The position numbers and the translations under genes were made by a program. The notes under the pieces were generated by a model. That model saw only the letters and a list, made by a program, of their open reading frames with translations, had not been told where the DNA came from and made no database searches. This document shows positions 1 to 64,000 of a stretch of DNA of 64,000 bases, in pieces; positions within the stretch are counted from its first letter, which is position 1, and every line of letters starts with the position of its first letter. The stretch is from contig CAKSDZ010000002.1 in NCBI GenBank assembly GCA_934446365.1, positions 122,653-186,652 of the forward strand, in the 5' to 3' direction. The DNA is from an uncultured Eubacteriales bacterium. Lineage in GTDB: Bacteria > Bacillota > Clostridia > Oscillospirales > CAG-272.

Positions 1-978
1 GGCGGACGCTTCGGATTCCGTCGGCTCCGCCGGCATCTCCGGCGGAAATTCGTCCGGCATCGCGCTTTTCAGGGAGGCGATTGCCACCTCGATCTGACTT
101 TCGTCCGGCTCTCGGGTGGTAATGCGCTGCATCCAAAGCCCCGGCGCGGAAAGAATCCGAATCAACAGATTGTCATGCTTGCCGGCGTACATCAAAAATT
201 CAAAACCGATTCCGACCGTAAGCGGCAGCAGCAAAAGCTTGCATGCGGTTCTCGCAAATATATTCTCAAACGGGATGAAAAAGCCGATGATAATGCCGAT
301 AAGCAGCATGACGAACATAAAGCTCGTGCCGCAGCGCGGATGGAAGCGCCTCTGCTTTTTGACGTTCGCTACCGTCAGCTCTTCCCCGCTTTCATAGCAA
401 AAGATGGATTTGTGCTCCGCGCCGTGATATTCAAAGGTGCGGCGGATATCGGGCATGAGAGACACCAGCAGCATATAGCCGATGAAGATGATAATCCTGA
501 GCACGCCCTCGACCGCGCTCTTCCAAATGCCAAGCTCGCCGCCGAGCGCACTGCCGATGAGTTTTCCAAGCCATGTCGGCAAAAAAATGAAAATGGCAAC
601 TGCGAGAAGCACGCCGAGGACAATGGCAAACGGCATCAAAACGTCAAGCGCGGATTTTCCGAACTTCTTTTTCAGCCACTTCTCAAATTTTCCCTCTTCC
701 TCCTCGATTCCAAGCATATTCGCGGAATCGTTCATGGTGGAAAAGGACATTTTCATCGATTCGATAAAGGAAACCACGCCGCGGATAAGCGGCCAGCCCA
801 AGGGCTTATGCTTCTGCCTTGCGGACACAAATTTAGAGGTCTTTGTGCGGATGGTGCCGTCCATCGACCTCACGGAAACCGCGAGATTTTCTCCGCTGCG
901 CATCATCACGCCCTCGATCACCGCCTGCCCGCCGACCTTGCCAAGCCTCGGATTCTTTTCCTTGCATGATTGTTTCAT
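1..978 (-). CDS. DUF1385 (YqhQ-like) membrane protein; 3' end runs off the window
   Basis: Absent from the ORF track because it has no stop in the window. Manual translation from the ATG at 978 gives MKQSCKEKNPRLGKVGGQAVIEGVMMRSGENLAVSVRSMDG. GGQAVIEGVMMR is the DUF1385 signature. I checked codon by codon that the frame is open over bases 1-144. Confidence 0.75.
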   Translation of the reverse strand, partial: MKQSCKEKNPRLGKVGGQAVIEGVMMRSGENLAVSVRSMDGTIRTKTSKFVSARQKHKPLGWPLIRGVVSFIESMKMSFSTMNDSANMLGIEEEEGKFEKWLKKKFGKSALDVLMPFAIVLGVLLAVAIFIFLPTWLGKLIGSALGGELGIWKSAVEGVLRIIIFIGYMLLVSLMPDIRRTFEYHGAEHKSIFCYESGEELTVANVKKQRRFHPRCGTSFMFVMLLIGIIIGFFIPFENIFARTACKLLLLPLTVGIGFEFLMYAGKHDNLLIRILSAPGLWMQRITTREPDESQIEVAIASLKSAMPDEFPPEMPAEPTESEASA

Positions 979-1130
979 TGACAAAAACCTTTCCGGTTTC
1001 GATAAGGATACCTCAAACAAAATAAATTTTAAGCTCACATCCGCAAAATCCGCAAAAAAAGCAAGACCTGCGGCATGTTTTCTTTTATTATATCATAAGA
1101 TTGTTAACAATTAAATACTTTTTAAAATAA

Positions 1131-1155
1131 AAAACCGTCTGAACGACGGTTTTTT
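1131..1155 (-). terminator. Intrinsic terminator downstream of secG
   Basis: AAAACCGTC / GACGGTTTT hairpin (loop tgaac) flanked by A and T runs, directly after the secG stop. Confidence 0.6.
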
Positions 1156-1168
1156 CCATTTCTTTTTA

Positions 1169-1411
1169 TTAGGTGAACAGATAAGAGACAACGACAATAA
1201 CGACAAACACAATGGCTACAATCGTCGTCATTTTAGATAAAAACTTACCCTTGCCCGCATTCTTGCCGTTCCGACCGAGATACGTGTCGGTTCCGCCTGC
1301 AATCGCACCGGAAAGACCGCGTTTTTTCTTATCCTGCAACATGACAACAACAATCAAAAACAGCGATGCCGCAAGCAAAATAGCACCGAGAACAATCTGT
1401 AAAACGCTCAT
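1169..1411 (-). CDS. secG: Preprotein translocase subunit SecG
   Basis: MSVLQIVLGAILLAASLFLIVVVMLQ..., a small two-TM protein. Start moved to the ATG at 1411, preceded by AAAGGAAG. Confidence 0.85.
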   Translation of the reverse strand: MSVLQIVLGAILLAASLFLIVVVMLQDKKKRGLSGAIAGGTDTYLGRNGKNAGKGKFLSKMTTIVAIVFVVIVVVSYLFT

Positions 1412-1652
1412 TTCAATCTTCCTTTCCGGCGGATATTCCAGTTTCCGCACGCCCGCCGACTCTTCGGTGCGGACCCTCTTGATTCAAGCATAAATTCCAT
1501 CAATTTATGATAGCTATGGAGAATTATAGCACAAAAAAAAGGAAATTGCAATAGGTTTCGATAATTTTTACACATTTTCTGCCGCCGATTTTTCCGAGAT
1601 CAAAAGCGCGGCTCCTCTCCAAGACAGAGACAGCAAATCAAAAGCTGCGCCT

Positions 1653-2258
1653 TCACCGGCGGATATATCCCTTTTCGACGCCTTCCTCCACCATAGCGCA
1701 AACGGTATCCCAAAGCGCGGGAATCGCCTCGCGGATCGGTCCGACTCTGCGGTACACCGCGGCGGAATCGACGTTTCCCATCCGCCACGTGTGTCCCTCG
1801 TTGAGGTGATTGGCAAGCAAAGGCTGCAAACGGTCGAGCGCCGCCGCAAAGGAGGCATCCGCCGTCCTTCCCTCGTCAAATTCCTCCCAAAGGGCGCGGA
1901 GCGCCGCGCCCTCCGGAATCATCGCAAATATTTTGTCCGCAGCGGCCTCTTCCCGCTCCTTTTGACCAGCCGTCGCCGCCGCGTCGAAGGCGAACGTGTC
2001 GCCCGCATACACCTCGACAAGGTCATGAATGAGCGTCATTTTCAGAACGCGCTCCATGTTCACCGGCCGCGCCGCATAGCGCGCCAGCGCAAGCGCCATA
2101 ACCGAAAGATGCCACGAATGCTCCGCATCGTTCTCATAATGTGAGCCGTCATACGTCAGGGAACGGCGCTGAATGCTTTTCATTTTGTCGATCTCGACGA
2201 TAAAATCAAGCGCTTCCGAAGCACCGTCCGTCATACCGATTTTCTCCGCTGCGCTCAT
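1653..2258 (-). CDS. HD-domain phosphohydrolase (YfbR-like 5'-deoxynucleotidase family)
   Basis: AEHSWHLSVMALAL ... LIHDLVEVYAGD gives the H..HD..D metal-binding pattern. The start overlaps the SDR stop by 4 nt. Confidence 0.75.
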   Translation of the reverse strand: MSAAEKIGMTDGASEALDFIVEIDKMKSIQRRSLTYDGSHYENDAEHSWHLSVMALALARYAARPVNMERVLKMTLIHDLVEVYAGDTFAFDAAATAGQKEREEAAADKIFAMIPEGAALRALWEEFDEGRTADASFAAALDRLQPLLANHLNEGHTWRMGNVDSAAVYRRVGPIREAIPALWDTVCAMVEEGVEKGYIRR

Positions 2259-3121
2259 ACGCCGGAATAAGCCGCAAAACCGCCGTCCACCGGAACGACG
2301 ACGCCGTTGACAAAGCCGGACGCCGCGTTGTCACAGAGCCAAAGGAGCGTTCCCGTCAGGTCCTCCGGCGTTCCGAATTTACCCATCGGCGTGTGCGCGA
2401 TGATTTTTTCCGCACGCGCGGTATAAGAACCGTCGGGATTCAGCAGCAGCGAGGTATTCTGATTGGTGATGAAAAATCCGGGCGCAATCGCGTTGACGCG
2501 AATGCCCACCTTCGCGAAGTGAACGGCGAGCCACTGCGTAAAATTGGAGACCGCCGCTTTCGCACCGGAATACGCCGGAATCCTCGTCAGCGGACGGAAG
2601 CTGTTCATGCTGGAAACATTGATAATCGTCGAGCCGGGCTTTTTCGCCATATCGATTGCAAAAACCTGCGTCGGAATCAGCGTGCCGAGGAAGTTGAGGT
2701 TGAACACAAACTCGATGCCCGCGGGATCGAGATCGAAAAACGTCTTGACACCCTCGACCGCGCCGTCGAGGTCTGCCGGTTCAAGATAATCCTTTGTCGT
2801 CGTGCCGCGGGGATTGTTCCCGCCCGCGCCGTTGAGCAGAATGTCGCAGGTTCCGAGCTTCTCCGCAATCTCCTTTTTGGCAGCCTCCATCGAATCGCGT
2901 TCGAGCACATTGGCGGCAACGCCGATGGCGTTTCCTCCGTCCTCACGGATTTCCCTTGCAACCTGCTCCGCGGCGTCCAGTCTGAGGTCACAGACCGCGA
3001 CACCCGCGCCGCATGCGGCCAGCGTCTTGGCAAAGCCGGAGCAAAGCACGCCGCCTCCCCCCGTGACGACCGCGACCTTTCCCTTCAAATCGATTTCAAA
3101 CGGAAGCTTCATCTTCTTCAC
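2255..3121 (-). CDS. SDR-family oxidoreductase
   Basis: KGKVAVVTGGGGVLCSGFAKTLA Rossmann motif, plus the YSGAKAAV catalytic Y-x3-K. Confidence 0.85.
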   Translation of the reverse strand: MKKMKLPFEIDLKGKVAVVTGGGGVLCSGFAKTLAACGAGVAVCDLRLDAAEQVAREIREDGGNAIGVAANVLERDSMEAAKKEIAEKLGTCDILLNGAGGNNPRGTTTKDYLEPADLDGAVEGVKTFFDLDPAGIEFVFNLNFLGTLIPTQVFAIDMAKKPGSTIINVSSMNSFRPLTRIPAYSGAKAAVSNFTQWLAVHFAKVGIRVNAIAPGFFITNQNTSLLLNPDGSYTARAEKIIAHTPMGKFGTPEDLTGTLLWLCDNAASGFVNGVVVPVDGGFAAYSGV

Positions 3122-3163
3122 CCTTTCCGCATAAAAAGCGGAATATCCTTTCTTTTTATACTT

Positions 3164-3811
3164 TTATATAAATGATTTTATGATTTTGTATAAGTCTTCG
3201 GCATCCCCCGCCACATAGGCGGCGCCCGCTTTTTTGAGGACATCCTCGCCGCGGTACCCCCAAGAAACGCCGATGGGAAGCATTCCGGCGTTTTTCGCCG
3301 TCATCATATCGACGTCGGCATCGCCAATGAGCGTCGTCTCCTCCGGCTTCACATCAAAATTCTCAACAATCATAAAAGCCCGCGCCGGATTCGGCTTCAC
3401 CGGTACCTCCTTGACAGCCCCCCATATCGCATCAAAGGCACCCGGAAAAAGCGCTTCGGTCATCTCGCCGACATGCTCATGCTCCTTATTGGACAGTACA
3501 GCAAGCTTTATCCCCAACGCACGAAGCTTCGCCAGCAGCTCAGCAATACCGTCATATGCAGTCGTTTTATCAAAATAATGCTCGGCATAGGCGCTAAAAT
3601 AGGCTTCGGTCGCCTCATTCATGCGTACCTCATCAAAATCATCCGGCAAACACAGCCGAATAAAGCCTGCGTTATACACCGCATCAAGAACTTCCTTTTC
3701 CGTAATCGGCTCATATCCCAAACATGCGCGCATCAAGTTTACAGAAGTATGCCAATCCGGCAGCGTATTGGCCAACGTTCCGTCAAAATCAAAAATTGCC
3801 GCTTTTATCAT
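3164..3811 (-). CDS. HAD-superfamily hydrolase (phosphoglycolate phosphatase-like), paralog 1
   Basis: MIKAAIFDFDGTLANT (DxDGT motif) and GDADVDMMTAKNAG (motif IV). ATG at 3811 lies behind AAGGAG. Confidence 0.85.
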   Translation of the reverse strand: MIKAAIFDFDGTLANTLPDWHTSVNLMRACLGYEPITEKEVLDAVYNAGFIRLCLPDDFDEVRMNEATEAYFSAYAEHYFDKTTAYDGIAELLAKLRALGIKLAVLSNKEHEHVGEMTEALFPGAFDAIWGAVKEVPVKPNPARAFMIVENFDVKPEETTLIGDADVDMMTAKNAGMLPIGVSWGYRGEDVLKKAGAAYVAGDAEDLYKIIKSFI

Positions 3812-4063
3812 CAGCAATATCTCCTTATATGCGATTTCAGCTCCCTTTCAATATCTTCTCCGAAAACGGCACAATCCCTTTCAGCTAACGAAAACAATGT
3901 AAAAGCTTTTATATTTTCTGCTTAGCATCTGTTGGCCGCAATGTTTGAATACGGTACCAAGATTTATGTAGAAAACCATCATACTTTCATCCCATTATGG
4001 CAATAGCGCATTTTATATTTTCACCATTTCCATACATAAGGAGAATTTTCGGTTGCCATGCTT

Positions 4064-4717
4064 TTATATGATGGCTTTTGTAATCCTATACAATTCCTCC
4101 GAGTTAGCTGCCACATAGGCAGCGCCCGCTTTTTTGAGGACATCCTCGCTGCGGTACCCCCAAGAAACGCCGATGGGAAGCATTCCGGCGTTTTTCGCCG
4201 TCATCATATCGACGTCGGAATCCCCGACAAATGCCACCTCCTCCGGTTTCACGCCGAAATCCCGTGCGATCATAAAGGCACGGGCAGGGTCCGGCTTTAC
4301 CGGCACGCCTTCCACCGTTCCCCATATCGCGTCGAACGCGCCCGGAAAAAGTGTCTCGGTCATCTCGCCGACATGCTCGTTGTCCTTATTGGACATGACG
4401 GCAAGCCGGATGCCGTCCGCCCGAAGTCTTGCCAAAAGGCCGGCAACGCCCTCATACGGCGCCGTTTTGTCGAGATAATATTTGGCGTATGCGGCAAAAT
4501 AAGCCTCCACGGCCTCGTCCATACGCGCCTCGTCAAAATCGTCCGGCAGGCAAAGCCGGATAAACCGCACCGTCGCGTTGTTCACCGCGTGCAGGACTTC
4601 CTTTTCCGTAATCGGCTCATATCCGAAATGCGCGCGCATCAGGTTCAGCGAGGTACACAGGTCCGGCAGCGTATTGGCCAGCGTTCCGTCAAAATCAAAA
4701 ATTGCCGCTTTTATCAT
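4064..4717 (-). CDS. HAD-superfamily hydrolase, paralog 2 (tandem duplicate)
   Basis: MIKAAIFDFDGTLANTLPDL ... GDSDVDMMTAKNAGMLPIGVSWGYR. Collinear with the 3164-3811 product. ATG at 4717. Confidence 0.85.
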   Translation of the reverse strand: MIKAAIFDFDGTLANTLPDLCTSLNLMRAHFGYEPITEKEVLHAVNNATVRFIRLCLPDDFDEARMDEAVEAYFAAYAKYYLDKTAPYEGVAGLLARLRADGIRLAVMSNKDNEHVGEMTETLFPGAFDAIWGTVEGVPVKPDPARAFMIARDFGVKPEEVAFVGDSDVDMMTAKNAGMLPIGVSWGYRSEDVLKKAGAAYVAANSEELYRITKAII

Positions 4718-4913
4718 CGTTTCATTTTCCTTATATAATCGGTATTTCCGTATTATTGTACCAAACAACCGCATATTTGTCCATAGAAAATGAAAAAAAT
4801 ATTTGAAAAGTTCTCTTTTGGAGCGCATCCGAACATCGGATTCATTGACTTTATTGCCCGAATATGTTATATTGATAGATAAATTCGGCAGCAGCCGGTA
4901 CAGGGAGGCAGCA

Positions 4914-5576
4914 ATGGCAGAAGCAAAAACCTATTTCGCGGAATTTCCGGCGCTTTCGGACAGCGCCGCCATCGAGAATAGAATCCATGAAGTGTCAGAA
5001 GCGCGCCGGGAGCGCATCCGGACGGCCAAAAGACCGGAAACCCAAGCATCTCTGCTCGCGGCCGGCCTGATTCTCAACGCGGTCATGAAAAAGGAATTTG
5101 GGCTGTCGGAGTTCAAAATCGAAATCGGAGAGCACGGAAAGCCGTATCTTGCCGACCACAGGGAGATTCATTTCAACCTTTCCCACAGCGCGGCGGTCGT
5201 CGCATGCACCGTCTCCGATGTGGAATGCGGCGTCGATGTCGAAAAAATCGAGGCTTCGCACAACATGATGGGCATCGCCAACCGGTTCTTTTCCCTGCCC
5301 GAATATAACGCGATGCTGCTGTCGCAGAATCCGAAAGAGGCATTCTGCCGGCTGTGGACGCTGCGGGAAAGCTATGTCAAAATGCGCGGAATGGGCTTCG
5401 ATATCGGACTTTCCACGCTCCGCTGCGATTTCCACCGCGGCGTATGCTCGATTTACCAAGACGGAATTTTGCAGACCGACGCATTTTTCCATGAGTTCCG
5501 CAACATTTACGGCTATCGCGGCGCAGTATGCACCGCGAAGGAAGCCACACATGAAATCAGCCGGATTGAAATTTGA
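4914..5576 (+). CDS. 4'-phosphopantetheinyl transferase (Sfp type)
   Basis: GKPYL...FNLSHS...GVDVEKI...WTLRESYVKMRGMG motifs. ATG at 4914 follows GGGAGG. Confidence 0.8.
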   Translation: MAEAKTYFAEFPALSDSAAIENRIHEVSEARRERIRTAKRPETQASLLAAGLILNAVMKKEFGLSEFKIEIGEHGKPYLADHREIHFNLSHSAAVVACTVSDVECGVDVEKIEASHNMMGIANRFFSLPEYNAMLLSQNPKEAFCRLWTLRESYVKMRGMGFDIGLSTLRCDFHRGVCSIYQDGILQTDAFFHEFRNIYGYRGAVCTAKEATHEISRIEI

Positions 5577-5643
5577 ACGTCAAGCCGCGAAAAGCGCCGG
5601 ATCCCCGCACGTCTTTCCTTTTACAGAAGCATAAACCAACAGC

Positions 5644-5686
5644 AAAACGGAAGCTCCTTATTTTGATAAGGCGCTTCCGTTTTTTC
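5644..5686 (+). terminator. Intrinsic terminator after the PPTase gene
   Basis: ACGGAAGC...GCTTCCGT stem with inner CCTTA/TAAGG, followed by TTTTTT. Confidence 0.75.
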
Positions 5687-5689
5687 GGG

Positions 5690-5720
5690 AAAAAGAACGT
5701 CCGCCGCAAGCGGCGGATGC
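5690..5720 (-). terminator. Probable terminator of the ECF S-component gene
   Basis: TCCGCCGC-tt-GCGGCGGA hairpin followed on the minus strand by CGTTCTTTTT. Confidence 0.55.
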
Positions 5721-5726
5721 GTGTTT

Positions 5727-6302
5727 TTAATCTCTCAGATATTTCTTCTGCAGCATATCCGCCACCTTGGCCAGCAAAGCGACGATAATCATGGAGGCGA
5801 TGCCGCTGACAAGCATGGACAGTGCGCATCCGATCGACGCGACAATGACCACCTCGCGTTCATATTTCAGCACATATATCTTGAACAGATAACGGATAAC
5901 AGGCTCCGTCAGCACGTTGACCACCGTGGAAAGCGCCGCGACTGCGGCATATCTCCCGATAAGCCCTCCTGCGGAGATTTCCGTTTTTCTGCGAAACAGA
6001 AGTCCCGCAAAAAATCCCGCGGCCATGCCGAGAATCGCTTTTGCAATCAGCGTCGGAAAAGCGGAGGTGAAATATCCCGTAAGTAAATCGGACAGCATAA
6101 GGCCGACGCCGCCCACCGCCGCGCCGTAAACGGGTCCCAGCATGATTCCCGCAAGAATGACAAAAGCGTGACCGACATATATTTTTCCCGTACTATCGCC
6201 GATCGGGATTTCGAGCCGCAGATAGTCAAAGCAAATCAGCGCAAGCGCGGCAAGCATCGCGGCAATCACAAGTCGGCGCAGATAAAGTTTTCTTTTGTTC
6301 AC
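5727..6302 (-). CDS. ECF-transporter S component-like membrane protein (substrate unknown)
   Basis: 191 aa with about six hydrophobic helices; composition and size are typical of ECF S subunits. GTG start behind GGGAGGAG. Confidence 0.55.
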   Translation of the reverse strand: MNKRKLYLRRLVIAAMLAALALICFDYLRLEIPIGDSTGKIYVGHAFVILAGIMLGPVYGAAVGGVGLMLSDLLTGYFTSAFPTLIAKAILGMAAGFFAGLLFRRKTEISAGGLIGRYAAVAALSTVVNVLTEPVIRYLFKIYVLKYEREVVIVASIGCALSMLVSGIASMIIVALLAKVADMLQKKYLRD

Positions 6303-6379
6303 AGTAAGCTCCTCCCGGGCGGCTGTCAGAGCACGCTGCCGCCCGCACTTGATTTTTAGGATGATATGGAGTATACTGC

Positions 6380-6409
6380 AATATTGGATATAGAAAAATA
6401 TCCAATATT
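6380..6409. promoter_or_regulatory. Perfect 12-bp inverted repeat; candidate MocR operator
   Basis: AATATTGGATAT (6380-6391), 6-nt spacer, ATATCCAATATT (6398-6409), in the divergent intergenic region. Confidence 0.45.
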
Positions 6410-6453
6410 ATATTATTTTATCATACCAGATTTCAAAATCAGGAGAGTCGGTC

Positions 6454-7869
6454 ATGCTCACTTATATCTTGGAAAAAAAGAAAGGCGAGGCGCTTTATCG
6501 CTCGCTGTATCAGAAAATAAAGGAGGATATCGTCTCCGGCAGGCTCCGCTCCGGCGAAAAGCTGCCCTCAAAGCGAGCAATGGCGGAGCATCTCGGCGTC
6601 AGCTGCATCACGGTCGAAAACGCATACGAACAGCTCATTGCCGAAGGATATCTCCGTCCCGCGCAAAGAAAAGGATATTTTGTCGAGGAAATCCTGCCGT
6701 ATCCGCATCCGGCGGCAAAGCCGGTGCGGCATCTGCCGGAGGGCTGCGAAAAGCCGTCGGAAAGCTCCGATGTTCCGGTCGAGCTGGACCTTGCGGACAC
6801 CTCGGCAGACCCCGCCCGCTTCCCTTTCTCCATATGGATCAAGCTTTTGCGGCGGGTAACGCTCGACTGCCAAAAGGCGCTTTTGCGTCCGGTTCCGTAC
6901 AACGGGATTCCGGAGCTGCGGGAGGTCATCGCGGAGGATATCCGCCGCTCCCGCGGCATCGAAGCCTCGCCGGAACAAATCGTGCTGGGCGCCGGCACGG
7001 AATCCCTCTACAATTTATTGCTTCTCTTTTTCGGAAAGGAGAAGCGGTACGCGATCGAGAACCCCGGTTATCCGAAAATCCGAAAAATCTATCGGGCGGC
7101 AGGCGCGGATATCCGCGGAATTCCGCTCGACGATTCCGGCGTGAGCTTGGAAGCGCTGAACGAATCGGATGCCGATATCCTGCATATCTCGCCTTCCCAT
7201 CATTTTCCGACCGGAATCGTCATGCCCGCAAAACGGCGGCATGAGCTTTACGGCTGGGCGATGGAAAAGAAAGAGCGCTATATCATAGAGGACGATTATG
7301 ATTCCGAATTCGGATATTATGCGAAGCCCATTCCCGCGATACGAAGCATCGACCGCTCGGGGAAAATTCTCTATATGAATACCTTCACCAAAACGCTCGC
7401 GCCGTCCCTCCGTATCAGCTATATGGTGCTGCCGGAGGAAATCGCGAAAGCCTTTCGGGAAAAGCTCGGCTTCTTTTCCTGTCCGGTGCCGAGCTTTGAA
7501 CAATATACCCTCGCTTCTTTTATCGCGGAGGGCTATTTCGACCGACACATCAGCCGCATGCGCAAATATTACAGAGAGGTTCGCAGGCTTTTGACGGACG
7601 GACTTGGCGGCGCCGTTTCCTCAGGGAAAATTCAAATACGCGGAAAGGATTCCGGTCTGCATTTTCTCATGACGGTCGATACCACGCGTTCCGACGCGGA
7701 GCTATGCCGCCTCTTTCGAGGGCATGGCGTCAAAATCCGGGCGCTTTCGGAATTTATGTTCGAGAAAAAAAGCGATACGCACACGCTTCTTGTCAACGAT
7801 TCGTCTCTTTCGCCGGAGAGTGCCGCGGGAGCGGCGAAAAAAATTCTCGAATGCCTTTCCGACTGCTGA
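6454..7869 (+). CDS. MocR/PdxR-type regulator (GntR HTH fused to an aminotransferase-like PLP domain)
   Basis: N-terminus: YRSLYQKIKEDIVSGRLRSGEKLPSKRAMAEHLGVSCITVENAYEQLIAEGYL. This is followed by a ~350-aa fold-type I aminotransferase-like domain. Confidence 0.9.
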   Translation: MLTYILEKKKGEALYRSLYQKIKEDIVSGRLRSGEKLPSKRAMAEHLGVSCITVENAYEQLIAEGYLRPAQRKGYFVEEILPYPHPAAKPVRHLPEGCEKPSESSDVPVELDLADTSADPARFPFSIWIKLLRRVTLDCQKALLRPVPYNGIPELREVIAEDIRRSRGIEASPEQIVLGAGTESLYNLLLLFFGKEKRYAIENPGYPKIRKIYRAAGADIRGIPLDDSGVSLEALNESDADILHISPSHHFPTGIVMPAKRRHELYGWAMEKKERYIIEDDYDSEFGYYAKPIPAIRSIDRSGKILYMNTFTKTLAPSLRISYMVLPEEIAKAFREKLGFFSCPVPSFEQYTLASFIAEGYFDRHISRMRKYYREVRRLLTDGLGGAVSSGKIQIRGKDSGLHFLMTVDTTRSDAELCRLFRGHGVKIRALSEFMFEKKSDTHTLLVNDSSLSPESAAGAAKKILECLSDC

Positions 7870-7962
7870 ACATGCCCTTGCACGGAATACCGTCCGCCAA
7901 AAGGCGGAACCGCTACGGAAAAGCGTCTTGCACAAAAACAAAATTCCCCGATCAATCGCGTG

Positions 7963-8073
7963 TTCCATAGGGATTTTTCAGACGACGTAAAAGACTAACA
8001 AAATTTTCTTTGTTAGTCTTTATTTTTGTTTTGCAAATCACACACCTTTGCTCGCAAAGCATAGTGTGCTACC
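7963..8073 (+). repeat. ~110-bp conserved module, copy 1 (homologous to 45812-45925 in inverse orientation)
   Basis: By-eye alignment: TTCCATAGGGATTT, a 13-bp-stem hairpin (7990-8021), TTTTTGTTTTGCAAATCACACAC, hairpin CTTTGC/GCAAAG, then CATAGTGTGCTAC. Confidence 0.7.
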
Positions 8074-8108
8074 CTTTGAACAAGTAGTTGTTAAAACTAC
8101 ATTTATCT

Positions 8109-9152
8109 TTAATCAGTATAGGTGAAAAGCTCCCAAGGGATATCGACTTGTTTTTTCTCGCTTAAAATTTCATCAATATGTAATAATAATGGAAAATCTT
8201 CCTTTTTAAGAGTACCCTTTTTAATATTGATTTTTATTGCCTTTGCAACTCTTACGGCAACCACTAAAGATTCAAGCGTAACGCCTTTTAATTCTGCTTT
8301 TGCTTGGTCAATATCAAGGCCTTTTCCAAGCAAAACGCCGACAAGTCTTGTTCTGCCACCGTAAACGGTAACGTATAAATCGCCAACTCCTACGCAAAGG
8401 TTATTCAACGAGAGTGCATTTTGGAATTGTAAAAGTTTATACATTTCTTTTGTCGCTTGACCAAAAACAGCCGCTTGAGAGTTAAAATGTAAGGTATTGT
8501 CTTTGAAATTCTTTTGGTTTAATCCAATCGTAAGTGCTATACCTAACGCATATCCGTTTTTAAGAGCAACAGCGCTTTCAATTCCTACGACGTCGGTCGT
8601 GATACTTATATGGTAATAATCCGTTTGCATTATTTCTTTTAAGTATTGCAATACTTTTATATCATCGCCACAAAAAGTAACTTCGGTTTGGTCGTGCACC
8701 ACCAATTCATAGCTTGTACAAGGCCCGCCGATTGCATTAAGCGAAAGAGATTTATTGATGGATTTTAGTTTCTCTTTCCAAAAGCTTGGATAAGTGAATA
8801 ATTTCCCGTCGGGTGTATCTATAAGCCCTTTTGTAACGGTAAGTACTACTGCGGTTTCGGGGATAACGGGCAAAACCTTATCTGCAAACCAATCTACACC
8901 AAAGCTGCTAACGCCGCCAATAACGACGTTTGCGCCAACCAACGCCTTTTCTAACTCTTCAATTTGAAAAAATTCTATTCCCTTTGGGAATGGGATATCA
9001 AATTTAGGATGTTTATTATTTTGTAAACATTCATCGATTATTTCTCTATCCAAGTGCGTCCCAACGATTCTTACTGTGTGTCCGTTTTCTCTTGCGGGAA
9101 ATGCAAGTGCCGACCCCATCATACCCGCGCCAACTATCGTTACAATTGCCAT
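8109..9152 (-). CDS. NAD(P)-dependent glycerol-3-phosphate dehydrogenase-family protein, in an AT-rich island
   Basis: MAIVTIVGAGMMGSALAF Rossmann start and GpsA-like length. Codon usage and GC are clearly unlike the flanking DNA. Confidence 0.7.
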   Translation of the reverse strand: MAIVTIVGAGMMGSALAFPARENGHTVRIVGTHLDREIIDECLQNNKHPKFDIPFPKGIEFFQIEELEKALVGANVVIGGVSSFGVDWFADKVLPVIPETAVVLTVTKGLIDTPDGKLFTYPSFWKEKLKSINKSLSLNAIGGPCTSYELVVHDQTEVTFCGDDIKVLQYLKEIMQTDYYHISITTDVVGIESAVALKNGYALGIALTIGLNQKNFKDNTLHFNSQAAVFGQATKEMYKLLQFQNALSLNNLCVGVGDLYVTVYGGRTRLVGVLLGKGLDIDQAKAELKGVTLESLVVAVRVAKAIKINIKKGTLKKEDFPLLLHIDEILSEKKQVDIPWELFTYTD

Positions 9153-9295
9153 AAATACTCCTTATAATAAAATGAAAAATTTGAAAATTGTGATATAATC
9201 ATACTATATATTGAACACGAAATCAAGCAGTTTTTTTGTGGCGCAGTTTTTGAAAGATTTTCAAACTTTGCCAAAAGGAGAGTTTATGACTTTAT

Positions 9296-9449
9296 ATGAA
9301 TGACAAAATAAAATTTTAATTTTTTACAGCAACGGCAATTTGCAACGATTAAGAAATTGAGTAAAATCGTGTGAACGAGCGAATCTTCCATTCATCGCGA
9401 CTTAAAGGTGTTAGAAAGCAAAGGCTTCGTTAAAGGAGAGTTTTTATAA
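9296..9449 (+). pseudogene. Degenerate N-terminal fragment of a DeoR/GlpR-type HTH regulator
   Basis: Manual translation gives ...QQRQFATIKKLSKIV*TSESSIHRDLKVLESKGFVKGEFL*. This is a DeoR HTH pattern interrupted by stops and ending at the island edge. Confidence 0.45.
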
Positions 9450-9463
9450 AAGCCGATCCGGCG

Positions 9464-9784
9464 TTATAAAACCGTAAGCAATACCGCCGACAGAAGCAAA
9501 AGGCAAGAGGCGGTGCCAAGCATGCCGACCGCCATGCCGCGCTTTCCGGTGCGTCCAAAGAGCCGGCGCGCCACAAAGGAAACGGCCGCGCAAAGTGCAT
9601 CCCATATCACCGCAAACGGAGCCAGCAGCACAAGCAAAATCGAAAGCATGAGCTTCTTTCTCCGACTCTCTTTCCGGAGCGGCGCGCCGCTTTTCCGGTA
9701 TGGTGACGCAGCGCGCACCGGACATTCGACCGAATAGGAATATACCTTGCACCCTTCTATTATTCTATAATCACAGTTTCCCAT
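9464..9784 (-). CDS. Hypothetical protein: Cys-rich N-terminus plus two TM helices (alternative start 9649)
   Basis: GAGGTG RBS before the ATG at 9784. The C-terminal MLSILLVLLAPFAVIWDALCAAV...GMLGTASCLLLLSAVLLTVL is hydrophobic. A consensus promoter lies upstream. Confidence 0.4.
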   Translation of the reverse strand: MGNCDYRIIEGCKVYSYSVECPVRAASPYRKSGAPLRKESRRKKLMLSILLVLLAPFAVIWDALCAAVSFVARRLFGRTGKRGMAVGMLGTASCLLLLSAVLLTVL

Positions 9785-9827
9785 AGCTACACCTCAAATT
9801 TTACCGTTCAATGCTGTTTGCAAGACA

Positions 9828-9856
9828 ATTATACGACCTTTTACGGTAATTGTCAA
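9828..9856 (-). promoter_or_regulatory. Consensus sigma-A promoter reading toward 9784
   Basis: Minus strand TTGACA (9856-9851), 17 nt, TATAAT (9833-9828). Confidence 0.55.
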
Positions 9857-9971
9857 GTGGTTTTGCGGAGTTTTTTACCTCAAAATATAATTTTTTCAAA
9901 AATCCTCTTTACAATTCGGAATTTCCATGATAAAATATTACCGTAAAATATAATTTTGGAGGTTTTCTGTC

Positions 9972-10691
9972 ATGGAATGGCTCGAAAACATCAAAAAGCT
10001 CAAAAAAGAAAAAGGACTGACCAATGAATCTCTGTCCGAAAAATCGGGGATATCCGTCGGGACGCTCAATAAGCTTCTCAGCGGCGCAACGACGGACCCC
10101 AAGCTCTCCACCCTGCGCCCGCTTGCGGATGCGCTGGAGGTGTCCCTCGACGAGCTGCTCGCTATCCGAAAGGAAAACACACCGGGACTGCCTGCCGCGC
10201 TCGCCGCAAAATACGGAGAGCTCGACGACTCCGGGCGGGAAACGGTAGAGTATATCATCAATAAGGAACATGAGCGCGTCATGAAAGACCGCGCGGCGAA
10301 GCCCTATTCACTGGAAACGCCGGCCGTCAGACGTTTGAAGCTCTACAACATCGCAGTTTCCGCCGGTACCGGTTCCTATCTCGCGGACGGCGATTACAGC
10401 GAAATCTCCGTCTATGCCAACGCTAAAACGGACGCCGCGGATTTCGCGGTGAGGGTATACGGCGACAGCATGTCGCCGCGGTATGAAAGCGGCGATATCC
10501 TGCTCGTTTCCAAAACCGACGAAATCGACAGAGGCGAGCTCGGCATCTTCTCGCTCAACGGAGAAAGCTACTTCAAAAAATATGGCGGCGACAGGCTCAT
10601 TTCCCTCAATCCGGCATACCGCGACATGCTCTTAAACAGCCATGACGAAATCGTCTGCTTCGGCAAGGTAATCGGACGGCTGAAAAAATAA
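9972..10691 (+). CDS. XRE-family HTH regulator with a C-terminal S24 (LexA/CI-like) peptidase domain
   Basis: LTNESLSEKSGISVGTLNKLLSG HTH, the YGDSMSP catalytic Ser motif, and a downstream FKKYGG Lys. Confidence 0.85.
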   Translation: MEWLENIKKLKKEKGLTNESLSEKSGISVGTLNKLLSGATTDPKLSTLRPLADALEVSLDELLAIRKENTPGLPAALAAKYGELDDSGRETVEYIINKEHERVMKDRAAKPYSLETPAVRRLKLYNIAVSAGTGSYLADGDYSEISVYANAKTDAADFAVRVYGDSMSPRYESGDILLVSKTDEIDRGELGIFSLNGESYFKKYGGDRLISLNPAYRDMLLNSHDEIVCFGKVIGRLKK

Positions 10692-10778
10692 GGGCATCGG
10701 AAAATGCAGAAAAGAGCGGCATCCGGACATAAAGAGCAGAAATTGCAATCAATGATCGGTGCTGTATTGCCAAAACCG

Positions 10779-11005
10779 ATGATTCTCCGAGGAATTTCCG
10801 GCAGCGGCAAGACCACGGCGGCGGGAGCCTTGCAGAAAAATTCGGCAGAACTACGTGGTCATTTCGCAAAAGGACGTCTCACGTCAGGGGTCAGGAACGG
10901 TAGCCGCGCTTCCCTTGCTCACTTTACTTTTGCAATACGGGAAGCAGCATTCCGAGGTGACAATTCCGGAGGACATTTGGGATTCCGAATGCTCGGAAAG
11001 CAATA
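10779..11005 (+). pseudogene. Frameshifted or truncated P-loop kinase/ATPase remnant
   Basis: MILRGISGSGKTTAAGALQK (Walker A) in one frame. NYVVISQKDVSRQ...LLLQYGKQHSEVTIPEDIW continues in another frame. No intact ORF exists. Confidence 0.35.
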
Positions 11006-11073
11006 ACAACACAGATTATCAGCAAAAACGCAGCCGGGAAAATCCACAAAGCCGATCAAAGGAGAACCCTTCC

Positions 11074-11436
11074 ATGATTCAAAAAATGCCGACCCATTGC
11101 GGCGACGACACGACGTCCTCCTGTGTCATCGCCGGCGATTATATTTTTCTTGCCCATCACGGCGGCGGACAAGCTGTAAATGATATCATCCACCAAACAC
11201 GCGCGACCTTGGAAAGCATGGCACACACATTGTCGACCGCCGGAGCCACGCTTGACGATTTGGTCCAAGTGAATTTTTATATCAAAAACGCTGCCGATTT
11301 CCGCCGCGGCAGAGACGTATTTAAGGAGTATTTCAAAAACGGCGCTCCCGCGAGAATGACGGTCGTAACCGAATTTGTGGGTCCAAACTGTCTGTGCCAA
11401 ATGGACGGTATCGCATATAAACCGGCAGCGAAATAA
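11074..11436 (+). CDS. RidA/YjgF-family protein
   Basis: 120 aa; ...TLDDLVQVNFYIKNAADFRRGRDVFKEYF..PARMTVVTEF. ATG at 11074 follows AAGGAG. Confidence 0.75.
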   Translation: MIQKMPTHCGDDTTSSCVIAGDYIFLAHHGGGQAVNDIIHQTRATLESMAHTLSTAGATLDDLVQVNFYIKNAADFRRGRDVFKEYFKNGAPARMTVVTEFVGPNCLCQMDGIAYKPAAK

Positions 11437-11494
11437 AGGATAGGCACGATATGGCGCCGTCATGTCGGCGGTTTCAGAAAAATCGAGGCTTCGG

Positions 11495-12934
11495 CTATTT
11501 TCTCGGCAGACAGAGCCCCGCACATTCCGTTTCCTCCCGCACCTCCCGGCGCAGCCAAACCACGGCGGAAAGGTTGAGCACGGTCATGACCGCGACGGAA
11601 ATATCGGAAAACTTCCAAACCATGCTTTGTGACAGCACCGCGCCGAGAAGCGTCACCGCGCAATAGGCGGCAAGATATACACGCTCCGCTTTTTTGGAAG
11701 CCGTGAAGTAGCCAAGGCAGGTTTTTCCGTAATACGCCCAGCAGATGACCGTCGCAAACGCGAACAGCAGAATCGACGCGCTGATCAGATATGCGGCTTT
11801 CTTGCCGTAATATTTGGAAAAGGAATAAATCACGAGCAGCATGCCGTTATCCGTGATAAATTCGCCGTCGCTTGCAAGGAGGATGACAAGTCCGGTCAGC
11901 GTACACATGACAATCGTATCGAAAAACACCTCAAAAATCCCGAGGAGTCCCTGCTTTGCGGGGATTTTTGTGTCGGAATTGACATGCGCCATCGGCGCGG
12001 TCCCGCATCCCGCTTCATGCGTGAAGGAGCCTTTGGCAACACCGTGACGCAGCGCGCCGGAAAGGAGAAATCCGACGACTCCCCCGGAGGCGGCGGAGAC
12101 GGAAAATGCACCTTGCAGGATGGTACGCATCACCTCGGGAATCCTGCCGGCGTCGAGAATGACGGCGCGAACCGAAATAAACAGATACACCGCGCTCACC
12201 ACGGGAATCGCCACGGCGGTCACGCGGGAAATCCCCTTGAAGCCTCCGAAAATGACGACGGCACAAATCACGGCGGTGACAATGCCGAAAATGGGCTTTG
12301 AAAAATTGAAGGTCGACGATGCCGCGTCCGACGCCGCGTTCATCTGGACGATATTGCCCATCGAAAACGAGGAAAGAAGCCCGAGCATGGCAAAAACCGC
12401 AGCAAAAATGCTGCCCGTTTTTCCGCCGATGCCGTTTTTCATATAATACATCGGACCGCCCCGCACACCCTCGCCCTCACCGGAGCGGTAACGCATGGCA
12501 AGCACAATTTCGGCGTATTTGAGTATCATGGAAAGCAGTGCGGATATCCACATCCAAAAAAGCGCGCCCGGACCGCCCATCACGATTGCGACGGCAACGC
12601 CGACGATATTCCCGACACCGAGCGTTCCCGCAAGGGAGACGGACAGGGCGACAAGCGGCGAGGTTTTGCCGGCGCCCTCACGGGAAAACATCAGCTTTAT
12701 GCTTTTCCAAGGATGCAAAAGGTAGAATCCGCCGAGATATACCGTAAAATAAAGTCCGCAGCCGACGAGAATCAGCGGCAGAAGGATGCCGACGCCGGCA
12801 TCACAAAGCTTGCCAAGAAAGGTCAATACACGCACCTCTTTCCGGATTTTTTCTCCATATGTATATGCAAGCGGCGGGAAAATCTTTCCGTTCCCTTTCT
12901 CTTTTCCGTGATATTCGACAAAATTAGCACTCAC
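11495..12934 (-). CDS. Alanine/glycine:cation symporter (AgcS family); true start probably internal
   Basis: GPGALFWMWISALLSMILKYAEIVLAMRYR and a polytopic profile. The N-terminal ~35 codons of the ORF may be 5' UTR. Confidence 0.85.
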   Translation of the reverse strand: MSANFVEYHGKEKGNGKIFPPLAYTYGEKIRKEVRVLTFLGKLCDAGVGILLPLILVGCGLYFTVYLGGFYLLHPWKSIKLMFSREGAGKTSPLVALSVSLAGTLGVGNIVGVAVAIVMGGPGALFWMWISALLSMILKYAEIVLAMRYRSGEGEGVRGGPMYYMKNGIGGKTGSIFAAVFAMLGLLSSFSMGNIVQMNAASDAASSTFNFSKPIFGIVTAVICAVVIFGGFKGISRVTAVAIPVVSAVYLFISVRAVILDAGRIPEVMRTILQGAFSVSAASGGVVGFLLSGALRHGVAKGSFTHEAGCGTAPMAHVNSDTKIPAKQGLLGIFEVFFDTIVMCTLTGLVILLASDGEFITDNGMLLVIYSFSKYYGKKAAYLISASILLFAFATVICWAYYGKTCLGYFTASKKAERVYLAAYCAVTLLGAVLSQSMVWKFSDISVAVMTVLNLSAVVWLRREVREETECAGLCLPRK

Positions 12935-12987
12935 ATTCCGCCAAATATGAATTTAATGTTAAAAATAAAAATTTTTTCAAAAAACCC

Positions 12988-13016
12988 TTGATTTTTTTGT
13001 GCAGGCGTATTAGAAT
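12988..13016 (+). promoter_or_regulatory. groESL promoter
   Basis: TTGATT, 17 nt, TAGAAT, immediately upstream of CIRCE. Confidence 0.6.
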
Positions 13017-13027
13017 AGGCGTAGCAA

Positions 13028-13054
13028 TTAGCACTCGACCAAATCGAGTGCCAA
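13028..13054 (+). promoter_or_regulatory. CIRCE operator (HrcA binding site)
   Basis: TTAGCACTC-N9-GAGTGCCAA versus the consensus TTAGCACTC-N9-GAGTGCTAA; one mismatch. Confidence 0.9.
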
Positions 13055-13105
13055 CAAATCGCTGAACAATATATCATATAAAAATCAAAACGGAGGATTC
13101 ACATC

Positions 13106-13390
13106 ATGAAACTGAAACCCTTGGCAGACCGCGTTGTGGTAAAGATGGTCGAAGCGGAAGAGACCACCAAAAGCGGTATCATTCTCACCGCTTCCGCAAA
13201 AGAAAAGCCGCAGGTCGCGGAAGTGATTGCGGTAGGTCCCGGCGCGGAAAAGGACGGCAAGACCGTTCCGATGTCCGTAAAGGTCGGAGACCGCGTCATC
13301 ACCAGCAAATATTCCGGCACGGAAATCAAAATCGACGGTACGGAATATATCATCGTCTCGCAAAACGACATTCTTGCAGTTGTTGAATAA
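13106..13390 (+). CDS. groES: Co-chaperonin GroES
   Basis: MKLKPLADRVVVKMVEAEETTKSGIIL... Confidence 0.98.
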   Translation: MKLKPLADRVVVKMVEAEETTKSGIILTASAKEKPQVAEVIAVGPGAEKDGKTVPMSVKVGDRVITSKYSGTEIKIDGTEYIIVSQNDILAVVE

Positions 13391-15046
<1,656 letters not shown>

Positions 15047-15065
15047 TAAGCCTGAAATCAAAAAT

Positions 15066-15098
15066 CGCACCGGAAACTCCGGTGCGGTTTTCTTTTTT
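15066..15098 (+). terminator. groEL intrinsic terminator
   Basis: CGCACCGGA-aac-TCCGGTGCG followed by TTTTCTTTTTT. Confidence 0.9.
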
Positions 15099-15890
15099 CT
15101 CCTTTGAAAAGGAGAAGATACGTGCTTTTCTCACTGAGGAGAAAAGCACCAAAAGACTCACCGAGACGCTGTCTCGGACTCTCAATCTTCTGCTGGGAAG
15201 CGCATACCTACGGCTCCCAACAGTTGTTTGCTCTCGCTTCGCTCGGCAAGCCAACATTCGCCGTGCGGGAAGTTTGTGCGACTGGGAAGCTCGCGTCCGC
15301 AGGCGCAAGGCTTTCGGAGCGCACTCGCTGCCCGTTCGGCGTGTTCCGCCGTGGCTTGCGTACCTCTGTGGTACGCAAACACGTGCCGGGAGCCGACGGG
15401 ATATACTCTCGGATTGCACCAACGGTCAAGCCGAAGGCTTGCAGTTCTTTTGATGCTTTTCTTTCTGTAAAGAAAAGCATGCGTTCTCTCCTTTGCAAAG
15501 GAGAAGATATGTGCTTTTCTCACTGAGGAGAAAAGCACCAAAAGACTCACCGAGACGCTGTCTCGGACTCTCATTCTTCTGCTGGGAAGCGCATACCCAC
15601 GGCTCGAAAGGTGTTGCAGTGCTCGCACAGGCCACCACTCCCCGTGCGGCAAGCAACTGCGACTGGGAAGTTTGCGCCCGCAGGCGCAAGGCTTTCGGAG
15701 CGCACTCGCTGCCCGTTCGGCGTGTTCCGCCGTGGCTTGCGTACCCTCTGTGGTACGCAAACTGGGAGCCGACGGGATATACTCTCGGATTGCACCAACG
15801 GTCAAGCCGGAGGCTTGCGGCTTCTTTTCGTCCTTTTCTTGTCCGCACAAGAAAAGAACATGTTTCTCTCCTTTGAAAAAGGAGAAAGAA
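15097..15890. repeat. Tandem array of a ~390-bp hairpin-dense repeat (unit A 15097-15484, unit B 15485-15863, terminal partial hairpin 15864-15890)
   Basis: The units align along their length. The same family recurs at 33545-34345. Reading frames are not conserved between units. Confidence 0.9.
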
Positions 15891-15895
15891 AAACA

Positions 15896-15934
15896 GCAGG
15901 AACACACTTGCAGTGCTCCTGCCGTTTTATTTTT
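15896..15934 (-). terminator. Bidirectional terminator (rpsR side)
   Basis: GCAGGA..CACTtgcAGTG..TCCTGC hairpin with T runs on both strands. Confidence 0.65.
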
Positions 15935-15943
15935 ACAATCGTA

Positions 15944-16195
15944 TCAATCACTGATAAAGGGAAGCAGCGCAACGTGACGCGCTCTTTTGATCGCTTCCGT
16001 CAGCTCTCTCTGATGCTTCGCGCAAGTGCCTGTCACTCTGCGGGGCAGAATCTTCGAGCGCTCCGAAATGAACTTGCGCAGTCTTGCGACATCCTTATAA
16101 TCGATCTTCTCGACCTTTTCCGCGCAGAATACGCAGACTTTCTTTCTTCTGCGATTTCCGCCGTTCGGGCGAGCCGGTCTCTGTTCTCTATCCAT
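15944..16195 (-). CDS. rpsR: 30S ribosomal protein S18
   Basis: [49 protein letters not shown]. Confidence 0.97.
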
Positions 16196-16240
16196 TGTGA
16201 TGAAACCTCCTATTCCGTAATATTGTGAATCCAATTCCGC

Positions 16241-16672
16241 TTAAAACGGCAGATCATCGTCCCCCGCGATCTCCTCAAACTTCGGAGTCTCGGCGCCTCC
16301 CGCCGTAAATACGGGAGCCTGATAATCATCGCTTCGTGCGGAATCGTTCTTACGCTCCACGAAGCTGGCCTCATCGGCCACCACCTCGGTAGCATAACGC
16401 TTGGAACCGTCGTTCGCAGTCCAGCTTCTTGTTTGAAGGGAGCCGCAGATACAGATTGCACTGCCCTTTCTGAAATATTTCGCAATGAATTCAGCTGTGC
16501 TTCTCCATGCGACAATATTGATGAAATCGCTTTGCGGCTGTTCTCCGGATTTCGTATATCGGCGGCTTACTCCTATCGAAAAGGAACAAACGCTGACGCC
16601 GCTCGGCGTCTGTTTGAGTTCCGGATCCGCGGTCATATGACCGATCAGAATCACCTTGTTAAGACTTGCCAT
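16241..16672 (-). CDS. ssb: Single-stranded DNA-binding protein
   Basis: MASLNKVILIGHMTADPELKQTPSGVSVCSFSIGVSR... and the acidic tail DDDLPF. Confidence 0.97.
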   Translation of the reverse strand: MASLNKVILIGHMTADPELKQTPSGVSVCSFSIGVSRRYTKSGEQPQSDFINIVAWRSTAEFIAKYFRKGSAICICGSLQTRSWTANDGSKRYATEVVADEASFVERKNDSARSDDYQAPVFTAGGAETPKFEEIAGDDDLPF

Positions 16673-16691
16673 TCCAATACCTCCCCACAAA

Positions 16692-16982
16692 TCAAGCTCG
16701 GATTGTCATCGAGCGCATAACACCCTCTGTGATGTTGAAGATACGTTCAAGCTCCGCGACAAAGCTCGGTTCCGCTTTATAATTGACAAGGACATAATAG
16801 CCCTCTGTCAAATCATTGATCGGATACGCAAGCTTGCGTTTGCCCCACTCATTGAAAGCTTCAATGGTGCCGTTCTCCTCGATCAGGCTCTTAAACTTAT
16901 TCACAAGAGCGGCTGTGGCCTCTTCCGTGCCCGTGGAATCCACGATATACATCGTTTCATAGGATACGAGATTCTTTTCCAT
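16692..16982 (-). CDS. rpsF: 30S ribosomal protein S6
   Basis: MEKNLVSYETMYIVD...WGKRKLAYPI. ATG at 16982 follows AAAGGAGG. Confidence 0.95.
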   Translation of the reverse strand: MEKNLVSYETMYIVDSTGTEEATAALVNKFKSLIEENGTIEAFNEWGKRKLAYPINDLTEGYYVLVNYKAEPSFVAELERIFNITEGVMRSMTIRA

Positions 16983-17073
16983 CTGATTTGCACCTCCTTT
17001 TGGACATAAGGCCGCGGACAGCAAAAATTTATCCGCAGCAAGGAGAAAAAACTCAAATAAGTTCTTTTCCATC
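16983..17073 (-). promoter_or_regulatory. rpsF 5' leader (possible S6:S18 autoregulatory leader)
   Basis: ~90-nt UTR between the consensus promoter and the RBS, containing a CTGCGGA...TCCGCGG hairpin. Identity with the known rpsF leader family was not verified. Confidence 0.35.
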
Positions 17074-17079
17074 TTTGGT

Positions 17080-17108
17080 ATTATAACATTCCTGTGATTA
17101 TTTGTCAA
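17080..17108 (-). promoter_or_regulatory. rpsF-ssb-rpsR promoter
   Basis: Minus strand TTGACA (17108-17103), 17 nt, TATAAT (17085-17080). Confidence 0.7.
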
Positions 17109-17304
17109 TCGATTTCGGGGTAAAATTGTGGTTTTTTTCACCGGAAATCGGTAAAAATACGACAGCATCCGTCATTTTAAAAGGAATCCAATGTTTTTTC
17201 TATTGATTTTAAAGGATATAACTGATATAATAATATTGATAAAATGAAAAATGTCTCCGCCATTTCAGAAGTGGACGGACGTGCGGACAAGATCGGAGGC
17301 TGCC

Positions 17305-19002
17305 GTGAAAAAAAGAAAAAAATGGTTTCGCACCCTTGTGCGGCAGCGTTTTTTCATCATATTACTGTTGGTTTTGCAGCTGTCGGCTATCATATTCTTT
17401 TTGGCTAACCGAAGCCATGCTTCCGTCGTGATCAAGCACATGCTTCAGGTTCTCAGCTTTTTTGTCGCACTTCATATCATCGCCAAGCGGGATAAAGGTG
17501 CCTATAAGCTGACATGGGTCTTTACCATTTTGATTTTTCCGCTGTTCGGCGGCTGTCTCTATCTGCTGTTCCGCTATCAGACCCGCTCCAAAAAGCTGCG
17601 GATGACCATGCAGAATATCGCGGACACCACAAGACCCGCAGCACTTCTGCCCGGCGACAAGTACCGTCTCGCAACAAAGCCGCACTGCCCTCTTCGTGCC
17701 GGACACGGCGACTTGCCGGACGATGTCTGTATAAAAGCCTCGGAGGAAGAGCTGCAAACGTCATACTCGGCGCCCGAAACGTTTCCGTGCGAGGCTTGCT
17801 GCATGAGAGATAAATTCGACCGCGTAACGGAAAAGGTTCCCTCTCATGCCAGACAAATCGAATATTTGGACAAATTCGCTGGCTTTCCCGTATATGAAAA
17901 CACACGGACAAAATATCTTTCCCCGGGAGAAGCGTTCCATGCGGCGCTCCTGCCCGAGCTGGAAAAAGCACGGTCTTATATCTTTCTTGAATTTTTCATC
18001 ATCGAGGAAGGCATCATGTGGGACAGCGTTCTTGAAATTCTGAAACGCAAGGTCGCCGAGGGTGTCGATGTCCGTGTCATTTACGACGACATCGGATGCT
18101 TCCTGCGTCTTCCCAAGGATTATCCGAAAAAGCTCAAAGAAGCCGGCATCCGCTGCGTCGTTTTCAACAAATTCAAGCCCTTGCTTACGGCAACGCAGAA
18201 TTGCAGGGACCACAGAAAGATCATCTCCATCGACGGAAAAGTCGCATTCACAGGCGGCATCAATCTTTCGGATGAATACATCAACGCAACGCATCCTTTC
18301 GGTCATTGGAAGGATTCGGGAATCCTTGTCGAAGGCGAGGCCGCATGGAGTCTGACGCTTATTTTCCTGCAAATGTGGATTTTAAGCGGCAACAAAGAGG
18401 ATGACATCAAAAAATATTATCCGTGGAAAAACGAACCGTGTCCGATTGTCAAAACCGACAGCTGGGTTCAGCCGTATGCGGACGCGCCGTATGACGCGGA
18501 AAACGTCAGCGAGCATGTCTATATCCAAATCATCAATACGGCGAAAAAATATCTTTATATCAACACGCCGTATCTCATCGTAGACGACAGCATGATATCG
18601 GCGCTTTCGCTCGCCGCCAAAAGCGGAGTTGACGTTCGGATTGTAACGCCGTTCCGCTGGGACAAGCGTGTCGTGCATTTCACAACGCGCTCCTATTACC
18701 GTGAGCTGATTCGGGCGGGCGTGAAAATTTACGAATATTCCGAGGGCTTCATCCATTCCAAAACCTTTGTCTCGGATGATACCGTCGCGACCGTCGGAAC
18801 GGCAAATCTCGATTTCCGCAGTCTCTATCTGCAATTTGAATGCGGCGTATGGATGTATAAAAGCGAGGCGGTGACGGAGCTTCGCGACGATTTTCTGAAA
18901 ACGCTCGAAAGCTGTCATGAAATCAAGGAGGAAGAATGCCGCGGAAATGTCGTAACACGCTTTCTTCAAGATTTTCTCCGTTTGTTCGCACCCCTCATGT
19001 AA
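17305..19002 (+). CDS. cls: Cardiolipin synthase (PLD family, two HKD motifs)
   Basis: RDHRKIISIDGKVAFTGGINL and IHSKTFVSDDTVATVGTANLDFRS. The GTG at 17305 sits behind GGAGG, which is better than the ATG at 17251. Confidence 0.9.
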   Translation: MKKRKKWFRTLVRQRFFIILLLVLQLSAIIFFLANRSHASVVIKHMLQVLSFFVALHIIAKRDKGAYKLTWVFTILIFPLFGGCLYLLFRYQTRSKKLRMTMQNIADTTRPAALLPGDKYRLATKPHCPLRAGHGDLPDDVCIKASEEELQTSYSAPETFPCEACCMRDKFDRVTEKVPSHARQIEYLDKFAGFPVYENTRTKYLSPGEAFHAALLPELEKARSYIFLEFFIIEEGIMWDSVLEILKRKVAEGVDVRVIYDDIGCFLRLPKDYPKKLKEAGIRCVVFNKFKPLLTATQNCRDHRKIISIDGKVAFTGGINLSDEYINATHPFGHWKDSGILVEGEAAWSLTLIFLQMWILSGNKEDDIKKYYPWKNEPCPIVKTDSWVQPYADAPYDAENVSEHVYIQIINTAKKYLYINTPYLIVDDSMISALSLAAKSGVDVRIVTPFRWDKRVVHFTTRSYYRELIRAGVKIYEYSEGFIHSKTFVSDDTVATVGTANLDFRSLYLQFECGVWMYKSEAVTELRDDFLKTLESCHEIKEEECRGNVVTRFLQDFLRLFAPLM

Positions 19003-19036
19003 AACCTGTGCCGAATGCACAGGTTTTTATTTTTCA
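19001..19036 (+). terminator. cls intrinsic terminator
   Basis: AACCTGTGC-cgaat-GCACAGGTT followed by TTTTATTTTT. Confidence 0.8.
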
Positions 19037-19086
19037 AGACAATGCCGCACCATCCCAAAAGGATTTTTCCATGTGAAAAGACAGCC

Positions 19087-20283
19087 TTACGGCTGTCTTT
19101 TCGTATTATCTTCCAAATACGACACCGTCCGACACGGCTTCCCTCCCCGAAAATAGACGCGCGGCACACGGCGTGCAATCCCGCAGACAAGCTCATAATT
19201 GAAAGAATATGCCATATCGGCGATCTCCTCTACGGAAATGAACGCTTCCCCGTCGCGGCCGACGAGCGTGACGCTGTCCTCGATTGCCGCTTCCGGCACG
19301 GCGCTGATATCCACCATCATCTGATCCATGCAAATCCTGCCGAGAATCGGACAGCGCCTCCCGTGAATCAGCACCTCCCCGCGTCCCGACAGGGCGCGCG
19401 GATACCCGTCCGCATATCCGACGGGTATCGTGGCCACACGAACCGTATGATCGGTCACATAGGTAAAGCCGTAGCTCACCCCGTGATGCGGTTCCAGCGT
19501 TTTGATATGGGAAATATGCGTGATAAGCTCCATCGCGGGCCTGAGGACAAACCGCTTTCCAAGCTCGGCGCGTACCTCGTCCGACGGATACAAGCCGTAA
19601 AGGATAATGCCCGCGCGGACCATGTCGTAATACCGGTCAAACTCCAAAATCCCTGCGCTGTTGTTGATGTGCTTCATCGGGATTTTTACGCCGCGCGCTT
19701 CCAGCATGGAGACAAACCGGTCAAATGCCGCGCGCTGCTCCATGGACGGTGCCTTATCCGAGCCGTCGGCGGCGGCAAAATGGCTGAAAATTCCCTCGAC
19801 CGCGATGCCGGGCAGCGCAGCCGCCGCGGCAGCCTCATCCGCGCTTTCCTCGCTTACATTCCAGCCGATACGCGACATGCCGGTATCGACGGCAAAATGC
19901 ACCCGGGCAGTCTTTCCCTCCGACACGGCAAGCGCGGAAAGCTTCCGAATCCGGTCGGGCTGAAATACGGTCAGCGTGATATCATAATCCAGCGCCTGTC
20001 GGTAAAGGCTCGGCGACGTATAGCCGAGAATCAGAATCGGCTTTTTTATTCCGTGACGGCGAAGCTCAACCGCCTCTCCCATCTCGGCAACGGCAAAAAA
20101 GTCCGCCATATCCTCAAATTCTTCGGCGAGAACGGCGGCGCCATGCCCATAGGCATCCGCCTTGACGACCAGCGCAAGCTTCGTTTGCGCCGGGATTTTC
20201 TCTTTGACAAGCTTTATATTGTGCTCGATCGCGTCAAGATCGATTTTCGCATACACTCTCCGATATTCCATATCCCGCCTCAT
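19087..20283 (-). CDS. alr: Alanine racemase
   Basis: [38 protein letters not shown] (PLP Lys motif). The ATG overlaps the pxpA stop (ATGA). Confidence 0.95.
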
Positions 20284-21050
20284 GAAACGATATCCGCGAG
20301 CGGCACCGTTTCGATGCCGGCCGCGGCAAAGGCGGCGCGCAGATTTTTTACAAAGGCAAGCGCGTGGACGCCGTCTCCGTGTACGCAGACGGAATCCGCC
20401 GCAATCTCGATGTCCGTTCCGTCTATGGCGCGGACTTTTTTCTCGTTTATCATGCGGACGACGCGCCGGACCGCTTCCCTCTCGTCCGTAATCACGGCGC
20501 CCGGCTTTGTCCTTGCGACAAGCGAGCCGTCAGGTTCATAAGCGCGGTCGGCAAAGACCTCGCTTGCTGCGCGCAGTCCTTTCCGCTTTGCCGCCTCGAT
20601 CATTGCGGAGCCGGAAAGCGCCAGCAGAATCAGCGACGCATCGACCTCGGCGATTCCCTCGCAGACCGCCTCGGCAAGTCTCATATCCTTCCCCGCCATA
20701 TTATAGAGCGCGCCGTGCGGCTTGACATGGGAAAGCTTCGCTCCCTGCGCTTTGGCAAACGCCGCAAGCGCTCCGATTTGATACTGTACATAAGCTTTTG
20801 CCTCCTCGGGCGAAACATTCATATTCCGCCTGCCGAAGCCGAGAAGATCGGGAAAACCGGGATGCGCGCCGAGCGCCGCGCCCGCCTGCGTTGCCAGCTT
20901 CACGGTTTTCCTCATCGTCACGGGATCGGACGCATGGAAGCCGCAGGCGATATTGGCGGAGGTGATAAGCGGAAGGATTTCCTCGTCCATCCCGAGCGTA
21001 TAAACGCCGAAGCTCTCTCCGAGATCGCAGTTGAGATCGATTTTTGGCAT
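20280..21050 (-). CDS. pxpA: 5-oxoprolinase subunit PxpA (LamB/YcsF family)
   Basis: [15 protein letters not shown]...[12 protein letters not shown]...[10 protein letters not shown]. Start trimmed to the ATG at 21050. Confidence 0.92.
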
Positions 21051-21079
21051 AAAGCACCTCGCAAATTCTCTTGATAAAA

Positions 21080-21874
21080 TCAGTTTTTCAGCATGCTGTT
21101 TCTCACATCCGTGATGAACATATGTCCCGGTGCATGGGTAATGGCAAAGGAGGGCTTCGCCGCCATGACCGCCGCCTGCGGCGTCACGCCGCACGGCCAA
21201 AATACCGGGATTTCCCCCGCTTTCACCGTGACGGCATCGCCGAAATCCGGTTTTGCAAGATCGGTGATTCCGATTGCCGCCGGATCTCCCATATGCACGG
21301 GCGCGCCGTGTACGCGCGGCATTCCCGCCGTGATGACCGCCGCACGGACGGCGTCCGCGGGCGTCATCGGCCGCATACTGACCACCATGTTTCCGTGAAA
21401 AATCCCCGCCGGCTCGCACGGAATATCCGTCAGATACATCGGGACGTTGACGTTCTCCTCGATATGCCGCACCGGAATCTCCGCCTCCATGAGCGCCGCC
21501 TCAAAGGAAAAGCTGCACCCGATGAGAAAGCTCACAAAATCGTTCCGCCAAAAATCCGAAACGTCCGTGTATTCCCCGCAAAGGATGCCGTTTTCGTAGA
21601 TTCGATACTTCGGGAAATCCCGCGCGATATCCGCATCCTTCGCAGTCATGCGAAGCGAACGGCTCCCCGTGTCCGTGACCTCAAGCACAGGACAGGAACG
21701 CGGATTGCGCTGTGTGAACAGCAGAAAATCATAGGCATATTCGCGCGGCAGCACGCAAAGATTCGCCTGCGCGAAGCCCTCGCACATGCCGGAGGTCTGC
21801 CCTGTGATGGTTCCCTCCCGAATGAGCCTTCGCACCTGCGCGGGACTTTGATCGGCGTACGGATTTTTCGTCAT
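21080..21874 (-). CDS. DUF1445/UPF0317 putative hydro-lyase (YcsI-like; D-glutamate cyclase family)
   Basis: [15 protein letters not shown]...[10 protein letters not shown]...[10 protein letters not shown]...FWPCGVTPQ. Confidence 0.85.
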
Positions 21875-21895
21875 ACTGTTTTCTCCTTTCCTCGC

Positions 21896-22837
21896 TCACC
21901 GGAATCGGATGCCGGCGAGCCTTTTCTGTTCCTCACGCGCGGCCCTCTGTGCCGCATCAAGCGTGCATCGGACAAACCGGACGCGGTCGCCCGGCTTCGC
22001 CTGCGCGAGAAGCGGAATATCGGCGGTGATAACCGTCGCAAGCTTCGCATATCCGCCGACCGTCTGCCGGTCGGCAAGCAGAACAATCGGCTTCCCGTTC
22101 GGCGGAATCTGAACGCTTCCCATCGCGATGCCGCCCGAAACGATGTCCACGCCGTTTTTGGAAGCAAGCGGCTTGCCGTCAAGCCGCATTCCCATGCGGT
22201 CGGACGCCGGCGTCACGGCATATTCCTCCGAAAAGAAAGTGGAAAGCGTCTGCTCCGGGAAGCGGTCGTCCTCGGGACCTGGAACCGCACGCACGGAAAG
22301 CATTCCATTTTCAAAATACGGCGCATACGGGAGACGGCGGCGCGCGGTTTCCTCCTCGGAAAGAGGAGAAGCCGGAAAAACCGGCAGAATATCGCCGGCC
22401 ATAAGCTTTCGTCCCTCAAAGCCGCCGACATGCGCTTTGAGATTCGTGCTGCGGCTGCCCATCACGAGCGGCACGTCGATACCGCCGCGCACCGCCATAT
22501 ATGCCCGACAGCCGGAGACCGCGAAGCCCATCGCAATTTCATCACCCGGGAAAACGGCAATCGCCTGCATCATCGGCACCGCAGCGCCATTGATTTTCGG
22601 GGAAAAATCCCCGCCCGCAAAGGCGACCACCGTGCGGTCGAGCACGCGCGCGCCAATTCCCATGAGCGTCATTTCGAGTACGGCGTCGTTTTTATCGTTC
22701 CCGACAAGCAGATTTGCTATCACAGCAGCGCGCGTGTCCATCGCGCCGGACGGAGAAAAGCCGTCCTTCATGTAGCCGTGCCGGCCGAGGTCCTGCACCG
22801 TTGTGAGCGGCCCCGGGGATAGAATCTGTATACTCAT
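21896..22837 (-). CDS. pxpC: 5-oxoprolinase subunit PxpC (KipA / allophanate hydrolase subunit 2 family)
   Basis: MSIQILSPGPLTTVQDLGRHGYMKDGFSPSGAMD. Confidence 0.92.
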   Translation of the reverse strand: MSIQILSPGPLTTVQDLGRHGYMKDGFSPSGAMDTRAAVIANLLVGNDKNDAVLEMTLMGIGARVLDRTVVAFAGGDFSPKINGAAVPMMQAIAVFPGDEIAMGFAVSGCRAYMAVRGGIDVPLVMGSRSTNLKAHVGGFEGRKLMAGDILPVFPASPLSEEETARRRLPYAPYFENGMLSVRAVPGPEDDRFPEQTLSTFFSEEYAVTPASDRMGMRLDGKPLASKNGVDIVSGGIAMGSVQIPPNGKPIVLLADRQTVGGYAKLATVITADIPLLAQAKPGDRVRFVRCTLDAAQRAAREEQKRLAGIRFR

Positions 22838-23565
22838 ATCGACTCCTCCGCGACCTGATGGATATAGGTCCCCGCCGCCACAGCCGCCGCGAGCGCATCA
22901 TAGCGTGCTCTGTCAATCGGCACAAACCGGATAGAATCGCCGGCGGCATACAAAACCGGCGGCGTGCGGGTGGGATCATACGGCAAAATCGGCGTCCTGC
23001 CGATGAGCCGCCAGCCGCCGGGCGATTCCATCGGATAAATTCCGGTCTGAGAACCGCCGATTCCGACCGAGCCCCGCGGAATCCGCTCTCTCGGACTGTC
23101 GAGCCGCGGCGCCGAAATCGATTCGTCAAGCCCGCCGAGATACGGGAAGCCGGGCAGAAAACCGAGCATATAAATCCGGTAGTCACGCGAGCTGTGCCGT
23201 CTTATGACCTCCTCTGCGGAAAGTCCGGCAAGAGAGGCCACATCCGCAAGGTCGGGGCCGAACTCCCCGCCGTAGCAGACGGGAATCCGGTGGATTCTCC
23301 GTATAGACGTCGCCGCCCCTTCCCCGCGGACTATCGCTTTTTCAATCCTGCGGCATAATTTCGGGTAAGAAATCGCCGCGGAATCGTAACAGACCGTGAG
23401 CGAGCAAAACGCCGGAACAAGCTCCGTGATTCCCGTCACATGCTCCGCGCAAAGTGCATCGGCGAGCGCACGGACGCGCTCGCCCGTGCGCTCCGATATC
23501 ACATCCCCGAACGTCACGGCAAGCGCGGCGTCGCCGCAGGGCAGAATCCGATAGTCTTTCATCAC
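22834..23565 (-). CDS. pxpB: 5-oxoprolinase subunit PxpB (KipI family)
   Basis: ILPCGDAALAVTFGD...VYMLGFLPGFPYLGGLD. ATGA overlaps on both sides. Confidence 0.92.
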   Translation of the reverse strand: MMKDYRILPCGDAALAVTFGDVISERTGERVRALADALCAEHVTGITELVPAFCSLTVCYDSAAISYPKLCRRIEKAIVRGEGAATSIRRIHRIPVCYGGEFGPDLADVASLAGLSAEEVIRRHSSRDYRIYMLGFLPGFPYLGGLDESISAPRLDSPRERIPRGSVGIGGSQTGIYPMESPGGWRLIGRTPILPYDPTRTPPVLYAAGDSIRFVPIDRARYDALAAAVAAGTYIHQVAEESI

Positions 23566-24641
23566 CTATGTTCCTTTTCGTCAAAATAACCCTTTTCAAT
23601 GGTCTTTTCAAACCACTTCGCACAGGTCTTTTCCAGCTTCATGGAATACTTCACACATTCCCGCATCGAGGTGACAATCGAGCAGTTCAACGTCTCTCCG
23701 ATGCCGTCGATCGCCGGAATCGTCCAGCCGTACATATCGATCATGCCGCAGTCGGCGGCCTTTTCCATCGCCTGCGCCTGCAAGGATGCGTCGTGGAAAA
23801 TATCGATATCGCCGCCGAGATAAGCGAGCATGGCGGAAAGTCCGTAGCATCCCCAGTCGGACGTCGTGGCGGTGATGATGTTGTCCGCCTTGGTGCGAAC
23901 GGCAAGCCCGCCGCCGCATTCGCACGCACATTCTCCCTCCGCTGCATACGGAATGTAACGGCGCAGCTGCTCCGAAATGGTTCCCATGCCCATTTCGTTT
24001 CCGAGGTCTCCGATGGAAATATTCAGCACGCCCGCCGTGACGAGCTTTTCAAACAAAACATCCATTTTCGCTTCCAGCGGCGTGATGTCGAGCCCCACCG
24101 CATTGTGGTATGCGCCCTTTTCATTGGCGCCCGGCGCCTCAACCGTAATCACCGCCTTCGGCATACACGATTTCATGAGCTTTGCCGACTCTCCAGCGGC
24201 CCTCAGGCGGTCCTTGGTAAAGGCATGATAAGCGAGAGAGGCCGGCATATCCCCCATTTTCTCGACGGAATCGAAATAGTGCAGCCCAATAAGCCTCGCC
24301 AGTCCCTCGACGGCGGGAATATTCTCCTCCTGACAGATGATGACGGGTCTTACCGCAAACGCCTTGACAAGAGCGCGCGCAAGCAGCATCGACCCGATGA
24401 TGCCGTCGGTTTCCGCCGAACCGAACGGACGGAGCACAAAGCCCGTGATGATATATACATAATCCCCCGCTTGAAGCGCCGCTTTCAGCTTTTTCGCGGC
24501 ATTGGCCGTGAGCGGCTCCCCCGTATAGCGGCGGGACGCCTCATACAAAATCTTGCAGACGCCGTAGCCTCTCGGGTCGAGATTCATGAGGTCGTCAAGG
24601 CTCTGCCCGAGATTTCTGATTGTAAGTTCTTTTTGTGTCAT
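23562..24641 (-). CDS. DUF4392 protein (D-glutamate cyclase-like domain)
   Basis: MTQKELTIRNLGQSLDDLMNLDPRGYG...ETDGIIGS...VEAPGAN...DWGCYGL. ATG at 24641 follows GGGAG. Confidence 0.75.
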   Translation of the reverse strand: MTQKELTIRNLGQSLDDLMNLDPRGYGVCKILYEASRRYTGEPLTANAAKKLKAALQAGDYVYIITGFVLRPFGSAETDGIIGSMLLARALVKAFAVRPVIICQEENIPAVEGLARLIGLHYFDSVEKMGDMPASLAYHAFTKDRLRAAGESAKLMKSCMPKAVITVEAPGANEKGAYHNAVGLDITPLEAKMDVLFEKLVTAGVLNISIGDLGNEMGMGTISEQLRRYIPYAAEGECACECGGGLAVRTKADNIITATTSDWGCYGLSAMLAYLGGDIDIFHDASLQAQAMEKAADCGMIDMYGWTIPAIDGIGETLNCSIVTSMRECVKYSMKLEKTCAKWFEKTIEKGYFDEKEHR

Positions 24642-24705
24642 GTTTTTTCTCCCTGCCGCACCCGCGGCCAATCCTTTTTTATTCCATACGGAGTTTTGCC
24701 GAGGG

Positions 24706-25548
24706 TCACAGAGCGGTCGCCGTCAAGAAGTCCTCGACCAGTGCGTCCTGAAGCGTTTTGAGAAGCGCCGGCGCCTTGCCGCCGACCGGCTTTCCGTCAA
24801 TCGTCTCGGCCGCAAGGCAGAACGAGCCGGAGCTTGAAACGATAACCTCGTCCGCCGCCATCATTTCGGCTACGGTAAACGGCGTTTCCTCGACCGGAAT
24901 TCCGAACCGATTGCACATTTTGATAAGATGCGCGCGGGCAATACCCGGCAGGATATATTCATCCGTCGGCGCAGTCCTGAATACGCCGTCTTTCAGAATC
25001 GAAACATTGCTGTGCGCGCATTCCGTCACGCGCTCGCCGCGATGAAGCACCGCCTCGTCACAGCCGGCTTTATCCGTCTCCTTGGCATACAAAACGCTCG
25101 GAATCAGGTTGAGCGTTTTGACGTTGCAATAGAGAAAGCGTTTGTCTTCCAGCGTAATCAGCTTGATTTTCTGATAGGTGTCCTTGACCGCAAGCGGTTT
25201 CAGCATAATCCAAATATTCGCCGGCGTGCCGTCGTCATAGACATGATTGCGGATGCCGGTGCCGCGCGTCGCCTGTATGTAAACGAACTGCGAGCCGTCG
25301 TCCACCTTTTTCACCATTTCACGAAGGATGTCCTTCATTTCGTCCTTGGTATGAGGAATGTTGATATCGAGCAGTCGCGCGCTGTTATAAAAACGGTCGA
25401 TGTGCTCATCCAGCGCATAGATGATGTGGTTTCTGCTGTAAGTGGCGTCATAAATGCCGTCCCCGAAATAGCAGACGCGGTCGAGCATCGGGATGCTCAT
25501 CTTTTCCAGCTCGTCATAAGCTCCGTTGTAGTATCCGAGATTTTTCAT
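24706..25548 (-). CDS. dat: D-amino-acid (D-alanine) aminotransferase, class IV
   Basis: DRVCYFGDGIYDATYSRN...CNVKTLNLIPSVLYAKE...; 280 aa. Confidence 0.88.
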   Translation of the reverse strand: MKNLGYYNGAYDELEKMSIPMLDRVCYFGDGIYDATYSRNHIIYALDEHIDRFYNSARLLDINIPHTKDEMKDILREMVKKVDDGSQFVYIQATRGTGIRNHVYDDGTPANIWIMLKPLAVKDTYQKIKLITLEDKRFLYCNVKTLNLIPSVLYAKETDKAGCDEAVLHRGERVTECAHSNVSILKDGVFRTAPTDEYILPGIARAHLIKMCNRFGIPVEETPFTVAEMMAADEVIVSSSGSFCLAAETIDGKPVGGKAPALLKTLQDALVEDFLTATAL

Positions 25549-25572
25549 AGGCTCCTCCCAAAATATATGCTG

Positions 25573-25633
25573 AAAATAAAAACTCGGACAAAGGGGCGCG
25601 GGAAATCCTCCCCGCGGAACGCCATTGTCCGAG
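25573..25633 (-). terminator. Strong intrinsic terminator inside the dat leader (possible attenuator)
   Basis: Minus strand CTCGGACAA...(inner CGCGGG/CCCGCG)...TTGTCCGAG followed by TTTTTATTTT. It ends ~15 nt before the dat RBS GGGAGGAG. Confidence 0.75.
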
Positions 25634-25679
25634 GTATCGAAATCGTAGCCTGATTCGATTTTTCATAAAACTATAAAAT

Positions 25680-25708
25680 AGTATATAACCGATTCTCAAA
25701 AATGTCAA
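25680..25708 (-). promoter_or_regulatory. Candidate promoter of the dat operon leader
   Basis: Minus strand TTGACA (25708-25703), 17 nt, TATACT (25685-25680). Confidence 0.55.
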
Positions 25709-25740
25709 GCTTGTAAGAAAAATTTCCGTGAAGCTCGGTA

Positions 25741-26529
25741 TTATTTTTTCCGCTCCGCTTCCCTCACGGCCGCTTTCATTTCCGATACGAAGGCGCGGAT
25801 ATGCGGCGCCGCCTCCGTGCCGTACCGTTCGATGAGCTTCATAATGGCGGAGCCGACGATAACGCCGTCCGCATGTTCCGCCATCTCGCGCGCCTGCGCC
25901 GGATTCGAGATGCCGAATCCCACCGCCGCCGGGATTTTCTTTGCGGCATGCACAAGCCCCGTCATTTCGGAAATATCCGTCGTGATATGCTCGCGCGTGC
26001 CCGTCACACCGAGTGAGGAAACGCAGTATACAAAGCCCTCCGCGTCACGCGAAATCATGGAGATTCTCTCATGCGAGGTCGGCGCGATAAGCGAGATGAA
26101 ATCAAGGCCATAGCGGCGGAATACCGGAGCAAACTCCTCTTTTTCCTCATAGGGAACGTCCGGCAGAATCACGCCGTCCATGCCGATTTCCGCCGCCGCA
26201 CGGGCGAAACGCTCCGTGCCGTAGGAAAACACGACGTTCGCATAGGTCATAAAGAGAAGCGGGATTTTCACGGTCTTCCGAATCTCGCGCACCGCCTCGA
26301 ATACCTTGTCCGTCGTCGTGCCCGCCGCAAGCGAACGCATATTGGCGGACTCGATGACCGGCCCCTCCGCCGTCGGATCGGAAAACGGAATGCCGATTTC
26401 GATGATGTCCGCCCCTGCCTCGGCTGCTTCTTTTACAAAGGATACCGTCGATGCGATATCCGGATCGCCGCAGGTGATAAAGGCGATGAACGCCTTGCCC
26501 CCCTCAAAGGCTTCCGCAATTTTACTCAT
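25741..26529 (-). CDS. trpA: Tryptophan synthase alpha chain
   Basis: [24 protein letters not shown]...[16 protein letters not shown]. Confidence 0.96.
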
Positions 26530-27706
26530 GGATATCCTCCCCTCTGTACCGCGCGATTGCCGCACAGTCCTTATCGCCGCGTCCCGAAAGATTGACGATG
26601 ATGATTTTATCTCTGCTCATCTCCGGCGCCAGCTTCATCGCATAGGCGACGGCATGCGCGCTTTCGATTGCCGGAATGATGCCCTCCGTCCGGCTGAGAT
26701 ACTCAAATGCGTTCACCGCCTCGTCGTCCGTGACCGCGACATATTCCGCACGGCCGGTATCGTGCAGATTCGCGTGTTCCGGTCCCACGCCCGGATAGTC
26801 CAGACCCGCCGAGATTGAATATACCGGTGCGATCTGCCCGTATTCGTCCTGACAGAAATACGACTTCATGCCGTGGAAGATGCCGAGCCGTCCCGTTGCA
26901 ATCGTCGCCGCCGTCTCCGCGGTGTCGATGCCCCGCCCGGCCGCCTCACAGCCGATGAGACGCACCTCCTTGTCTCCGATGAAATTGTAAAACGCGCCTA
27001 TCGCGTTGGAGCCGCCGCCGACACAGGCGATTACGGCGTCGGGAAGCCGCCCTTCCTTTTCGAGGCACTGCACCCGCATCTCCTTTGAAATCACCGCCTG
27101 AAAATCGCGCACAATCGTCGGGAACGGGTGCGGTCCCATCACGGAGCCGAGCACATAGTGCGTGTCGGAAATGCGGTTCGTCCATTCGCGCATCGTTTCG
27201 TTGACCGCGTCTTTGAGCGTCGCCGTTCCGGACGTGACCGCATGCACCTTCGCGCCCAGCAGGCGCATCTTATAGACGTTGAGCGCCTGTCTTTCGGTGT
27301 CCGTTTTCCCCATGAAAATCTCACATTCCATGCCCATCAGCGCCGCCGCGGTCGCCGTCGCGACGCCGTGCTGTCCGGCGCCGGTCTCCGCAATCACGCG
27401 TGTTTTTCCCATTTTTTTCGCAAGGAGCACCTGCCCCAGCACATTGTTGATTTTGTGCGCGCCGGTGTGGTTGAGGTCCTCTCTTTTGAGATAAATCTTC
27501 GCGCCGCCGAGGTTTTTCGTCATTTTCTCCGCATAATAAAGCAAAGAGGGACGCCCCGCATATTCCTTTAAAAGCGAATCCAGCTCCGCACAGAACGCCG
27601 GATCGTTTTGATAGCGGTTATATGCCTCCTCCAGCTCCAATACGGCGTTCATCAGAGTTTCCGGTATATACTGTCCGCCGTGTATGCCAAATCTTCCCCT
27701 TGACAT
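26522..27706 (-). CDS. trpB: Tryptophan synthase beta chain
   Basis: [16 protein letters not shown]...[11 protein letters not shown]...GGGSNAIG. Confidence 0.97.
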
Positions 27707-27734
27707 TGTGTCACCCAATTCCTTTCCGCCGGAC

Positions 27735-28340
27735 CTACGTTCCGGCACGTCTTGCGGCCTCCACCGCCGCCATGATTTTATCCCGATCCTTTTTCCCGTC
27801 CGTCTCGACGCCGGAGCTTACATCCACGGCATACGGACCGTACTCACGGGCGAGCGCTTCGATATTATCCGGCGCAAGTCCGCCGGCGAGAATCCATTCG
27901 CGCCGGATACCCGATACAAGCGCATGCTCGAAGCGCTTGCCGCCGCCGCGGCCGCTGTCAAGCAAAACCCTGTCGGCGGCGCTTTTTTCGGCTTTTTCAA
28001 TGTCCGGCGCCGAACCAATAATAAACGCCTTCCATATTTCAAGTCCCGGACAGAGCCGCCGCAGGCGGCCGATGTCCGTTTCCGTCTCATCTCCGTGCAG
28101 CTGCGCGACGGAGATAACGCCCTCCCGGTACAAGCCGCAGATAAAATCCGGTTCCGCATCCACAAAAACGCCGACGCTGACAATCTCCGGCTTTATAAGC
28201 GCCCGCAGCCGCTTCGCCGTCTCGGCCGTGACGTTCCGCCTGCTCCTCTCCCAAAAGACAAAACCGACATAATCCGGCACGGCGAGATTGACCGCCTCCG
28301 CGTCACAGGTGCGCGAGAGTCCGCATATCTTGATTTTCAT
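27735..28340 (-). CDS. trpF: Phosphoribosylanthranilate isomerase
   Basis: [17 protein letters not shown]...AQLHGDE...[11 protein letters not shown]. The ATG at 28340 overlaps the trpC stop. Confidence 0.93.
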
Positions 28341-29137
28341 GCACCGGAACCTCCGTTCCCGCATGCCGCGCGAAGTGCTCTCACCGCGTGCGCCCTGTCT
28401 TTTGCCCGCATCAGAAATTCGCCGACAAGCAGCGCGTCGGCACCGGCCGCCGCAAGGCGCGCCGCATCCTCCGAGGAGGACACGCCCGATTCCGCGACGA
28501 ACAGCACATCCCGTGGGATTTTCTCCCGAAGCCGTCCGGCGCTCTCCAAATCCACGCTGAAATCCGCAAGATTCCGGTTGTTCACTCCGATGATACGGGC
28601 ACCCGCGCGGACTGCGGAATCGATTTCCTGCGCACAATGCGTTTCGACAAGCGCGCTCATGCCGAGGTCATCGCAGATACCGATATACCTTGTAATCGTC
28701 TGCATGTCGAGCAGCGCACAGATGAGAAGAACGGCGTCCGCACCGAGCAGCCGCGCCTCGTAAAGCTGATATTCGTCCACCGTGAAGTCCTTACGGAGCA
28801 TCGGCAGCTCCGTTTTCGCGCGGATATCCCGAAAGATATCGTCCGACCCGAGAAAGCGCGTGGGCTCCGTCAGAACGGAAAGGCAGTCCGCGCCGCCCGC
28901 CTCATAATCGCGGGCGATTTCGGCATACGGGAAATCCTGCGAGATGATTCCTTTGGACGGCGACGCTTTTTTTACCTCGCAGATAAGCGATATCCCGGAG
29001 CGGGAGAGCGCTTTCACGAACCGGAAATCCCCCGGCAAGTGCTTCGCCTGTTCCTTAATTTGCGCCAACGAACATATTTTTTTGTTTTCGGCGACCCGTT
29101 TTTCCGCCGCCGCCGCAAGCGTTTCCAAAATATTCAT
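28337..29137 (-). CDS. trpC: Indole-3-glycerol-phosphate synthase
   Basis: [13 protein letters not shown]...[15 protein letters not shown]...IGVNNRNL. Confidence 0.95.
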
Positions 29138-30141
29138 ACGCCGGATTCCGTAATCAGCTCATGGAGCTTGCGTTCCGCAGCCCCGCTGTCGATGAGCTGC
29201 GCCGCAAGCGCGACGCCCTCGCGCATGGTACCGGCGGCGCCGCCGATATAAAGTCCCGCGCCGGCGTTGAGCAGCACCACATCGCGGTGTACGCCGCGCT
29301 CGCCCGAGAGCACCGCCCGCGTAATCGCCGCATTCTCCTGCGGCGTGCCTCCCACAAGCTCGGATTTTTGACACGTGGAAAGGCCGAAGTCCTCCGGTGC
29401 AATCCGATAGGTGCGGAAATCGCCGTTTTCAAATTCGCAGACAACGGTCGGCGCGGAAAGCGAAATCTCATCCAGCCTGTCGGTGCCGTAGACCGCCATG
29501 CCCCGCCGAACGCCAAGCCCCGCCAGCACATGCGCGAGCGGCTCCACAAGCGACTTGTCATAAACGCCCAGCACCTGTCTTGTCGGATGCGCAGGATTGG
29601 TCAGCGGTCCCAAAATATTGAAAACCGTGCGGACGCCAAGCTCACGGCGCACCGGTCCCACATATTTCATCGAAAGATGATATTTCTGCGCGAACAGAAA
29701 GCAAATGCCGATTTTGTCAAGCAGTCTCGCACACGTCTCGGAATCCAGCGAGATGTTCACTCCCAGCGCTTCGAGGCAGTCCGCGGCGCCGCTCGCGGAG
29801 GACGCCGCGCGGTTTCCGTGCTTCGCCACCTTGACCCCGCCCGCCGCGATGACAAATGCCGCCGTCGTGGAAATGTTGAAGGTTTTCGCACCGTCCCCGC
29901 CCGTCCCGACGATTTCCAGCGTATCGCCGGAAGTCTTGACGGGTTCCGCACGCTCGCGCATGACGGAGGCGCAGGCCGTGATTTCATCGATGGTTTCCCC
30001 CTTGGTTTCCAGTGCGGCAAGGAATGCCGCCGTCTGCATGCCGGACGCTTCCCCGCTCATGATTTCGTTCATCACCGCCGCCGCTTCCTCATAAGAAAGG
30101 TCGTTTCTGCCGATGAGCTTCATCGTCGCTTCTCTAATCAT
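29134..30141 (-). CDS. trpD: Anthranilate phosphoribosyltransferase
   Basis: [22 protein letters not shown]...KHGNRAASS. Confidence 0.96.
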
Positions 30142-30144
30142 CTC

Positions 30145-30717
30145 TCACTCCCCCAAAGCAATAAAATTTTCAAGAATCCTGATGCCGTCCGGCGTCAGAA
30201 TCGATTCCGGATGGAACTGCAATCCGAACACGAGATACCGACGATGCTCCACCGCCATGATTTCCCCGTCGTCCGCACGCGCCGTGACCTTCAAGCAGTC
30301 CGGCATGGTATCTCCGACCGCCGCCAAGGAATGGTAGCGCGCGACGGTCATCTCCTGCGGCAAGCCGCGGAACAGGGCGGATGACGTATCCGCCGTTATG
30401 ACGGAGCTTTTGCCGTGCATCAGCCGCTTCGCATGCGCAATCCGCGCTCCGTAAGCCTCACAGATTGCCTGATGACCGAGGCATACGCCGAGAATCGGGA
30501 AACGCTCTCCCAGCCTTCGGACGACCTCGATGCAGACGCCCGCCGCCGCGGGATACCCCGGTCCCGGCGAAAGGATGATCCTCTCCGGCGCCATACGGGC
30601 GATTTCCTCCACGCTTTTTTCGTCGTTTCGGATAACCGTGATATCCGGATTCAGCGTCCCGACGAGCTGATACAGATTATAGGAAAAGCTGTCGTAATTA
30701 TCGATCAGTAAAATCAT
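30145..30717 (-). CDS. trpG: Anthranilate synthase component II (glutamine amidotransferase)
   Basis: MILLIDNYDSFSYNLYQL...GVCLGHQAI...LQFHPES. Confidence 0.95.
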   Translation of the reverse strand: MILLIDNYDSFSYNLYQLVGTLNPDITVIRNDEKSVEEIARMAPERIILSPGPGYPAAAGVCIEVVRRLGERFPILGVCLGHQAICEAYGARIAHAKRLMHGKSSVITADTSSALFRGLPQEMTVARYHSLAAVGDTMPDCLKVTARADDGEIMAVEHRRYLVFGLQFHPESILTPDGIRILENFIALGE

Positions 30718-32186
30718 AGGTCTATTCCTCCGCTTGCCGTTTTCAGCGCCTCGGTCACGGCCGCCGCCTTGTTGAGGCACTCCTCATATTCCTTTTCCGG
30801 CACGCTGTCGGCGACAATGCCGGCGCCGGAACGCACAAATACTTTGCCGTTCTTTTTATAGGCGATTCGGATGGCGATGCATGTGTCGAGGTTTCCCGTA
30901 AAATCGATATAGCCAATCGCGCCGCCGTAAATGCCGCGCTTGTTGTTTTCCAGCTCGGCAATGATTTCACAGGCGCGGATTTTCGGCGCGCCGGACAGCG
31001 TTCCGGCGGGCAGAATCGCATCCACCGCATCGACGGCGTCGCACGCCGGCTTGATTTCCCCGCGCACGGTGGAGCCGATGTGCATCACATGGGAATAACG
31101 CTCAATCTCCATATACTTTTCCACCGAAACGCTGCCGAAACGGCTGATTTTGCCGATGTCGTTGCGTCCGAGGTCGACAAGCATGTTGTGCTCGGCACAT
31201 TCCTTTTCGTCCGCGAGAAGCTCGCGTTCCAGTGCCGCGTCCTGCGCCGGCGTCTTTCCGCGCGGACGGGTTCCGGCAAGGGGAAACGTATGCAGCACGC
31301 CGTCCTCAAGCTTTACAAGGGTTTCCGGAGAAGCGCCCGCCACCTCGATATCCTCACCGGAAAAATAGAACATATACGGCGACGGATTGGTCGTGCGCAG
31401 CACCCGGTAGGTGTCAAGTAAGCTTCCCTCATAATCCGCTTCGAGACGGTTAGAGAGTACCACCTGAAAGATATCGCCGTCCACAATGTATTCCTTGGCG
31501 CGCTTCACCATCGAGCAGTACGCCGTCCGGTCAAAAAGCGCACGGAACTCCGATTTCAAGGCGCCCTTTTCCGAGGGAGCCTCCGTGCCGGAAAGCACGA
31601 GCTCCCGAAGCCTTGCAAGCTCGGTCTCCGCTCTTTGATATTCGTGTTCGAGGTCGTCGGTGCGGATGTTGACAATCAGAACGATCTTCTGCCTGAGATT
31701 GTCGAACGCGATAACCTTATCGAACAGCATGAGGTCCACATCCCGGAACCGCTCCTCATCACAGACATCGATCGCAAGGGTCGGTTCCGCATATTTGATA
31801 TAATCATAGGCGAAATATCCGACAAGTCCGCCGGTAAACGGCGGCAGAAAATCGAGTCGCGGGCTCTTGTTTTCGGCGAGAATCCGCCGGATGGCCTCCC
31901 CCGGATGCGAGGTATTCTCCGTCGCGGTGCCGCCGTTCCTTATCGTAATTTTTCCGTCCGTGCAGGTAAATTCAAGCTTCGGGTCAAAGCCGAGAAACGT
32001 ATACCGTCCCCACGTCCTGCTCTCCTCTACGGATTCCAAAAGATAGCAGCATTTGCTGATTTCCCGCAACTTCTGCAAAACACCGACCGGCGTGCGTGTG
32101 TCGGAATAAAGCTCCGTGCTGACCGGAATCACGCGATAATCGCCTGCTGCCGCAATTTCCCTTGCTTCCCTCAAAGTCGGTCTCAT
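30714..32186 (-). CDS. trpE: Anthranilate synthase component I
   Basis: ...LSNRLEADYEG...PSPYMFY...GTLSGAPKIRA...RGIYGGAIGY. ATG at 32186. Confidence 0.96.
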   Translation of the reverse strand: MRPTLREAREIAAAGDYRVIPVSTELYSDTRTPVGVLQKLREISKCCYLLESVEESRTWGRYTFLGFDPKLEFTCTDGKITIRNGGTATENTSHPGEAIRRILAENKSPRLDFLPPFTGGLVGYFAYDYIKYAEPTLAIDVCDEERFRDVDLMLFDKVIAFDNLRQKIVLIVNIRTDDLEHEYQRAETELARLRELVLSGTEAPSEKGALKSEFRALFDRTAYCSMVKRAKEYIVDGDIFQVVLSNRLEADYEGSLLDTYRVLRTTNPSPYMFYFSGEDIEVAGASPETLVKLEDGVLHTFPLAGTRPRGKTPAQDAALERELLADEKECAEHNMLVDLGRNDIGKISRFGSVSVEKYMEIERYSHVMHIGSTVRGEIKPACDAVDAVDAILPAGTLSGAPKIRACEIIAELENNKRGIYGGAIGYIDFTGNLDTCIAIRIAYKKNGKVFVRSGAGIVADSVPEKEYEECLNKAAAVTEALKTASGGIDL

Positions 32187-32213
32187 TTCATCACACCTTC
32201 CCTCGGGGATGGC

Positions 32214-32495
32214 AAAAACAAAAAACCCGTCCCCGACATTCAAAAAAATGTCAAGGACGAGTTCAACTCGCGGTGCCACCTTGATTCACGGCAAAATCCG
32301 TGCTTCTCATCGGGATACCAACATATCCCCGGCAGGCTGACGGCTGCCATCCGTCGCAGAATACTCGGAGCATAGCTCCTTTGACTGCGCCCTCCGCGGT
32401 CCATTTGATGACTTGTTTTCCACCCGACTCTCAGCGCCGCGGGCTCTCTGTGGGAGCATCATCACCGTTATCTCCGCTTCAACGGTTTCAACTTG
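32214..32495 (-). promoter_or_regulatory. T-box riboswitch leader with Trp specifier (UGG)
   Basis: Minus strand: stem I GAGAGCCCGCGG...CCGCGGAGGGC with specifier loop ...aaaUGGa.... The T-box sequence is AATCAAGGTGGCACCGCG (32269-32280 region). The terminator CGTCCTTGACA/TGTCGGGGACG is followed by GGTTTTTTG. Confidence 0.88.
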
Positions 32496-32501
32496 GTTTG
32501 C

Positions 32502-32530
32502 ATTATATCACCGGAAAGACGGTTTGTCAA
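32502..32530 (-). promoter_or_regulatory. trp operon promoter
   Basis: Minus strand TTGACA (32530-32525), 17 nt, TATAAT (32507-32502). Confidence 0.75.
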
Positions 32531-32595
32531 GACCTCCCGTCAAAATTTTTCATGGAAAAGCTTTTCTCTCCGGCATACTTTTGGCAATATACCGG

Positions 32596-32624
32596 TTGAC
32601 AGAAAAAATCAACCGTGCTATAAT
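32596..32624 (+). promoter_or_regulatory. pdxK promoter
   Basis: TTGACA (32596-32601), 17 nt, TATAAT (32619-32624). Confidence 0.7.
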
Positions 32625-32666
32625 TTCAGAAAAATCCTTTATTTTGAATCAGAAAAGAGGTCAATT

Positions 32667-33509
32667 ATGCAAAAAAGAGTTTTGGCCGTTCACGATATCT
32701 CCTGCGTCGGGAAGTGCTCGCTGACCGTAGCGCTGCCGATTATCTCCGCCGCGGGAATCGAAACCTCCGTCCTCCCCACGGCGGTGCTTTCTACGCACAC
32801 GGGCGGCTTCGAGGGCTACACTTTCCGTGATCTGACGGAGGATATCCGTCCCATTTCCGCCCACTGGAAATCCTTAAACTTGAAAATGGACGCCGTTTAT
32901 ACCGGTTATCTCGGCTCATTCGAGCAGCTCACACTGGTAAGCGAGCTGATCCGTGATTTCCGCAGACCGGATACCGTTGTGCTTGTCGATCCCGTTATGG
33001 CGGACAACGGAAAGCTGTATCCGCTTTTCACGATGGATTTCGTGGCGGGAATGAGAAAGCTCTGCGGCATCGCGGATATTATCGTTCCGAATCTGACGGA
33101 GGCCGCACTCATGCTTGGTGAGGAATACCGAGAAAGCTATGACCGCGCCTATATCGAGGCGACACTGAAAAAGCTCGCGGCAATCGGACCCCGCAAGGTC
33201 GTGCTCAGCGGCGTATCCTTTGAGCCGGATAAGCTCGGTGCCGCGTCATACGACAGCGCGACGGACACGATATCTTATTATTTTGCCGAACGGGTAGACG
33301 GTTATTATCACGGAACGGGCGATGTGTTCGGAAGCGCACTTCTCGCCGCCGTCATGAACGGATTCTCTCTTGCGGATTCCATCCGCGTGGCGGTGGAATA
33401 CACGGTCGGCGCGATCCGGCGCACAAAAGCCGCCGGTACCGATATCCGCTATGGTGTGGATTTTGAAAATGAAATTCCGAATCTTCTGCGCTTACTGGGA
33501 AAGCTTTGA
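32667..33509 (+). CDS. pdxK: Pyridoxal/pyridoxamine kinase
   Basis: MQKRVLAVHDISCVGKCSLTVALPIISAAGIETSVLPTAVLSTHTGGF...DPVMADNGKLY...GTGDVFGS. ATG at 32667. Confidence 0.88.
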   Translation: MQKRVLAVHDISCVGKCSLTVALPIISAAGIETSVLPTAVLSTHTGGFEGYTFRDLTEDIRPISAHWKSLNLKMDAVYTGYLGSFEQLTLVSELIRDFRRPDTVVLVDPVMADNGKLYPLFTMDFVAGMRKLCGIADIIVPNLTEAALMLGEEYRESYDRAYIEATLKKLAAIGPRKVVLSGVSFEPDKLGAASYDSATDTISYYFAERVDGYYHGTGDVFGSALLAAVMNGFSLADSIRVAVEYTVGAIRRTKAAGTDIRYGVDFENEIPNLLRLLGKL

Positions 33510-33518
33510 AAAGAAAAA

Positions 33519-33546
33519 TTCCGCCATATAGGCGGATTTTTCTTTT
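33519..33546 (+). terminator. pdxK intrinsic terminator
   Basis: TCCGCC-atata-GGCGGA followed by TTTTTCTTTT. Confidence 0.85.
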
Positions 33547-34345
33547 CTCCTTTCCAAAGGAGAAAGATATGTGCTTTTCTCACTGAGGAGAAAAGCACCA
33601 AAAGACTCACCGAGACGATGTCTCGGACTCTCATCGTGCTACTGGGAAACACATACACACGGCTCCCAACAGTTGTTTGCTCTCGCTTCGCTCGGCAAGC
33701 CAACATTCGCCGTGCGGAGAGCATCTGCCACTGGAAACCCGCGCCCGCAGGCGTAAGGCTACCGGATTGCACTCGCTGCCCGTTCGGCGTGTTCCGCCGT
33801 GGATTGCACGAGTTTACCGAGTGCAAACACGTGTCGGGAGCCGACGGAATACATTTTCGGCCCGCACTAACGGTCAAGCCGCAGGCTTGCAGTTCTTTTG
33901 ATGCTTTTCTTTCTGCAAAGAAAAGCATGCGGTTTCTCCTTTCCAAAGGAGAAGATGTGTGCTTTTCTCACTGAGGAGAAAAGCACCAAAAGACTCATCG
34001 AGACGCTGTCTCGGACTCTCATCGTGCTGCTGGGAAGCGCATACACACGGCTCCCAACAGTTGTTTGCTCTCGCTTCGCTCGGCAAGCCAACATTCGCCG
34101 TGCAGAAATTTTGTGCCACTGGAAAGCTCGCGCCCGCAGGCGCAAGGCTGCCGGATTGCACTCGCTGCCCGTTCGGCGTGTTCCGCCGTGGATTGCACGA
34201 GTTTACCGAGTGCAAACACGTGTCGGGAGCCGACGGAATACATTTTCGGCCCGCACTAACGGCCAAGCCGAAGGCTTGCAGTTCTTTTGATGCTTTTCTT
34301 TCTGCAAAGAAAAGCATGCGGTTTCTCCTTTCCAAAGGAAAAAGA
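33545..34345. repeat. Second tandem array of the ~390-bp repeat family (unit C 33545-33933, unit D 33934-34322, terminal partial hairpin 34323-34345)
   Basis: Collinear with 15097-15890, in the same orientation and with the same three-hairpin junctions. Confidence 0.9.
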
Positions 34346-34375
34346 AAAAGCATGCTATCGCATGCTTTTTCTTTT
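34343..34375 (-). terminator. Bidirectional terminator after the 34376-35818 gene
   Basis: AAAAAGCATGC-tatc-GCATGCTTTTT with flanking A/T runs. Confidence 0.8.
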
Positions 34376-35818
34376 TTATTCCGCCACAATGTAATTCGCG
34401 TAAGGTCCCCAGAAATAGTTCGTAACAAAATTCGCATACGATTCCTCCGGAACATAGAAGCGGCTTCTTTCGGGAAGCCCTTCCCTTGCGCCGCCCGACA
34501 CATTGTTGACCGTGCATTTATCCGGATCCACCGCTAAAATATGGATTTTTTCAAGGCTCTCCGCCCCGCGGAACGTGCCGTCCGGAATCTGACCGATGTT
34601 ATCCGTCACAAAAAGCTCCGCGAGTGTCCCACAGCCGGCAAAGGTATCGGCGGTAAACGCCACAACCTTCTTTCCGTCGTAAGCCACAGGTGTCCTGAGC
34701 GTCGTCTGCGTTTTGCCAAGCTCCGTGACGCCGGTGATATATACGCCGAAATCCGTCACGTTATAAGTGAAGTAGACCTCGTTTTCATCGTACTCATACA
34801 CGTCCGGCTCATCCGGATTATCCGGGATCTCCGGTTCGTCCGGCACCTCGATGTCCACCGTGATCTCTCCCATCTTAGCGGCAAGATCGATCGCGAGCTG
34901 CCTTGTATGCAGAACCGCGCCCGCGCTGTTGGTATGGAAATTGCTGTCGAAGAAATAGCCGGAGCGATAAAGATATTCATTCGGATCGCCGAGCACCTCA
35001 CAGTCGAACCGCTCGGAAAGGAAATCGGTAAACGCTTCGAGCGTTTCCAGCGTCGTGTCGGGATCGATCGCCATCTCGTTCATCGGACAAAAGCCGAGAT
35101 AGACCGTTGCGCCCTTTTTCTGCGCATATTTCACATAATCATTGACATAGTCGATGAAATCCTCCGAAATCATCTCCAAATTAAAATCGATAATCATGCC
35201 GGAATCATATCCGCCTGCCATGGTGTTGTAGTCCTTTGTCCGATTATACCGGATAAAGCCGTAATCGTCAAACGACGAGGCGTTATAGATGCCGTCGGGG
35301 TCCAAAACCGTCCCCTCCCGCATATATTGCAGCTTTGAGGAGGCAAACCGCCAAAAACCGCCGAGCATCGCGGGAATATCGTCGGAATCAAGATACCGGA
35401 GAAGCGAAAAATGTCCGTCCACCGCCTGCCACATCGCCTCCGCATTGAAGTAGAGCGACCATGTCTGCGCGTTCATTTCCGGCGCAATGACGATGATATC
35501 TCCCTCGCCAATGCCAGATTTGGAATAGTCGAGCATCGTTTTTGTGCCGAGCGTGGCATACAAACCGAAGTTGACGACCGGCATACCGAGCGTTTTCTCC
35601 AAAAGCTCGGCATCGACACCGAATGCGGCGGAGCTGCCGCCAATCACAATGATTTTTGCTCCGTCCGTATTCCGGAGCCGCTCCACCTTGTCGTCAAATT
35701 CGCCGAGAAACGTCCTTTCAAACTGTGTCGGCGTAAAAAATCCGGAAGCCAGTACCGCGACAAGCGGCAAAAGCAGCAGAAGCACGATTAAGAGAAATCG
35801 AATCCATGATTTTTTCAT
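34376..35818 (-). CDS. Membrane-anchored SGNH/DltD-like domain protein with C-terminal BspA-type leucine-rich repeats
   Basis: N-terminal TM MKKSWIRFLLIVLLLLLPLVAVLA. Also IIVIGGSSAAFG...GEGDIIVIAPE...YFFDSNFHTNSAG. C-terminal VVAFTADTFAGCGTLAELFVTDNIGQIPDGTFRGAESLEKIHI. Confidence 0.7.
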   Translation of the reverse strand: MKKSWIRFLLIVLLLLLPLVAVLASGFFTPTQFERTFLGEFDDKVERLRNTDGAKIIVIGGSSAAFGVDAELLEKTLGMPVVNFGLYATLGTKTMLDYSKSGIGEGDIIVIAPEMNAQTWSLYFNAEAMWQAVDGHFSLLRYLDSDDIPAMLGGFWRFASSKLQYMREGTVLDPDGIYNASSFDDYGFIRYNRTKDYNTMAGGYDSGMIIDFNLEMISEDFIDYVNDYVKYAQKKGATVYLGFCPMNEMAIDPDTTLETLEAFTDFLSERFDCEVLGDPNEYLYRSGYFFDSNFHTNSAGAVLHTRQLAIDLAAKMGEITVDIEVPDEPEIPDNPDEPDVYEYDENEVYFTYNVTDFGVYITGVTELGKTQTTLRTPVAYDGKKVVAFTADTFAGCGTLAELFVTDNIGQIPDGTFRGAESLEKIHILAVDPDKCTVNNVSGGAREGLPERSRFYVPEESYANFVTNYFWGPYANYIVAE

Positions 35819-35831
35819 TCACCGCACCCCC

Positions 35832-37289
35832 TTAAAACTGGAAATAGATAAACGCGGATGCGCCGCCGACGGAGAGCAGCAGCGACCATGCGGCCGTCAC
35901 CGCAAGCGTCACAACGGCGAGCGTATACTGTCTCGATGCCGTCCCGTTTTCCGTGAGGCGCGGTTCGTCACACATCGTGTCGAGCATCGACATCACCAGA
36001 ATCGAAAGCACCGTAACCAAAGCCGCCGTCACGGTCATTCCCATCGAAGAAAGTGTCGCCGTGACAGAACCCGCCTCCCACGAGGTGAAGAGCTTGCCAA
36101 GGAGCACCCACAGGTCCGCCGTACTGTTCGCCCGGAAGAAAATCCATGCGAAGCAGACGAGGAGAAATGTGACAATGCGCTGACCCAGCATGAACACCTT
36201 GGAATCCGTTTTGATTTTGAGCTTTTCATACAGCCGGTACCTCGGCTTTTTGGTAATCGCGCCGACGATTTGATAAAGCCCGTGCAGCACGCCCCACAAA
36301 ACGAAGGTCCAGCTCGCGCCGTGCCAAAGTCCGCTGACAAGAAATACTACGAAAATATTGAAATAATTCCGCGCGCGGGAGCAGCGATTTCCGCCGAGCG
36401 GTATGTAGAGATAATCCTTAAACCAGCTGGAAAGGCTGATATGCCATCTCGCCCAAAACTCCTTGATGCTGCGGGCACGGTACGGACGGTTGAAATTCTG
36501 CATCAGGCGAATGCCCATGATCCTCGCACAGCCGATGGCGATATCCGTATAGCCGGAAAAATCGCAGTAAATCTGCACCGCAAAAAGCACAGCGCCAAGA
36601 AGCACGCCAAATCCCGTCGCGCCCGCCGCGTCGTTGAACACGGCGTTGACAAATTCCGCGATGATATCGGCGACCACAATCTTCTTAAAGAAGCCGACCG
36701 CCATTTTTTGAAGTCCCGCAAATGCGTTTGAAGCCTCGAGCTTATGCTCTTCCTTCAACTGCGGCATCAGATTTTCCGGACGCTCAATCGGTCCCGCGAC
36801 AAGCTGCGGGAAGAAGGAGACAAACAGCGCGTACCAGCCGAAATGCCGCTCCGCCTTAATACTTCCCCGATATACGTCGATGACATAGGAAAGCGTTTGG
36901 AACGTATAGAACGAGATACCGACCGGAAGAATCAAATTTAAGGAAAATTCCTCCGCCGAGCCGCCGAAAAGATTCCACATCGAGATGACGGAACCCGCAA
37001 GAAAATTGAAATACTTGAAAAAGAACAGCACGCCGAGCGATGTGATAAGCGTGATGCAGAGCCATAATCTCTTTTTGCGGCGGCTCTCCGTTTTTTCAAT
37101 GAGAATCGCGCTTACATAGGAGACCGCCGTCGTAAACAGAATGAGAAAAATCAGCGGCGGATTCCAAATCATGTAGAAAAAATAGCTCGCCGCAAGCAGC
37201 AGCGGCCATTTGCACCTTTTCGGCAGGATAAAATAGAGAAGAAGCACCAGCGGATAAAAAATCAGAAATTCAGCGGAATTGAAAATCAT
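35832..37289 (-). CDS. MBOAT-family O-acyltransferase (AlgI/DltB/PatA-like)
   Basis: MIFNSAEFLIFYPLVLLLYF...FWARWHISLSSWFKDYLYIPLGGNR...SGLWHGASW (conserved His). Confidence 0.9.
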   Translation of the reverse strand: MIFNSAEFLIFYPLVLLLYFILPKRCKWPLLLAASYFFYMIWNPPLIFLILFTTAVSYVSAILIEKTESRRKKRLWLCITLITSLGVLFFFKYFNFLAGSVISMWNLFGGSAEEFSLNLILPVGISFYTFQTLSYVIDVYRGSIKAERHFGWYALFVSFFPQLVAGPIERPENLMPQLKEEHKLEASNAFAGLQKMAVGFFKKIVVADIIAEFVNAVFNDAAGATGFGVLLGAVLFAVQIYCDFSGYTDIAIGCARIMGIRLMQNFNRPYRARSIKEFWARWHISLSSWFKDYLYIPLGGNRCSRARNYFNIFVVFLVSGLWHGASWTFVLWGVLHGLYQIVGAITKKPRYRLYEKLKIKTDSKVFMLGQRIVTFLLVCFAWIFFRANSTADLWVLLGKLFTSWEAGSVTATLSSMGMTVTAALVTVLSILVMSMLDTMCDEPRLTENGTASRQYTLAVVTLAVTAAWSLLLSVGGASAFIYFQF

Positions 37290-37543
37290 GCGCGCCGCCT
37301 CCCCTCAAGCATCACAAAACCGAGTCTTACGGCCAGCACCGCAAGCAAATAAAGAAGCGTATCCGAAAGCCCCGCCCCATACGACAGAAACAAGACGAAG
37401 GCAAACGCGCAGAAAAGCGCGTTTGCCGTCATAAAAATCCATTTTCTGCGGAATTTGTATTCACAGAAGCTGATAAGCGCCGAAATGACGATGCAAATCA
37501 GCATGAGAGGCGAGGAAAGTATAAAATTCTCCGAACCGAACAT
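37286..37543 (-). CDS. Small (85 aa) three-TM membrane protein, translationally coupled to the MBOAT gene
   Basis: MFGSENFILSSPLMLICIVISALISF.... GGAGGA RBS; its stop overlaps the MBOAT ATG (ATGA). Confidence 0.55.
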   Translation of the reverse strand: MFGSENFILSSPLMLICIVISALISFCEYKFRRKWIFMTANALFCAFAFVLFLSYGAGLSDTLLYLLAVLAVRLGFVMLEGRRRA

Positions 37544-37559
37544 AGTTCCTCCGATCCAA

Positions 37560-39518
37560 TCATTTTCCTTCTTTGGCGAGCTGCGCGAGGATATCCGAGG
37601 CAACCTGCTCCGACCGCTTCTGCGCACCCTCATCCGTCATATGCCATGCCGAATTCCAAAAATATTCGTCGTCATAAATGCAGTTCCGGTAATCGGAAAT
37701 CGAAACAACGCCGGGAAGCGAGGTGATAAGAGCCTCGAAATTCAAAACCTCACTCTCGTTTACGGAAGCCATGCCGCTTTTCTGCATGGCGGCAAAGGAG
37801 AAATAAACCGAACCGCCCTTTTCCGTGATCTTCGATAGGAGCGTTTTCAGCGCATCCTCCGCGCCGAACTGACAGCGGAAGGAGTAGCTGTATCTCTGGC
37901 CGTCCCATGCGCGGACGGAGAGATCGTCTCCGTATTTGTCCATTGAAGAGGAAAGCGCGTCAAACCGCTTGAACGTCGTCGAACTGCTCGCAAGGGTTGT
38001 GCAGAAGGTCGAAAACGTCGGAAGCAGGTCGGTATAGAGCGACACATCGATATATTTCAGGAAATCATAGTTGGACTTGCGGAAATCCCAGAACCGGTAC
38101 CCGCAAGTCGTGGTACCAAGCGTCATGGTTCCCGGCTCCGGCGACCAAAGAATGATGTCCCCTTCTCCGATGAAATCCTCGGCGATATCGAAATACAGAA
38201 GCGCGTTGATATTGGCGTTCTCACCCAAATTGATGATTTCATATTCTCCGCCCAAGGCCTCTTCGAGAATGGAGCCGTTATAGCCATAAAGGGAGCCGGA
38301 ACCGCCGATGATGATGATTTTCTTTTTGTCGGCAGCCCATATCAGACGGTCGATTTTCGCCGCACCGCAGCTCTGCCATGTATCATAGAGCGTATAAACC
38401 GTATTGATTCGGATATTTTTTAAGCTCTCGCAATTAAAAAAGCTTCTTTCCGAAATTCCGTTTACGACATCCCGCCAATCGCCCGACGTTTCAAAGGAAG
38501 CGTCAAACAGAATCAGCGTTTCCAAATTCTCGCAGCGGTCAAACGCATATTCCTCGATCTGCTTCACGGTTTTGGCAATCACAAGCGTTTTCATGCCGCT
38601 TTGGTAGAAAGCATCCTCCGCGATTTTCGTCACGGTGCAGCCGCCCAAAATCTGCGGAATCACAACGGTTTCCGCGTTTCCGGTATATCCCGTAATCGTC
38701 GCCGACGAGCCGGAGGTCGTATACGTAAACTCATCCTCGGGCGTATTCTTTTCCCACATGCAGTAGAGGTCGATTTTCGCCGCGCCGTTCGCCGTGACCT
38801 TGCCGCCCAGCGACACAGCCTCGCCCGTGCCGTCCTCTTTTGTGTTATAGCCTACAAGCGTATAGCCGTCCCTCAGAAAATACCGGTTTTCCACACGAGT
38901 GTTGGGATTTTTATAGAAAACAAGAGAAAAGGTCTCCGATTCCGGCATGCCTCCGCTCAGCTTTCCGCCGTTGGGATGATAAACAAGCGTCATGCTCGTA
39001 TTGAGATACACGGTTGTATCATAGGAAGCGTCGAACGTATAGGTCGTATTCTTCGACGCGGCCGTAACCGGTCTCGACGCCGTCGAATTGGCAAGCGCAT
39101 TTCCAATAGACCAGCCGTCGAAGATAAAGTCGTCCTTCATTTTCACCGTAAGCGTCACGGTCTGTCTTGAACCGACGCCTCTTTTCACCTCATACTCGAC
39201 ATCACAGGTGGCGGCATTATAAATGAGCGTCACATAATTTCCGATCTTGACGCTTTCGCTGTCGGGAACGTCGACCGGATCGGGAATCTCCGGCTCCCCG
39301 CCCGTGCCGCTGGTACCGCTCGGCTCCGGCTCTCCGGATGTCGTATCCTCGGCAGAGGTGGTGTCTTCCGGCGGCTGTGCCGTCGTATCTTCTCCCGATG
39401 TGGTATCCGCCGGCTTTCCGGCCGTCGTTTCCACAGGCTTGTCGTTTTTGTCACATGCCGCAAAAAGCGCGCACATCGCGAGCGCCAATATCAATGCGAC
39501 AATTCGTTTGAATTGCAT
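37560..39518 (-). CDS. Lipoprotein: Listeria-Bacteroides (InlB B / Flg_new) repeat + BspA-type LRR + C-terminal SGNH/DltD-like domain
   Basis: MQFKRIVALILALAMCALFAAC lipobox. YHPNGGKL...GYTLVGYNTKEDGTG repeat. LRR segment TVTKIAEDAFYQSGMKTLVIAKTVKQIEEYAFDRCENLETLIL. C-terminal domain IIIIGGSGSLYG...GEGDIILWSPE...YFWNSAWHMTDEG. Confidence 0.7.
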   Translation of the reverse strand: MQFKRIVALILALAMCALFAACDKNDKPVETTAGKPADTTSGEDTTAQPPEDTTSAEDTTSGEPEPSGTSGTGGEPEIPDPVDVPDSESVKIGNYVTLIYNAATCDVEYEVKRGVGSRQTVTLTVKMKDDFIFDGWSIGNALANSTASRPVTAASKNTTYTFDASYDTTVYLNTSMTLVYHPNGGKLSGGMPESETFSLVFYKNPNTRVENRYFLRDGYTLVGYNTKEDGTGEAVSLGGKVTANGAAKIDLYCMWEKNTPEDEFTYTTSGSSATITGYTGNAETVVIPQILGGCTVTKIAEDAFYQSGMKTLVIAKTVKQIEEYAFDRCENLETLILFDASFETSGDWRDVVNGISERSFFNCESLKNIRINTVYTLYDTWQSCGAAKIDRLIWAADKKKIIIIGGSGSLYGYNGSILEEALGGEYEIINLGENANINALLYFDIAEDFIGEGDIILWSPEPGTMTLGTTTCGYRFWDFRKSNYDFLKYIDVSLYTDLLPTFSTFCTTLASSSTTFKRFDALSSSMDKYGDDLSVRAWDGQRYSYSFRCQFGAEDALKTLLSKITEKGGSVYFSFAAMQKSGMASVNESEVLNFEALITSLPGVVSISDYRNCIYDDEYFWNSAWHMTDEGAQKRSEQVASDILAQLAKEGK

Positions 39519-39657
39519 GATTATCCCCCATTCTTTCATAAAACACCGAAAGTCCGCCGTAAGCGGCGCTTCTCCGATCCATAATCCCGAGCGACCGACA
39601 GACAGATCTCTCGGATTTTCATGGCACACCGATTTGTAATATCGAATCGATACAAAA

Positions 39658-39686
39658 ATCATATCACAAAAGCGAAACCATGTCAA
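39658..39686 (-). promoter_or_regulatory. Promoter of the MBOAT operon (leaves a ~130-nt 5' UTR)
   Basis: Minus strand TTGACA (39686-39681), 17 nt, TATGAT (39663-39658). Confidence 0.6.
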
Positions 39687-39884
39687 TTCCCGTCGGCGCC
39701 AAAATTCGGGGCGGCTTTTTAGCAAAAAAGACGAATTCCGGTGCAAATATCCCTTCGCCCTTGTCAAAATGAAATATCTTTGCCGTTGTTGTTGACTTTA
39801 TCCCGAATTCTATGGTATTATAATATTATCTCAAACTTGTATCAATTCTATTATATATAAAAAATCAACGAGAGGATATGGATC

Positions 39885-40337
39885 ATGAAAGTAGTATTGC
39901 TTTGCGACGTCAAGGGACAAGGGAAAAAAGGAGAGGTCGTCAACGTATCGGACGGATACGCGAGGAATTTTCTGTTCCCGAAAAATCTCGCCACACTCGC
40001 GGATAATAAAATTATGAACGAGCTGAAAGGCAAAGAGGAAGCGCGGCTCCGCCAAATCGAGCTGGAAAAGCAGGCAGCGCGCGCTACGGCGGAAAAGCTT
40101 CAAGGCATCGTTGTGAAAATCGGGGCACAGGCCGGCGCCGACGGCAAAATATACGGCTCCGTCACGACAAAGGAAATCGCGGAGCAGCTGGCTGCCCAGC
40201 ACGGGATCGAGGTAGACCGCAGGAAAATCAATCTTGCCGACCCCATCAAGGCATTCGGCACCTATACGCCCGAAATCAAGCTGTATCCTGAAATCACAGG
40301 AAAAATCAACGTCATCGTCACCGACTCGGACAAATAA
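39885..40337 (+). CDS. rplI: 50S ribosomal protein L9
   Basis: [36 protein letters not shown]. Confidence 0.96.
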
Positions 40338-40391
40338 CCGCGGTTTCAAAAACCTATATGCGCCGGTCAACACGGCGAAAGGGAGCTCCAT

Positions 40392-41723
40392 ATGGCTGAA
40401 AATCAAAGAAGTCTTCCGTGCGCGCTCGAAGCGGAGCAGTCCGTACTCGGCTCAATTTTAATCGACCCGAACTGCTTCGCGGACCTCACGGAAATTATCC
40501 GCGGCGAGGATTTCTATCTCGAGGAACACGGCGAAATCTTCTACGCGATGTATGACCTTTTCTCGAAAAACAGAGAAATCGACCTTGTCACGCTGATTGA
40601 TACGCTCGTTTCCCGCGGGATCTACAACGAGGAAGAAAGCAAAAAATACATCAAAATCATCGCGGAAACCGTGCCGTCCGCATCCAATGTGCTCGATTAT
40701 GCGCAGATTGTGAGAGAAAAAAGCCTGCTGCGTTCGCTCATTGCCGCGTCGGACGAAATCCGCGATATGGCGTTTTCCGCGCAGGGAGACGTAAAGGATA
40801 TCATCGACAGCGCCGAGCAAAAGGTGTTCTCCATCGCGCAGGGCAGCGAGGCCAAGGGCTTCGTCCACATCAGAGAAGCCATCAGCCGCACCTATGCAAG
40901 GCTTGACCTGCTCGCCAAGGACAAAAGCGCGGCTTCGGGAACGCCGACCGGCTATTCCGCACTCGACCGGACGCTCGTCGGGCTCGGCGAGGGCGACCTC
41001 GTGCTGGTCGGTGCGCGTCCCGGCATGGGAAAAACCAGCTTCGCCATGAATATTGCGGCCAATATTGCAAAATCGACGAAAAAGAATATCTGCGTTTTCT
41101 CGCTCGAAATGTCGGCAGAGCAGCTCGCCTCCCGTATGCTGTCGAGCGAGGCGCTTGTCGACAGCTACGCGATCCGCTCCGGAGAGCTGAATCCGGAGCA
41201 GTATAAAAAGCTTGCGGACGCCGCAGCCGAGCTTTCGGAATGCAACATTTTAATCGACGACACGACGGGAATCACCGTCACCAGAATGAAAGCGAAGCTT
41301 CGCCGCGTCAAGAATCTCGGCCTTGTCGTCGTGGACTATTTGCAGCTCATGCAGAGCGAACGCAAAACCGACAGCCGTGTGCTCGAGGTCGGAGACATCT
41401 CCCGCGGCCTGAAGCTTCTCGCCAAGGACCTGAAAATCCCCGTCATCTGCTGCGCACAGCTCTCCCGCGGACCGGAAAGCCGCACGGACAAGCGTCCGAT
41501 GCTGTCCGACCTGCGAGACTCCGGCGCCATCGAGCAGGACGCCGACATCGTCCTGTTCCTCTACCGCGACGAGTACTACAAGGAGCCCGGAGAGGGCGAG
41601 CAGAGCGTCGCGGAATGTATCGTAGCCAAAAACCGCCACGGCTCGACCGGAACCGTAAAGCTCGGCTGGATCGGGCAGTTCACCAAATTCATCACGCAGG
41701 ATTTTGAGCATGAAGAACCGTGA
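40392..41723 (+). CDS. dnaB: Replicative DNA helicase DnaB
   Basis: LPCALEAEQSVLGSILID...GARPGMGKTSFAMNIA...VVDYLQLM...SQLSRGPE. Confidence 0.97.
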   Translation: MAENQRSLPCALEAEQSVLGSILIDPNCFADLTEIIRGEDFYLEEHGEIFYAMYDLFSKNREIDLVTLIDTLVSRGIYNEEESKKYIKIIAETVPSASNVLDYAQIVREKSLLRSLIAASDEIRDMAFSAQGDVKDIIDSAEQKVFSIAQGSEAKGFVHIREAISRTYARLDLLAKDKSAASGTPTGYSALDRTLVGLGEGDLVLVGARPGMGKTSFAMNIAANIAKSTKKNICVFSLEMSAEQLASRMLSSEALVDSYAIRSGELNPEQYKKLADAAAELSECNILIDDTTGITVTRMKAKLRRVKNLGLVVVDYLQLMQSERKTDSRVLEVGDISRGLKLLAKDLKIPVICCAQLSRGPESRTDKRPMLSDLRDSGAIEQDADIVLFLYRDEYYKEPGEGEQSVAECIVAKNRHGSTGTVKLGWIGQFTKFITQDFEHEEP

Positions 41724-43071
41724 AGCCGCGCTGACCCGTAAAATCAGAGACTTCTGCAAGTCGCATGATTTTTATACGGACGGAGAAAGAACGCTCGTCG
41801 GCTTTTCCGGCGGCGCGGATTCCGTCTGTCTTGTTCATGCGCTCCATACCTTGCTCGGCGCCGACCGGCTTATCGCCGTGCACGTCAATCATATGCTCCG
41901 CGGCGCCGAAGCCGACGCGGACGAGGCGTTCTGCCGGGATTTCTGTGCCGAGCGGGAGATTCCTTTTTTCACAAGAAAAATCGACGTTTCGGCGATATGC
42001 GGCAGTGCGGGCTTTGAAAAGGCCGCGCGCGACATCCGCTATGCCGTATTCCGGGAGGAAGCCGAAAAAAACGGCTGCACCTCCGTTTCCCTTGCGCATA
42101 CGGCGAGCGACAATCTCGAAACGGTGATTTTTCATCTTTGCCGCGGTACGGGACTTGCCGGGCTTGCCGGCATTCCGCCGAAGCGTCCGCTCGGACCTAT
42201 CACCGTCGTGCGGCCGCTCCTCTCCTGCACAAGAGAGGAAATCATGGCGTATATCGAAGAAAACGGCCTGTTCTATCGGACAGATTCGACCAATTCCGAT
42301 ATCCGCTATACACGGAACTTTATCCGGCATGAAATCGTACCGCTTCTCAAACAAATCAATCCCGCGGCGGAAGCAAACGCGGGTGCTGCGGCTGCCGCCG
42401 CCTTGGACGCGGCGGACTATCTCCACGCCGAAGCCGTCAAAATCACGGAAAAAAATCAGCTCCGGACGGAAGCGCCCACAGCGCTGCTCTCTTCCCTGCC
42501 GTCCGCACTGTTTTACGACCTGCTGGATACGATGTATCAAAACGCCGGAGGCGACACGCTTTATTCCGTTCAGGCGGAAGCCGTGCGCAGACTGATTCGG
42601 TCGGGAAAAAAAGGCCGTCATATCGAGCTTGCGGGCGCAATCGTCGCCGCGGTCGACGGAGCCACGCTCCGCCTCGTGCCGAAAAAGGATTTTGAAAACG
42701 AGGCTCGCGGCGCCGATTTTTCCGTACCGCTGCACATCGGAGAAAACCGTCTGCCCTGCGGCGGCAAGCTTTATATCGGAATCACGCCTCCCGCGGATTT
42801 GACGGAAGCCGCACGGTTTTCGGCGCATATCCGCCTGCCCGAAGCCTCGCTGCGCTCTCTTTATGCGAGAACTCGCCGCGAAGGCGAGAGCTACCGCACG
42901 GGCGGCATGACGCGCACGTTCAAAAAGCTGCTTTGCGGCGCGCCTCTCGCGGTCAAGCGCTGCCGTCCCGTCGTCTGCGATACGGACGGCATCCTTTGGT
43001 TTCCCGGCGCCGGACTTGCCGACGGCAAAGCCTGCGGCGAGCTCACGGACGCTTTTTATCTTGAATTTTGA
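41710..43071 (+). CDS. tilS: tRNA(Ile)-lysidine synthetase
   Basis: LVGFSGGADSVCLVHAL PP-loop. The ATG at 41710 overlaps the dnaB end (the track start at 41704 is TTG). Confidence 0.9.
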   Translation: MKNREAALTRKIRDFCKSHDFYTDGERTLVGFSGGADSVCLVHALHTLLGADRLIAVHVNHMLRGAEADADEAFCRDFCAEREIPFFTRKIDVSAICGSAGFEKAARDIRYAVFREEAEKNGCTSVSLAHTASDNLETVIFHLCRGTGLAGLAGIPPKRPLGPITVVRPLLSCTREEIMAYIEENGLFYRTDSTNSDIRYTRNFIRHEIVPLLKQINPAAEANAGAAAAAALDAADYLHAEAVKITEKNQLRTEAPTALLSSLPSALFYDLLDTMYQNAGGDTLYSVQAEAVRRLIRSGKKGRHIELAGAIVAAVDGATLRLVPKKDFENEARGADFSVPLHIGENRLPCGGKLYIGITPPADLTEAARFSAHIRLPEASLRSLYARTRREGESYRTGGMTRTFKKLLCGAPLAVKRCRPVVCDTDGILWFPGAGLADGKACGELTDAFYLEF

Positions 43072-43093
43072 CTTTTCCGAAAGGGATAAAATC

Positions 43094-43642
43094 ATGGACT
43101 TACAGCACGATATCGAAAAAATTCTCCTTTCCGAAGCGGAGCTTGATGCCATTGTCGAGGGTCTTGCCGTTCGCATCAGCCGCGACTATGCGGACAAAAA
43201 GCTGCTTCTCATCGGCATTTTGAAGGGTTCCGTCGTCTTTATGGGAGATCTGATGAAAAAGCTGACGGTGCCCTCTCAAATCGATTTTATGAAGGTTTCC
43301 TCCTACGGCTCCGGCACGCAGTCCTCGGGGAATCTGAAAATCACGCTCGACCTGCTCCGGAATGACTTGGATAAAACCGATATTCTCGTCGTCGAGGATA
43401 TCATCGACAGCGGAAAGACGCTGGACGCGCTCACAAAAATGCTTGCATCCCGCGGCGCGCGCAGTATCCGGACCTGCACGCTGCTCGACAAGCCGTCACG
43501 CCGCGAGGTCGCGTTCACGCCGGATTACATAGGAGCGGAAATCCCCGACGAATTTGTCGTCGGCTATGGGCTTGACTATGACGAGGATTACCGCACGCTC
43601 CCGTTCGTCGGCATCCTGAAAAAAGAAATTTATCAAAAATAA
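43094..43642 (+). CDS. hpt: Hypoxanthine phosphoribosyltransferase
   Basis: ILVVEDIIDSGKTL PRPP motif and EFVVGYGLDY. Confidence 0.95.
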   Translation: MDLQHDIEKILLSEAELDAIVEGLAVRISRDYADKKLLLIGILKGSVVFMGDLMKKLTVPSQIDFMKVSSYGSGTQSSGNLKITLDLLRNDLDKTDILVVEDIIDSGKTLDALTKMLASRGARSIRTCTLLDKPSRREVAFTPDYIGAEIPDEFVVGYGLDYDEDYRTLPFVGILKKEIYQK

Positions 43643-43723
43643 ACACATATCATGAGAAAAACGGCGCCTCCATTCGACAAAAAGACAAAACCGCTTCCAA
43701 GTATAAGAGAAAGGAATTTTGTC

Positions 43724-43975
43724 ATGAAAAAATGGATTGCGCCGTTTCTTGTCCTCGCGCTGGCCGTTCTGCTCATCGTCTGCGGAAAAGGAATCACGGA
43801 AAAAATTCTCGAAAGAAACGCGGACAAAACCGATTCGGGCAGAAAGCTCCATGCGTCACAAATGATATCTTCGTTCACAGCGGATTTCATCGCTCCCCGC
43901 TGCACTTATGAAACAAGCGGGGAAATCATATTCTTTTCTCCCGACGGAGAACCGAGCGAAAGGAGCATCATATGA
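43724..43975 (+). CDS. Small signal-anchored hypothetical protein
   Basis: MKKWIAPFLVLALAVLLIVCGKG.... AAAGGA RBS; the stop overlaps the next ATG. Confidence 0.45.
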   Translation: MKKWIAPFLVLALAVLLIVCGKGITEKILERNADKTDSGRKLHASQMISSFTADFIAPRCTYETSGEIIFFSPDGEPSERSII

Positions 43976-45168
43976 AAAAATCACTTTCCCTCTTTCTGAC
44001 CGCCTGCCTCTGTATCGTCCTGCTCTGCGCCTGCACGGAACAGCCGTCACCGCCTCCGCCGGGGACGGAAAACGCGCCCATAACCGACGCCGACAGATCC
44101 GAGGAGAGCATGGCGCAGTCATCACAAAATACAGAAACGCCGCCGGCTGTCACCCAAGCCGATACCGAGACGGAAAGCGGTGAAAAAGCGCCGGATATCA
44201 TCTCCGGAGCCGAAATTTTGAGATTTCCCTATGCCGACGGCATTCTGTTTGAACAGCTCGGCGCGGCGGCGTCCTCGCAGGACACGTCCGTCATACGGAT
44301 CCGAACCGAAAAAGATTTCCGCGAGTTTTTGGAAGAAGCGGCAGCTTTCATTCAGAAAATGGGCGGATACGGGTATGATTTCGATGCGTCCCGCCTGTCG
44401 TCCGCATATGACGAAGCCTTTTTCGCGGAACGCTCGCTTCTCGTCTTTCAGCTCTCCGCGGAAAGCGGCTCCATCCGTTACCGCAATCCGAATATCTCCT
44501 ATGACAAAAGCACCGACACCATCGCGGTGACGGTAGAAAAATGCATTCCCGAGGCCGGCACCTGCGACATGGCCTCATGGCTCTTGCTTGTGCCTCTTGA
44601 AGCCGACATGGCTGAGGCGGAAACCGTCCGGCTTTCGGTGAGCGTGATAAGGGAGGGCACAGATATCTCCGAACCGACAAGCATACAAAGCGATGCGGAA
44701 GGCGTCTATATCACCCGCATTTCCTATGTCGATCATAAGGAAGTATTAAACAACATCCCTTATGAAACGATATCCGCCAATACCGGTACTGCATTTTCTC
44801 TGATGCGTTTTTCCCGCTGGGAAGAGTTTTCCGCATGGAAAGAGGAAAATCTCCTCCCACATGAAAGCGTGAAAGGATACGGGCAGGACGGTCAAGCGAC
44901 GACGGCTGCCGCGGTTTTCGACGAAGCTTTCTTTGAAGAAAACGCGCTTTTTGTCCTGCTTTGGAGTGAATCAAGCGGCTCTTATTCTCATGAGTTCCGG
45001 AGCGCTACATGCGACAAGGCCGGAGAGGTCACCGTCGTGGTGCAGACCACCCGTCCGCAGCTTCACACAGATGACATGGCCTCGTGGCTTCTGTTCCTGC
45101 CGATAAAACCGGAATATGCCGACACGGAATCGGTCAGCATTCTGATTTCGATTCAAGACACAGAATAA
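43972..45168 (+). CDS. Hypothetical lipoprotein with an internally duplicated ~110-aa domain
   Basis: MKKSLSLFLTACLCIVLLCAC lipobox. Two copies of the pattern DEAFF-E--L-V---SES-GS...DK...V-V....DMASWLL--P. Confidence 0.65.
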   Translation: MKKSLSLFLTACLCIVLLCACTEQPSPPPPGTENAPITDADRSEESMAQSSQNTETPPAVTQADTETESGEKAPDIISGAEILRFPYADGILFEQLGAAASSQDTSVIRIRTEKDFREFLEEAAAFIQKMGGYGYDFDASRLSSAYDEAFFAERSLLVFQLSAESGSIRYRNPNISYDKSTDTIAVTVEKCIPEAGTCDMASWLLLVPLEADMAEAETVRLSVSVIREGTDISEPTSIQSDAEGVYITRISYVDHKEVLNNIPYETISANTGTAFSLMRFSRWEEFSAWKEENLLPHESVKGYGQDGQATTAAAVFDEAFFEENALFVLLWSESSGSYSHEFRSATCDKAGEVTVVVQTTRPQLHTDDMASWLLFLPIKPEYADTESVSILISIQDTE

Positions 45169-45339
45169 CAAAAAAGAGAGCGTCTCCGCAGTTCCCATAG
45201 GGATTTAAGTTTAATAACGGCAAAACTTGCCTTTTCAAAAGTCGAGTTTTCTTTTACGCACGCAAAACTGCTTTAATATAATTTGTTTTTATGGTAAAAT
45301 AAACCCACCGATAAAAGGGAATTTATAGAATAGTAGGAT

Positions 45340-45780
45340 ATGAAGAAAATGAGTAATACCTTAAGAATCATTAAGAATGTGGAAAATATAAAAGAACATA
45401 ACAATGTTGCGTTAGAGTGTGATTTAATATGTGAATGCGGAAATAAATACTTTAAAATATATCATTCCGGAAAACAAACCAAAGGTATATTTGCCCCTTA
45501 TTTAGTTAAAAGCAATCATCAAATAGTTATTGAAGGAAAATGCACATGTTGTGAAAAGAGTATTGTAATTTTTGATAGCAGCCTTGACGGAACAAAAAAA
45601 TGCGAATTAAGTAAAACTCCTAAACAATTATTTAATATTTTAAACGATATTTACGCCTATAAAATTCATTTAATGTATAACTACTATGAAAACAATTTCA
45701 GAACAAACTTGTTTGAGGACTGTTTCATAGAAATATCCAATAGTAAATTCAAAAAGCCACGTCGCTTGTATGAAGGATGA
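45340..45780 (+). CDS. Hypothetical Cys-rich (CxxxCxC ... CxCC) 146-aa protein; cargo of the cassette
   Basis: MKKMSNTLRIIKNV...CDLICECGNKYFKIYHSGKQ...GKCTCCEKSIVIFD. AT-rich codon usage unlike the host genes. GGA-rich RBS (aatagtaggatATG). Confidence 0.55.
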   Translation: MKKMSNTLRIIKNVENIKEHNNVALECDLICECGNKYFKIYHSGKQTKGIFAPYLVKSNHQIVIEGKCTCCEKSIVIFDSSLDGTKKCELSKTPKQLFNILNDIYAYKIHLMYNYYENNFRTNLFEDCFIEISNSKFKKPRRLYEG

Positions 45781-45811
45781 TAAGAATATATTAGAAAAAC
45801 ACTTTCAAAAG

Positions 45812-45925
45812 TGTAGCACACTATACTTAACAGAGTTAAGTCGTGTGTTTTTGCAAAGCAAAAAGGAAAAGACTAACGAAAATTTTCGTTAGTCTTTTAT
45901 ACTATCTAAAAAATCCCTATGGGAA
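45812..45925 (-). repeat. ~110-bp conserved module, copy 2 (inverse orientation relative to 7963-8073)
   Basis: Contains the 32-nt perfect palindrome AAAAGACTAACGAAAATTTTCGTTAGTCTTTT (45867-45898), hairpin CTTAAC/GTTAAG, GTAGCACACTAT, and the terminal AAATCCCTATGGGAA. Confidence 0.7.
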
Positions 45926-45951
45926 ACGACCCTTCCACGCTCTCTTTTTTG

Positions 45952-47673
45952 TTAAATCTGGTATTTCGCAAGCTCGTTTTTCACAATTTCCGCAATCTTT
46001 TCCGCAGCTTCCGCAATCGGAAATTCGCCCTTCCACGATTTGTCGCGCAGGGAAACCTCGACAACACCGCGCTCGCAGGTTTTCGGCGACACGACGGCGC
46101 GCACCGGAATGCCGAACAAATCCGCATCCGCGAACATCGCGCCGGGACGGATATTGCGGTCGTCGTAAAGCACCTCGATTCCCGCCGACTGCAAGGCTTC
46201 ATACAGACGGTCCGCCGCCGCGCTCACGACTGCGTCGTCACAGCGGAGATTGCAGACCTCCACCTGCCACGGGGCGATGGACATCGGCCAAATGGGGCCG
46301 TAATCGTCGTGGCTTTCCTGGCAGATAGAAGCGCAAAGCCTTCCGATGCCGATGCCGTAGCAGCCCATAATCGGATTTTTCGCCTCTCCGTCCGCATCAA
46401 GATAGGTCATGCCCATCGATTTCGTATATTTGGTTCCGAGCTGGAAGATGTTCCCGACCTCGATTCCCTTTTGAATGGTAATCACCGGTTTTCCGCAGGA
46501 CGGGCATACCGCGCCCGCGTAAATCTTCGCAACATCGACATAGTTGACGTCCCCGATATCGCGCGCGATGTTGAAGCCCGTATAGTGATAATCCGTCTCG
46601 TTCGCGCCGCAGACGAGATTGCAGGCTCCGGCAAGAGAACGGTCCCAAACGACCGTAACCCCGTCGGGAAGTCCGAGCGCACCGATAAAGCCCGCGACGA
46701 TGCCGCTTTCCTCCGTGATGACCGCCGGATGGAATTCACCCCCGAGGAAATTGCGCAGCTTGGTCTCATTGACGTCGAGATCGCCGCGGATAAAGACGAT
46801 GACGTAGGAATCGTCCGCATTTTTCTGATAAACGACCGCCTTGCAAAGGCGTTTTTCGTCCGCATCGAGGAATTTTGCCAAATCATCGATGGTTTTTGCA
46901 CCGGGCGTATGGATTTTGGTGAGCGGCGCGTCCTCTGCCTGTCCGTTTTTCACGATGCATTCCGCCGCCTCCATATTCGCCTTATAGCCGCACTCCGGAC
47001 AAATGGCGAGCGTATCCTCTCCGATTTCGGAAAGCAGCATGAATTCATGCGACACACTGCCGCCCATCATGCCGGAATCCGATTTGACCGCGATGACGTT
47101 TTTTGCGCCGGCACGGCGGAAAATGCGCTCATACGCCTCGTAGCAGCGCTCATAATAGGCTTCCAGATCCTCCTGCGACGTGTGGAACGAATAGGCGTCC
47201 TTCATGGTAAATTCACGCACGCGAATCAGTCCCCCGCGTGCACGCGGTTCGTCGCGGAATTTCGTCTGAATCTGATAAATCATAAACGGAAAATCCGCAT
47301 AGGATTTCGCCGTATCGCGCGCGAGGTGGACGGCCGCCTCCTCGTGCGTCATGCCGAGCACCATGTTGTTGCCGCCTCTGTCCTTGAAGCGCGCCATCTC
47401 GCTGCCGATGCTCGTATACCGGCCTGACTGCTCCCACAGCGTCGCCGGCATCACCACGGGAAACAGCACCTCCTCGCCGTCGATGCGGTCCATCTCCTCA
47501 CGGATGATTTTTTCGATTTTGGACGTGATCCGTTTTGCCGGCGTAAACAGAGAATAAATCCCGTTTCCCACGTATTTCATATAGCCACCGCGCATCATGA
47601 GCGCATGACTTGCAATCACACAGTCTTTCGGCGCTTCCTTGAAGCGTTCGCCGAGCATTTTGGCAACTTTCAT
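45952..47673 (-). CDS. proS: Prolyl-tRNA synthetase
   Basis: HALMMRGGYMKYVGNGIYSLFTPAKRI...FRDEPRARGGLIRVREFTMKDAYSFH. Confidence 0.97.
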   Translation of the reverse strand: MKVAKMLGERFKEAPKDCVIASHALMMRGGYMKYVGNGIYSLFTPAKRITSKIEKIIREEMDRIDGEEVLFPVVMPATLWEQSGRYTSIGSEMARFKDRGGNNMVLGMTHEEAAVHLARDTAKSYADFPFMIYQIQTKFRDEPRARGGLIRVREFTMKDAYSFHTSQEDLEAYYERCYEAYERIFRRAGAKNVIAVKSDSGMMGGSVSHEFMLLSEIGEDTLAICPECGYKANMEAAECIVKNGQAEDAPLTKIHTPGAKTIDDLAKFLDADEKRLCKAVVYQKNADDSYVIVFIRGDLDVNETKLRNFLGGEFHPAVITEESGIVAGFIGALGLPDGVTVVWDRSLAGACNLVCGANETDYHYTGFNIARDIGDVNYVDVAKIYAGAVCPSCGKPVITIQKGIEVGNIFQLGTKYTKSMGMTYLDADGEAKNPIMGCYGIGIGRLCASICQESHDDYGPIWPMSIAPWQVEVCNLRCDDAVVSAAADRLYEALQSAGIEVLYDDRNIRPGAMFADADLFGIPVRAVVSPKTCERGVVEVSLRDKSWKGEFPIAEAAEKIAEIVKNELAKYQI

Positions 47674-47796
47674 TGATTCCTCCGATGTTTTTCATTTCTT
47701 AACAAAATTCAGTTTTTACGCTTATATATAATAGGATTATATCATTGTACGAAATCGATGTCAAGCGGATAAAAAGAAATCCGGCAAGGATTTGCC

Positions 47797-47835
47797 AAAA
47801 AAGCCTCCCGCTGCTCTGCGGGAGGCTTTCATTTT
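47797..47835 (-). terminator. Bidirectional terminator after the 47852-49504 gene
   Basis: GCCTCCCGC-tgctct-GCGGGAGGC flanked by AAAAAA and TTTCATTTT. Confidence 0.85.
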
Positions 47836-47851
47836 ATCGACAGATGTTGAT

Positions 47852-49504
47852 TTAAAAAAGGTTTTGGCTGAACACCAAAATATAATAGTCTCCCGACTGA
47901 AAGGTGGAAAGCAGCGCCTGATAAGCAAGCATCTCTTTATAAATATCGGTCGTCTTGAGCGTCGCATATTCGCTCTCCGTGAGCATCAGGAAATAGGTTT
48001 CCTGCCCTTCTTGGTCCTTATACCAATTCTCCGACGACTGATAGCGGTTGGGAGAAATGCCGGAGGCGCTCAGGTTGATATTTCTGACCTTGACCTTGCT
48101 GTCCGAAAGGAGCGTCGCGCGTCCCGCATTCCAAAAGGTGGCGTAGCCATACGTCAAGTCGCGCGCTTCAAGCTCTTCCAACGTCATATAGATCGAATCA
48201 TCCCTGCCGTAGTCCGCCGGTATGGAAACGACCGTTTTGACATTGATGAGGGAAAAAGCGAGGATTACCGCCATGATAAGCCCGCCTATCCGCTTGCCGA
48301 CGATTTCATTTTCACAAATCAGCCATTTGATGCACAGAAACGTCACGACAGCGGAGCTGCCGACAAAGGGCGTCAGACGCCATGCCGCAACGGAAAGCAT
48401 TCCGCAGATATAGCCGAACAGGATCACGCCCGTCAAAAGAACATGGGCAAGCAGCGCGATTTTCGTGTACCGATCGCGGATTTTATGATACCGAAACAGA
48501 AGAATGCACGGACACACGAGCATGAGAAGCGCGCCGGCAAGCCTTATCATCGTCAAAACGGAGGCAAAGGAGAACAGTGCCGCCGGTGTCTCAATGCCGA
48601 GAAGCGAGAAATAATGCTCGAAAAATTTGCCCGCATTTTCATGCCAAGTGGAAAGCGACGACCACAGAGAATAGGAATTTTCATAGTATGCGTCAATCTT
48701 GCCGGACTGTGTGATGACCGCCAGAACGGCAAGTCCCATAAGAGAGCCCAGAATCACGATAACGGCGATGATATATTTTCTTCCGTTATTCCATGAAATG
48801 AGCGGGGTTTCCTTGTCAAAAAAGGCATAAAGCGCAAGTGCGCCGAGCGCCGGCACGACCGTTATCGCCAGCACCTGAAAGCTGTCCGTACCGCACCCAA
48901 GGCAGACGGCAAACAGAAGCGCCGACCAAATGATGAGCCGCGCCCGCTTCCCCTTCTCCCACGGACTGTCGAGAACCCGGAAAATCAGTCCGAGCAGGAG
49001 AAAAACAAGCAGAATGCCGAGGCTGTAATAGATCGTGTGCTCCCACATGATCTCGCGCAGCTTTTCCGAGCCGGACAAAATAAGCACGGTGGAAAACACG
49101 GCCGCGGCCGTCCACTTCCAGCCCCATTTCATGGAACGGAAGAAAAACGCCAGCACCGCGCAGAAAAGAACGGCAAATACCGACATGCTGAGAATCTGTG
49201 CCGGCATCGAAAGTCCAAAGACCGCGACCGCGGGCACCATCCATATAAAGGAGCCGAACGGCAGAATCGCCGCGTAATAAAAATCCTCGGCCAAAATCTT
49301 TCCGGATTCCAGCGCCGCATTTGCCCACAGAATCGAATCCGTGCAGTCGGAATGGAAATACCCCTCGGAGGGTCCGATGATATAGTAGAGAATCACGCCG
49401 AGCGACAGGAGAAAGAGCGGCAGGGCGACGAGAAGATCCGTCAGCCACCGCTTCTCCCGAAATTTTTGAAAATATGCCGCAAGCTTCATATCGATCCCTT
49501 TCAT
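47852..49504 (-). CDS. Polytopic membrane protein, GT-C-like glycosyltransferase candidate (alternative start 49489)
   Basis: At least 10 predicted hydrophobic helices, followed by a soluble ~150-aa C-terminal domain. The ATG at 49489 has the better RBS (AAAGGGA). Confidence 0.6.
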   Translation of the reverse strand: MKGIDMKLAAYFQKFREKRWLTDLLVALPLFLLSLGVILYYIIGPSEGYFHSDCTDSILWANAALESGKILAEDFYYAAILPFGSFIWMVPAVAVFGLSMPAQILSMSVFAVLFCAVLAFFFRSMKWGWKWTAAAVFSTVLILSGSEKLREIMWEHTIYYSLGILLVFLLLGLIFRVLDSPWEKGKRARLIIWSALLFAVCLGCGTDSFQVLAITVVPALGALALYAFFDKETPLISWNNGRKYIIAVIVILGSLMGLAVLAVITQSGKIDAYYENSYSLWSSLSTWHENAGKFFEHYFSLLGIETPAALFSFASVLTMIRLAGALLMLVCPCILLFRYHKIRDRYTKIALLAHVLLTGVILFGYICGMLSVAAWRLTPFVGSSAVVTFLCIKWLICENEIVGKRIGGLIMAVILAFSLINVKTVVSIPADYGRDDSIYMTLEELEARDLTYGYATFWNAGRATLLSDSKVKVRNINLSASGISPNRYQSSENWYKDQEGQETYFLMLTESEYATLKTTDIYKEMLAYQALLSTFQSGDYYILVFSQNLF

Positions 49505-49516
49505 ACGAAAATCCCG

Positions 49517-51091
49517 TTAAGAATCTTCATTCGCCGATTTTTCTTCATGATATTCCTTCTCCGTATTCACGTTCCAAACCGGCTCCTTGTCATGCGAGCC
49601 GGATGCGACGGCACGCACGGCTTCCATCGCCGTCAGCATCGAATGATCCATGTTGTTATAGCGGTGCTGGCCGTTTCTGCCGATGCACCACAGATTGTCG
49701 ATTCCGTCGAGATAAGCGCGGACCGTATCAAACTGCTCGTAGGTGCCGAAATACGCCGGATATGCCTTTTTGATTTTGATGCGAACGCTGTCGAGCACGT
49801 CCGCAGGGTCGATGACGCCGATTTTGGCAAGCTCCTCCGTGGCAAAGCGGATGAAATCCTCATCGGACATGCTCCAAAGCTCGTCCCCCTCGTTGCAGAA
49901 ATATTCAAGCCCGATCCAAACGGTATGCTCAAAATCCTTCACCATATAAGGCGACCAGTTATTGAAAATTTGAAGCCTGCCGAGCTTCACATCCCGTTCC
50001 TGCACATAAATCCAGCAGTCCGGCACGATATTTCCGACCGTTTTCATTTTCGTCTGGTTTTGAATCTTCAATTTGTCCACAAGCAGACCGACCGTGATAA
50101 AATCGCGGTACGGCAGAGCCGAGGCGATGTCATGAACCTCCCTTGGCACGACCTCTCCCATCCCTTCGATGAGGTCTTTCACCGGCATCGAGGAAAAATA
50201 GACGTCGGCCGTCATGCGTTCCCTCGCGCCGCCGCGGTCTGCGACAATGCCGGAAATGTGATGTCCGTCCGTTTCGATTGTCTCCACCCGGCAGTTCCGG
50301 ATGATCTCGCCGCCCATCTCTTCCACGCGGGAGGCCAGCGTCTCCCAAAGCTGTCCCGGTCCCTTTTTCGGATACAGATACTGCTCGATGAGTGAGGTTT
50401 CCACATGATTTTTGTCTTTCTTGAACGGCTTCGAGAGAAACGCCCACACGGCACGCATGAGGGAAAGCCCCTTGACGCGTTGTGCGCCCCAGTCCGCGGA
50501 GATATCCGCGGGATTGCGTCCCCAAACCTTTTCCGTGTAATCCTCAAAAAACATCTCATAGAGCGGCGCGCCGAAGCGGTTGATATAAAAGTTTTTGAGC
50601 GAATCCTCTTTTTTCTTGAATATACACGACCACACGTAGCCGAAGCCCGCCTTCATCGTGCGGGCAAAGCCCATATTTTTCAGCGTTTCTCCTTTGAGAG
50701 AAATCGGATAGTCGAAAAATTTCTGCAAAAAATAGATTCTCGACACACGGCCGCGCAGCAGCATGACCTCGTCTTCCTTTTCCGGATCCGGTCCCGTTTT
50801 GGCAATCGGCTTTTCTCTTTCCAAGAGAATATCGTCGATGGACGGCGCGCCTTGAAGCGGCATCAGCTCCTGCCAAAGCGCATTGACCTCGCGGCTTTTG
50901 GAGAAAAAGCGGTGACCGCCGATGTCGATGCGGTTCCCGTGATATTCGACGGTTCTCGAAATACCGCCTATGATGTCGCTTTCCTCGACAATGACAGGCT
51001 TTATATCCGTCGTTTTCAAAAGCTCATATGCCGCGGTAAGTCCCGCAGGTCCCGCTCCGATAATCAATGCGGTTTTCGGTGTTTCGTTCAT
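49517..51091 (-). CDS. FAD/NAD(P)-binding oxidoreductase (UDP-galactopyranose mutase / amine-oxidase-like fold)
   Basis: [17 protein letters not shown]...[12 protein letters not shown]...[10 protein letters not shown] dinucleotide-binding pattern. Confidence 0.75.
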
Positions 51092-51124
51092 ATCCGTTAT
51101 CCTTTCCTTTTCATGTAAAATCCT

Positions 51125-51559
51125 TTACCTGCCGCGGTAAACAAAGAGCTTGCGTCCTACATAGTTCCATATCAGCACGATGCCTTTGACAACACAGGAG
51201 AGCAGCAGGTACCACAGGCCATGGTCCCCGATGAAGCGCGTGCCGAGAAGCGTCAAAAGCTCCGTGATGCCGAAGCCGACGACACCGACGGCGACATAGA
51301 TGAAAAATGCTCCCGCGGTTTTTCCGCGCGCACGCTGCTCCTCGCTTTTGAAAACAAATATATTGGACAAAATAAAATTGACAATCAAACCGGCGATAAA
51401 TCCGACGGCAACGGAAATCGCAACATAGGTCTTATCATCCTTTCCGGCGGAAAAAACATGATACAGCATCAGATAATTCACCGCCATATCCACGACGGCA
51501 GCCACACCGCCCACCACGGCATAGCGCAGAAATTCAAACAAGGTATCTCTTTTTTTCAT
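51125..51559 (-). CDS. GtrA-family membrane protein
   Basis: MKKRDTLFEFLRYAVVGGVAAVVDMAVNYLMLY...; four TM helices; ATG behind GGGGGA. Confidence 0.85.
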   Translation of the reverse strand: MKKRDTLFEFLRYAVVGGVAAVVDMAVNYLMLYHVFSAGKDDKTYVAISVAVGFIAGLIVNFILSNIFVFKSEEQRARGKTAGAFFIYVAVGVVGFGITELLTLLGTRFIGDHGLWYLLLSCVVKGIVLIWNYVGRKLFVYRGR

Positions 51560-51739
51560 GTATCCCCCATAAAGCATCGAAATCGAACGGCAAAAGCACA
51601 GGTGCGGACAGAAATGCCGCTTATTTTCCTGCGAGCCGATTATATCTCTTGACCTGCCGGTCGTCCTCCGTCAAGCGCCATGCAAAGCCGATAAGGAAAA
51701 CGGCTCGCTCTATTCCCCACGCAAAAACCAAACGGGCAC

Positions 51740-52189
51740 TTATCCGTTTTTCTCCATAACAAAATTGACAAGAAGAATGCCGCGCCGTTCAACCCGCTGC
51801 TCTCTGACAACCTGATAGCCGCGCTTTTCAAAAAAAGGTCTTGCCGTAACAGAAGCGTGTGTGATGACCTTTCCCGGAACCGCCTGCTCCAATTCATCGC
51901 AAAGGACAGTGGCGACGCCTTGCCTCTGATAATCCTTATGGACATACAGCCGGTCGAGATAGCCCGTTTTATCGATATCCCCAAAGCCTATGACGGTTTT
52001 ATCCGTTTCCGCGACAAAGCAAAAATGCTCCGAAAACGAACGGCTCCATTTTTCCGGCTCCATATCGTCCGGCGCCCACGCATTCACCTGCTCGCTTGTA
52101 TAATCCTTTATATTGACGGCATGAACCGTGTCGTAAAACAACCCGTAAAGTTTCCTGCAATCTTCCGGACGGTATTTTCTGATGATCAT
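51740..52189 (-). CDS. GNAT-family N-acetyltransferase
   Basis: RLYVHKDYQRQGVATVLCDELE acetyl-CoA binding motif. Confidence 0.85.
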   Translation of the reverse strand: MIIRKYRPEDCRKLYGLFYDTVHAVNIKDYTSEQVNAWAPDDMEPEKWSRSFSEHFCFVAETDKTVIGFGDIDKTGYLDRLYVHKDYQRQGVATVLCDELEQAVPGKVITHASVTARPFFEKRGYQVVREQRVERRGILLVNFVMEKNG

Positions 52190-52345
52190 GCGCCAAACAT
52201 CTCTCTTTTCAAAGAAGGATATCGGTATTTAGTCGTATCAAATACATTCTTTTCGCAGCTTCATATTAACGCTTTCACCAAATTTATTATATTATATAAT
52301 TTGTTTTATTTCAAGATAAGAAAGGCAAAAGAAAGAAAATTCTTC

Positions 52346-52380
52346 CGAAAAATAAAAAGCACCCGGTGAGATGGGCGCTT
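52346..52380 (-). terminator. rpsT terminator
   Basis: Minus strand AGCGCCC-atctcacc-GGGTGCT (one G-U pair) followed by TTTTTATTTTT. Confidence 0.7.
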
Positions 52381-52401
52381 TTCGTTTTTTATCGGATAAG
52401 A

Positions 52402-52668
52402 TCAGCCGTTCATACGGTTGAGCATGGAAGTAAATCTGCTCTTTTTTCTTGCGGCATTGTTCTTGTGAAGAATACCGTGAGCAACTGCCTGGTCGATCTT
52501 CTTGACAGCCTGCTTGTAGGTCTCCTGGGCGGCAGCTTTGTCGCCTGCTGCCACAGCGGCTTCATATTTTTTGAGATCGGTTTTGAGAGCGGATTTGAAC
52601 ATCTTGTTTTGAAGCGTCTTCGTCTCGATGACCTTAACGCGCTTTTTCGCTGACTTAATATTCGGCAC
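52402..52668 (-). CDS. rpsT: 30S ribosomal protein S20
   Basis: PNIKSAKKRVKVIETKTLQNKMFKSALKT. AAGGAGG abuts the track start, so the GTG at 52668 is preferred. Confidence 0.93.
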   Translation of the reverse strand: MPNIKSAKKRVKVIETKTLQNKMFKSALKTDLKKYEAAVAAGDKAAAQETYKQAVKKIDQAVAHGILHKNNAARKKSRFTSMLNRMNG

Positions 52669-52827
52669 TGTATACACCTCCTTGTTGGTTCTGATAAAAT
52701 CGGGAAACCGCCATGAGAGGGTGGCGTCCTGCCCTTTTTATCTGCATTTACTGTTTTATCATATCATTTATTTCGGCAAATATCAATAGGTTTTTCAAAA
52801 AATATTTGAAAGAATTTCCGATATTCG

Positions 52828-53538
52828 CTATTCCTTTTTCTTTTTAAAGGAAAATTTAGACTCTTCTCCCGCAATCAGGCGCTGGATATTCTTCCGATGG
52901 AGGAACACGACAAGCGCCGCCATCAGAATCGTACAGATAATCGACGCGGGAGGCGGCGGCGAAAACCAAAACGGCATAATGCTGTTGCAGACGGGAATGA
53001 GAAGCGATCCGATAATGGAACCGAGCGAGACATATCCCGAAAGCGCCACCGTCAGCACGAAAACAATCATGAGAAAGATCCACGCCGGCGGATTGATGAC
53101 GAGCACCACGCCGGCAAGGCTTGCGACGCATTTTCCGCCGCGGAAGCCGAAAAAGATCGGAAACGCATGTCCGATAAGGCACATAAACCCGGAAATGAAC
53201 GCAAAGCCGGTATACCACGGCATAACAAGAAGTCCCATCGCCGTCGCGACGAAAGATTTTGTAAAGTCTCCGGCAAAGGTCAAAAGCGCGGATTTAACCC
53301 CATAGGTACGCAGCATATTGGTCGAGCCGGCGTTGCCGCTTCCATGGTCCCTCACATCGTCGGCATACATTTTGCGCGAAAAAATAACCGCGAAATTGAT
53401 GCTGCCGAGCAGATACGGAACGACGACACACAGCACGGCGCAAATGGCAAACACCATCGGATTGTCCGCATATCCAAGCTCGCCGATAAGTCCGTTCCAA
53501 ATGAGCTTCGGCAAGCCCGAAAGTTCTGATGAATCCAT
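52828..53538 (-). CDS. plsY: Glycerol-3-phosphate acyltransferase PlsY
   Basis: GSINFAVIFSRKMYADDVRDHGSGNAGSTNMLRTYG. Confidence 0.93.
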   Translation of the reverse strand: MDSSELSGLPKLIWNGLIGELGYADNPMVFAICAVLCVVVPYLLGSINFAVIFSRKMYADDVRDHGSGNAGSTNMLRTYGVKSALLTFAGDFTKSFVATAMGLLVMPWYTGFAFISGFMCLIGHAFPIFFGFRGGKCVASLAGVVLVINPPAWIFLMIVFVLTVALSGYVSLGSIIGSLLIPVCNSIMPFWFSPPPPASIICTILMAALVVFLHRKNIQRLIAGEESKFSFKKKKE

Positions 53539-53553
53539 ATGATTCCCCTCCGT

Positions 53554-54879
53554 TTATTCGTCGCCCTTTTGGCGAATGACAAAGCGTATCGGCGTTCCGG
53601 TAAAGCCGAACACCTCACGCAGCTTATTTTCGAGATAACGCTGATAAGAGAAATGGAAAAGCTCCGCATCGTTGCAGAAAATGACGAAGGTCGGCGGCCT
53701 TACGCCCGATTCCGTCATATAGTAAATTTTCAGTCTCCGCCCCTTATCGGTCGGCGGCTGAACCCTTGTCACCGCGTCGGAAAGCACATCGTTGAGCATT
53801 CCCGTGGAAATCCGCAGGGACGCCTGCTCATTTACGTATACGATATGCTCAAAGAGCTTCGGCAGACGCTGCCCCGTTTTCGCGGATATGAAAAGAATCG
53901 GCGCATACGGCATATAGGCAAGCGCCGTCCGGATTTTATCGGTATAGCTCTTGACCGAGGAATTATCTTTCTCGACAAGGTCCCACTTGTTCACGACGAT
54001 GATGCACGCCTTCCCCGCCTCATGGGCGATACCCGCGATTTTTTCGTCCTGCTCGGTAATGCCCTCCGCAGCGTCGATGAGAATCAGACACACATCCGCA
54101 CGTTCCACCGCGGAATGCGCGCGCAGCACGCTGTATTTCTCGATTTTGTCGAGGACGCGGCTCTGTCTGCGAATGCCAGCGGTATCGATAAAGGTGAACT
54201 TCCCGTATTCGTTTTCGACAAAGCTGTCGATGGCGTCGCGCGTGGTGCCGGCCATGTCGGAAACGATCATGCGGTCCTCGCCCAAAATCCGGTTAACAAG
54301 CGAGCTTTTTCCCGCATTCGGCTTGCCGATGACCGCCACCTTGATGGAATCGTCCTCCTCCGCCGGCGCGTCGTCTGCCGGAGAAAGCTCCAAAATCCGG
54401 TCGAGCAGGTCGCCCGTTCCCGTTCCGTGAACGGAAGAGAGGGCGATCGGGTCCCCGTCGAAGCCAAGCTCATAAAATTCATAATATTCCAGCGGCAGCG
54501 CGCCCACGGAATCGATTTTATTCACACACAGAATCACAGGCTTCCCGCTCTTGATTAACATCACCGCGATGTCGCGGTCGTCGGCGGTGACGCCCGCATG
54601 GATGTCGCACATGAAAACGATGACGTCGGCGGTCTCGATTGCGATTTCCGCCTGTGTTTTCATTTTTTCGAGGATCATATCGTCCGTTTTCGGCTCGATT
54701 CCGCCCGTGTCGATAAGCACAATCGGCTTGCCGTTCCATTCGGTTTCATAATAGATGCGGTCGCGCGTCACGCCCGGCACATCCTCCACAATGGATATGC
54801 GGGAGCCGGCAATTTTATTAAAAAGCGTGCTCTTGCCGACGTTCGGACGTCCGACAATCGCCGCCACGGTCTTTGCCAT
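53554..54879 (-). CDS. der: Ribosome-biogenesis GTPase Der (EngA)
   Basis: Two G domains: GRPNVGKSTLFN and GKPNAGKSSLVN, plus a KH-like C-terminus. Confidence 0.97.
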   Translation of the reverse strand: MAKTVAAIVGRPNVGKSTLFNKIAGSRISIVEDVPGVTRDRIYYETEWNGKPIVLIDTGGIEPKTDDMILEKMKTQAEIAIETADVIVFMCDIHAGVTADDRDIAVMLIKSGKPVILCVNKIDSVGALPLEYYEFYELGFDGDPIALSSVHGTGTGDLLDRILELSPADDAPAEEDDSIKVAVIGKPNAGKSSLVNRILGEDRMIVSDMAGTTRDAIDSFVENEYGKFTFIDTAGIRRQSRVLDKIEKYSVLRAHSAVERADVCLILIDAAEGITEQDEKIAGIAHEAGKACIIVVNKWDLVEKDNSSVKSYTDKIRTALAYMPYAPILFISAKTGQRLPKLFEHIVYVNEQASLRISTGMLNDVLSDAVTRVQPPTDKGRRLKIYYMTESGVRPPTFVIFCNDAELFHFSYQRYLENKLREVFGFTGTPIRFVIRQKGDE

Positions 54880-54898
54880 AAAATCGCACCTGCCTTTC

Positions 54899-56200
54899 TC
54901 ACAGATTTCCTGTGATTTTATCTAAAAATTCATAGCCGTCGTTGGCACAAGGCTCGACCTCCACCCCCAATGCCTCGGACAGCTCGGAGACGCTCATGCC
55001 GCAGAGAAAGAGGTCCCCTTCGTACCGCAGAGAACTCATCGGAATGAAAAGCGCCTCGCCGAGCGGCTTTCCCCGGAGCTGCTCCAAAAGGTCCTGCCCC
55101 GTCAGAAGTCCCGCGACGGTAATGCTTTCCCCGAAATAATGATTGTCAATTTGATATACGTTTATATGAATGCCCGAAAATTTTTCCTCAATCCGGTCGC
55201 ACAGCCCGCGGATAAATGTATACGCCGCGGCGCCCGTCGCCACCGAAACAGCTCTTTTTCGCCCGTCGTCCTGCACCTGCGAGAGCGCATCGTCGAACTC
55301 CTCCCTCATCGACGCCATCATGCCGACGCCGTTTTCGAGCTGACGGAAGCCCTCGTAATAGTCCGCATCCGGAAGCGGCAGTCCCGCGGCGATATAAAGC
55401 TCATCCGCCGCGAAGAAAATGCGCTCTCCATAGCAGGAAAGGCAGCCCTCGGCGAACGTTTCCACCTGCGCCACCACGGCGGCCGCTTCCTCTCGGGAAA
55501 ACGGCGTCAGCGGATAGAGCCCCTTCCGATAACAGGTCATTCCTGCCGGCACAATCGAAACGCTCGTGACCGCCGGATAAAGGCAGGCAAGGTCGTGCAT
55601 CGTGCGTTCCAGCTCCGCGCCGTCGTTGACGCCGCGGCAGAGCACGATTTGGCAGTTCATCTCGGTTCCCGCGTCCGCAAAGCGTTTCAGATAGGAAAGC
55701 GACTTTCCGGCGTTCGGATTTTTCAGCATAAATACACGCAGCTCGGGATTTGTCGTATGCACCGATATGTTGATCGGCGACATTTTCATCTTGATAATGC
55801 GGTCGATATCCGCGTCGTCAAGATTGGTCATCGTGATGTAGTTGCCTTGGAGAAAGGAAAGACGGCTGTCGTCGTCCTTGAAATAGAGCGTATCCCGCAT
55901 GCCGCGCGGAAGCTGGTCGATAAAGCAGAAGATGCACTTGTTGCGGCAGGAATGCTTTTTATCCATCAGAAAGGTTTCAAATTCAAGACCGATGTCGTCG
56001 TATTCCCCTTTTTTGATATCGACCGGCCGCTCCGTTCCGTCGCGTGTGGTTATGATATGCAGCTTTTTCTCGCACAGATAAAAACGATAGTCCAGCACGT
56101 CCGCAATCCCGTTGCCGTTGACGGAAACCAGATAATCGCCGGGGCGGATTCCGTGCCTCTCGGCCGGAGAGCCCTTTACAACATCAGTGATCAAAACCAT
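54899..56200 (-). CDS. DUF512 protein with N-terminal PDZ domain (radical-SAM-like)
   Basis: VKGSPAERHGIRPGDYLVSVNG...CRNKCIFCFIDQLPRGMRDTLYFKDDDSRLSFLQGNYITMTNL. Confidence 0.85.
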   Translation of the reverse strand: MVLITDVVKGSPAERHGIRPGDYLVSVNGNGIADVLDYRFYLCEKKLHIITTRDGTERPVDIKKGEYDDIGLEFETFLMDKKHSCRNKCIFCFIDQLPRGMRDTLYFKDDDSRLSFLQGNYITMTNLDDADIDRIIKMKMSPINISVHTTNPELRVFMLKNPNAGKSLSYLKRFADAGTEMNCQIVLCRGVNDGAELERTMHDLACLYPAVTSVSIVPAGMTCYRKGLYPLTPFSREEAAAVVAQVETFAEGCLSCYGERIFFAADELYIAAGLPLPDADYYEGFRQLENGVGMMASMREEFDDALSQVQDDGRKRAVSVATGAAAYTFIRGLCDRIEEKFSGIHINVYQIDNHYFGESITVAGLLTGQDLLEQLRGKPLGEALFIPMSSLRYEGDLFLCGMSVSELSEALGVEVEPCANDGYEFLDKITGNL

Positions 56201-56293
56201 AACACTCCATCCGGGACCTTTTTGCGCTCCCATCCCCCGAAAAAGAAATACGGCAGGTATGCCTCTTGCCCGCATACCTGCCAGATTGCAAAA

Positions 56294-56476
56294 TCACGCG
56301 TCCTGTTTTACAATTTCCTTGCCGTTATATGTTCCGCAAGCTTTGCAAACTCTGTGTGAAAGATTGTACTCTCCGCATTTCGGGCATTTCGTCATACCCG
56401 GCAGATCAAGCTTCCATACGTTTGAACGTCTTTTATCGCGTCTTGCCTTCGATACTTTTCTCTTCGGTACTGCCAT
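56294..56476 (-). CDS. rpmF: 50S ribosomal protein L32
   Basis: [18 protein letters not shown]...[18 protein letters not shown]. Confidence 0.96.
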
Positions 56477-56539
56477 GTTACCTACACCTCCCCTTGCGCC
56501 GTCCGACAAGCCGGAGCGGCCGTCTCTTTATAAATTGCG

Positions 56540-57046
56540 CTATTTCAATAATGTTTTCAGGACCGCAAGCCTCGGGTCCGTCTCATGCTTCTCGCACGTA
56601 CACGGTCCCTCGTTGAGATTCTTGCCGCATTTCGGACAAAGTCCGAGACAATCCTCGCGGCAAAGCGTCTTCGACGGCATTTCGAGCATCAGCTGCTCCT
56701 CGACGGGAGGCAGAAGATCGAGTTTGTTGTCCTCGATAAAGATGTAATCGTCGTTTTCACGCGACACATCGCCCGACGCGATATCCTTTTCAAACGAAAT
56801 CTCAAGCTCGCTGCAGACAGGCTCCGCGCAGCGCGCACATGCGGTCGTATATCTCACCTTCACAAAAGCGGAAAGAAGCATATACCCCGCCATGTTTTTG
56901 ACAAGCCCTTTTACCATCACAGGCTCCGTGAAATCGATGTCCCCGTATACGGAGGAAAGAAGTCCGTCCGCCGCAGGAACGAAGGAGAATTCAAATTCGA
57001 GGGTATCGGCAGCACCCGACAGGACGGGCGTCATATCCAAGACCAT
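56540..57046 (-). CDS. YceD/DUF177 family protein
   Basis: Located upstream of rpmF as usual. C-terminal CREDCLGLCPKCGKNLNEGPCTC. Confidence 0.88.
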   Translation of the reverse strand: MVLDMTPVLSGAADTLEFEFSFVPAADGLLSSVYGDIDFTEPVMVKGLVKNMAGYMLLSAFVKVRYTTACARCAEPVCSELEISFEKDIASGDVSRENDDYIFIEDNKLDLLPPVEEQLMLEMPSKTLCREDCLGLCPKCGKNLNEGPCTCEKHETDPRLAVLKTLLK

Positions 57047-57288
57047 TCTTCTCCGACCTCCTCATACCATTCCACATGATACCAAAATACAGCATATTAT
57101 ATTATACATTGCAAAACAACCTTTGTCAATATCTTTTTCCGATTTTTACACAGATTCCTTTTAATTATGGAGAAAAAACGTCTTTTTTCTCGCGCAAGAG
57201 GAAAAAACAAAGGGATTTTCCTCTCTCACCGGTCAAAGATATCCCGCTTTTCGGAAAAATCCGCCGGCTCCCGCCGGCGGATTCCCTT

Positions 57289-59691
57289 TTATTTCACAAT
57301 CACGTTGAGAATCTTGTTTTTGACATAGATTTTCTTCACGATCTGCTTATCCTTCACAAAGGAGGCGAACTTTTCGCTCCGCATGGCGGCGGCAAAAGCC
57401 GTATCCTCGTCGGCATCCATAGGAATTTCGACCGTATCCCGCGGCTTGCCCTGTACGGAAAGCGCGATAGTGACCGTATGATCGACCGTTTTGGCCTCGT
57501 CGTATTCCGGCCACTTCGCAAGCGAGGCAAGCTCCGTCTCACCGAGCCTCGACCACAGCTCCTCCGAGAGATGCGGTGCAAACGGGCAGAGCAGCTTCAC
57601 GAAGACTTTCAGCTCGTCCACGGTCAGCGTCTTTGCCTCATAGATCTCGTTGAGAAGCGACATCATCGCGGCAATCGCCGTGTTGAATTTCATCGTGTCG
57701 ATATCTGTCGTGACCTTTTTGATGGTCTTGTGGAACGAATTTTCAAGCTTCGGGGTGACGCCCTCGCCCTTTGCAAGATACATCAGTCCCTCGACGCGTT
57801 CAAGGAACCGCTTGCAGCCCTTGATGCTGGACGGCGACCACGGCGCGGACTTTTCAAAATCGCCGATGAACATTTCATAAAGCCGAAGCGTGTCGGCGCC
57901 GTATTCCTCGACGATATCGTCGGGATTGACGACGTTGCCGCGCGATTTGGACATCTTCTCTCCGTTCTCGCCGAGAATCATGCCGTGCGCGGTGCGTTTC
58001 TTGTACGGCTCCTTGCACGGAACAATGCCGAGATCATATAAGAACTTCGACCAAAAACGGGAGTAGAGCAGGTGCAGCGTCACATGTTCCATGCCGCCGT
58101 TGTACCAGTCGACCGGCATCCAGTAATCGAGCGCCTCACGGGAGGCAAGCTCCTTATCATTATGCGGGTCGCAGTAACGCAGGAAATACCACGACGAGCC
58201 CGCCCAGTTCGGCATCGTGTCCGTTTCACGCTTCGCGGGACCGCCGCAGTGCGGACAGGTCGTATTCACCCAGTCCGTCGCCTTTGCGAGCGGCGATTCG
58301 CCGTCCTCCGTCGGTTCAAATTCGGTGATATCCGGCAGCGTCAGCGGCAGCTCGGATTCCGGAATCGGCACCCAGCCGCATTTTTCGCAGTATACGAGCG
58401 GCACCGGCTCGCCCCAGTAGCGCTGACGCGAGAATACCCAGTCGCGCAGCTTGAAATTCGTCTTGGCGTGCCCGATTCCCTTTTCGGTGAGCCAATCCGT
58501 AATCGCCTTTTTCGCTTCGGCGACCTCCATGCCGTCGAGGAAGCCGGAGTTCACCATTTTCCCGGTCTCCACATCGGTGAAAGCCTCATTCTGTACGTCT
58601 CCGCCGGCGACGACCTCGATAATCGGCAGGCCGAATTTCTTCGCAAAATCCCAGTCGCGCGTATCGTGCGCCGGCACCGCCATGATGGCGCCGGTTCCGT
58701 AGGTGGCAAGCACATAGTCGGAAACAAAAATCGGGATTTCCCTGCCGTTCACGGGATTGACGGCGTAAACGCCCTCGAGCTTTACGCCGGTCTTGTCCTT
58801 GGCCATCTCCGTGCGCTCGAAGTCGGATTTTTTCGCCGCAGCTTCGCGGTATGCCGCGACCTCGGCATAATTTGTGAGCTTGTCCCGCCATTTTTCCACG
58901 AGCGCATGCTCCGGCGCCATCACCATGTATGTAGCGCCGAACAGCGTGTCGGGACGTGTCGTATAAACCGTGATTTCGTCGTTTTCGCTCGTCTTGAAGT
59001 TCACTTCCGCTCCATAAGAGCGGCCGATCCAGTTGATTTCCTGCGTTTTGACGCGCTCGATGAAGTCGAGGTCCGCCAGATCATCGATGAGCCTGTCCGC
59101 ATATTCGGTGATCTTTAACATCCACTGGCTCTTGACCTTGTGGACGACCTCGCCGCCGCAGCGCTCACACACGCCGCCGACGACCTCCTCATTCGCCAGC
59201 ACGACCTTGCAGGAGGTGCAGAAGTTGACCGTCATCTCTTTTTTATAAGCAAGGCCTTTTTCAAAGAGCTTCAAGAATATCCACTGCGTCCATTTATAAT
59301 ATTCAGGCGAGCTGGTGTTGATTTCTCTCGACCAGTCGAATGAAAGTCCGATTTTTTGGAGCTGGCTCTTGAAGCGCGCGATATTGTTTTTCGTGATGAC
59401 CGTCGGATGGATATGCGTTTTGATTGCATAATTCTCCGTCGGAAGCCCGAATGCATCCCAGCCGATCGGGAACAGTACGTTGTAGCCCTCCATGCGTTTC
59501 TTGCGCGCGATGATGTCGATGGCGGTATAGGGACGCGGATGTCCGATGTGCAGTCCTTGGCCGGAGGGATACGGAAATTCGACAAGCGCGTAATATTTCG
59601 GAAGCGTATAATCGTTTTTGGCTTCAAATGCGTGCTTTTCCTCCCAAATTTTCTGCCACTTCGGTTCAATGGTCTTGTAGTCGTATGCCAT
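57289..59691 (-). CDS. leuS: Leucyl-tRNA synthetase
   Basis: [17 protein letters not shown] (HIGH) and KMSKSRGN (KMSKS). Confidence 0.98.
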
Positions 59692-59724
59692 ATTATTGTC
59701 CTCCTTTTGGGCGAAATAAAATCT

Positions 59725-60117
59725 TTATTCTTGCGGTTCGAGAGGAATCTCCTCCGCATCGTTCCAAAGCTTTTCGAGCTTGTAGAAATCCCGTTCGCTT
59801 TTGTGAAAAATGTGTACGATCACATGCGCATAGTCCATCGCAATCCACATGCCGGAATCAAAGCCGTCCACATGCAGCGGATGCACGCCCCGCTCGCCGA
59901 GCTTATATTCCAGCTCGCCCGCAAGGCCCTTGATCTGCGTATTCGAGGTGCCGGTGCAAATGACGAAATATTCGGTAAGATCATTGCCCTCGGCAAATTT
60001 CAGAAGCTTGATGTCCCGCGCCTTCTTTTCATCGAGAATGCGCACAACCGTGTCCGCAAGCTCTCTTGCGGAAGCGCCCACGAGGGAGGACATTCCGGTT
60101 TCTTTCTCCGTATTCAT
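59725..60117 (-). CDS. rsfS: Ribosomal silencing factor RsfS
   Basis: DIKLLKFAEGNDLTEYFVICTGTSNTQIKGLA...WIAMDYAHVIVHIF. ATG at 60117. Confidence 0.92.
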   Translation of the reverse strand: MNTEKETGMSSLVGASARELADTVVRILDEKKARDIKLLKFAEGNDLTEYFVICTGTSNTQIKGLAGELEYKLGERGVHPLHVDGFDSGMWIAMDYAHVIVHIFHKSERDFYKLEKLWNDAEEIPLEPQE

Positions 60118-60208
60118 AGATTTTCTCCGTTCCGTATTTTGGATATATATGTAGTTATACCACGGCCACCGGGGTTCCGTCAAGTCCCCCGGCAGCCGGA
60201 ATTTCAAA

Positions 60209-61351
60209 TTATGAGAGATAATAATTGTTGATATAGAGGTTCGAGGCGTTTTTGCTGTCCGTAAAGAAGCCGTCTCTGTCAAAAATCTCGCCGGTAATGT
60301 CGGTCTTATACACGTTCAGACACTCATTGATATCGGCCAGCGCTTCCCTTTTGTTGAGACAGTAGTAAATCCAAAGCCCGGTCGCCGGATTCTGCACCGA
60401 TGAGCCGCCGATTGTGCGCACGGCGATGCCGGCATTGTCAACGGCGTACACCGACTTCGTATAGGAAACGATATCCGCGACCGACATGGAGGTGCTGACA
60501 TGATTTATCAGCGTCGGCACCATCGAAATCATATTCCCGACCGTGATATTGTTCTTGACCTGACGCAGCGCCTCGACCATGAAATCACCGCGCATTTCCA
60601 CGCGGCCGATGTCGCCCGTGGCATAGCCCGAACGGTAACGGATCAGCTGCTCGCACTGGCTGCCGTCAAGATGCTGATAGCCCGCCTTCAAATGGATATA
60701 AAGATTCTGGTCCGGGTCATCATAATCCATATCGCATGGGACGTCATACCAAATGCCGCCTACGGCGTCGATCACATTGCGGAAGCCGGTGGTGTTGATC
60801 AGCACATATTCATCGATGTTGACGCAGAGCGCCGCGGAAAGTCTTGCCTGCAAATCCTGCATGGCGAGATGCTTGGCCTTGGCCTCGGTGGCGCCGCTGC
60901 TTCTCTGTCTGTTGTAGGCCGCCGTGAATACGGCGTTCACCCGTGTCACGCTCGTATACCCGCCGACCTCTTTGTTGATAAAGGTGTCGCGCGGGATCTG
61001 GACGATGTTGATTTTTCCGTTCGCGGTGTCAAGCGATGCGAGCATCAGAACGTCCGTACTCATGGAGACGTCGTCCACACCGGCAATGAGAAAGGTATAG
61101 AAGCCGTCCTTTCTCGTATAAGGCTCCTCCGGCTTTGCCGCGACGTCGGTCGTCTCCTCCGGCGCCTCGGTGGTGCCGTCCGTGGGAAACTGCTGCGTCG
61201 GATCGACCGCCGGCTTATGCAGCAGAAGCGCTGTCACGGTGATGCCGGCAATGACGAAAACGGCGCAGACATAAGCGGCAACAATCAGCAAGGCCCGCGA
61301 GCTCCGGCTTCTTCTTTTTTGTTTTCTGAAATTTTCTTTTTCCATAACCAA
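60209..61351 (-). CDS. LCP (LytR-CpsA-Psr) family protein
   Basis: N-terminal TM; FLIAGVDDVSMSTDVLMLASLDTANGKINIVQIPRDT. Confidence 0.9.
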   Translation of the reverse strand: MVMEKENFRKQKRRSRSSRALLIVAAYVCAVFVIAGITVTALLLHKPAVDPTQQFPTDGTTEAPEETTDVAAKPEEPYTRKDGFYTFLIAGVDDVSMSTDVLMLASLDTANGKINIVQIPRDTFINKEVGGYTSVTRVNAVFTAAYNRQRSSGATEAKAKHLAMQDLQARLSAALCVNIDEYVLINTTGFRNVIDAVGGIWYDVPCDMDYDDPDQNLYIHLKAGYQHLDGSQCEQLIRYRSGYATGDIGRVEMRGDFMVEALRQVKNNITVGNMISMVPTLINHVSTSMSVADIVSYTKSVYAVDNAGIAVRTIGGSSVQNPATGLWIYYCLNKREALADINECLNVYKTDITGEIFDRDGFFTDSKNASNLYINNYYLS

Positions 61352-61372
61352 TCCTCTTTTGGGAGCAGCGTA

Positions 61373-62002
61373 CTATACCAAACCGTTCCATGCCGAGATC
61401 ATCTCGGCATCGATCTTTCTGCCTTTCTCAATCAGATAAGTCACAGTGAAACCGATAATTTTTTTCGTGGTGTCGTCAAGCAGACGGTAAAGCGCGGCTT
61501 TGTCGTTTTTGTTTATTTTTTCACATTCGCCGTGCAAATATTCCCTCATTTCCGCACAGGAGCGATATTTTCTTCCCGGTTCCGTAAAATCCGCCGTAAA
61601 AAGCATTTTATCGAGCGCCGACATCTCCGCCTTTCCGGTCGTATGGCAGGCAATCGCGGAGCTTACCCTGTCCGTCACAATCTCCTCTCCGAAGAGTTCC
61701 CTTGCAAACGGAGCGCCGGTGGTCTGATGCAGCGTCGGGAGCACAGCCGACCGATCCTGCGGAAGCGGGATTCCGTATTTTTCACAGAGCGCGAGCTGCT
61801 CCTCGTCGGTTTTCGATTTGGTGATATCATGCAGGAGTGCCGCTGTGCAAAGCGTGACGGCCTCCTCCTCCGAGAGTCCGAAGGTCTGCGCCATCCAAGC
61901 ACATTCGTCATAAACGCCGAGCGTATGCCGGATTCTCTGCTCATCCTCATACAAGGGCAGCTTTTTCCTGATTTCCGCAATGCGGGGTTCGTTTTCCATC
62001 AT
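61373..62002 (-). CDS. yqeK: HD-domain protein YqeK (Ap4A hydrolase family)
   Basis: RIRHTLGVYDECAWMAQ...AALLHDITK. Sits in the nadD-yqeK-rsfS context. Confidence 0.88.
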   Translation of the reverse strand: MMENEPRIAEIRKKLPLYEDEQRIRHTLGVYDECAWMAQTFGLSEEEAVTLCTAALLHDITKSKTDEEQLALCEKYGIPLPQDRSAVLPTLHQTTGAPFARELFGEEIVTDRVSSAIACHTTGKAEMSALDKMLFTADFTEPGRKYRSCAEMREYLHGECEKINKNDKAALYRLLDDTTKKIIGFTVTYLIEKGRKIDAEMISAWNGLV

Positions 62003-62631
62003 CGGTATAAGTTTTTCTCCTTGATATATTCATACACAGGACGCGGCAGATAAGCGGAAGCGTCGCGTCCCTCATGAAGCATTTGTCGGATTTCGCTCGA
62101 CGATATCTCGACCGGAGCAAACGATATATCCAAAATTTTCGCGCCGTACAAAGCTGTGAGAAGCTTTTTCTTTTCCGCAACCCGCAAGGCCATCGCCTCC
62201 GTCTGACGTTCCCTTGCCGCATAGGCGACCGTACACAGGGTAAGGATATCCTCAAAGCGGTACCACTCGTCGAATGTGAGCAGCATATCCGTTCCGCAGT
62301 AAAGATAGAGATCGGAGAAGCCCATGTCCGCAAAGCGTTTCAGCGTCAGATAGGTATAGCTTTTGCCCTCGCTTTTCACCTCCATGTCGGAGACGACCGC
62401 GCGCCCCGAAAATTCCGGTGAAGCGGAAAACGCAAGACGGGTCATCGCAAGCCGCATCTCCGGATCGTCGCCCGCGCCGATGCTCTTATGCGGCGGGATC
62501 CGGTCGGGAATGATATAAAGCCGGTCAAGTGCCGCCTGTCTTAAAAATTCGGAGGCCGCCCTCACATGCCCGTTGTGGACGGGATCGAAGGTGCCGCCGA
62601 AGATGCCGATTTTCATCTGTCGTTTTTTCAT
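61999..62631 (-). CDS. nadD: Nicotinate-nucleotide adenylyltransferase
   Basis: IGIFGGTFDPVHNGHV. Confidence 0.94.
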   Translation of the reverse strand: MKKRQMKIGIFGGTFDPVHNGHVRAASEFLRQAALDRLYIIPDRIPPHKSIGAGDDPEMRLAMTRLAFSASPEFSGRAVVSDMEVKSEGKSYTYLTLKRFADMGFSDLYLYCGTDMLLTFDEWYRFEDILTLCTVAYAARERQTEAMALRVAEKKKLLTALYGAKILDISFAPVEISSSEIRQMLHEGRDASAYLPRPVYEYIKEKNLYR

Positions 62632-62637
62632 AGCGAA

Positions 62638-62931
62638 TTATGAGGGAAGCTCGATTTTCTTATGCTTCTCGGATTCACGGTAAAGAACGAACCGGCTCCC
62701 CGTCACCGATACGACCTCGGCGTGAAGTCTTTCCGCAAGAAGCTCCGCCGCCTCGCGCGGCCCGTATTCGCAGGTGTCAAGCGTTCTCAGCTTGATAAGC
62801 TCCCTCGCTTCCAGCGCGTTTCCGAGCTGTTCCGTCATATTGTCGCCGATACCGCCCTTTCCGATCTGAAAGATCGTGTCGTACCGGTTCGCCATCGCGC
62901 GCAGATAGGCGCGCTGCTTGCTTGATAGCAT
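62638..62931 (-). CDS. yhbY: YhbY-like CRM-domain RNA-binding protein
   Basis: MLSSKQRAYLRAMANRYDTIFQIGKGGIGDNM...ELIKLR. ATG at 62931. Confidence 0.88.
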   Translation of the reverse strand: MLSSKQRAYLRAMANRYDTIFQIGKGGIGDNMTEQLGNALEARELIKLRTLDTCEYGPREAAELLAERLHAEVVSVTGSRFVLYRESEKHKKIELPS

Positions 62932-62975
62932 ATAAACTCCGTTTCCGCCGTAAATACGGCTGTCATCAGGGATAA

Positions 62976-63557
62976 TCAGATTTGGGAGGCATCCGTATCG
63001 GAAGCGCTCTGCGCCGCCTGCTCCTCCTTCATGCGGTAATAAAGATTCTTGGTGTGCCCGAAAAAGCACAAAAAACAAATCAAGCAGATAAAGAATACAA
63101 GCATGCCGAGCAAGGCAATCACGCCGAGATTGGCATAGGCAGCCGCACCGGAAATCGCATGCGTCACCGCAAGAACGACCCACGCGGTTTTCAGCCGGGC
63201 GGCGTCGAGCGGATAGGAATTTTGCGTCTCAATTTCCATCACGCCCTCAACGATATGATAAGAAATATAATAGGAAAGCACACAAAAGACGGCGAATATC
63301 AAAATCGAAATCAAGTACGGCATCGCAAGTCCGATCCCGAAAAGATCCAAAACATACAGAATCCCCGTATAAACCGCCATGATGATGGACGGCATTCTCA
63401 CCTTTTCAAAGCGCGCACTTTCCTCCATAAGCTCCGAGATTCCGCCGAGAAGCAGAAGATATCCGACAAAAGCCGGTGTCAGACCGATTCTCACCATGTC
63501 GATATCCAAATGAACATCAATATAAATAAAAAAGAATCCCCAAAACAGTTTTTTCAT
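62976..63557 (-). CDS. Hypothetical polytopic membrane protein
   Basis: MKKLFWGFFFIYIDVHLDIDMVRIGLTPAFVGYLLLLGG...; 5-6 hydrophobic helices; GAGGGGAG RBS. Confidence 0.6.
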   Translation of the reverse strand: MKKLFWGFFFIYIDVHLDIDMVRIGLTPAFVGYLLLLGGISELMEESARFEKVRMPSIIMAVYTGILYVLDLFGIGLAMPYLISILIFAVFCVLSYYISYHIVEGVMEIETQNSYPLDAARLKTAWVVLAVTHAISGAAAYANLGVIALLGMLVFFICLICFLCFFGHTKNLYYRMKEEQAAQSASDTDASQI

Positions 63558-63571
63558 GGCCTCTCCCCTCG

Positions 63572-64000
63572 TCACTTGCCGGTTATCCCGGTCAAAGCGG
63601 CAAATTCTTTGGCAAAGCGCTCCATGGCGCGTGCCCTGTGGCTGACTGCGTTTTTCTCCTCTGCCGTCATTTCGGCAAAGGTTTTTCCAAGCGGCTCGTA
63701 AAGAAAATACGGATCATAGCCGAAGCCGCCCCCGCCGCGGGGCGCATCGATGATAACCCCCGGGCATTCGCCGCGCACGACGATTTCCCGTCCGTCCGGA
63801 AATACACAGGCAATCGCCGACACAAAATGCGCCGCGCGCTCACTTTGCGGAACATGCTTCATTTTTTCCACGAGCTTGCGGTTGTTGTCGGCGTCGTCAT
63901 GACCGCCCGCCCAGCGCGCGGAATACACGCCCGGCTCGCCGCCCAGCGCGTCGATGCAAAGACCGGAATCGTCCGCGATGCCGATATAGCCGAGCGCGGC
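63572..64000 (-). CDS. rdgB: Non-canonical purine NTP pyrophosphatase RdgB/HAM1; 5' end outside the window
   Basis: ...GVYSARWAG...FGYDPYFLY...KTFAEMTAEEKNAVSHRARA. The frame continues to base 64000. Confidence 0.9.
   Translation of the reverse strand, partial: AALGYIGIADDSGLCIDALGGEPGVYSARWAGGHDDADNNRKLVEKMKHVPQSERAAHFVSAIACVFPDGREIVVRGECPGVIIDAPRGGGGFGYDPYFLYEPLGKTFAEMTAEEKNAVSHRARAMERFAKEFAALTGITGK

Follow-up and report, generated by a model that had tools for sequence, protein, structure and literature searches.

A previously undescribed family of hairpin-rich mosaic repeats in uncultured human-gut Clostridia

Two tandem units, C and D, at positions 33545-34322 of the window (the whole 64-kb stretch of DNA that was analysed) belong to a previously undescribed family of hairpin-rich repeats. 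It comes from a single lineage of uncultured Clostridia of the human gut (Eubacteriales, Ruminococcaceae/Oscillospiraceae-like), and versions of its modules reassort almost freely among copies. We give about an even chance to the reading that C and D are copies of a non-autonomous interspersed mosaic repeat, comparable in general type to BIME/REP, NIME/dRS3 and BOX. Literature searches found no description of the repeat family, and we know of no bacterial interspersed repeat as elaborate as this nested, multi-helix unit of 365-430 nt, which goes far beyond those already described.

Two arrays in the window and a dispersed family

The window holds four units, all in the same orientation (A, 15096-15484; B, 15485-15866; C, 33545-33933; D, 33934-34322). 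The initial annotation described C and D as a tandem pair collinear and co-oriented with A and B, ending in a terminal hairpin and flanked by two convergent terminators, one of pdxK and one of the gene at 34376, and all of this was borne out. Tandem Repeats Finder reported one array at 33544-34345 (period 389, 2.1 copies, 94% matches, 0 indels), and the 34-mer GCACTCGCTGCCCGTTCGGCGTGTTCCGCCGTGG has four exact occurrences in the window against 0.00 expected. Pairwise identity is 95.6% for C-D, 88.1% for A-D, 86.6% for A-C, 83.2% for A-B and 77% between B and either C or D. The features of the array, its flanks and its sister are as follows.

15096-15885, plus strand: sister array (units A and B and a terminal HP0), between groEL (plus strand) and rpsR (minus strand)
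32493-33509, plus strand: pdxK-like kinase, left flank (longest ORF); Pfam Phos_pyr_kin at 5.1e-23, and PfkB
33520-33546, plus strand: intrinsic terminator of the pdxK-like gene (TCCGCC-atata-GGCGGA and a T run); terminator-like on both strands
33545-33933, plus strand: unit C (HP1-a, P1a-1, P3-I, alpha core, triloop hairpin p, HP3'-x); nhmmer 450 bits
33545-33565, no strand: first copy of the junction hairpin HP0, TTCTCCTTT-ccaa-AGGAGAA; a palindrome, pyrimidine arm then purine arm
33571-33598, plus strand: HP1 of unit C, GTGCTTTTCTC-actgag-GAGAAAAGCAC; 5' boundary of family homology
33610-33626, plus strand: P1a hairpin of unit C, CCGAGAC-gat-GTCTCGG; helix 4 of the family alignment
33767-33775, plus strand: TTGCACTCG, exact complement of 33818-33826 and part of the direct repeat GGATTGCAC, which the left arm of the next hairpin shares
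33804-33826, plus strand: the hairpin singled out by the initial annotation, version 2, TTGCAC-ga-g-tttac-c-ga-GTGCAA; unit D copy at 34193-34215
33875-33889, plus strand: GNA-triloop hairpin of unit C, CAAGCC-gca-GGCTTG, then CAGTTCTTTT; terminator-like on the plus strand; unit D copy at 34264-34278
33901-33928, plus strand: HP3' of unit C, ATGCTTTTCTTT-ctgc-AAAGAAAAGCAT; helix 17; resembles HP1; unit D copy at 34290-34317
33934-34322, plus strand: unit D, module versions as in unit C; nhmmer 472 bits
34323-34345, no strand: terminal HP0, slightly degenerate, TTTCTCCTTTCCAAAGGAAAAAG; the purine arm passes without a break into the A run of the terminator that follows
34340-34378, minus strand: bidirectional terminator of the 480-aa gene (A run, GCATGC-tatc-GCATGC, T run), read from the sequence
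34376-35818, minus strand: gene for the 480-aa protein, right flank; no Pfam domain; an MBOAT gene lies upstream of it

The stem of the pdxK-like terminator occupies 33520-33536, and its T run passes straight into the first HP0. The GCATGC hairpin on the other side lies at 34350-34365, and the same flank is present in L033 and L058. The pdxK-like gene probably starts later than its longest ORF suggests, since the orthologues in relatives L125-L130 are 280 aa. HP0 is an almost perfect palindrome (9+9) in which the arms are conserved and the central 4 nt vary; matches to CTCCTTT N(2-7) AAGGAG in the window are confined to the two arrays, with 10 on both strands (5 palindromic sites) against 0 expected. 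HP1 and HP3' both carry GCTTTTCT...AGAAAAGC, and the ends of a unit read as inverted repeats, each of which is also a hairpin of its own.

Comparison of the region downstream of pdxK in relatives (70-82% protein identity), which the initial annotation had proposed, revealed a gap without a unit. Orthologues of the 480-aa gene converge directly on pdxK there, and the empty sites (L125-L129) have gaps of 127, 85 and 48 nt with one terminator and 0 units, against 866 nt in the window. GCA_054288285.1 is an example of a relative with empty sites. The short, unit-free gap of the relatives indicates that the window array is an insertion. The arrangement of the window, with a gap measured at 867 nt, recurs in L130 and L132, and there are 10 further similar places.

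Across the family, nhmmer detected about 70 plus-strand copies in about 40 loci, spread over one genome of Eubacteriales and about 40 contigs from gut metagenomes. A unit consists of a core of about 365 nt and the 22-nt HP0, and unit length ranges from 365 to 430 nt. Genomes carry several arrays: the contigs of one sample (ERZ1673741, coverage 11.9-13.2x) include at least eight loci. The arrays occupy intergenic gaps bounded by terminators or promoters, mostly of housekeeping genes, and their neighbours include groEL, rpsR, rplT, htpG, topA, uvrB, PFK and a pantothenate-kinase-like gene. The pattern of exactly two units plus a hairpin in the same genomic context, as the initial annotation had it, is a feature of this window and not a rule of the family; elsewhere arrays have one to four units, and HP0 is optional or has other palindromes in its place. 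A single site can also differ in unit number, as between PFK and the YbaK-like gene, where L136 has one unit and L006 has two.

No true copy was found in viral contigs, phage records or plasmid records, where two viral pattern matches were not confirmed by nhmmer. A scan of species-representative genomes with a 20-mer of the alpha core returned one true genome (L006) and five actinobacterial matches that are due to chance; this 20-mer is too narrow a probe for the family because the beta core is commoner. Much of the evidence that arrays rearrange comes from short-read metagenome assemblies, in which mis-joining at repeats is possible. Contig ends hold many of the copies. Junctions that may be either true rearrangements or chimeras of assembly occur in L058, L064 and L033/L105, and also in L131, where neighbours of the window's two arrays are fused.

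Base pairing, strand and module exchange

Is the fold of the unit under selection, as the initial annotation argued? Pairing is kept through changes on both arms in the four window units, with 7 doubly changed pairs against 2.5 +/- 1.1 in shuffled controls (0 of 500 shuffles), and the paired fraction of cells is 96.2%, compared with 39-50% in controls with a slid partner column. The same holds for the wider family of 25 units, in which 95.7% of cells are paired (shuffled, 92.3 +/- 0.2; slid, 39-48%) and 20 pairs show double changes (shuffled, 14.9 +/- 1.6; 0 of 500). The predicted fold is nested, with about 15 helices per unit and a 5'/3' closure, and the z-score of its energy is -6.2 on the plus strand and -7.7 on the minus strand. 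The argument for selection therefore stands in part: pairing exceeds the controls, but covariation falls mainly in local hairpins, while the long-range helices (3, 7, 9 and 13) are invariant or noisy, and helix 9 is broken when modules reassort. Among the local hairpins of the 25-unit alignment, HP1 (helix 2) has two covarying pairs (GC 13/CG 11/AU 1 and CG 14/GC 11), P1a (helix 4) has three pairs that change from CG to UA or from AU to GC in 7 of the 25 units, and the GNA-triloop hairpin (helix 16) has three covarying pairs and occurs as AAGCC/GGCTT, AAGCG/CGCTT and GAACG/CGTTC.

Folding on both strands with RNAalifold, another check that had been proposed, assigned no strand, giving -227 (plus) against -223 (minus) for 25 units and -200 against -207 for a set of 23. 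Other measures show a slight preference for the plus strand. The plus-strand alignment is ahead of the minus-strand alignment in paired cells (95.7% against 94.9%), covariation (0.160 against 0.128) and double-change cells (120 against 99), and Watson-Crick/G.U switches occur in 43 of its pair columns compared with 25 for A.C. Pairs predicted on both strands contain G.U in 35 cells and A.C in 21. A hybrid P1a hairpin at L056:6314 pairs solely through three G.U wobbles, on the plus strand.

The initial annotation singled out one stem that differs on both arms between the arrays, and so it does: TTGCGTACC/GGTACGCAA at 15356-15378 against TTGCAC/GTGCAA at 33804-33826. The loop variants gaa/gga/gca and gct/gat are likewise present as described. 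The changes are compensatory at three of the five differing stem positions, but the other two become G.A or A.G. Moreover, the two loci did not diverge here through a compensatory change of their own. The difference is a swap between two pre-existing hairpin versions, with version 2 in C, D, L056:264 and L058 and version 1 in the other alpha-core units. The arms of the stem are 5-11 nt apart and are therefore inherited together, so that selection is unnecessary to keep them matched. The proposed alternative pairing fared similarly. TTGCACTCG (33767-33775) exactly complements CGAGTGCAA (33818-33826), but as a switch this is a by-product of the internal direct repeat GGATTGCAC, which stands at 33764-33772 and 33801-33809. 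The local hairpin has a predicted energy of -7.0 kcal/mol and the 9-bp alternative -10.5 kcal/mol; the minimum-free-energy fold of the full unit instead pairs with a third partner, at 33677-33685.

The swap belongs to a broader mosaicism. Units are built from at least six modules, each in two to four internally complementary versions, and 36 units display 27 combinations, with most pairwise combinations of versions observed. Units have an alpha core, a beta core or none, and an insert of 93 nt occurs in some of them. Different kinds of unit can even share an array, as in L105, where two beta units stand with one alpha unit.

Alternative readings of the units

The best placed of the alternatives, possible but improbable, is that each unit yields, as a gene or through processing, a structured plus-strand noncoding RNA of about 350 nt that would run from HP1 to the GNA-triloop terminator, act in trans and exist in many copies. 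The elaborate nested fold, with its closure and its low z-scores, would fit an RNA that has its own function and counts against a selfish repeat, and the pairing conserved beyond shuffled and slid controls favours the same reading. So do the small plus-strand lead in paired cells, covariation, double changes and wobble switching, and the terminator-like hairpin that closes the unit on that strand. A TATAAA box also lies 6-10 nt upstream of HP1 where the left HP0 is missing (L026, L029, L095 and L056). However, none of these boxes is paired with a -35 element, neither the arrays nor the sequence ahead of them showed a sigma-70-like promoter, and another gene's terminator immediately precedes most arrays. 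Further points against such an RNA are the long-range helices that lack covariation or, like helix 9, break on reassortment, the core that can be replaced or deleted entirely, and a strand bias of only 35 to 21 in pairs predicted on both strands.

Nor did the units resemble a known RNA. None of 4227 Rfam families (including OLE, GOLLD, ROOL, raiA, HEARO, the group II intron and self-cleaving ribozymes) matched at the gathering threshold in the 64-kb window and 9 related loci. A permissive search (E up to 10 or 1) returned terminator-like, leader and microRNA models alone, far below threshold, and we take these matches as chance. OLE, GOLLD, ROOL, raiA and HEARO are similar in that they span several hundred nucleotides, have many helices and are restricted to certain lineages, including anaerobic Firmicutes. 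However, those RNAs are usually single-copy or phage-borne with well-supported long-range covariation, and they are not found in tandem arrays dispersed at many chromosomal sites.

Could the units instead be cassettes that move by site-specific recombination at HP0? A circular unit with one HP0 would integrate at an HP0-like site and so build arrays of the form HP0-unit-HP0-unit-HP0, which invites comparison with Neisseria dRS3/NIME arrays, integron cassettes and Xer-dependent elements. HP0 does stand at every unit junction, arrays end in HP0, and units of different composition lie side by side, as in L105; conserved arms around a variable 4-nt centre also recall the core site of a recombinase. 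Against this, no recombinase gene adjoins any array examined, and no solo HP0 occurs in the 64-kb window or in three empty sites. Several array ends lack HP0 or have unrelated T-arm/A-arm palindromes, and the similar HP0 loops within an array fit local duplication equally well. We regard such a cassette as doubtful. Integron cassettes, which would call for an attC site (R''-L''/L'-R' arms, extrahelical bases) and a nearby integrase or attI, were rejected, with HP0 a near-perfect palindrome and housekeeping genes as neighbours, and a CRISPR array was rejected on the mutual homology of the 365-nt 'spacers'.

Somewhat more doubtful still is that the arrays are kept because they serve the host in cis. 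Between convergent genes with high expression they would stop transcription from both sides or insulate the neighbours, or else they would form 3' structures that stabilise upstream mRNAs. Arrays do lie at the 3' ends of groEL, rpsR, rplT, htpG and PFK. Every unit carries terminator-like hairpins for both directions, the plus-strand one at the 3' end and the minus-strand one at the 5' end, where P1a is followed by TGAGTCTTTT; terminator-like sites number 8 and 12 against 2.1 expected. In L006 the HP0 loop even supplies a -35 box (TTGGCA), 17 nt from a TATAAA box, for the downstream YbaK-like gene. However, both neighbouring genes carry terminators of their own, a single bidirectional terminator without a unit suffices in relatives, and 400 nt of conserved structure far exceed what termination needs.

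That the two loci are a recent segmental duplication with drift, which the initial annotation had raised against its own claim, or that the units encode protein, is scarcely credible and already refuted: units are 77-96% identical and ORFs are called on them in public data (P0121), but the flanks are unrelated, dozens of copies lie at other sites and there is no coding signal. Variable columns show no 3-base periodicity (0.139/0.122/0.131), indels of 1-2 nt are frequent among units, several frames are open simultaneously on both strands, and the units have no Pfam hits. P0121, annotated by public gene callers, has 187 aa and occurs on 15 contigs, and one NCBI contig of 507 kb bears both it and P0147; 'proteins' called on units gave 35 hits, all within the same close DNA family, with low identity caused by frame changes in very similar DNA.

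A type I toxin (Ldr/Rdl or Ibs/Sib) was rejected as well, in view of the missing codon periodicity and of the fact that no small hydrophobic ORF is conserved; ORFs after the Shine-Dalgarno-like arm of HP0 have 5-26 codons and are neither conserved nor hydrophobic. In unit D stop trinucleotides number 8, where mononucleotide shuffles give 33.6 +/- 4.4, a depletion due mostly to that of TA; shuffles that preserve dinucleotides put beta units at z = -1.2 to -1.9 and alpha units at z = -3.6 to -4.9. Enrichment in GGA motifs, considered for a protein sponge and set aside, is about 2 SD above shuffles.

Known repeat families and significance

How would an interspersed mosaic repeat of this kind be maintained? 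The repeat is probably selfish and non-autonomous, spread by machinery encoded elsewhere in the genome, and no gene for a transposase or mobilising protein was seen next to the arrays examined. Arrays would grow or shrink by unequal crossing-over at the junction palindromes, and gene conversion between copies would swap modules. Hairpins may be kept because a single-stranded form, either a read-through transcript or an ssDNA intermediate, must fold, and the repeat may be tolerated at gene 3' ends because transcription is stopped both ways. Array orientation shows no bias relative to local GC skew (13 one way, 21 the other, with both orientations on single contigs), which speaks against a mechanism tied to the replication strand, like that of IS200/IS605 or of REP transposases.

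The BIME/REP elements of enterobacteria resemble the family in lying outside genes, chiefly at the 3' ends of operons and between convergent genes, and in forming mosaic, variable-length tandem arrays of palindromic, non-coding units with many copies per genome. However, REPs are about 35 bp and alternate in orientation, whereas the present units are 365-430 nt, directly oriented and built of about 15 helices; the present arrays also differ in having no strand bias relative to GC skew. No gene for a RAYT-type (REP-associated tyrosine) transposase adjoined the arrays examined, which are on genome fragments. In NIMEs, where dRS3 flanks RS units, the layout is likewise palindrome-unit-palindrome-unit-palindrome, arrays mix unit kinds, and the elements are intergenic and linked with rearrangements. 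Here, HP0 flanks units inside arrays but is missing or replaced at several array ends, where it is dispensable, and it is unrelated in sequence to dRS3; RS units belong to another host lineage and span 50-150 bp, and no conserved nested fold is known for them.

Pneumococcal BOX elements (boxA-boxB(n)-boxC) are also intergenic and modular, with a variable number of internal modules and stable structures predicted when transcribed. Their modules are 45-60 bp and the element is usually <300 bp, whereas here whole units stand in tandem and hairpins come in alternative versions. MITEs and PATEs derived from IS200/IS605 share non-coding, multi-copy units with similar hairpins at the ends, but tandem arrays and free module swapping are atypical of them. 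The 19 left and 19 right junctions listed share no direct repeat except HP0, and thus show no target-site duplication. No target tetra- or pentanucleotide, as expected of a PATE, is conserved, the sequence left of HP1 being A/T-rich and unconserved.

We judge it unlikely that the units encode a new class of large multi-copy RNA (about 350-400 nt, tandem) or are a new palindrome-moved non-coding cassette; either, if true, would be a type of bacterial element so far undescribed. If the units are transcribed as discrete RNAs, they would form a new large RNA class, in which a conserved scaffold with exchangeable domains (the alpha or beta core and the P3 versions) would give one genome a repertoire of RNAs. 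These repeats break or mis-join metagenome assemblies and yield spurious protein annotations in public databases. Their reassorting, self-complementary hairpin versions provide a natural case that separates selection on a fold from linkage between the arms of a palindrome. Altogether, a large, structured and modular family from common uncultured human-gut Clostridia joins the short list of bacterial interspersed mosaic elements.

The repeat arrays and their family

Four copies of one repeat lie in the window, in two tandem pairs set between convergent genes.

Repeat units and flanking genes of the two window loci
Locus 1, left flank: groEL, + strand
15096-15484: unit A, same orientation as B, C and D
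15485-15866, terminal hairpin to 15885: unit B, same orientation as A, C and D
Locus 1, right flank: rpsR, - strand
32493-33509, + strand: Phos_pyr_kin/PfkB kinase ORF (pdxK), left flank of locus 2
33545-33933: unit C, same orientation as A, B and D
33934-34322, terminal hairpin to 34345: unit D, same orientation as A, B and C
34376-35818, - strand: 480-aa ORF without a Pfam domain, right flank of locus 2

The collinearity and common orientation of the units reported in the initial annotation are borne out by both the repeat search and the four-way alignment that define them. Its flanking genes and bounding terminators agree with the ORF and Pfam assignments and with terminator-like hairpins at both edges of each array. 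The one array that Tandem Repeats Finder reports for the window spans 33544-34345 (period 389, 2.1 copies, 94% matches, no indels). Pairwise identity is 95.6% for C-D, 88.1% for A-D, 86.6% for A-C, 83.2% for A-B and about 77% for B with C or D. A 34-nt core is invariant in all four units, where chance predicts no match. Elsewhere in the window, long direct repeats occur only in two adjacent paralogous HAD-family hydrolase genes (3164-3817 and 4064-4828, - strand), which share 78-85% DNA identity over 300 nt (family D5, 3158-3457/4058-4357) and 144 nt (family D7, 3669-3812/4575-4718).

The units are members of a dispersed multi-copy family, not a pair of loci. Among species-representative genomes, a core 20-mer has one true match, in a Eubacteriales metagenome-assembled genome (L006) that also carries a tandem pair, in another gene context and with a wholly different core in one unit. 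A metagenome scan with a three-part pattern returned 116 stretches; in about 40 of these, almost all of them from human-gut assemblies, an nhmmer profile confirmed about 70 copies. One sample at ~12x coverage contains eight separate loci, so there are many arrays per genome. Many copies sit at contig ends, as expected because repeats break assemblies. No copy was found in the viral contigs, phage records and plasmid records searched, none of 4227 Rfam families reached threshold on any unit variant, and our literature search found no description of the family. The count of exactly two units, while true of both window loci, does not extend to the family: arrays have one unit (L026, L033, L040, L058, L136), two (the window, L006, L082, L056), three (L105) or about four (L095).

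Insertion at the pdxK site and possible rearrangements

Is the array at pdxK an insertion? We located orthologues of the 480-aa protein and examined the contigs that carry them. In related species whose proteins are 82%, 77% and 70% identical, the 480-aa gene converges directly on pdxK without a unit, across gaps of 127, 48 and 85 nt, respectively, that each hold a single bidirectional terminator; the window gap is 866 nt. This comparison of gene order shows that the pdxK-site array is an insertion. Among the matches listed, L130 and L132 have the array in place, with a gap of 867 nt, and there are 10 further similar places.

Array size and neighbours also vary between contigs. The gap between phosphofructokinase and a YbaK-like gene holds one unit in L136 and two in L006. 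Among close relatives, L058 matches the window at 99% identity on the right flank, and has a different left gene and only one unit. The pdxK side of L064 is 96.7% identical, its unit is truncated and its right flank is a different one. The left flank is common to L033 and L105, which carry one and three units, respectively, and differ on the right. In L131 (ENA ERZ27956514 k141_64458; genes 1120-2562 and 3444-5075), an array joins the 480-aa gene, here frameshifted, to groEL/groES. This junction is the product expected of recombination between the window's two arrays. If it is a true recombination, the 18.4 kb between the arrays, including rpsR, ssb and rpsF, has been removed or moved. The changed neighbours in L058, L064, L033/L105 and L131 may be true rearrangements, and may equally be short-read assembly chimeras.

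Several further observations concern these loci. In the relative GCA_054288285.1 (L128, 4538-7452), pdxK adjoins a cardiolipin-synthase-like gene and rpsF, whereas in the window ~13.5 kb separates them (17251-19002 versus 32493-33509); the inter-array region has therefore been rearranged or gained. The window groEL terminator at 15061-15091 (AAAAATCGCACCGGaaacTCCGGTGCGGTTTT) is nearly identical in sequence to the single terminator of the empty pdxK/480-aa site in L129, 4455-4495 (AAAAACGCACCGGaaatCCGGTGCGTTTTT), from a related species. The 480-aa gene lies in all relatives directly downstream of an MBOAT acyltransferase gene and an 85-94-aa gene, in what resembles a conserved three-gene module for cell-envelope acylation (window 34376-37289, - strand). 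On the - strand of L006 (58-116), TTGGCA forms the loop of the leftmost junction palindrome. After a further 17 nt come a TATAAA box, then an AGGAG ribosome-binding site and the ATG start codon of the YbaK-like (tRNA_edit) gene; the repeat thus appears to supply the -35 box of its neighbour's promoter.

Modular anatomy, fold and strand

Modules of a unit, in order
HP0: junction palindrome, TTCTCCTTT-N4-AAAGGAGAA
HP1: hairpin, GTGCTTTTCTC-N6-GAGAAAAGCAC
P1: A-rich strand, able to pair with a T-rich one close to the 3' end
P1a: hairpin
Middle-closing helix: CGGCTC/GAGCCG
P3: hairpin
GC-rich hairpin: GCGCC-cgca-GGCGC
Core: alpha (window), beta (commoner) or absent
GNA-triloop hairpin
HP3': hairpin, ATGCTTTTCTTT-N4-AAAGAAAAGCAT

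Homology within the family begins at HP1; several left ends lack HP0 or have other palindromes (T-rich arm, then A-rich arm) in its place. Each module comes in alternative versions: three of HP1, two of P1a, three of P3, four of the triloop hairpin and two of HP3'. An optional 93-nt AT-rich insert, containing the hairpin TGCAATGC-tccc-GCATTGCA, lies between the P1 5' strand and P1a in L058 (1967-2059, - strand), L135 (1-100), L051, L086 and L100. Versions reassort almost freely, with 27 combinations in 36 units and most pairwise combinations observed, a pattern that marks recombination or gene conversion between copies. In L064 (9694-10233, - strand), the unit ends abruptly after GCGCCCGCAGGCGCAAA, near model position 219. 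The AT-rich DNA that follows holds a near-consensus promoter (TTGCAC and TATAAT, 16 nt apart) and a 97-aa ORF without a Pfam family; this layout recurs in L027, L060, L065, L108 and L041.

Divergence that preserves structure had been proposed for the two loci, and pairing is indeed kept amid sequence change, also family-wide. Unit D folds far better than shuffled sequence (z -6.2 on the + strand, -7.7 on the - strand). Across 25 beta-core units and a 124-pair consensus, 95.7% of cells are paired, against 92.3 ± 0.2 in shuffles and 39-48% in slid controls. Double-sided changes occur at 20 pairs versus 14.9 ± 1.6, and at 7 versus 2.5 ± 1.1 in the four window units (0/500 shuffles in both cases). 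However, the covariation falls almost wholly in short local hairpins (HP1, P1a, P3, the triloop hairpin and HP3'), whose arms lie only a few bases apart and are exchanged jointly as a block. Long-range helices are invariant or are broken upon module reassortment; helix 9 is unpaired at two positions in 8-9 of 25 units. Folding both strands, suggested as a way to find the functional one, gave near-equal figures: the reverse strand is 94.9% paired with 19 double-change pairs, covariation is 0.160 (+) versus 0.128 (-), and energy is -227 (+) versus -223 (-). Pairs predicted on both strands include 35 G.U versus 21 A.C cells, and a hybrid P1a hairpin (L056:6314) has three wobbles that pair on the + strand only. 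Together, these figures favour the + strand only slightly.

The stem singled out in the initial annotation illustrates the modular exchange. All the stems and loops quoted there lie where they were placed, and 33767-33775 is complementary over 9 nt to 33818-33826. TTGCGTACC/GGTACGCAA and TTGCAC..GTGCAA represent one alpha-core hairpin in two versions, the second in C (33804-33826), D, L056:264 and L058, and the first in the remaining alpha-core units. Of their five differing pairs three are compensatory and two become G.A/A.G, and the difference is a swap of module versions. The alternative partner TTGCACTCG exists because GGATTGCAC occurs twice in the unit (33764-33772 and 33801-33809). Scored alone, the 9-bp alternative is predicted at -10.5 kcal/mol and the local hairpin at -7.0 kcal/mol, and the local minimum-free-energy fold nonetheless retains the hairpin. 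In the predicted fold of the whole unit, the arm instead finds a third partner, 33677-33685.

What kind of element is the repeat?

The repeat is dispersed and multi-copy, was inserted at the pdxK site, forms arrays of variable size, reassorts its modules, conserves its hairpins and carries bidirectional terminator-like hairpins. With about even confidence, we read it as a non-autonomous interspersed mosaic repeat. Its spread would probably depend on a function that the genome encodes elsewhere. Arrays would grow and shrink by unequal exchange at HP0, and gene conversion would homogenise or shuffle copies. The repeat may be tolerated at gene 3' ends because transcription is not let through, and its fold would matter in a single-stranded form, either read-through RNA or a DNA intermediate. 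No transposase or recombinase adjoins the arrays examined, whose neighbours are groEL, rpsR, rplT, htpG, topA, uvrB, a pantothenate-kinase-like gene and PFK. Array junctions show neither target-site duplication nor a conserved target, and array orientation shows no bias relative to GC skew.

The main competing account is that the repeat is a genuine structured RNA, present in many copies and with exchangeable domains. Unit size and complexity speak for it, as does the slight + strand bias, but we found no sigma-70-type promoter within or before arrays, and long-range covariation is lacking; we consider it unlikely. Terminator-like sites face both directions in each unit (8 and 12 versus 2.1 expected), and a domesticated terminator or insulator role is conceivable though very improbable. 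We give just as little credence to a cassette model with HP0 as recombination site.

Protein-coding units were rejected: variable columns have no codon periodicity (0.139/0.122/0.131), 1-2 nt indels are common, and several frames are open simultaneously on both strands. No Pfam family matched the units. TA dinucleotides are strongly depleted in the units of the window (15096-15885 and 33545-34345) and in all related units (4-10 per 400 nt), and this shortage accounts for the one to three frames open unit-long on either strand. Stop trinucleotides, scarce on both strands, number 8 versus 33.6 ± 4.4 in simple shuffles; shuffles that preserve dinucleotides leave z at only -1.2 to -1.9 in beta units and -3.6 to -4.9 in alpha units. 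Public gene calls on the units include spurious 'proteins' such as P0121 (187 aa, 15 contigs) and P0147 (113 contigs). A type I toxin locus was rejected since the units have no conserved small hydrophobic ORF.

The nearest known kinds are BIME/REP, Neisseria NIME/dRS3 arrays and pneumococcal BOX elements, which share the extragenic, mosaic, tandem and palindromic logic of this repeat. However, it has neither their defining unit size and sequence nor the alternating orientation and associated transposase, and its unit exceeds all of theirs severalfold in size and is more highly structured. At present the family is of moderate interest; that interest would be high if discrete RNAs do come from the repeat.

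What the first reader, a model, noticed from the sequence alone, without database searches (positions are those of the whole stretch)
45170..45950. AT-rich 734-bp cassette with perfect 15-bp inverted repeats, inserted into the loop of a terminator palindrome between a lipoprotein gene and proS
- The host DNA on the two sides reads AAAAAAGAGAGCGT (45170-45183) and ACGCTCTCTTTTTT (45937-45950). This is a perfect 14-bp inverted repeat with the look of a bidirectional terminator shared by the convergent genes.
- Between its arms sits a block of strikingly lower GC, bounded by TTCCCATAGGGATTT (45192-45206) and AAATCCCTATGGGAA (45911-45925).
- The block carries one ORF (146 aa) and a structured 3' module, but no transposase or integrase.
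- This looks like a non-autonomous cargo cassette that targets terminator hairpins. I do not recognise the element type.
Basis: seen in the sequence. Interest (0 to 1): 0.75.

Follow-up and report, generated by a model that had tools for sequence, protein, structure and literature searches.

The report
Terminator-targeting mobile gene cassette family
A roughly 750-bp piece of foreign DNA sits in the tip of the terminator hairpin shared by two host genes; it has no transposase but carries its own promoter, one gene, terminators and a plasmid-type transfer origin, and it belongs to a large, apparently undescribed family of such cassettes in gut Clostridia that almost always land in terminator hairpins.

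Summary

**The element (el1).** It spans 45190-45937, with GC 0.25-0.31 against about 0.55 in the host. It splits the lipoprotein/proS bidirectional terminator. Relatives carry the intact terminator, AGAGAGCG-TCTC-CGCTCTCT, as an empty site.

**The family.**
- I recovered about 85 copies from gut and rumen Clostridia MAGs and metagenomes, including a second copy in this window (7962-~9450).
- The layout is: inverted repeats of 15 bp plus 5-9 bp, terminator T1, promoter and 5'UTR, cargo gene, a 3' module, terminator T2, inverted repeat.
- Cargo falls into at least 35 unrelated protein families.
- I found no transposase, recombinase or relaxase in any copy.

**Evidence of movement.**
- Copies 97.5-99.9% identical lie in unrelated flanks.
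- 24 independent insertions sit at the apex of different host terminator palindromes. One sits inside another cassette's own terminator.
- Short target duplications of 2-4 bp flank the elements.

**The 3' module.** It matches the three-inverted-repeat oriT of plasmid pMV158 (MOBV1 type): CACAC-ACTTTnn..nnAAAGT-ATAGTGTG/nTAnACTTT.

**Best model.** A trans-mobilised cassette, like a mobile insertion cassette (MIC), that targets hairpin apexes, insulates itself transcriptionally and can be mobilised by conjugation. The enzyme is unidentified.

I found no prior description. I class it as a new variant of known kinds.

The parts
45166..45186 (.). Host side, left: lipoprotein stop codon TAA (45166-68), A-run plus left arm of the host bidirectional terminator (AAAAAAGAGAGCG, 45170-45182), and original loop TCTC (45183-45186).
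   Evidence: One search gives the sequence. One search shows the intact terminator CAGAAAAAGAGAGCG-TCTC-CGCTCTCTTTTTCTG in relatives L084/L085/L086. As DNA it folds at -16.2 kcal/mol, z = -7.35.
45187..45189 (.). CGC, left copy of the 3-bp direct duplication. In the empty site these are the first three bases of the 3' arm.
   Evidence: Comparison of the empty site with the filled site. An alternative parse moves the left boundary by up to 5 nt.
45190..45937 (+). The inserted cassette el1, 748 bp under the simplest junction model.
   Evidence: It is identical (0-1 mismatch) in four other assemblies of the same species.
45192..45206 (+). Left terminal inverted repeat, TTCCCATAGGGATTT. It contains the small palindrome TCCC-ATA-GGGA.
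   Evidence: The core TAGGGATTT is conserved at the left end of 27 complete family members.
45219..45256 (+). Degenerate copy of the family's inward terminator T1 (GGCAAAACTTGCC TTTT ... AAGTCGAGTTTTCTTTT).
   Evidence: Family alignment. The family consensus hairpin AAAACTCGACTTTTCGCAAGTCGAGTTTTCTTTT folds at -11.5 kcal/mol, z = -6.07. The el1 copy is weak, -5.2 kcal/mol, z = -1.3.
45253..45300 (+). Promoter region: TTTACG-18-TATAAT (45253-45282) and TTAATA-16-TG-TAAAAT (45273-45300). The second aligns with the conserved family promoter TTGAAT..TGnTATAAT.
   Evidence: Consensus scan. Conservation across the family. Activity was not tested.
45340..45780 (+). Cargo gene ORF146: a conserved CxC...CxxC, mostly beta protein of unknown function.
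   Evidence: 23 invariant columns, including C31, C33, C68, C71 and the MYNY motif. AlphaFold pLDDT 78. No PDB fold match. No Pfam, PADLOC or PHROGs match.
45803..45847 (-). MOBV1 (pMV158)-type oriT-like element on the antisense strand: CACAC G ACTTAAC TCT GTTAAGT ATA GTGTG / CTACACTTT. The predicted nick lies between the complements of 45817 and 45816.
   Evidence: Alignment to the published pMV158 oriT, GCACACACTTTATGAATATAAAGTATAGTGTG/TTATACTTTA (PMC3105389; alignment). Covariation at the hairpin apex. Nicking was not tested.
45848..45864 (+). Hairpin B (TTTTTGC AAA GCAAAAA).
   Evidence: helix 3, 84.5% of cells paired, 2 pairs with changes on both sides.
45867..45898 (.). T2: perfect 32-nt palindrome AAAAGACTAACGAAAATTTTCGTTAGTCTTTT, a bidirectional terminator. 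Its stem sequence is nearly invariant in the family.
   Evidence: I2. (terminator-like). (-12.4 kcal/mol, z = -6.2). (11 of 13 pairs identical in 57-58 of 58 sequences).
45911..45925 (-). Right terminal inverted repeat (AAATCCCTATGGGAA on the + strand).
45926..45937 (+). Right-end extension ACGACCCTTCCA. It corresponds to the family's 'ACGCCCT..' extension beyond the 15-bp repeat.
   Evidence: the same extension is carried with the element to different sites.
45938..45954 (.). Host side, right: CGC (right copy of the duplication, 45938-40), the 3' arm plus T-run CGCTCTCTTTTTT (45938-45950), and the proS stop codon (TTA on the + strand, 45952-54).
7962..9450 (-). el2, a second and older family member. 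It has the right inverted repeat (7962-7976), T2 (about 7988-8023), an oriT-like hairpin (about 8035-8075), cargo NAD-dependent G3P-dehydrogenase-like ORF (8109-9152) and a promoter region. Its 5' inverted repeat is not recognisable.
   Evidence: (81% identity of the 3' module to el1, with compensatory changes). It sits at the same site in ~92%-identical relatives L018 and L111.

Best explanation
el1 is one copy of a large family of small (0.4-1.9 kb), transposase-less mobile gene cassettes found in uncultured gut and rumen Clostridia (records titled Christensenellaceae, Clostridia, Oscillospiraceae or Eubacteriales).

**Shown**
- The cassette is foreign DNA. It was inserted at the apex of the bidirectional intrinsic terminator shared by the lipoprotein gene and proS. 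The insertion left a 3-bp duplication (CGC) and both terminator arms intact on either side.
- Family members have a fixed chassis: terminal inverted repeats (15-bp core plus a 5-9-bp extension), an inward terminator T1, a promoter and 5'UTR with ribosome-binding site, an exchangeable cargo ORF, a pMV158-type oriT sequence, hairpin B, a bidirectional terminator T2, and the right inverted repeat.
- Nearly identical cassettes occupy the apexes of many different terminator hairpins.

**Inferred**
1. The cassette is moved in trans by an enzyme encoded elsewhere. Most likely this is a DDE-type transposase that binds the roughly 22-25-bp inverted repeats and makes cuts staggered by 2-4 bp.
2. The target is recognised by shape (a hairpin, cruciform or palindrome apex), not by sequence, because the targeted terminators share no sequence.
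3. T1 and T2 replace the terminator that the insertion destroys. Both neighbouring genes therefore still terminate, the cargo is expressed from its own promoter, and terminator tips act as harmless landing sites.
4. The oriT lets a resident MOBV-type relaxase and a conjugative element transfer the cassette between cells after excision or together with neighbouring DNA. This would explain its spread across families of Clostridia.
For: **Foreign origin and insertion**
- GC is 0.25-0.31 inside against about 0.55 outside.
- Relatives have an intact terminator at the empty site.
- The element is identical in other assemblies of the species.

**Family and mobility**
- A scan of species-representative genomes gave 68 hits, about 62 of them true. 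A metagenome scan gave 33 hits, 29 true.
- Elements 97.5-99.9% identical have flanks at background similarity.
- One metagenome contig carries three copies.
- Contigs often break in the 3' module, as expected of a repeat.

**Terminator-apex targeting**
- 22 of 27 complete elements, plus L094, L097 and L109, lie between the arms of host palindromes of unrelated sequence, with roughly symmetric spacers.
- One element is nested in the T2 hairpin of another cassette.
- 89% of right flanks have a T-run against 22% of controls.

**Target duplication**
- el1 has CGC on both sides.
- 19 of 21 elements have a direct repeat of at least 3 bp at near-symmetric positions. Mismatched left/right pairs give 13.4 +/- 2.1.

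**Chassis**
- Conserved 5' module and 3' module.
- Promoter and terminator scans and hairpin folding.

**oriT**
- The family consensus CACACGACTTTGC..GCAAAGTATAGTGTG/CTACACTTT aligns with the published pMV158 oriT CACACACTTTATGAATATAAAGTATAGTGTG/TTATACTTT.
- 13 contiguous identical bases end at the nick. The IR1, IR2 and IR3 arrangement is the same. Covariation is confined to the hairpin apex.

**No enzyme in cis**
- At least 35 cargo families, none a transposase, recombinase or relaxase.
- No MOBV motif III in any fetched DNA.
Against: - No cognate transposase, or any autonomous element with the same ends, was found in 119 fetched loci, so the DDE assignment rests only on inverted repeats plus short duplications.
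- The duplication is proven by a real empty site for el1 only. Even there the left boundary is ambiguous by up to 5 nt, because the family's left-end extension (CGCTC-like) resembles the host arm (CGCTC..).
- In young copies (L097, L105, L109, L041) the junctions fit either a 2-3-bp TT(T) duplication or none.
- The duplication statistic is only about 2.6 sd above an AT-rich null.
- The oriT is inferred from sequence. The base after the predicted nick is C, not T, no relaxase was found nearby, and function is untested.
- el1's own T1 is degenerate (z = -1.3).
- Some elements (L021, L033, L054, L067, L078, L105) sit in weak or unrecognisable palindromes.
Confidence: 0.68

Rival explanations
1. 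The element is the same, but integration does not use a DDE transposase. The cassette is delivered or excised as single-stranded DNA. Its two ends pair into a long hairpin. An enzyme that recognises structure then joins it into hairpins extruded by host terminators. Candidates are a relaxase or Pre-type HUH/His nuclease, an integron-integrase-like or Xer-like tyrosine recombinase, or an unknown enzyme. This would make it a new cassette system analogous to integrons.
For: - An oriT of the relaxase family first described as 'plasmid recombination enzymes' sits in every cassette.
- Targets share structure, not sequence.
- Each end contains its own small palindrome, and the joined ends would form a roughly 48-bp palindrome (helix 5).
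- The T2 stem sequence is invariant beyond what a terminator needs.
- Cargo diversity and single-gene size resemble integron cassettes.
- No transposase was found anywhere.
Against: - The element boundaries are the inverted repeats, not the predicted nick site.
- Short direct duplications of variable sequence (CGC, TTA, TAA, AAA and others) are the signature of staggered cuts. They are not expected from HUH strand transfer (no duplication) or from recombinases that need a shared core.
- No attC-like R/L boxes and no integrase nearby.
Confidence: 0.2
2. The 3' hairpins are only an mRNA 3'UTR (stabiliser plus terminator) inherited from an ancestral mobilisable plasmid or integrative mobilisable element. 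On this view the oriT resemblance is vestigial. The cassettes spread only by transposition and by hitch-hiking on other DNA, not by relaxase-mediated transfer.
For: - No relaxase lies in the window or in any locus.
- The nick dinucleotide differs from pMV158, G/C against G/T.
- G-U pairs on the sense strand occur at the base of T2 (15 sequences) and in hairpin A (2 sequences), compatible with RNA folding.
- Homologues of the cargo occur in element-like arrays without this module (L001, L003).
Against: - The MobM contact site (AAGtaTAGTGTG, PMC5863519), the outer CACAC/GTGTG stem and the post-nick ACTTT are conserved in sequence in almost all of 58 members, while only the hairpin apex covaries.
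- This is the pattern expected of a protein-recognised oriT, not of a generic stabilising hairpin.
- The family occurs across MAGs assigned to several different families.
Confidence: 0.3
3. The block is not a mobile element. Either it is an old, vertically inherited small gene with unusual composition, or the flanking palindrome belongs to the block itself.
For: el1 is present in every examined assembly of the species (4 of 4 shown; the exact flanking proteins are indexed in about 350-380 blocks).
Against: - Relatives have the same terminator uninterrupted.
- The 89%-identical ORF with the same 3' module lies at a different locus (tRNA/tilS) in another organism (L007, L063).
- The same elements lie in different terminators.
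Confidence: 0.02
4. It is a member of an already known class of hairpin-associated elements: an IS200/IS605-type palindrome-associated element, a class C group II intron, or an integron cassette.
For: These classes are associated with hairpins or terminators (my own knowledge). The element ends contain small hairpins.
Against: - The element has true terminal inverted repeats and a target duplication, which IS200/IS605 elements lack.
- No Rfam family, intron or otherwise, matches in the window.
- The insertion is inside the hairpin, not after the T-run.
- There is no attC or intI, and the cassettes carry their own promoter.
Confidence: 0.02

Closest known systems
Mobile insertion cassettes (MICs, e.g. 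MIC231 of the Bacillus cereus group) and MITEs: derivatives of insertion sequences that lack a transposase
   Same: Terminal inverted repeats, short target duplication, no transposase, passenger gene(s), and presumed mobilisation in trans by a related insertion sequence. The definition is in PMC3129680.
   Different: - No parent insertion sequence is known.
- The chassis is far more elaborate: promoter, 5'UTR, two terminators and an oriT.
- The cargo slot has been filled by at least 35 unrelated genes.
- Insertion is directed to hairpin apexes.
MTnSag1 / tISCpe8: very small mobilisable transposons (transporter insertion sequences) of Firmicutes
   Same: They are 1.7-2.0 kb, have 25-bp inverted repeats, carry one cargo gene plus a sequence acting as oriT, have no relaxase, and are mobilised in trans by a conjugative element (PMC5704250).
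   Different: - Those encode their own IS1595-family DDE transposase.
- They make 8-bp duplications and prefer AT-rich DNA.
- Their oriT is considered fortuitous.
- Here there is no transposase, the duplications are 2-4 bp, the targets are terminator apexes, and the oriT is a well-conserved MOBV1-type sequence.
oriT of pMV158 and the MOBV1 relaxase family (MobM/Pre)
   Same: - Outer stem CACAC/GTGTG.
- Inner 6-7-bp hairpin ACTTTnn/nnAAAGT.
- The 8-nt ATAGTGTG ending at the nick.
- A post-nick nTAnACTTT that forms IR2 (PMC3105389, PMC5863519).
   Different: - The base after the nick is C, not T.
- There is one extra base (G) between the outer and inner stems.
- The hairpin apex differs and covaries.
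- No adjacent relaxase gene.
- The sequence sits in a chromosomal cassette rather than a rolling-circle plasmid or integrative mobilisable element.
iOriTs and other relaxase-less integrative mobilisable elements
   Same: Integrated elements that carry only an oriT and rely on helper elements for conjugation (bioRxiv 10.64898/2026.01.13.699239; PMC5704250, section 3.2).
   Different: As described in the two cited papers, those are genomic islands found in nosocomial species, and the relaxase-less mobile genomic islands reviewed in PMC5704250 are 18-33 kb with their own tyrosine integrase. These cassettes are 0.4-1.9 kb, have inverted-repeat ends and no integrase, and sit in terminators.
Integron gene cassettes
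   Same: A large pool of small, mostly single-gene cassettes with very diverse and often unknown functions, moved by an enzyme encoded elsewhere. A structured site follows the ORF.
   Different: - No attC (R''/L''/L'/R' boxes) and no intI/attI platform.
- Cassettes are scattered singly in terminators rather than arrayed.
- Each has its own promoter and terminators.
Insertion sequences that target hairpins: IS1397/ISKpn1 (loops of REP palindromic units, 3-4-bp duplication), IS1630 (IS30 family; targets and duplicates terminator-like inverted repeats), ISPpu9 and other IS110-family elements in REPs
   Same: Insertion into the loop or centre of extragenic palindromes. IS1397 and ISKpn1 also make a similar short duplication. 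IS1397, ISKpn1 and IS1630 are from my own knowledge and were not checked in the library. ISPpu9 in REP sequences: bioRxiv 10.1101/2025.01.17.633520.
   Different: Those are autonomous insertion sequences that target one repeat family or duplicate the whole palindrome. Here the element is non-autonomous, carries cargo, and lands in terminators of unrelated sequence. Only L013 shows a long (12-bp) duplication.
Class C bacterial group II introns
   Same: They home to intrinsic terminators, recognised as a DNA stem-loop (my own knowledge).
   Different: - Those insert after the T-run and are ribozyme retroelements.
- Here the insertion is inside the hairpin.
- There is no ribozyme (no Rfam hit) and no reverse transcriptase.

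Membership tests
Non-autonomous insertion-sequence derivative with passenger gene (MIC / cargo-bearing MITE) | Terminal inverted repeats | tested here: met
   A perfect 15-bp inverted repeat. Family-wide inverted repeats with a conserved 9-bp core and 5-9-bp extensions.
Non-autonomous insertion-sequence derivative with passenger gene (MIC / cargo-bearing MITE) | Target-site duplication shown against an empty site | tested here: met
   A CGC duplication relative to the intact terminator in L084-L086. The boundary is ambiguous by up to 5 nt. Family-wide, 19 of 21 elements have a repeat of at least 3 bp, against a null of 13.4 +/- 2.1.
Non-autonomous insertion-sequence derivative with passenger gene (MIC / cargo-bearing MITE) | No transposase inside; passenger gene(s) instead | tested here: met
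Non-autonomous insertion-sequence derivative with passenger gene (MIC / cargo-bearing MITE) | Multiple copies at different sites | tested here: met
   There are two copies in this window.
Non-autonomous insertion-sequence derivative with passenger gene (MIC / cargo-bearing MITE) | A cognate autonomous insertion sequence with the same ends | tested here: not met
   None was found in 119 loci, the window, or the plasmid, phage and viral collections. Whole genomes could not be searched.
MOBV1-type origin of transfer | IR1/IR3 hairpin followed by 8 nt ATAGTGTG ending at the nick, plus IR2 spanning the nick | tested here: met
   Alignment to the published pMV158 oriT. The structure is supported in 58 sequences.
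MOBV1-type origin of transfer | Nick dinucleotide G/T | tested here: not met
   The family has G/C (GTGTG/CTAC) in all copies. My search pattern required GTGTGCTAC, so variants were not sampled.
MOBV1-type origin of transfer | Cognate MOBV relaxase present, and nicking or transfer demonstrated | not testable with these tools
   No HxDE..PHxH motif in any fetched DNA. Whole genomes and experiments are needed.
Integron gene cassette | attC site with R''/L''/L'/R' boxes (GTTRRRY core) at the 3' end, and an intI/attI platform | tested here: not met
   The 3' module has a different, conserved architecture. No integrase in cargo or flanks. Cassettes are solitary and carry promoters.
IS200/IS605-type palindrome-associated element | Subterminal hairpins without terminal inverted repeats, no target duplication, insertion 3' of a fixed tetra- or pentanucleotide | tested here: not met
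   True terminal inverted repeats and a duplication are present. The flanking bases vary.
Group II intron (class C) | Ribozyme domains, optionally a reverse transcriptase; insertion after the terminator T-run | tested here: not met
   No Rfam family reaches threshold in the window. The insertion lies within the hairpin.
Integrative mobilisable element / iOriT | Own integrase with att sites, or an att-delimited island, plus an oriT | tested here: not met
   An oriT-like sequence is present, but there is no integrase and the ends are inverted repeats rather than direct att repeats.

The most novel reading that the evidence does not exclude
These cassettes are the mobile units of a previously unrecognised gene-cassette system in gut Clostridia, functionally parallel to integrons.

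- A standard 'expression vector' chassis takes up arbitrary ORFs.
- It travels between cells as relaxase-processed single-stranded DNA through its MOBV-type oriT.
- A structure-specific enzyme, possibly the relaxase/Pre protein itself or an unknown partner, inserts it into the tips of terminator hairpins extruded on single-stranded DNA.

This would be a new integration mechanism and a natural, generic 'safe-harbour' targeting principle.
Probability: 0.2. Interest if true: 0.92.

Novelty: new variant of a known kind. Interest (0 to 1): 0.78.

Why it matters
- **A new route for single-gene transfer.** If confirmed, individual genes move among uncultured gut anaerobes on a tiny, self-insulating cassette. 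The cargo includes hydrolases, nucleotidyl- and acetyl-transferases, nucleases, lipoproteins and many unknowns. The cassette brings its own promoter and terminators and carries a conjugative transfer origin.
- **Terminator tips as landing sites.** The family shows that the tips of intrinsic terminators, which every gene-dense genome has in thousands and where insertions cost little, can be a generic target recognised by shape.
- **Practical uses.**
  - A ready-made design for safe-harbour insertion vectors in Clostridia that are hard to manipulate genetically.
  - A marker for horizontal transfer in metagenome-assembled genomes.
  - An explanation for contig breaks at such sites.
- **An open question made testable.** The family offers a concrete way to ask how hairpin-apex targeting works and which enzyme does it.

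Tried and rejected
1. **Known RNA family or tRNA target.** No Rfam hit and no tRNA in the window.
2. **Phage or plasmid origin.** No BLAST match of el1 in 50,697 phage or 72,556 plasmid records. The module pattern is absent from IMG/VR viral contigs.
3. **Site-specific recombination between two palindromic att sites** (attB TTCCCATATGGGAA). Rejected: the empty site contains no such sequence.
4. **TA-duplicating (IS630/mariner-like) model.** Several junctions, including el1, lack TA.
5. **Search for an autonomous master element.**
   - All ORFs inside 27 + 7 complete elements, and upstream of 90 modules.
   - Pfam on 30 cargo representatives.
   - GC profiles of loci with an unfound left end, which show only short low-GC islands.
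   - A regex for MOBV motif III.
   - Low-GC ORFs of the window.
   - Nothing was found.
7. **An inner inverted repeat bracketing the cargo** (5'UTR CGATAAATAAGAATTT against 3' linker AAATTCCAATTTATCG). Not better than shuffled controls, so left as a note.
8. **Literature.** Six full-text searches found no description of terminator-targeting cassettes or of this family.
9. **L091 as a possible second junction variant.** It is a recombinant or chimeric contig between family members and says nothing about the ends.
Full report
**1. Checking the observation**

The sequence is as described.
- TTCCCATAGGGATTT occurs only twice in the window, at 45192-45206 (+) and 45911-45925 (-). The two copies form a perfect inverted pair.
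- The outer host repeat is perfect and is 18 nt long, 45166-45183 / 45937-45954. It runs from the lipoprotein stop codon to the proS stop codon (I1; ORFs; proS domains).
- GC drops to 0.25-0.31 inside the block, against about 0.5-0.6 around it.
- The only convincing ORF is 45340-45780 (146 aa).

**2. A second copy in the window**

A relaxed search for the 15-mer found GTTCCATAGGGATTT at 7962-7976.
- The DNA next to it is an inverted copy of el1's '3' module'. It is 81% identical, and the changes in one hairpin are compensatory: CTTAAC/GTTAAG against CTTTGC/GCAAAG.
- This second low-GC island, el2 (7962 to about 9450), carries a different gene, a 347-aa NAD-dependent glycerol-3-phosphate-dehydrogenase-like ORF.
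- So the module and ends are a reusable chassis and the gene is exchangeable cargo.

**3. The empty site**

The exact lipoprotein and ProS proteins are widespread in metagenome assemblies. All four loci inspected carry el1 with 0-1 mismatch, so el1 is fixed or nearly fixed in this species.

More distant relatives, with lipoproteins 75% and 85% identical, have lipoprotein stop, 33-34 nt, then proS stop. That spacer reads TAA CAGAAAAAGAGAGCG TCTC CGCTCTCTTTTTCTG TTA. It is an intact bidirectional terminator, -16.2 kcal/mol, z = -7.35.

The window reads ...GAGAGCG TCTC CGC | AGTTCCCATAGGG ... CCCTATGGGAAACGACCCTTCCA | CGC TCTCTTTTTT. The simplest reading is a 748-bp insertion (45190-45937) at the loop/3'-arm junction with a 3-bp duplication, CGC.

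*A caveat:* other family members have a 5-9-nt extension outside the 15-bp repeat (left ..CGCTC, TGCTC or GGGCGT; right GAGCGG.. or ACGCCCT..). The host arm itself begins CGCTC. An alternative parse therefore moves the left boundary by up to 5 nt.

**4. The family**

I scanned one genome per GTDB species with the pattern TAAAAGAC-N14-26-GTCTTT-N36-54-GTGTGCTAC.
- It returned 68 loci. Six are chance matches. The rest are records titled Christensenellaceae, Clostridia, Oscillospiraceae or Eubacteriales, MAGs from human, ruminant and other guts.
- The metagenome collection gave 33 more loci, 29 of them true.
- The viral, phage and plasmid collections gave none.

Alignment of the copies shows a fixed chassis, in this order:
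1. Left end: a 5-9-nt extension plus YYCYCWTAGGGATTT.
2. A strong inward terminator T1, AAAACTCGACTTTTC..AAGTCGAGTTTTCTTTT (-11.5 kcal/mol, z = -6.07). It is degenerate in el1.
3. A conserved promoter (TTGAAT-17-TGnTATAAT) and a 5'UTR with ribosome-binding site.
4. The cargo ORF.
5. In many copies, a roughly 55-nt linker.
6. Hairpin A, hairpin B, and the 32-nt perfect palindrome T2.
7. The right inverted repeat plus extension.

Consensus scans place promoter-like sites at 45253-45300 and a terminator at T2.

**5. Cargo**

The ORFs just upstream of the 3' module fall into at least 35 unrelated clusters. Pfam assignments:
- **Enzymes:**
  - nucleotidyltransferase
  - HAD phosphatase
  - GrpB
  - GDSL lipase
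  - NUDIX
  - cyclase
  - serine dehydratase fused to an HTH domain
  - nitroreductase
  - trypsin-like protease
  - GNAT acetyltransferase
  - hexapeptide acetyltransferase
  - LCM methyltransferase
  - esterase
  - G3P dehydrogenase
- **Nucleic-acid related:** NERD nuclease with a topoisomerase zinc ribbon, RNase_T exonuclease with BRCT, HTH regulator, TfoX_N.
- **Other:** Ltp lipoprotein, DUF3885, DUF3784, zinc ribbons, and many proteins with no match.

Other points on cargo:
- Some elements carry two ORFs.
- None encodes a transposase, recombinase or relaxase.
- ORF146 belongs to a conserved family of 27 clusters with invariant CxC...CxxC and MYNY motifs. Its model is mostly beta (pLDDT 78) and has no structural or family match.
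- An 89%-identical homologue with the same 3' module lies next to a tRNA and tilS in another organism (L007, L063).
- More distant homologues sit in accessory regions that look like integrative mobilisable or conjugative elements (L001, L003).

**6. Mobility and target**

Elements with the same cargo are 97.5-99.9% identical while their flanks are at background similarity. Examples are L037/L038 and L097/L105/L109.
- I searched each complete element for the best complementarity between its left and right flanks. In 22 of 27 the element lies between the arms of an A-run/GC-stem/T-run palindrome of unrelated sequence. Examples are AAAAAGACAAGG..CCTTGTCTTTTT, AAAACCGCCGACG..CGTCGGCGGTTTT and AAAAACGGCAAAGAATA..TATTCTTTGCCGTTTTT. 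The spacers on the two sides are about equal.
- The metagenome set adds L094, L097 and L109.
- Of 80 distinct right flanks, 71 have a T-run within 40 nt, against 22% of random 40-mers from the same loci.
- In L079 one cassette is inserted into the T2 hairpin of another cassette.

The target is therefore the apex of an intrinsic-terminator hairpin, recognised independently of its sequence.

Short direct repeats flank the elements: TTA, TAA, AAA, ATA, AAT, TTAC and others. 19 of 21 elements have a repeat of at least 3 bp at near-symmetric positions, against 13.4 +/- 2.1 for mismatched left/right pairs. L013 has a 12-bp duplication of arm plus loop.

**7. The 3' module is a transfer origin**

Read on the antisense strand, hairpin A and its flanks are CACAC-G-ACTTTGC-TTG-CAAAGT-ATA-GTGTG/CTACACTTT. 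In el1 this is CACACGACTTAACTCTGTTAAGTATAGTGTGCTACACTTT, 45847 to 45803.

The published oriT of pMV158 is GCACACACTTTATGAATATAAAGTATAGTGTG/TTATACTTTA.
- The minimal MobM substrate is the IR1 hairpin plus 8 nt, ACTTTATGAATATAAAGTATAGTGTG/ (PMC3105389).
- MobM contacts AAGtaTAGTGTG next to the nick (PMC5863519).

The two sequences share:
- the outer CACAC/GTGTG stem (IR3);
- the ACTTT../..AAAGT inner stem (IR1);
- 13 contiguous bases, AAAGTATAGTGTG, ending at the nick;
- the post-nick nTAnACTTT that forms IR2.

In 58 family members these parts are nearly invariant. Only the two apical base pairs of IR1 vary, and they covary: UA to AU in 13-14 sequences; GC to CG, AU or UA in 24. This is what a protein-recognised oriT should look like.

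MOBV1 elements are abundant in gut Clostridia (PMC12084326). Relaxase-less integrated elements that carry only an oriT are now recognised as common (bioRxiv 10.64898/2026.01.13.699239; PMC5704250).

The T2 stem sequence is also invariant. That is more than a terminator requires. It may be a protein site or a single-strand origin, but this is speculation.

**8. How it most likely works**

*Shown:* foreign cassette, apex-of-terminator insertion, short duplication, conserved chassis, many cargoes, recent movement.

*Inferred:*
- An enzyme supplied in trans binds the roughly 22-25-bp inverted repeats and inserts the cassette with cuts staggered by 2-4 bp. This is a DDE-type signature.
- The target is chosen by hairpin or cruciform geometry.
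- T1 stops read-through from the upstream host gene. T2 stops both the cargo transcript and read-through from the convergent gene. The destroyed host terminator is thereby functionally replaced and the insertion is close to neutral.
- The oriT allows a MOBV relaxase and a helper conjugative element to move the cassette between cells.

The main rival keeps all of this but replaces the DDE step. Instead, a structure-specific single-strand reaction (relaxase/Pre, integron-like or Xer-like) joins the cassette into extruded terminator hairpins. The variable-sequence duplications argue against it, but no enzyme has been found to settle the matter.

**9. Comparison with what is known**

- The closest concepts are mobile insertion cassettes and MITEs (PMC3129680), and the tiny mobilisable transposons MTnSag1 and tISCpe8 (PMC5704250).
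- The oriT is of the pMV158/MOBV1 kind.
- Hairpin-loop targeting recalls IS1397/ISKpn1, IS1630 and REP-targeting IS110 elements (my own knowledge; ISPpu9).
- The cassette pool recalls integrons.
- It fails the defining tests for integron cassettes, IS200/IS605 derivatives, group II introns and canonical integrative mobilisable elements (see the membership table).
- It lacks the one feature needed to call it a MIC of a named insertion-sequence family, a cognate insertion sequence.
- Six full-text searches found no description of the family or of terminator-apex cassettes.

**10. Verdict**

The element is a member of a widespread, apparently undescribed family. I class it as a new variant of known kinds: a cargo-bearing non-autonomous transposon combined with an oriT-only hitcher. 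Its target preference, the tips of terminator hairpins, is unusual and potentially useful. The unidentified mobilising enzyme is the main gap.

Noticed in passing
window 7962-~9450 (- strand): A second family member, el2, with the same 3' module and right inverted repeat but a 347-aa NAD-dependent G3P-dehydrogenase-like cargo. It sits at the same site in ~92%-identical relatives (L018 = DBFVEH010000026.1, Eubacteriales bacterium MAG4602; L111). Its 5' inverted repeat is no longer recognisable, so it is probably an older insertion.
   Followed up: partly
L079:3843-4940: A nested insertion. A HAD-phosphatase cassette sits in the centre of the T2 terminator palindrome (AAAGAGTAGCAAAA | TTTTGCTACTCTTT) of another cassette, whose cargo looks like a cytidine or blasticidin deaminase.
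   Followed up: yes
L081:4201-4248, L082:3654-3701, L083:1336-1404: In another lineage (lipoprotein 85% identical) the same terminator's left arm, GAGAGCGT, is followed by unrelated sequence (TCCTGAACTGCCCCAAATTGTGCGGACAGTAC...AGTCCTAAGGTAGAA). All three contigs end there. This may be an independent insertion of a different repeat at the same apex.
   Followed up: no
L091:1-1165: This contig is 98.4% identical to window 44992-45925 (lipoprotein 3' end plus all of el1). After the right inverted repeat it continues into a different flank (CTGCTTATCGGTTTCTTTTTTT...), and the last ~30 nt of the element resemble another family member. It is either recombination between cassettes or a chimeric assembly at the repeated 3' module.
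   Followed up: partly
L003:640-3400: Downstream of rpsI, a family-type promoter (ACGCACGCAAAA..TTTACA..TGTGATATAAT) drives an array of five small ORFs. They include an ORF146 homologue (78% identical) and a cyclase that is the cargo of cassette L023. The ORFs are joined by AAATTCCAATT-type linkers that also occur just upstream of the oriT in many cassettes and after a gene in L001. This may be a source or sink of cargo genes.
   Followed up: partly
family 5'UTR and 3' linker (e.g. L023:783-798 and ~1414-1429): The conserved 5'UTR segment CGATAAATAAGAATTT and the 3' linker AAATTCCAATTTATCG form an imperfect inverted repeat bracketing the cargo ORF in some elements. Per element this is not better than shuffled controls. 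el1 has only the 5' copy.
   Followed up: partly
window 45867-45898 and all family members: The T2 stem sequence (AAGACTAACGAA..TTCGTTAGTCTT) is identical in 57-58 of 58 members with almost no covariation. That is stronger conservation than a terminator needs. It may be a protein-binding site or a single-strand origin.
   Followed up: no
L013 (minus-strand orientation, flanks of the 548-bp element): Here the left terminator arm plus loop (GCGCAATCAAAA, 12 bp) is directly duplicated on both sides of the element, unlike the 2-4-bp repeats elsewhere. This recalls insertion sequences that duplicate whole inverted repeats.
   Followed up: no
window 3158-3812 and 4058-4736: Two ~660-bp segments about 900 bp apart are each ~75% similar to the other's counterpart in relative L111, which suggests internal paralogous repeats. 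The identical 15-mers TTCCCATCGGCGTTT at 3265 and 4165 belong to them.
   Followed up: no
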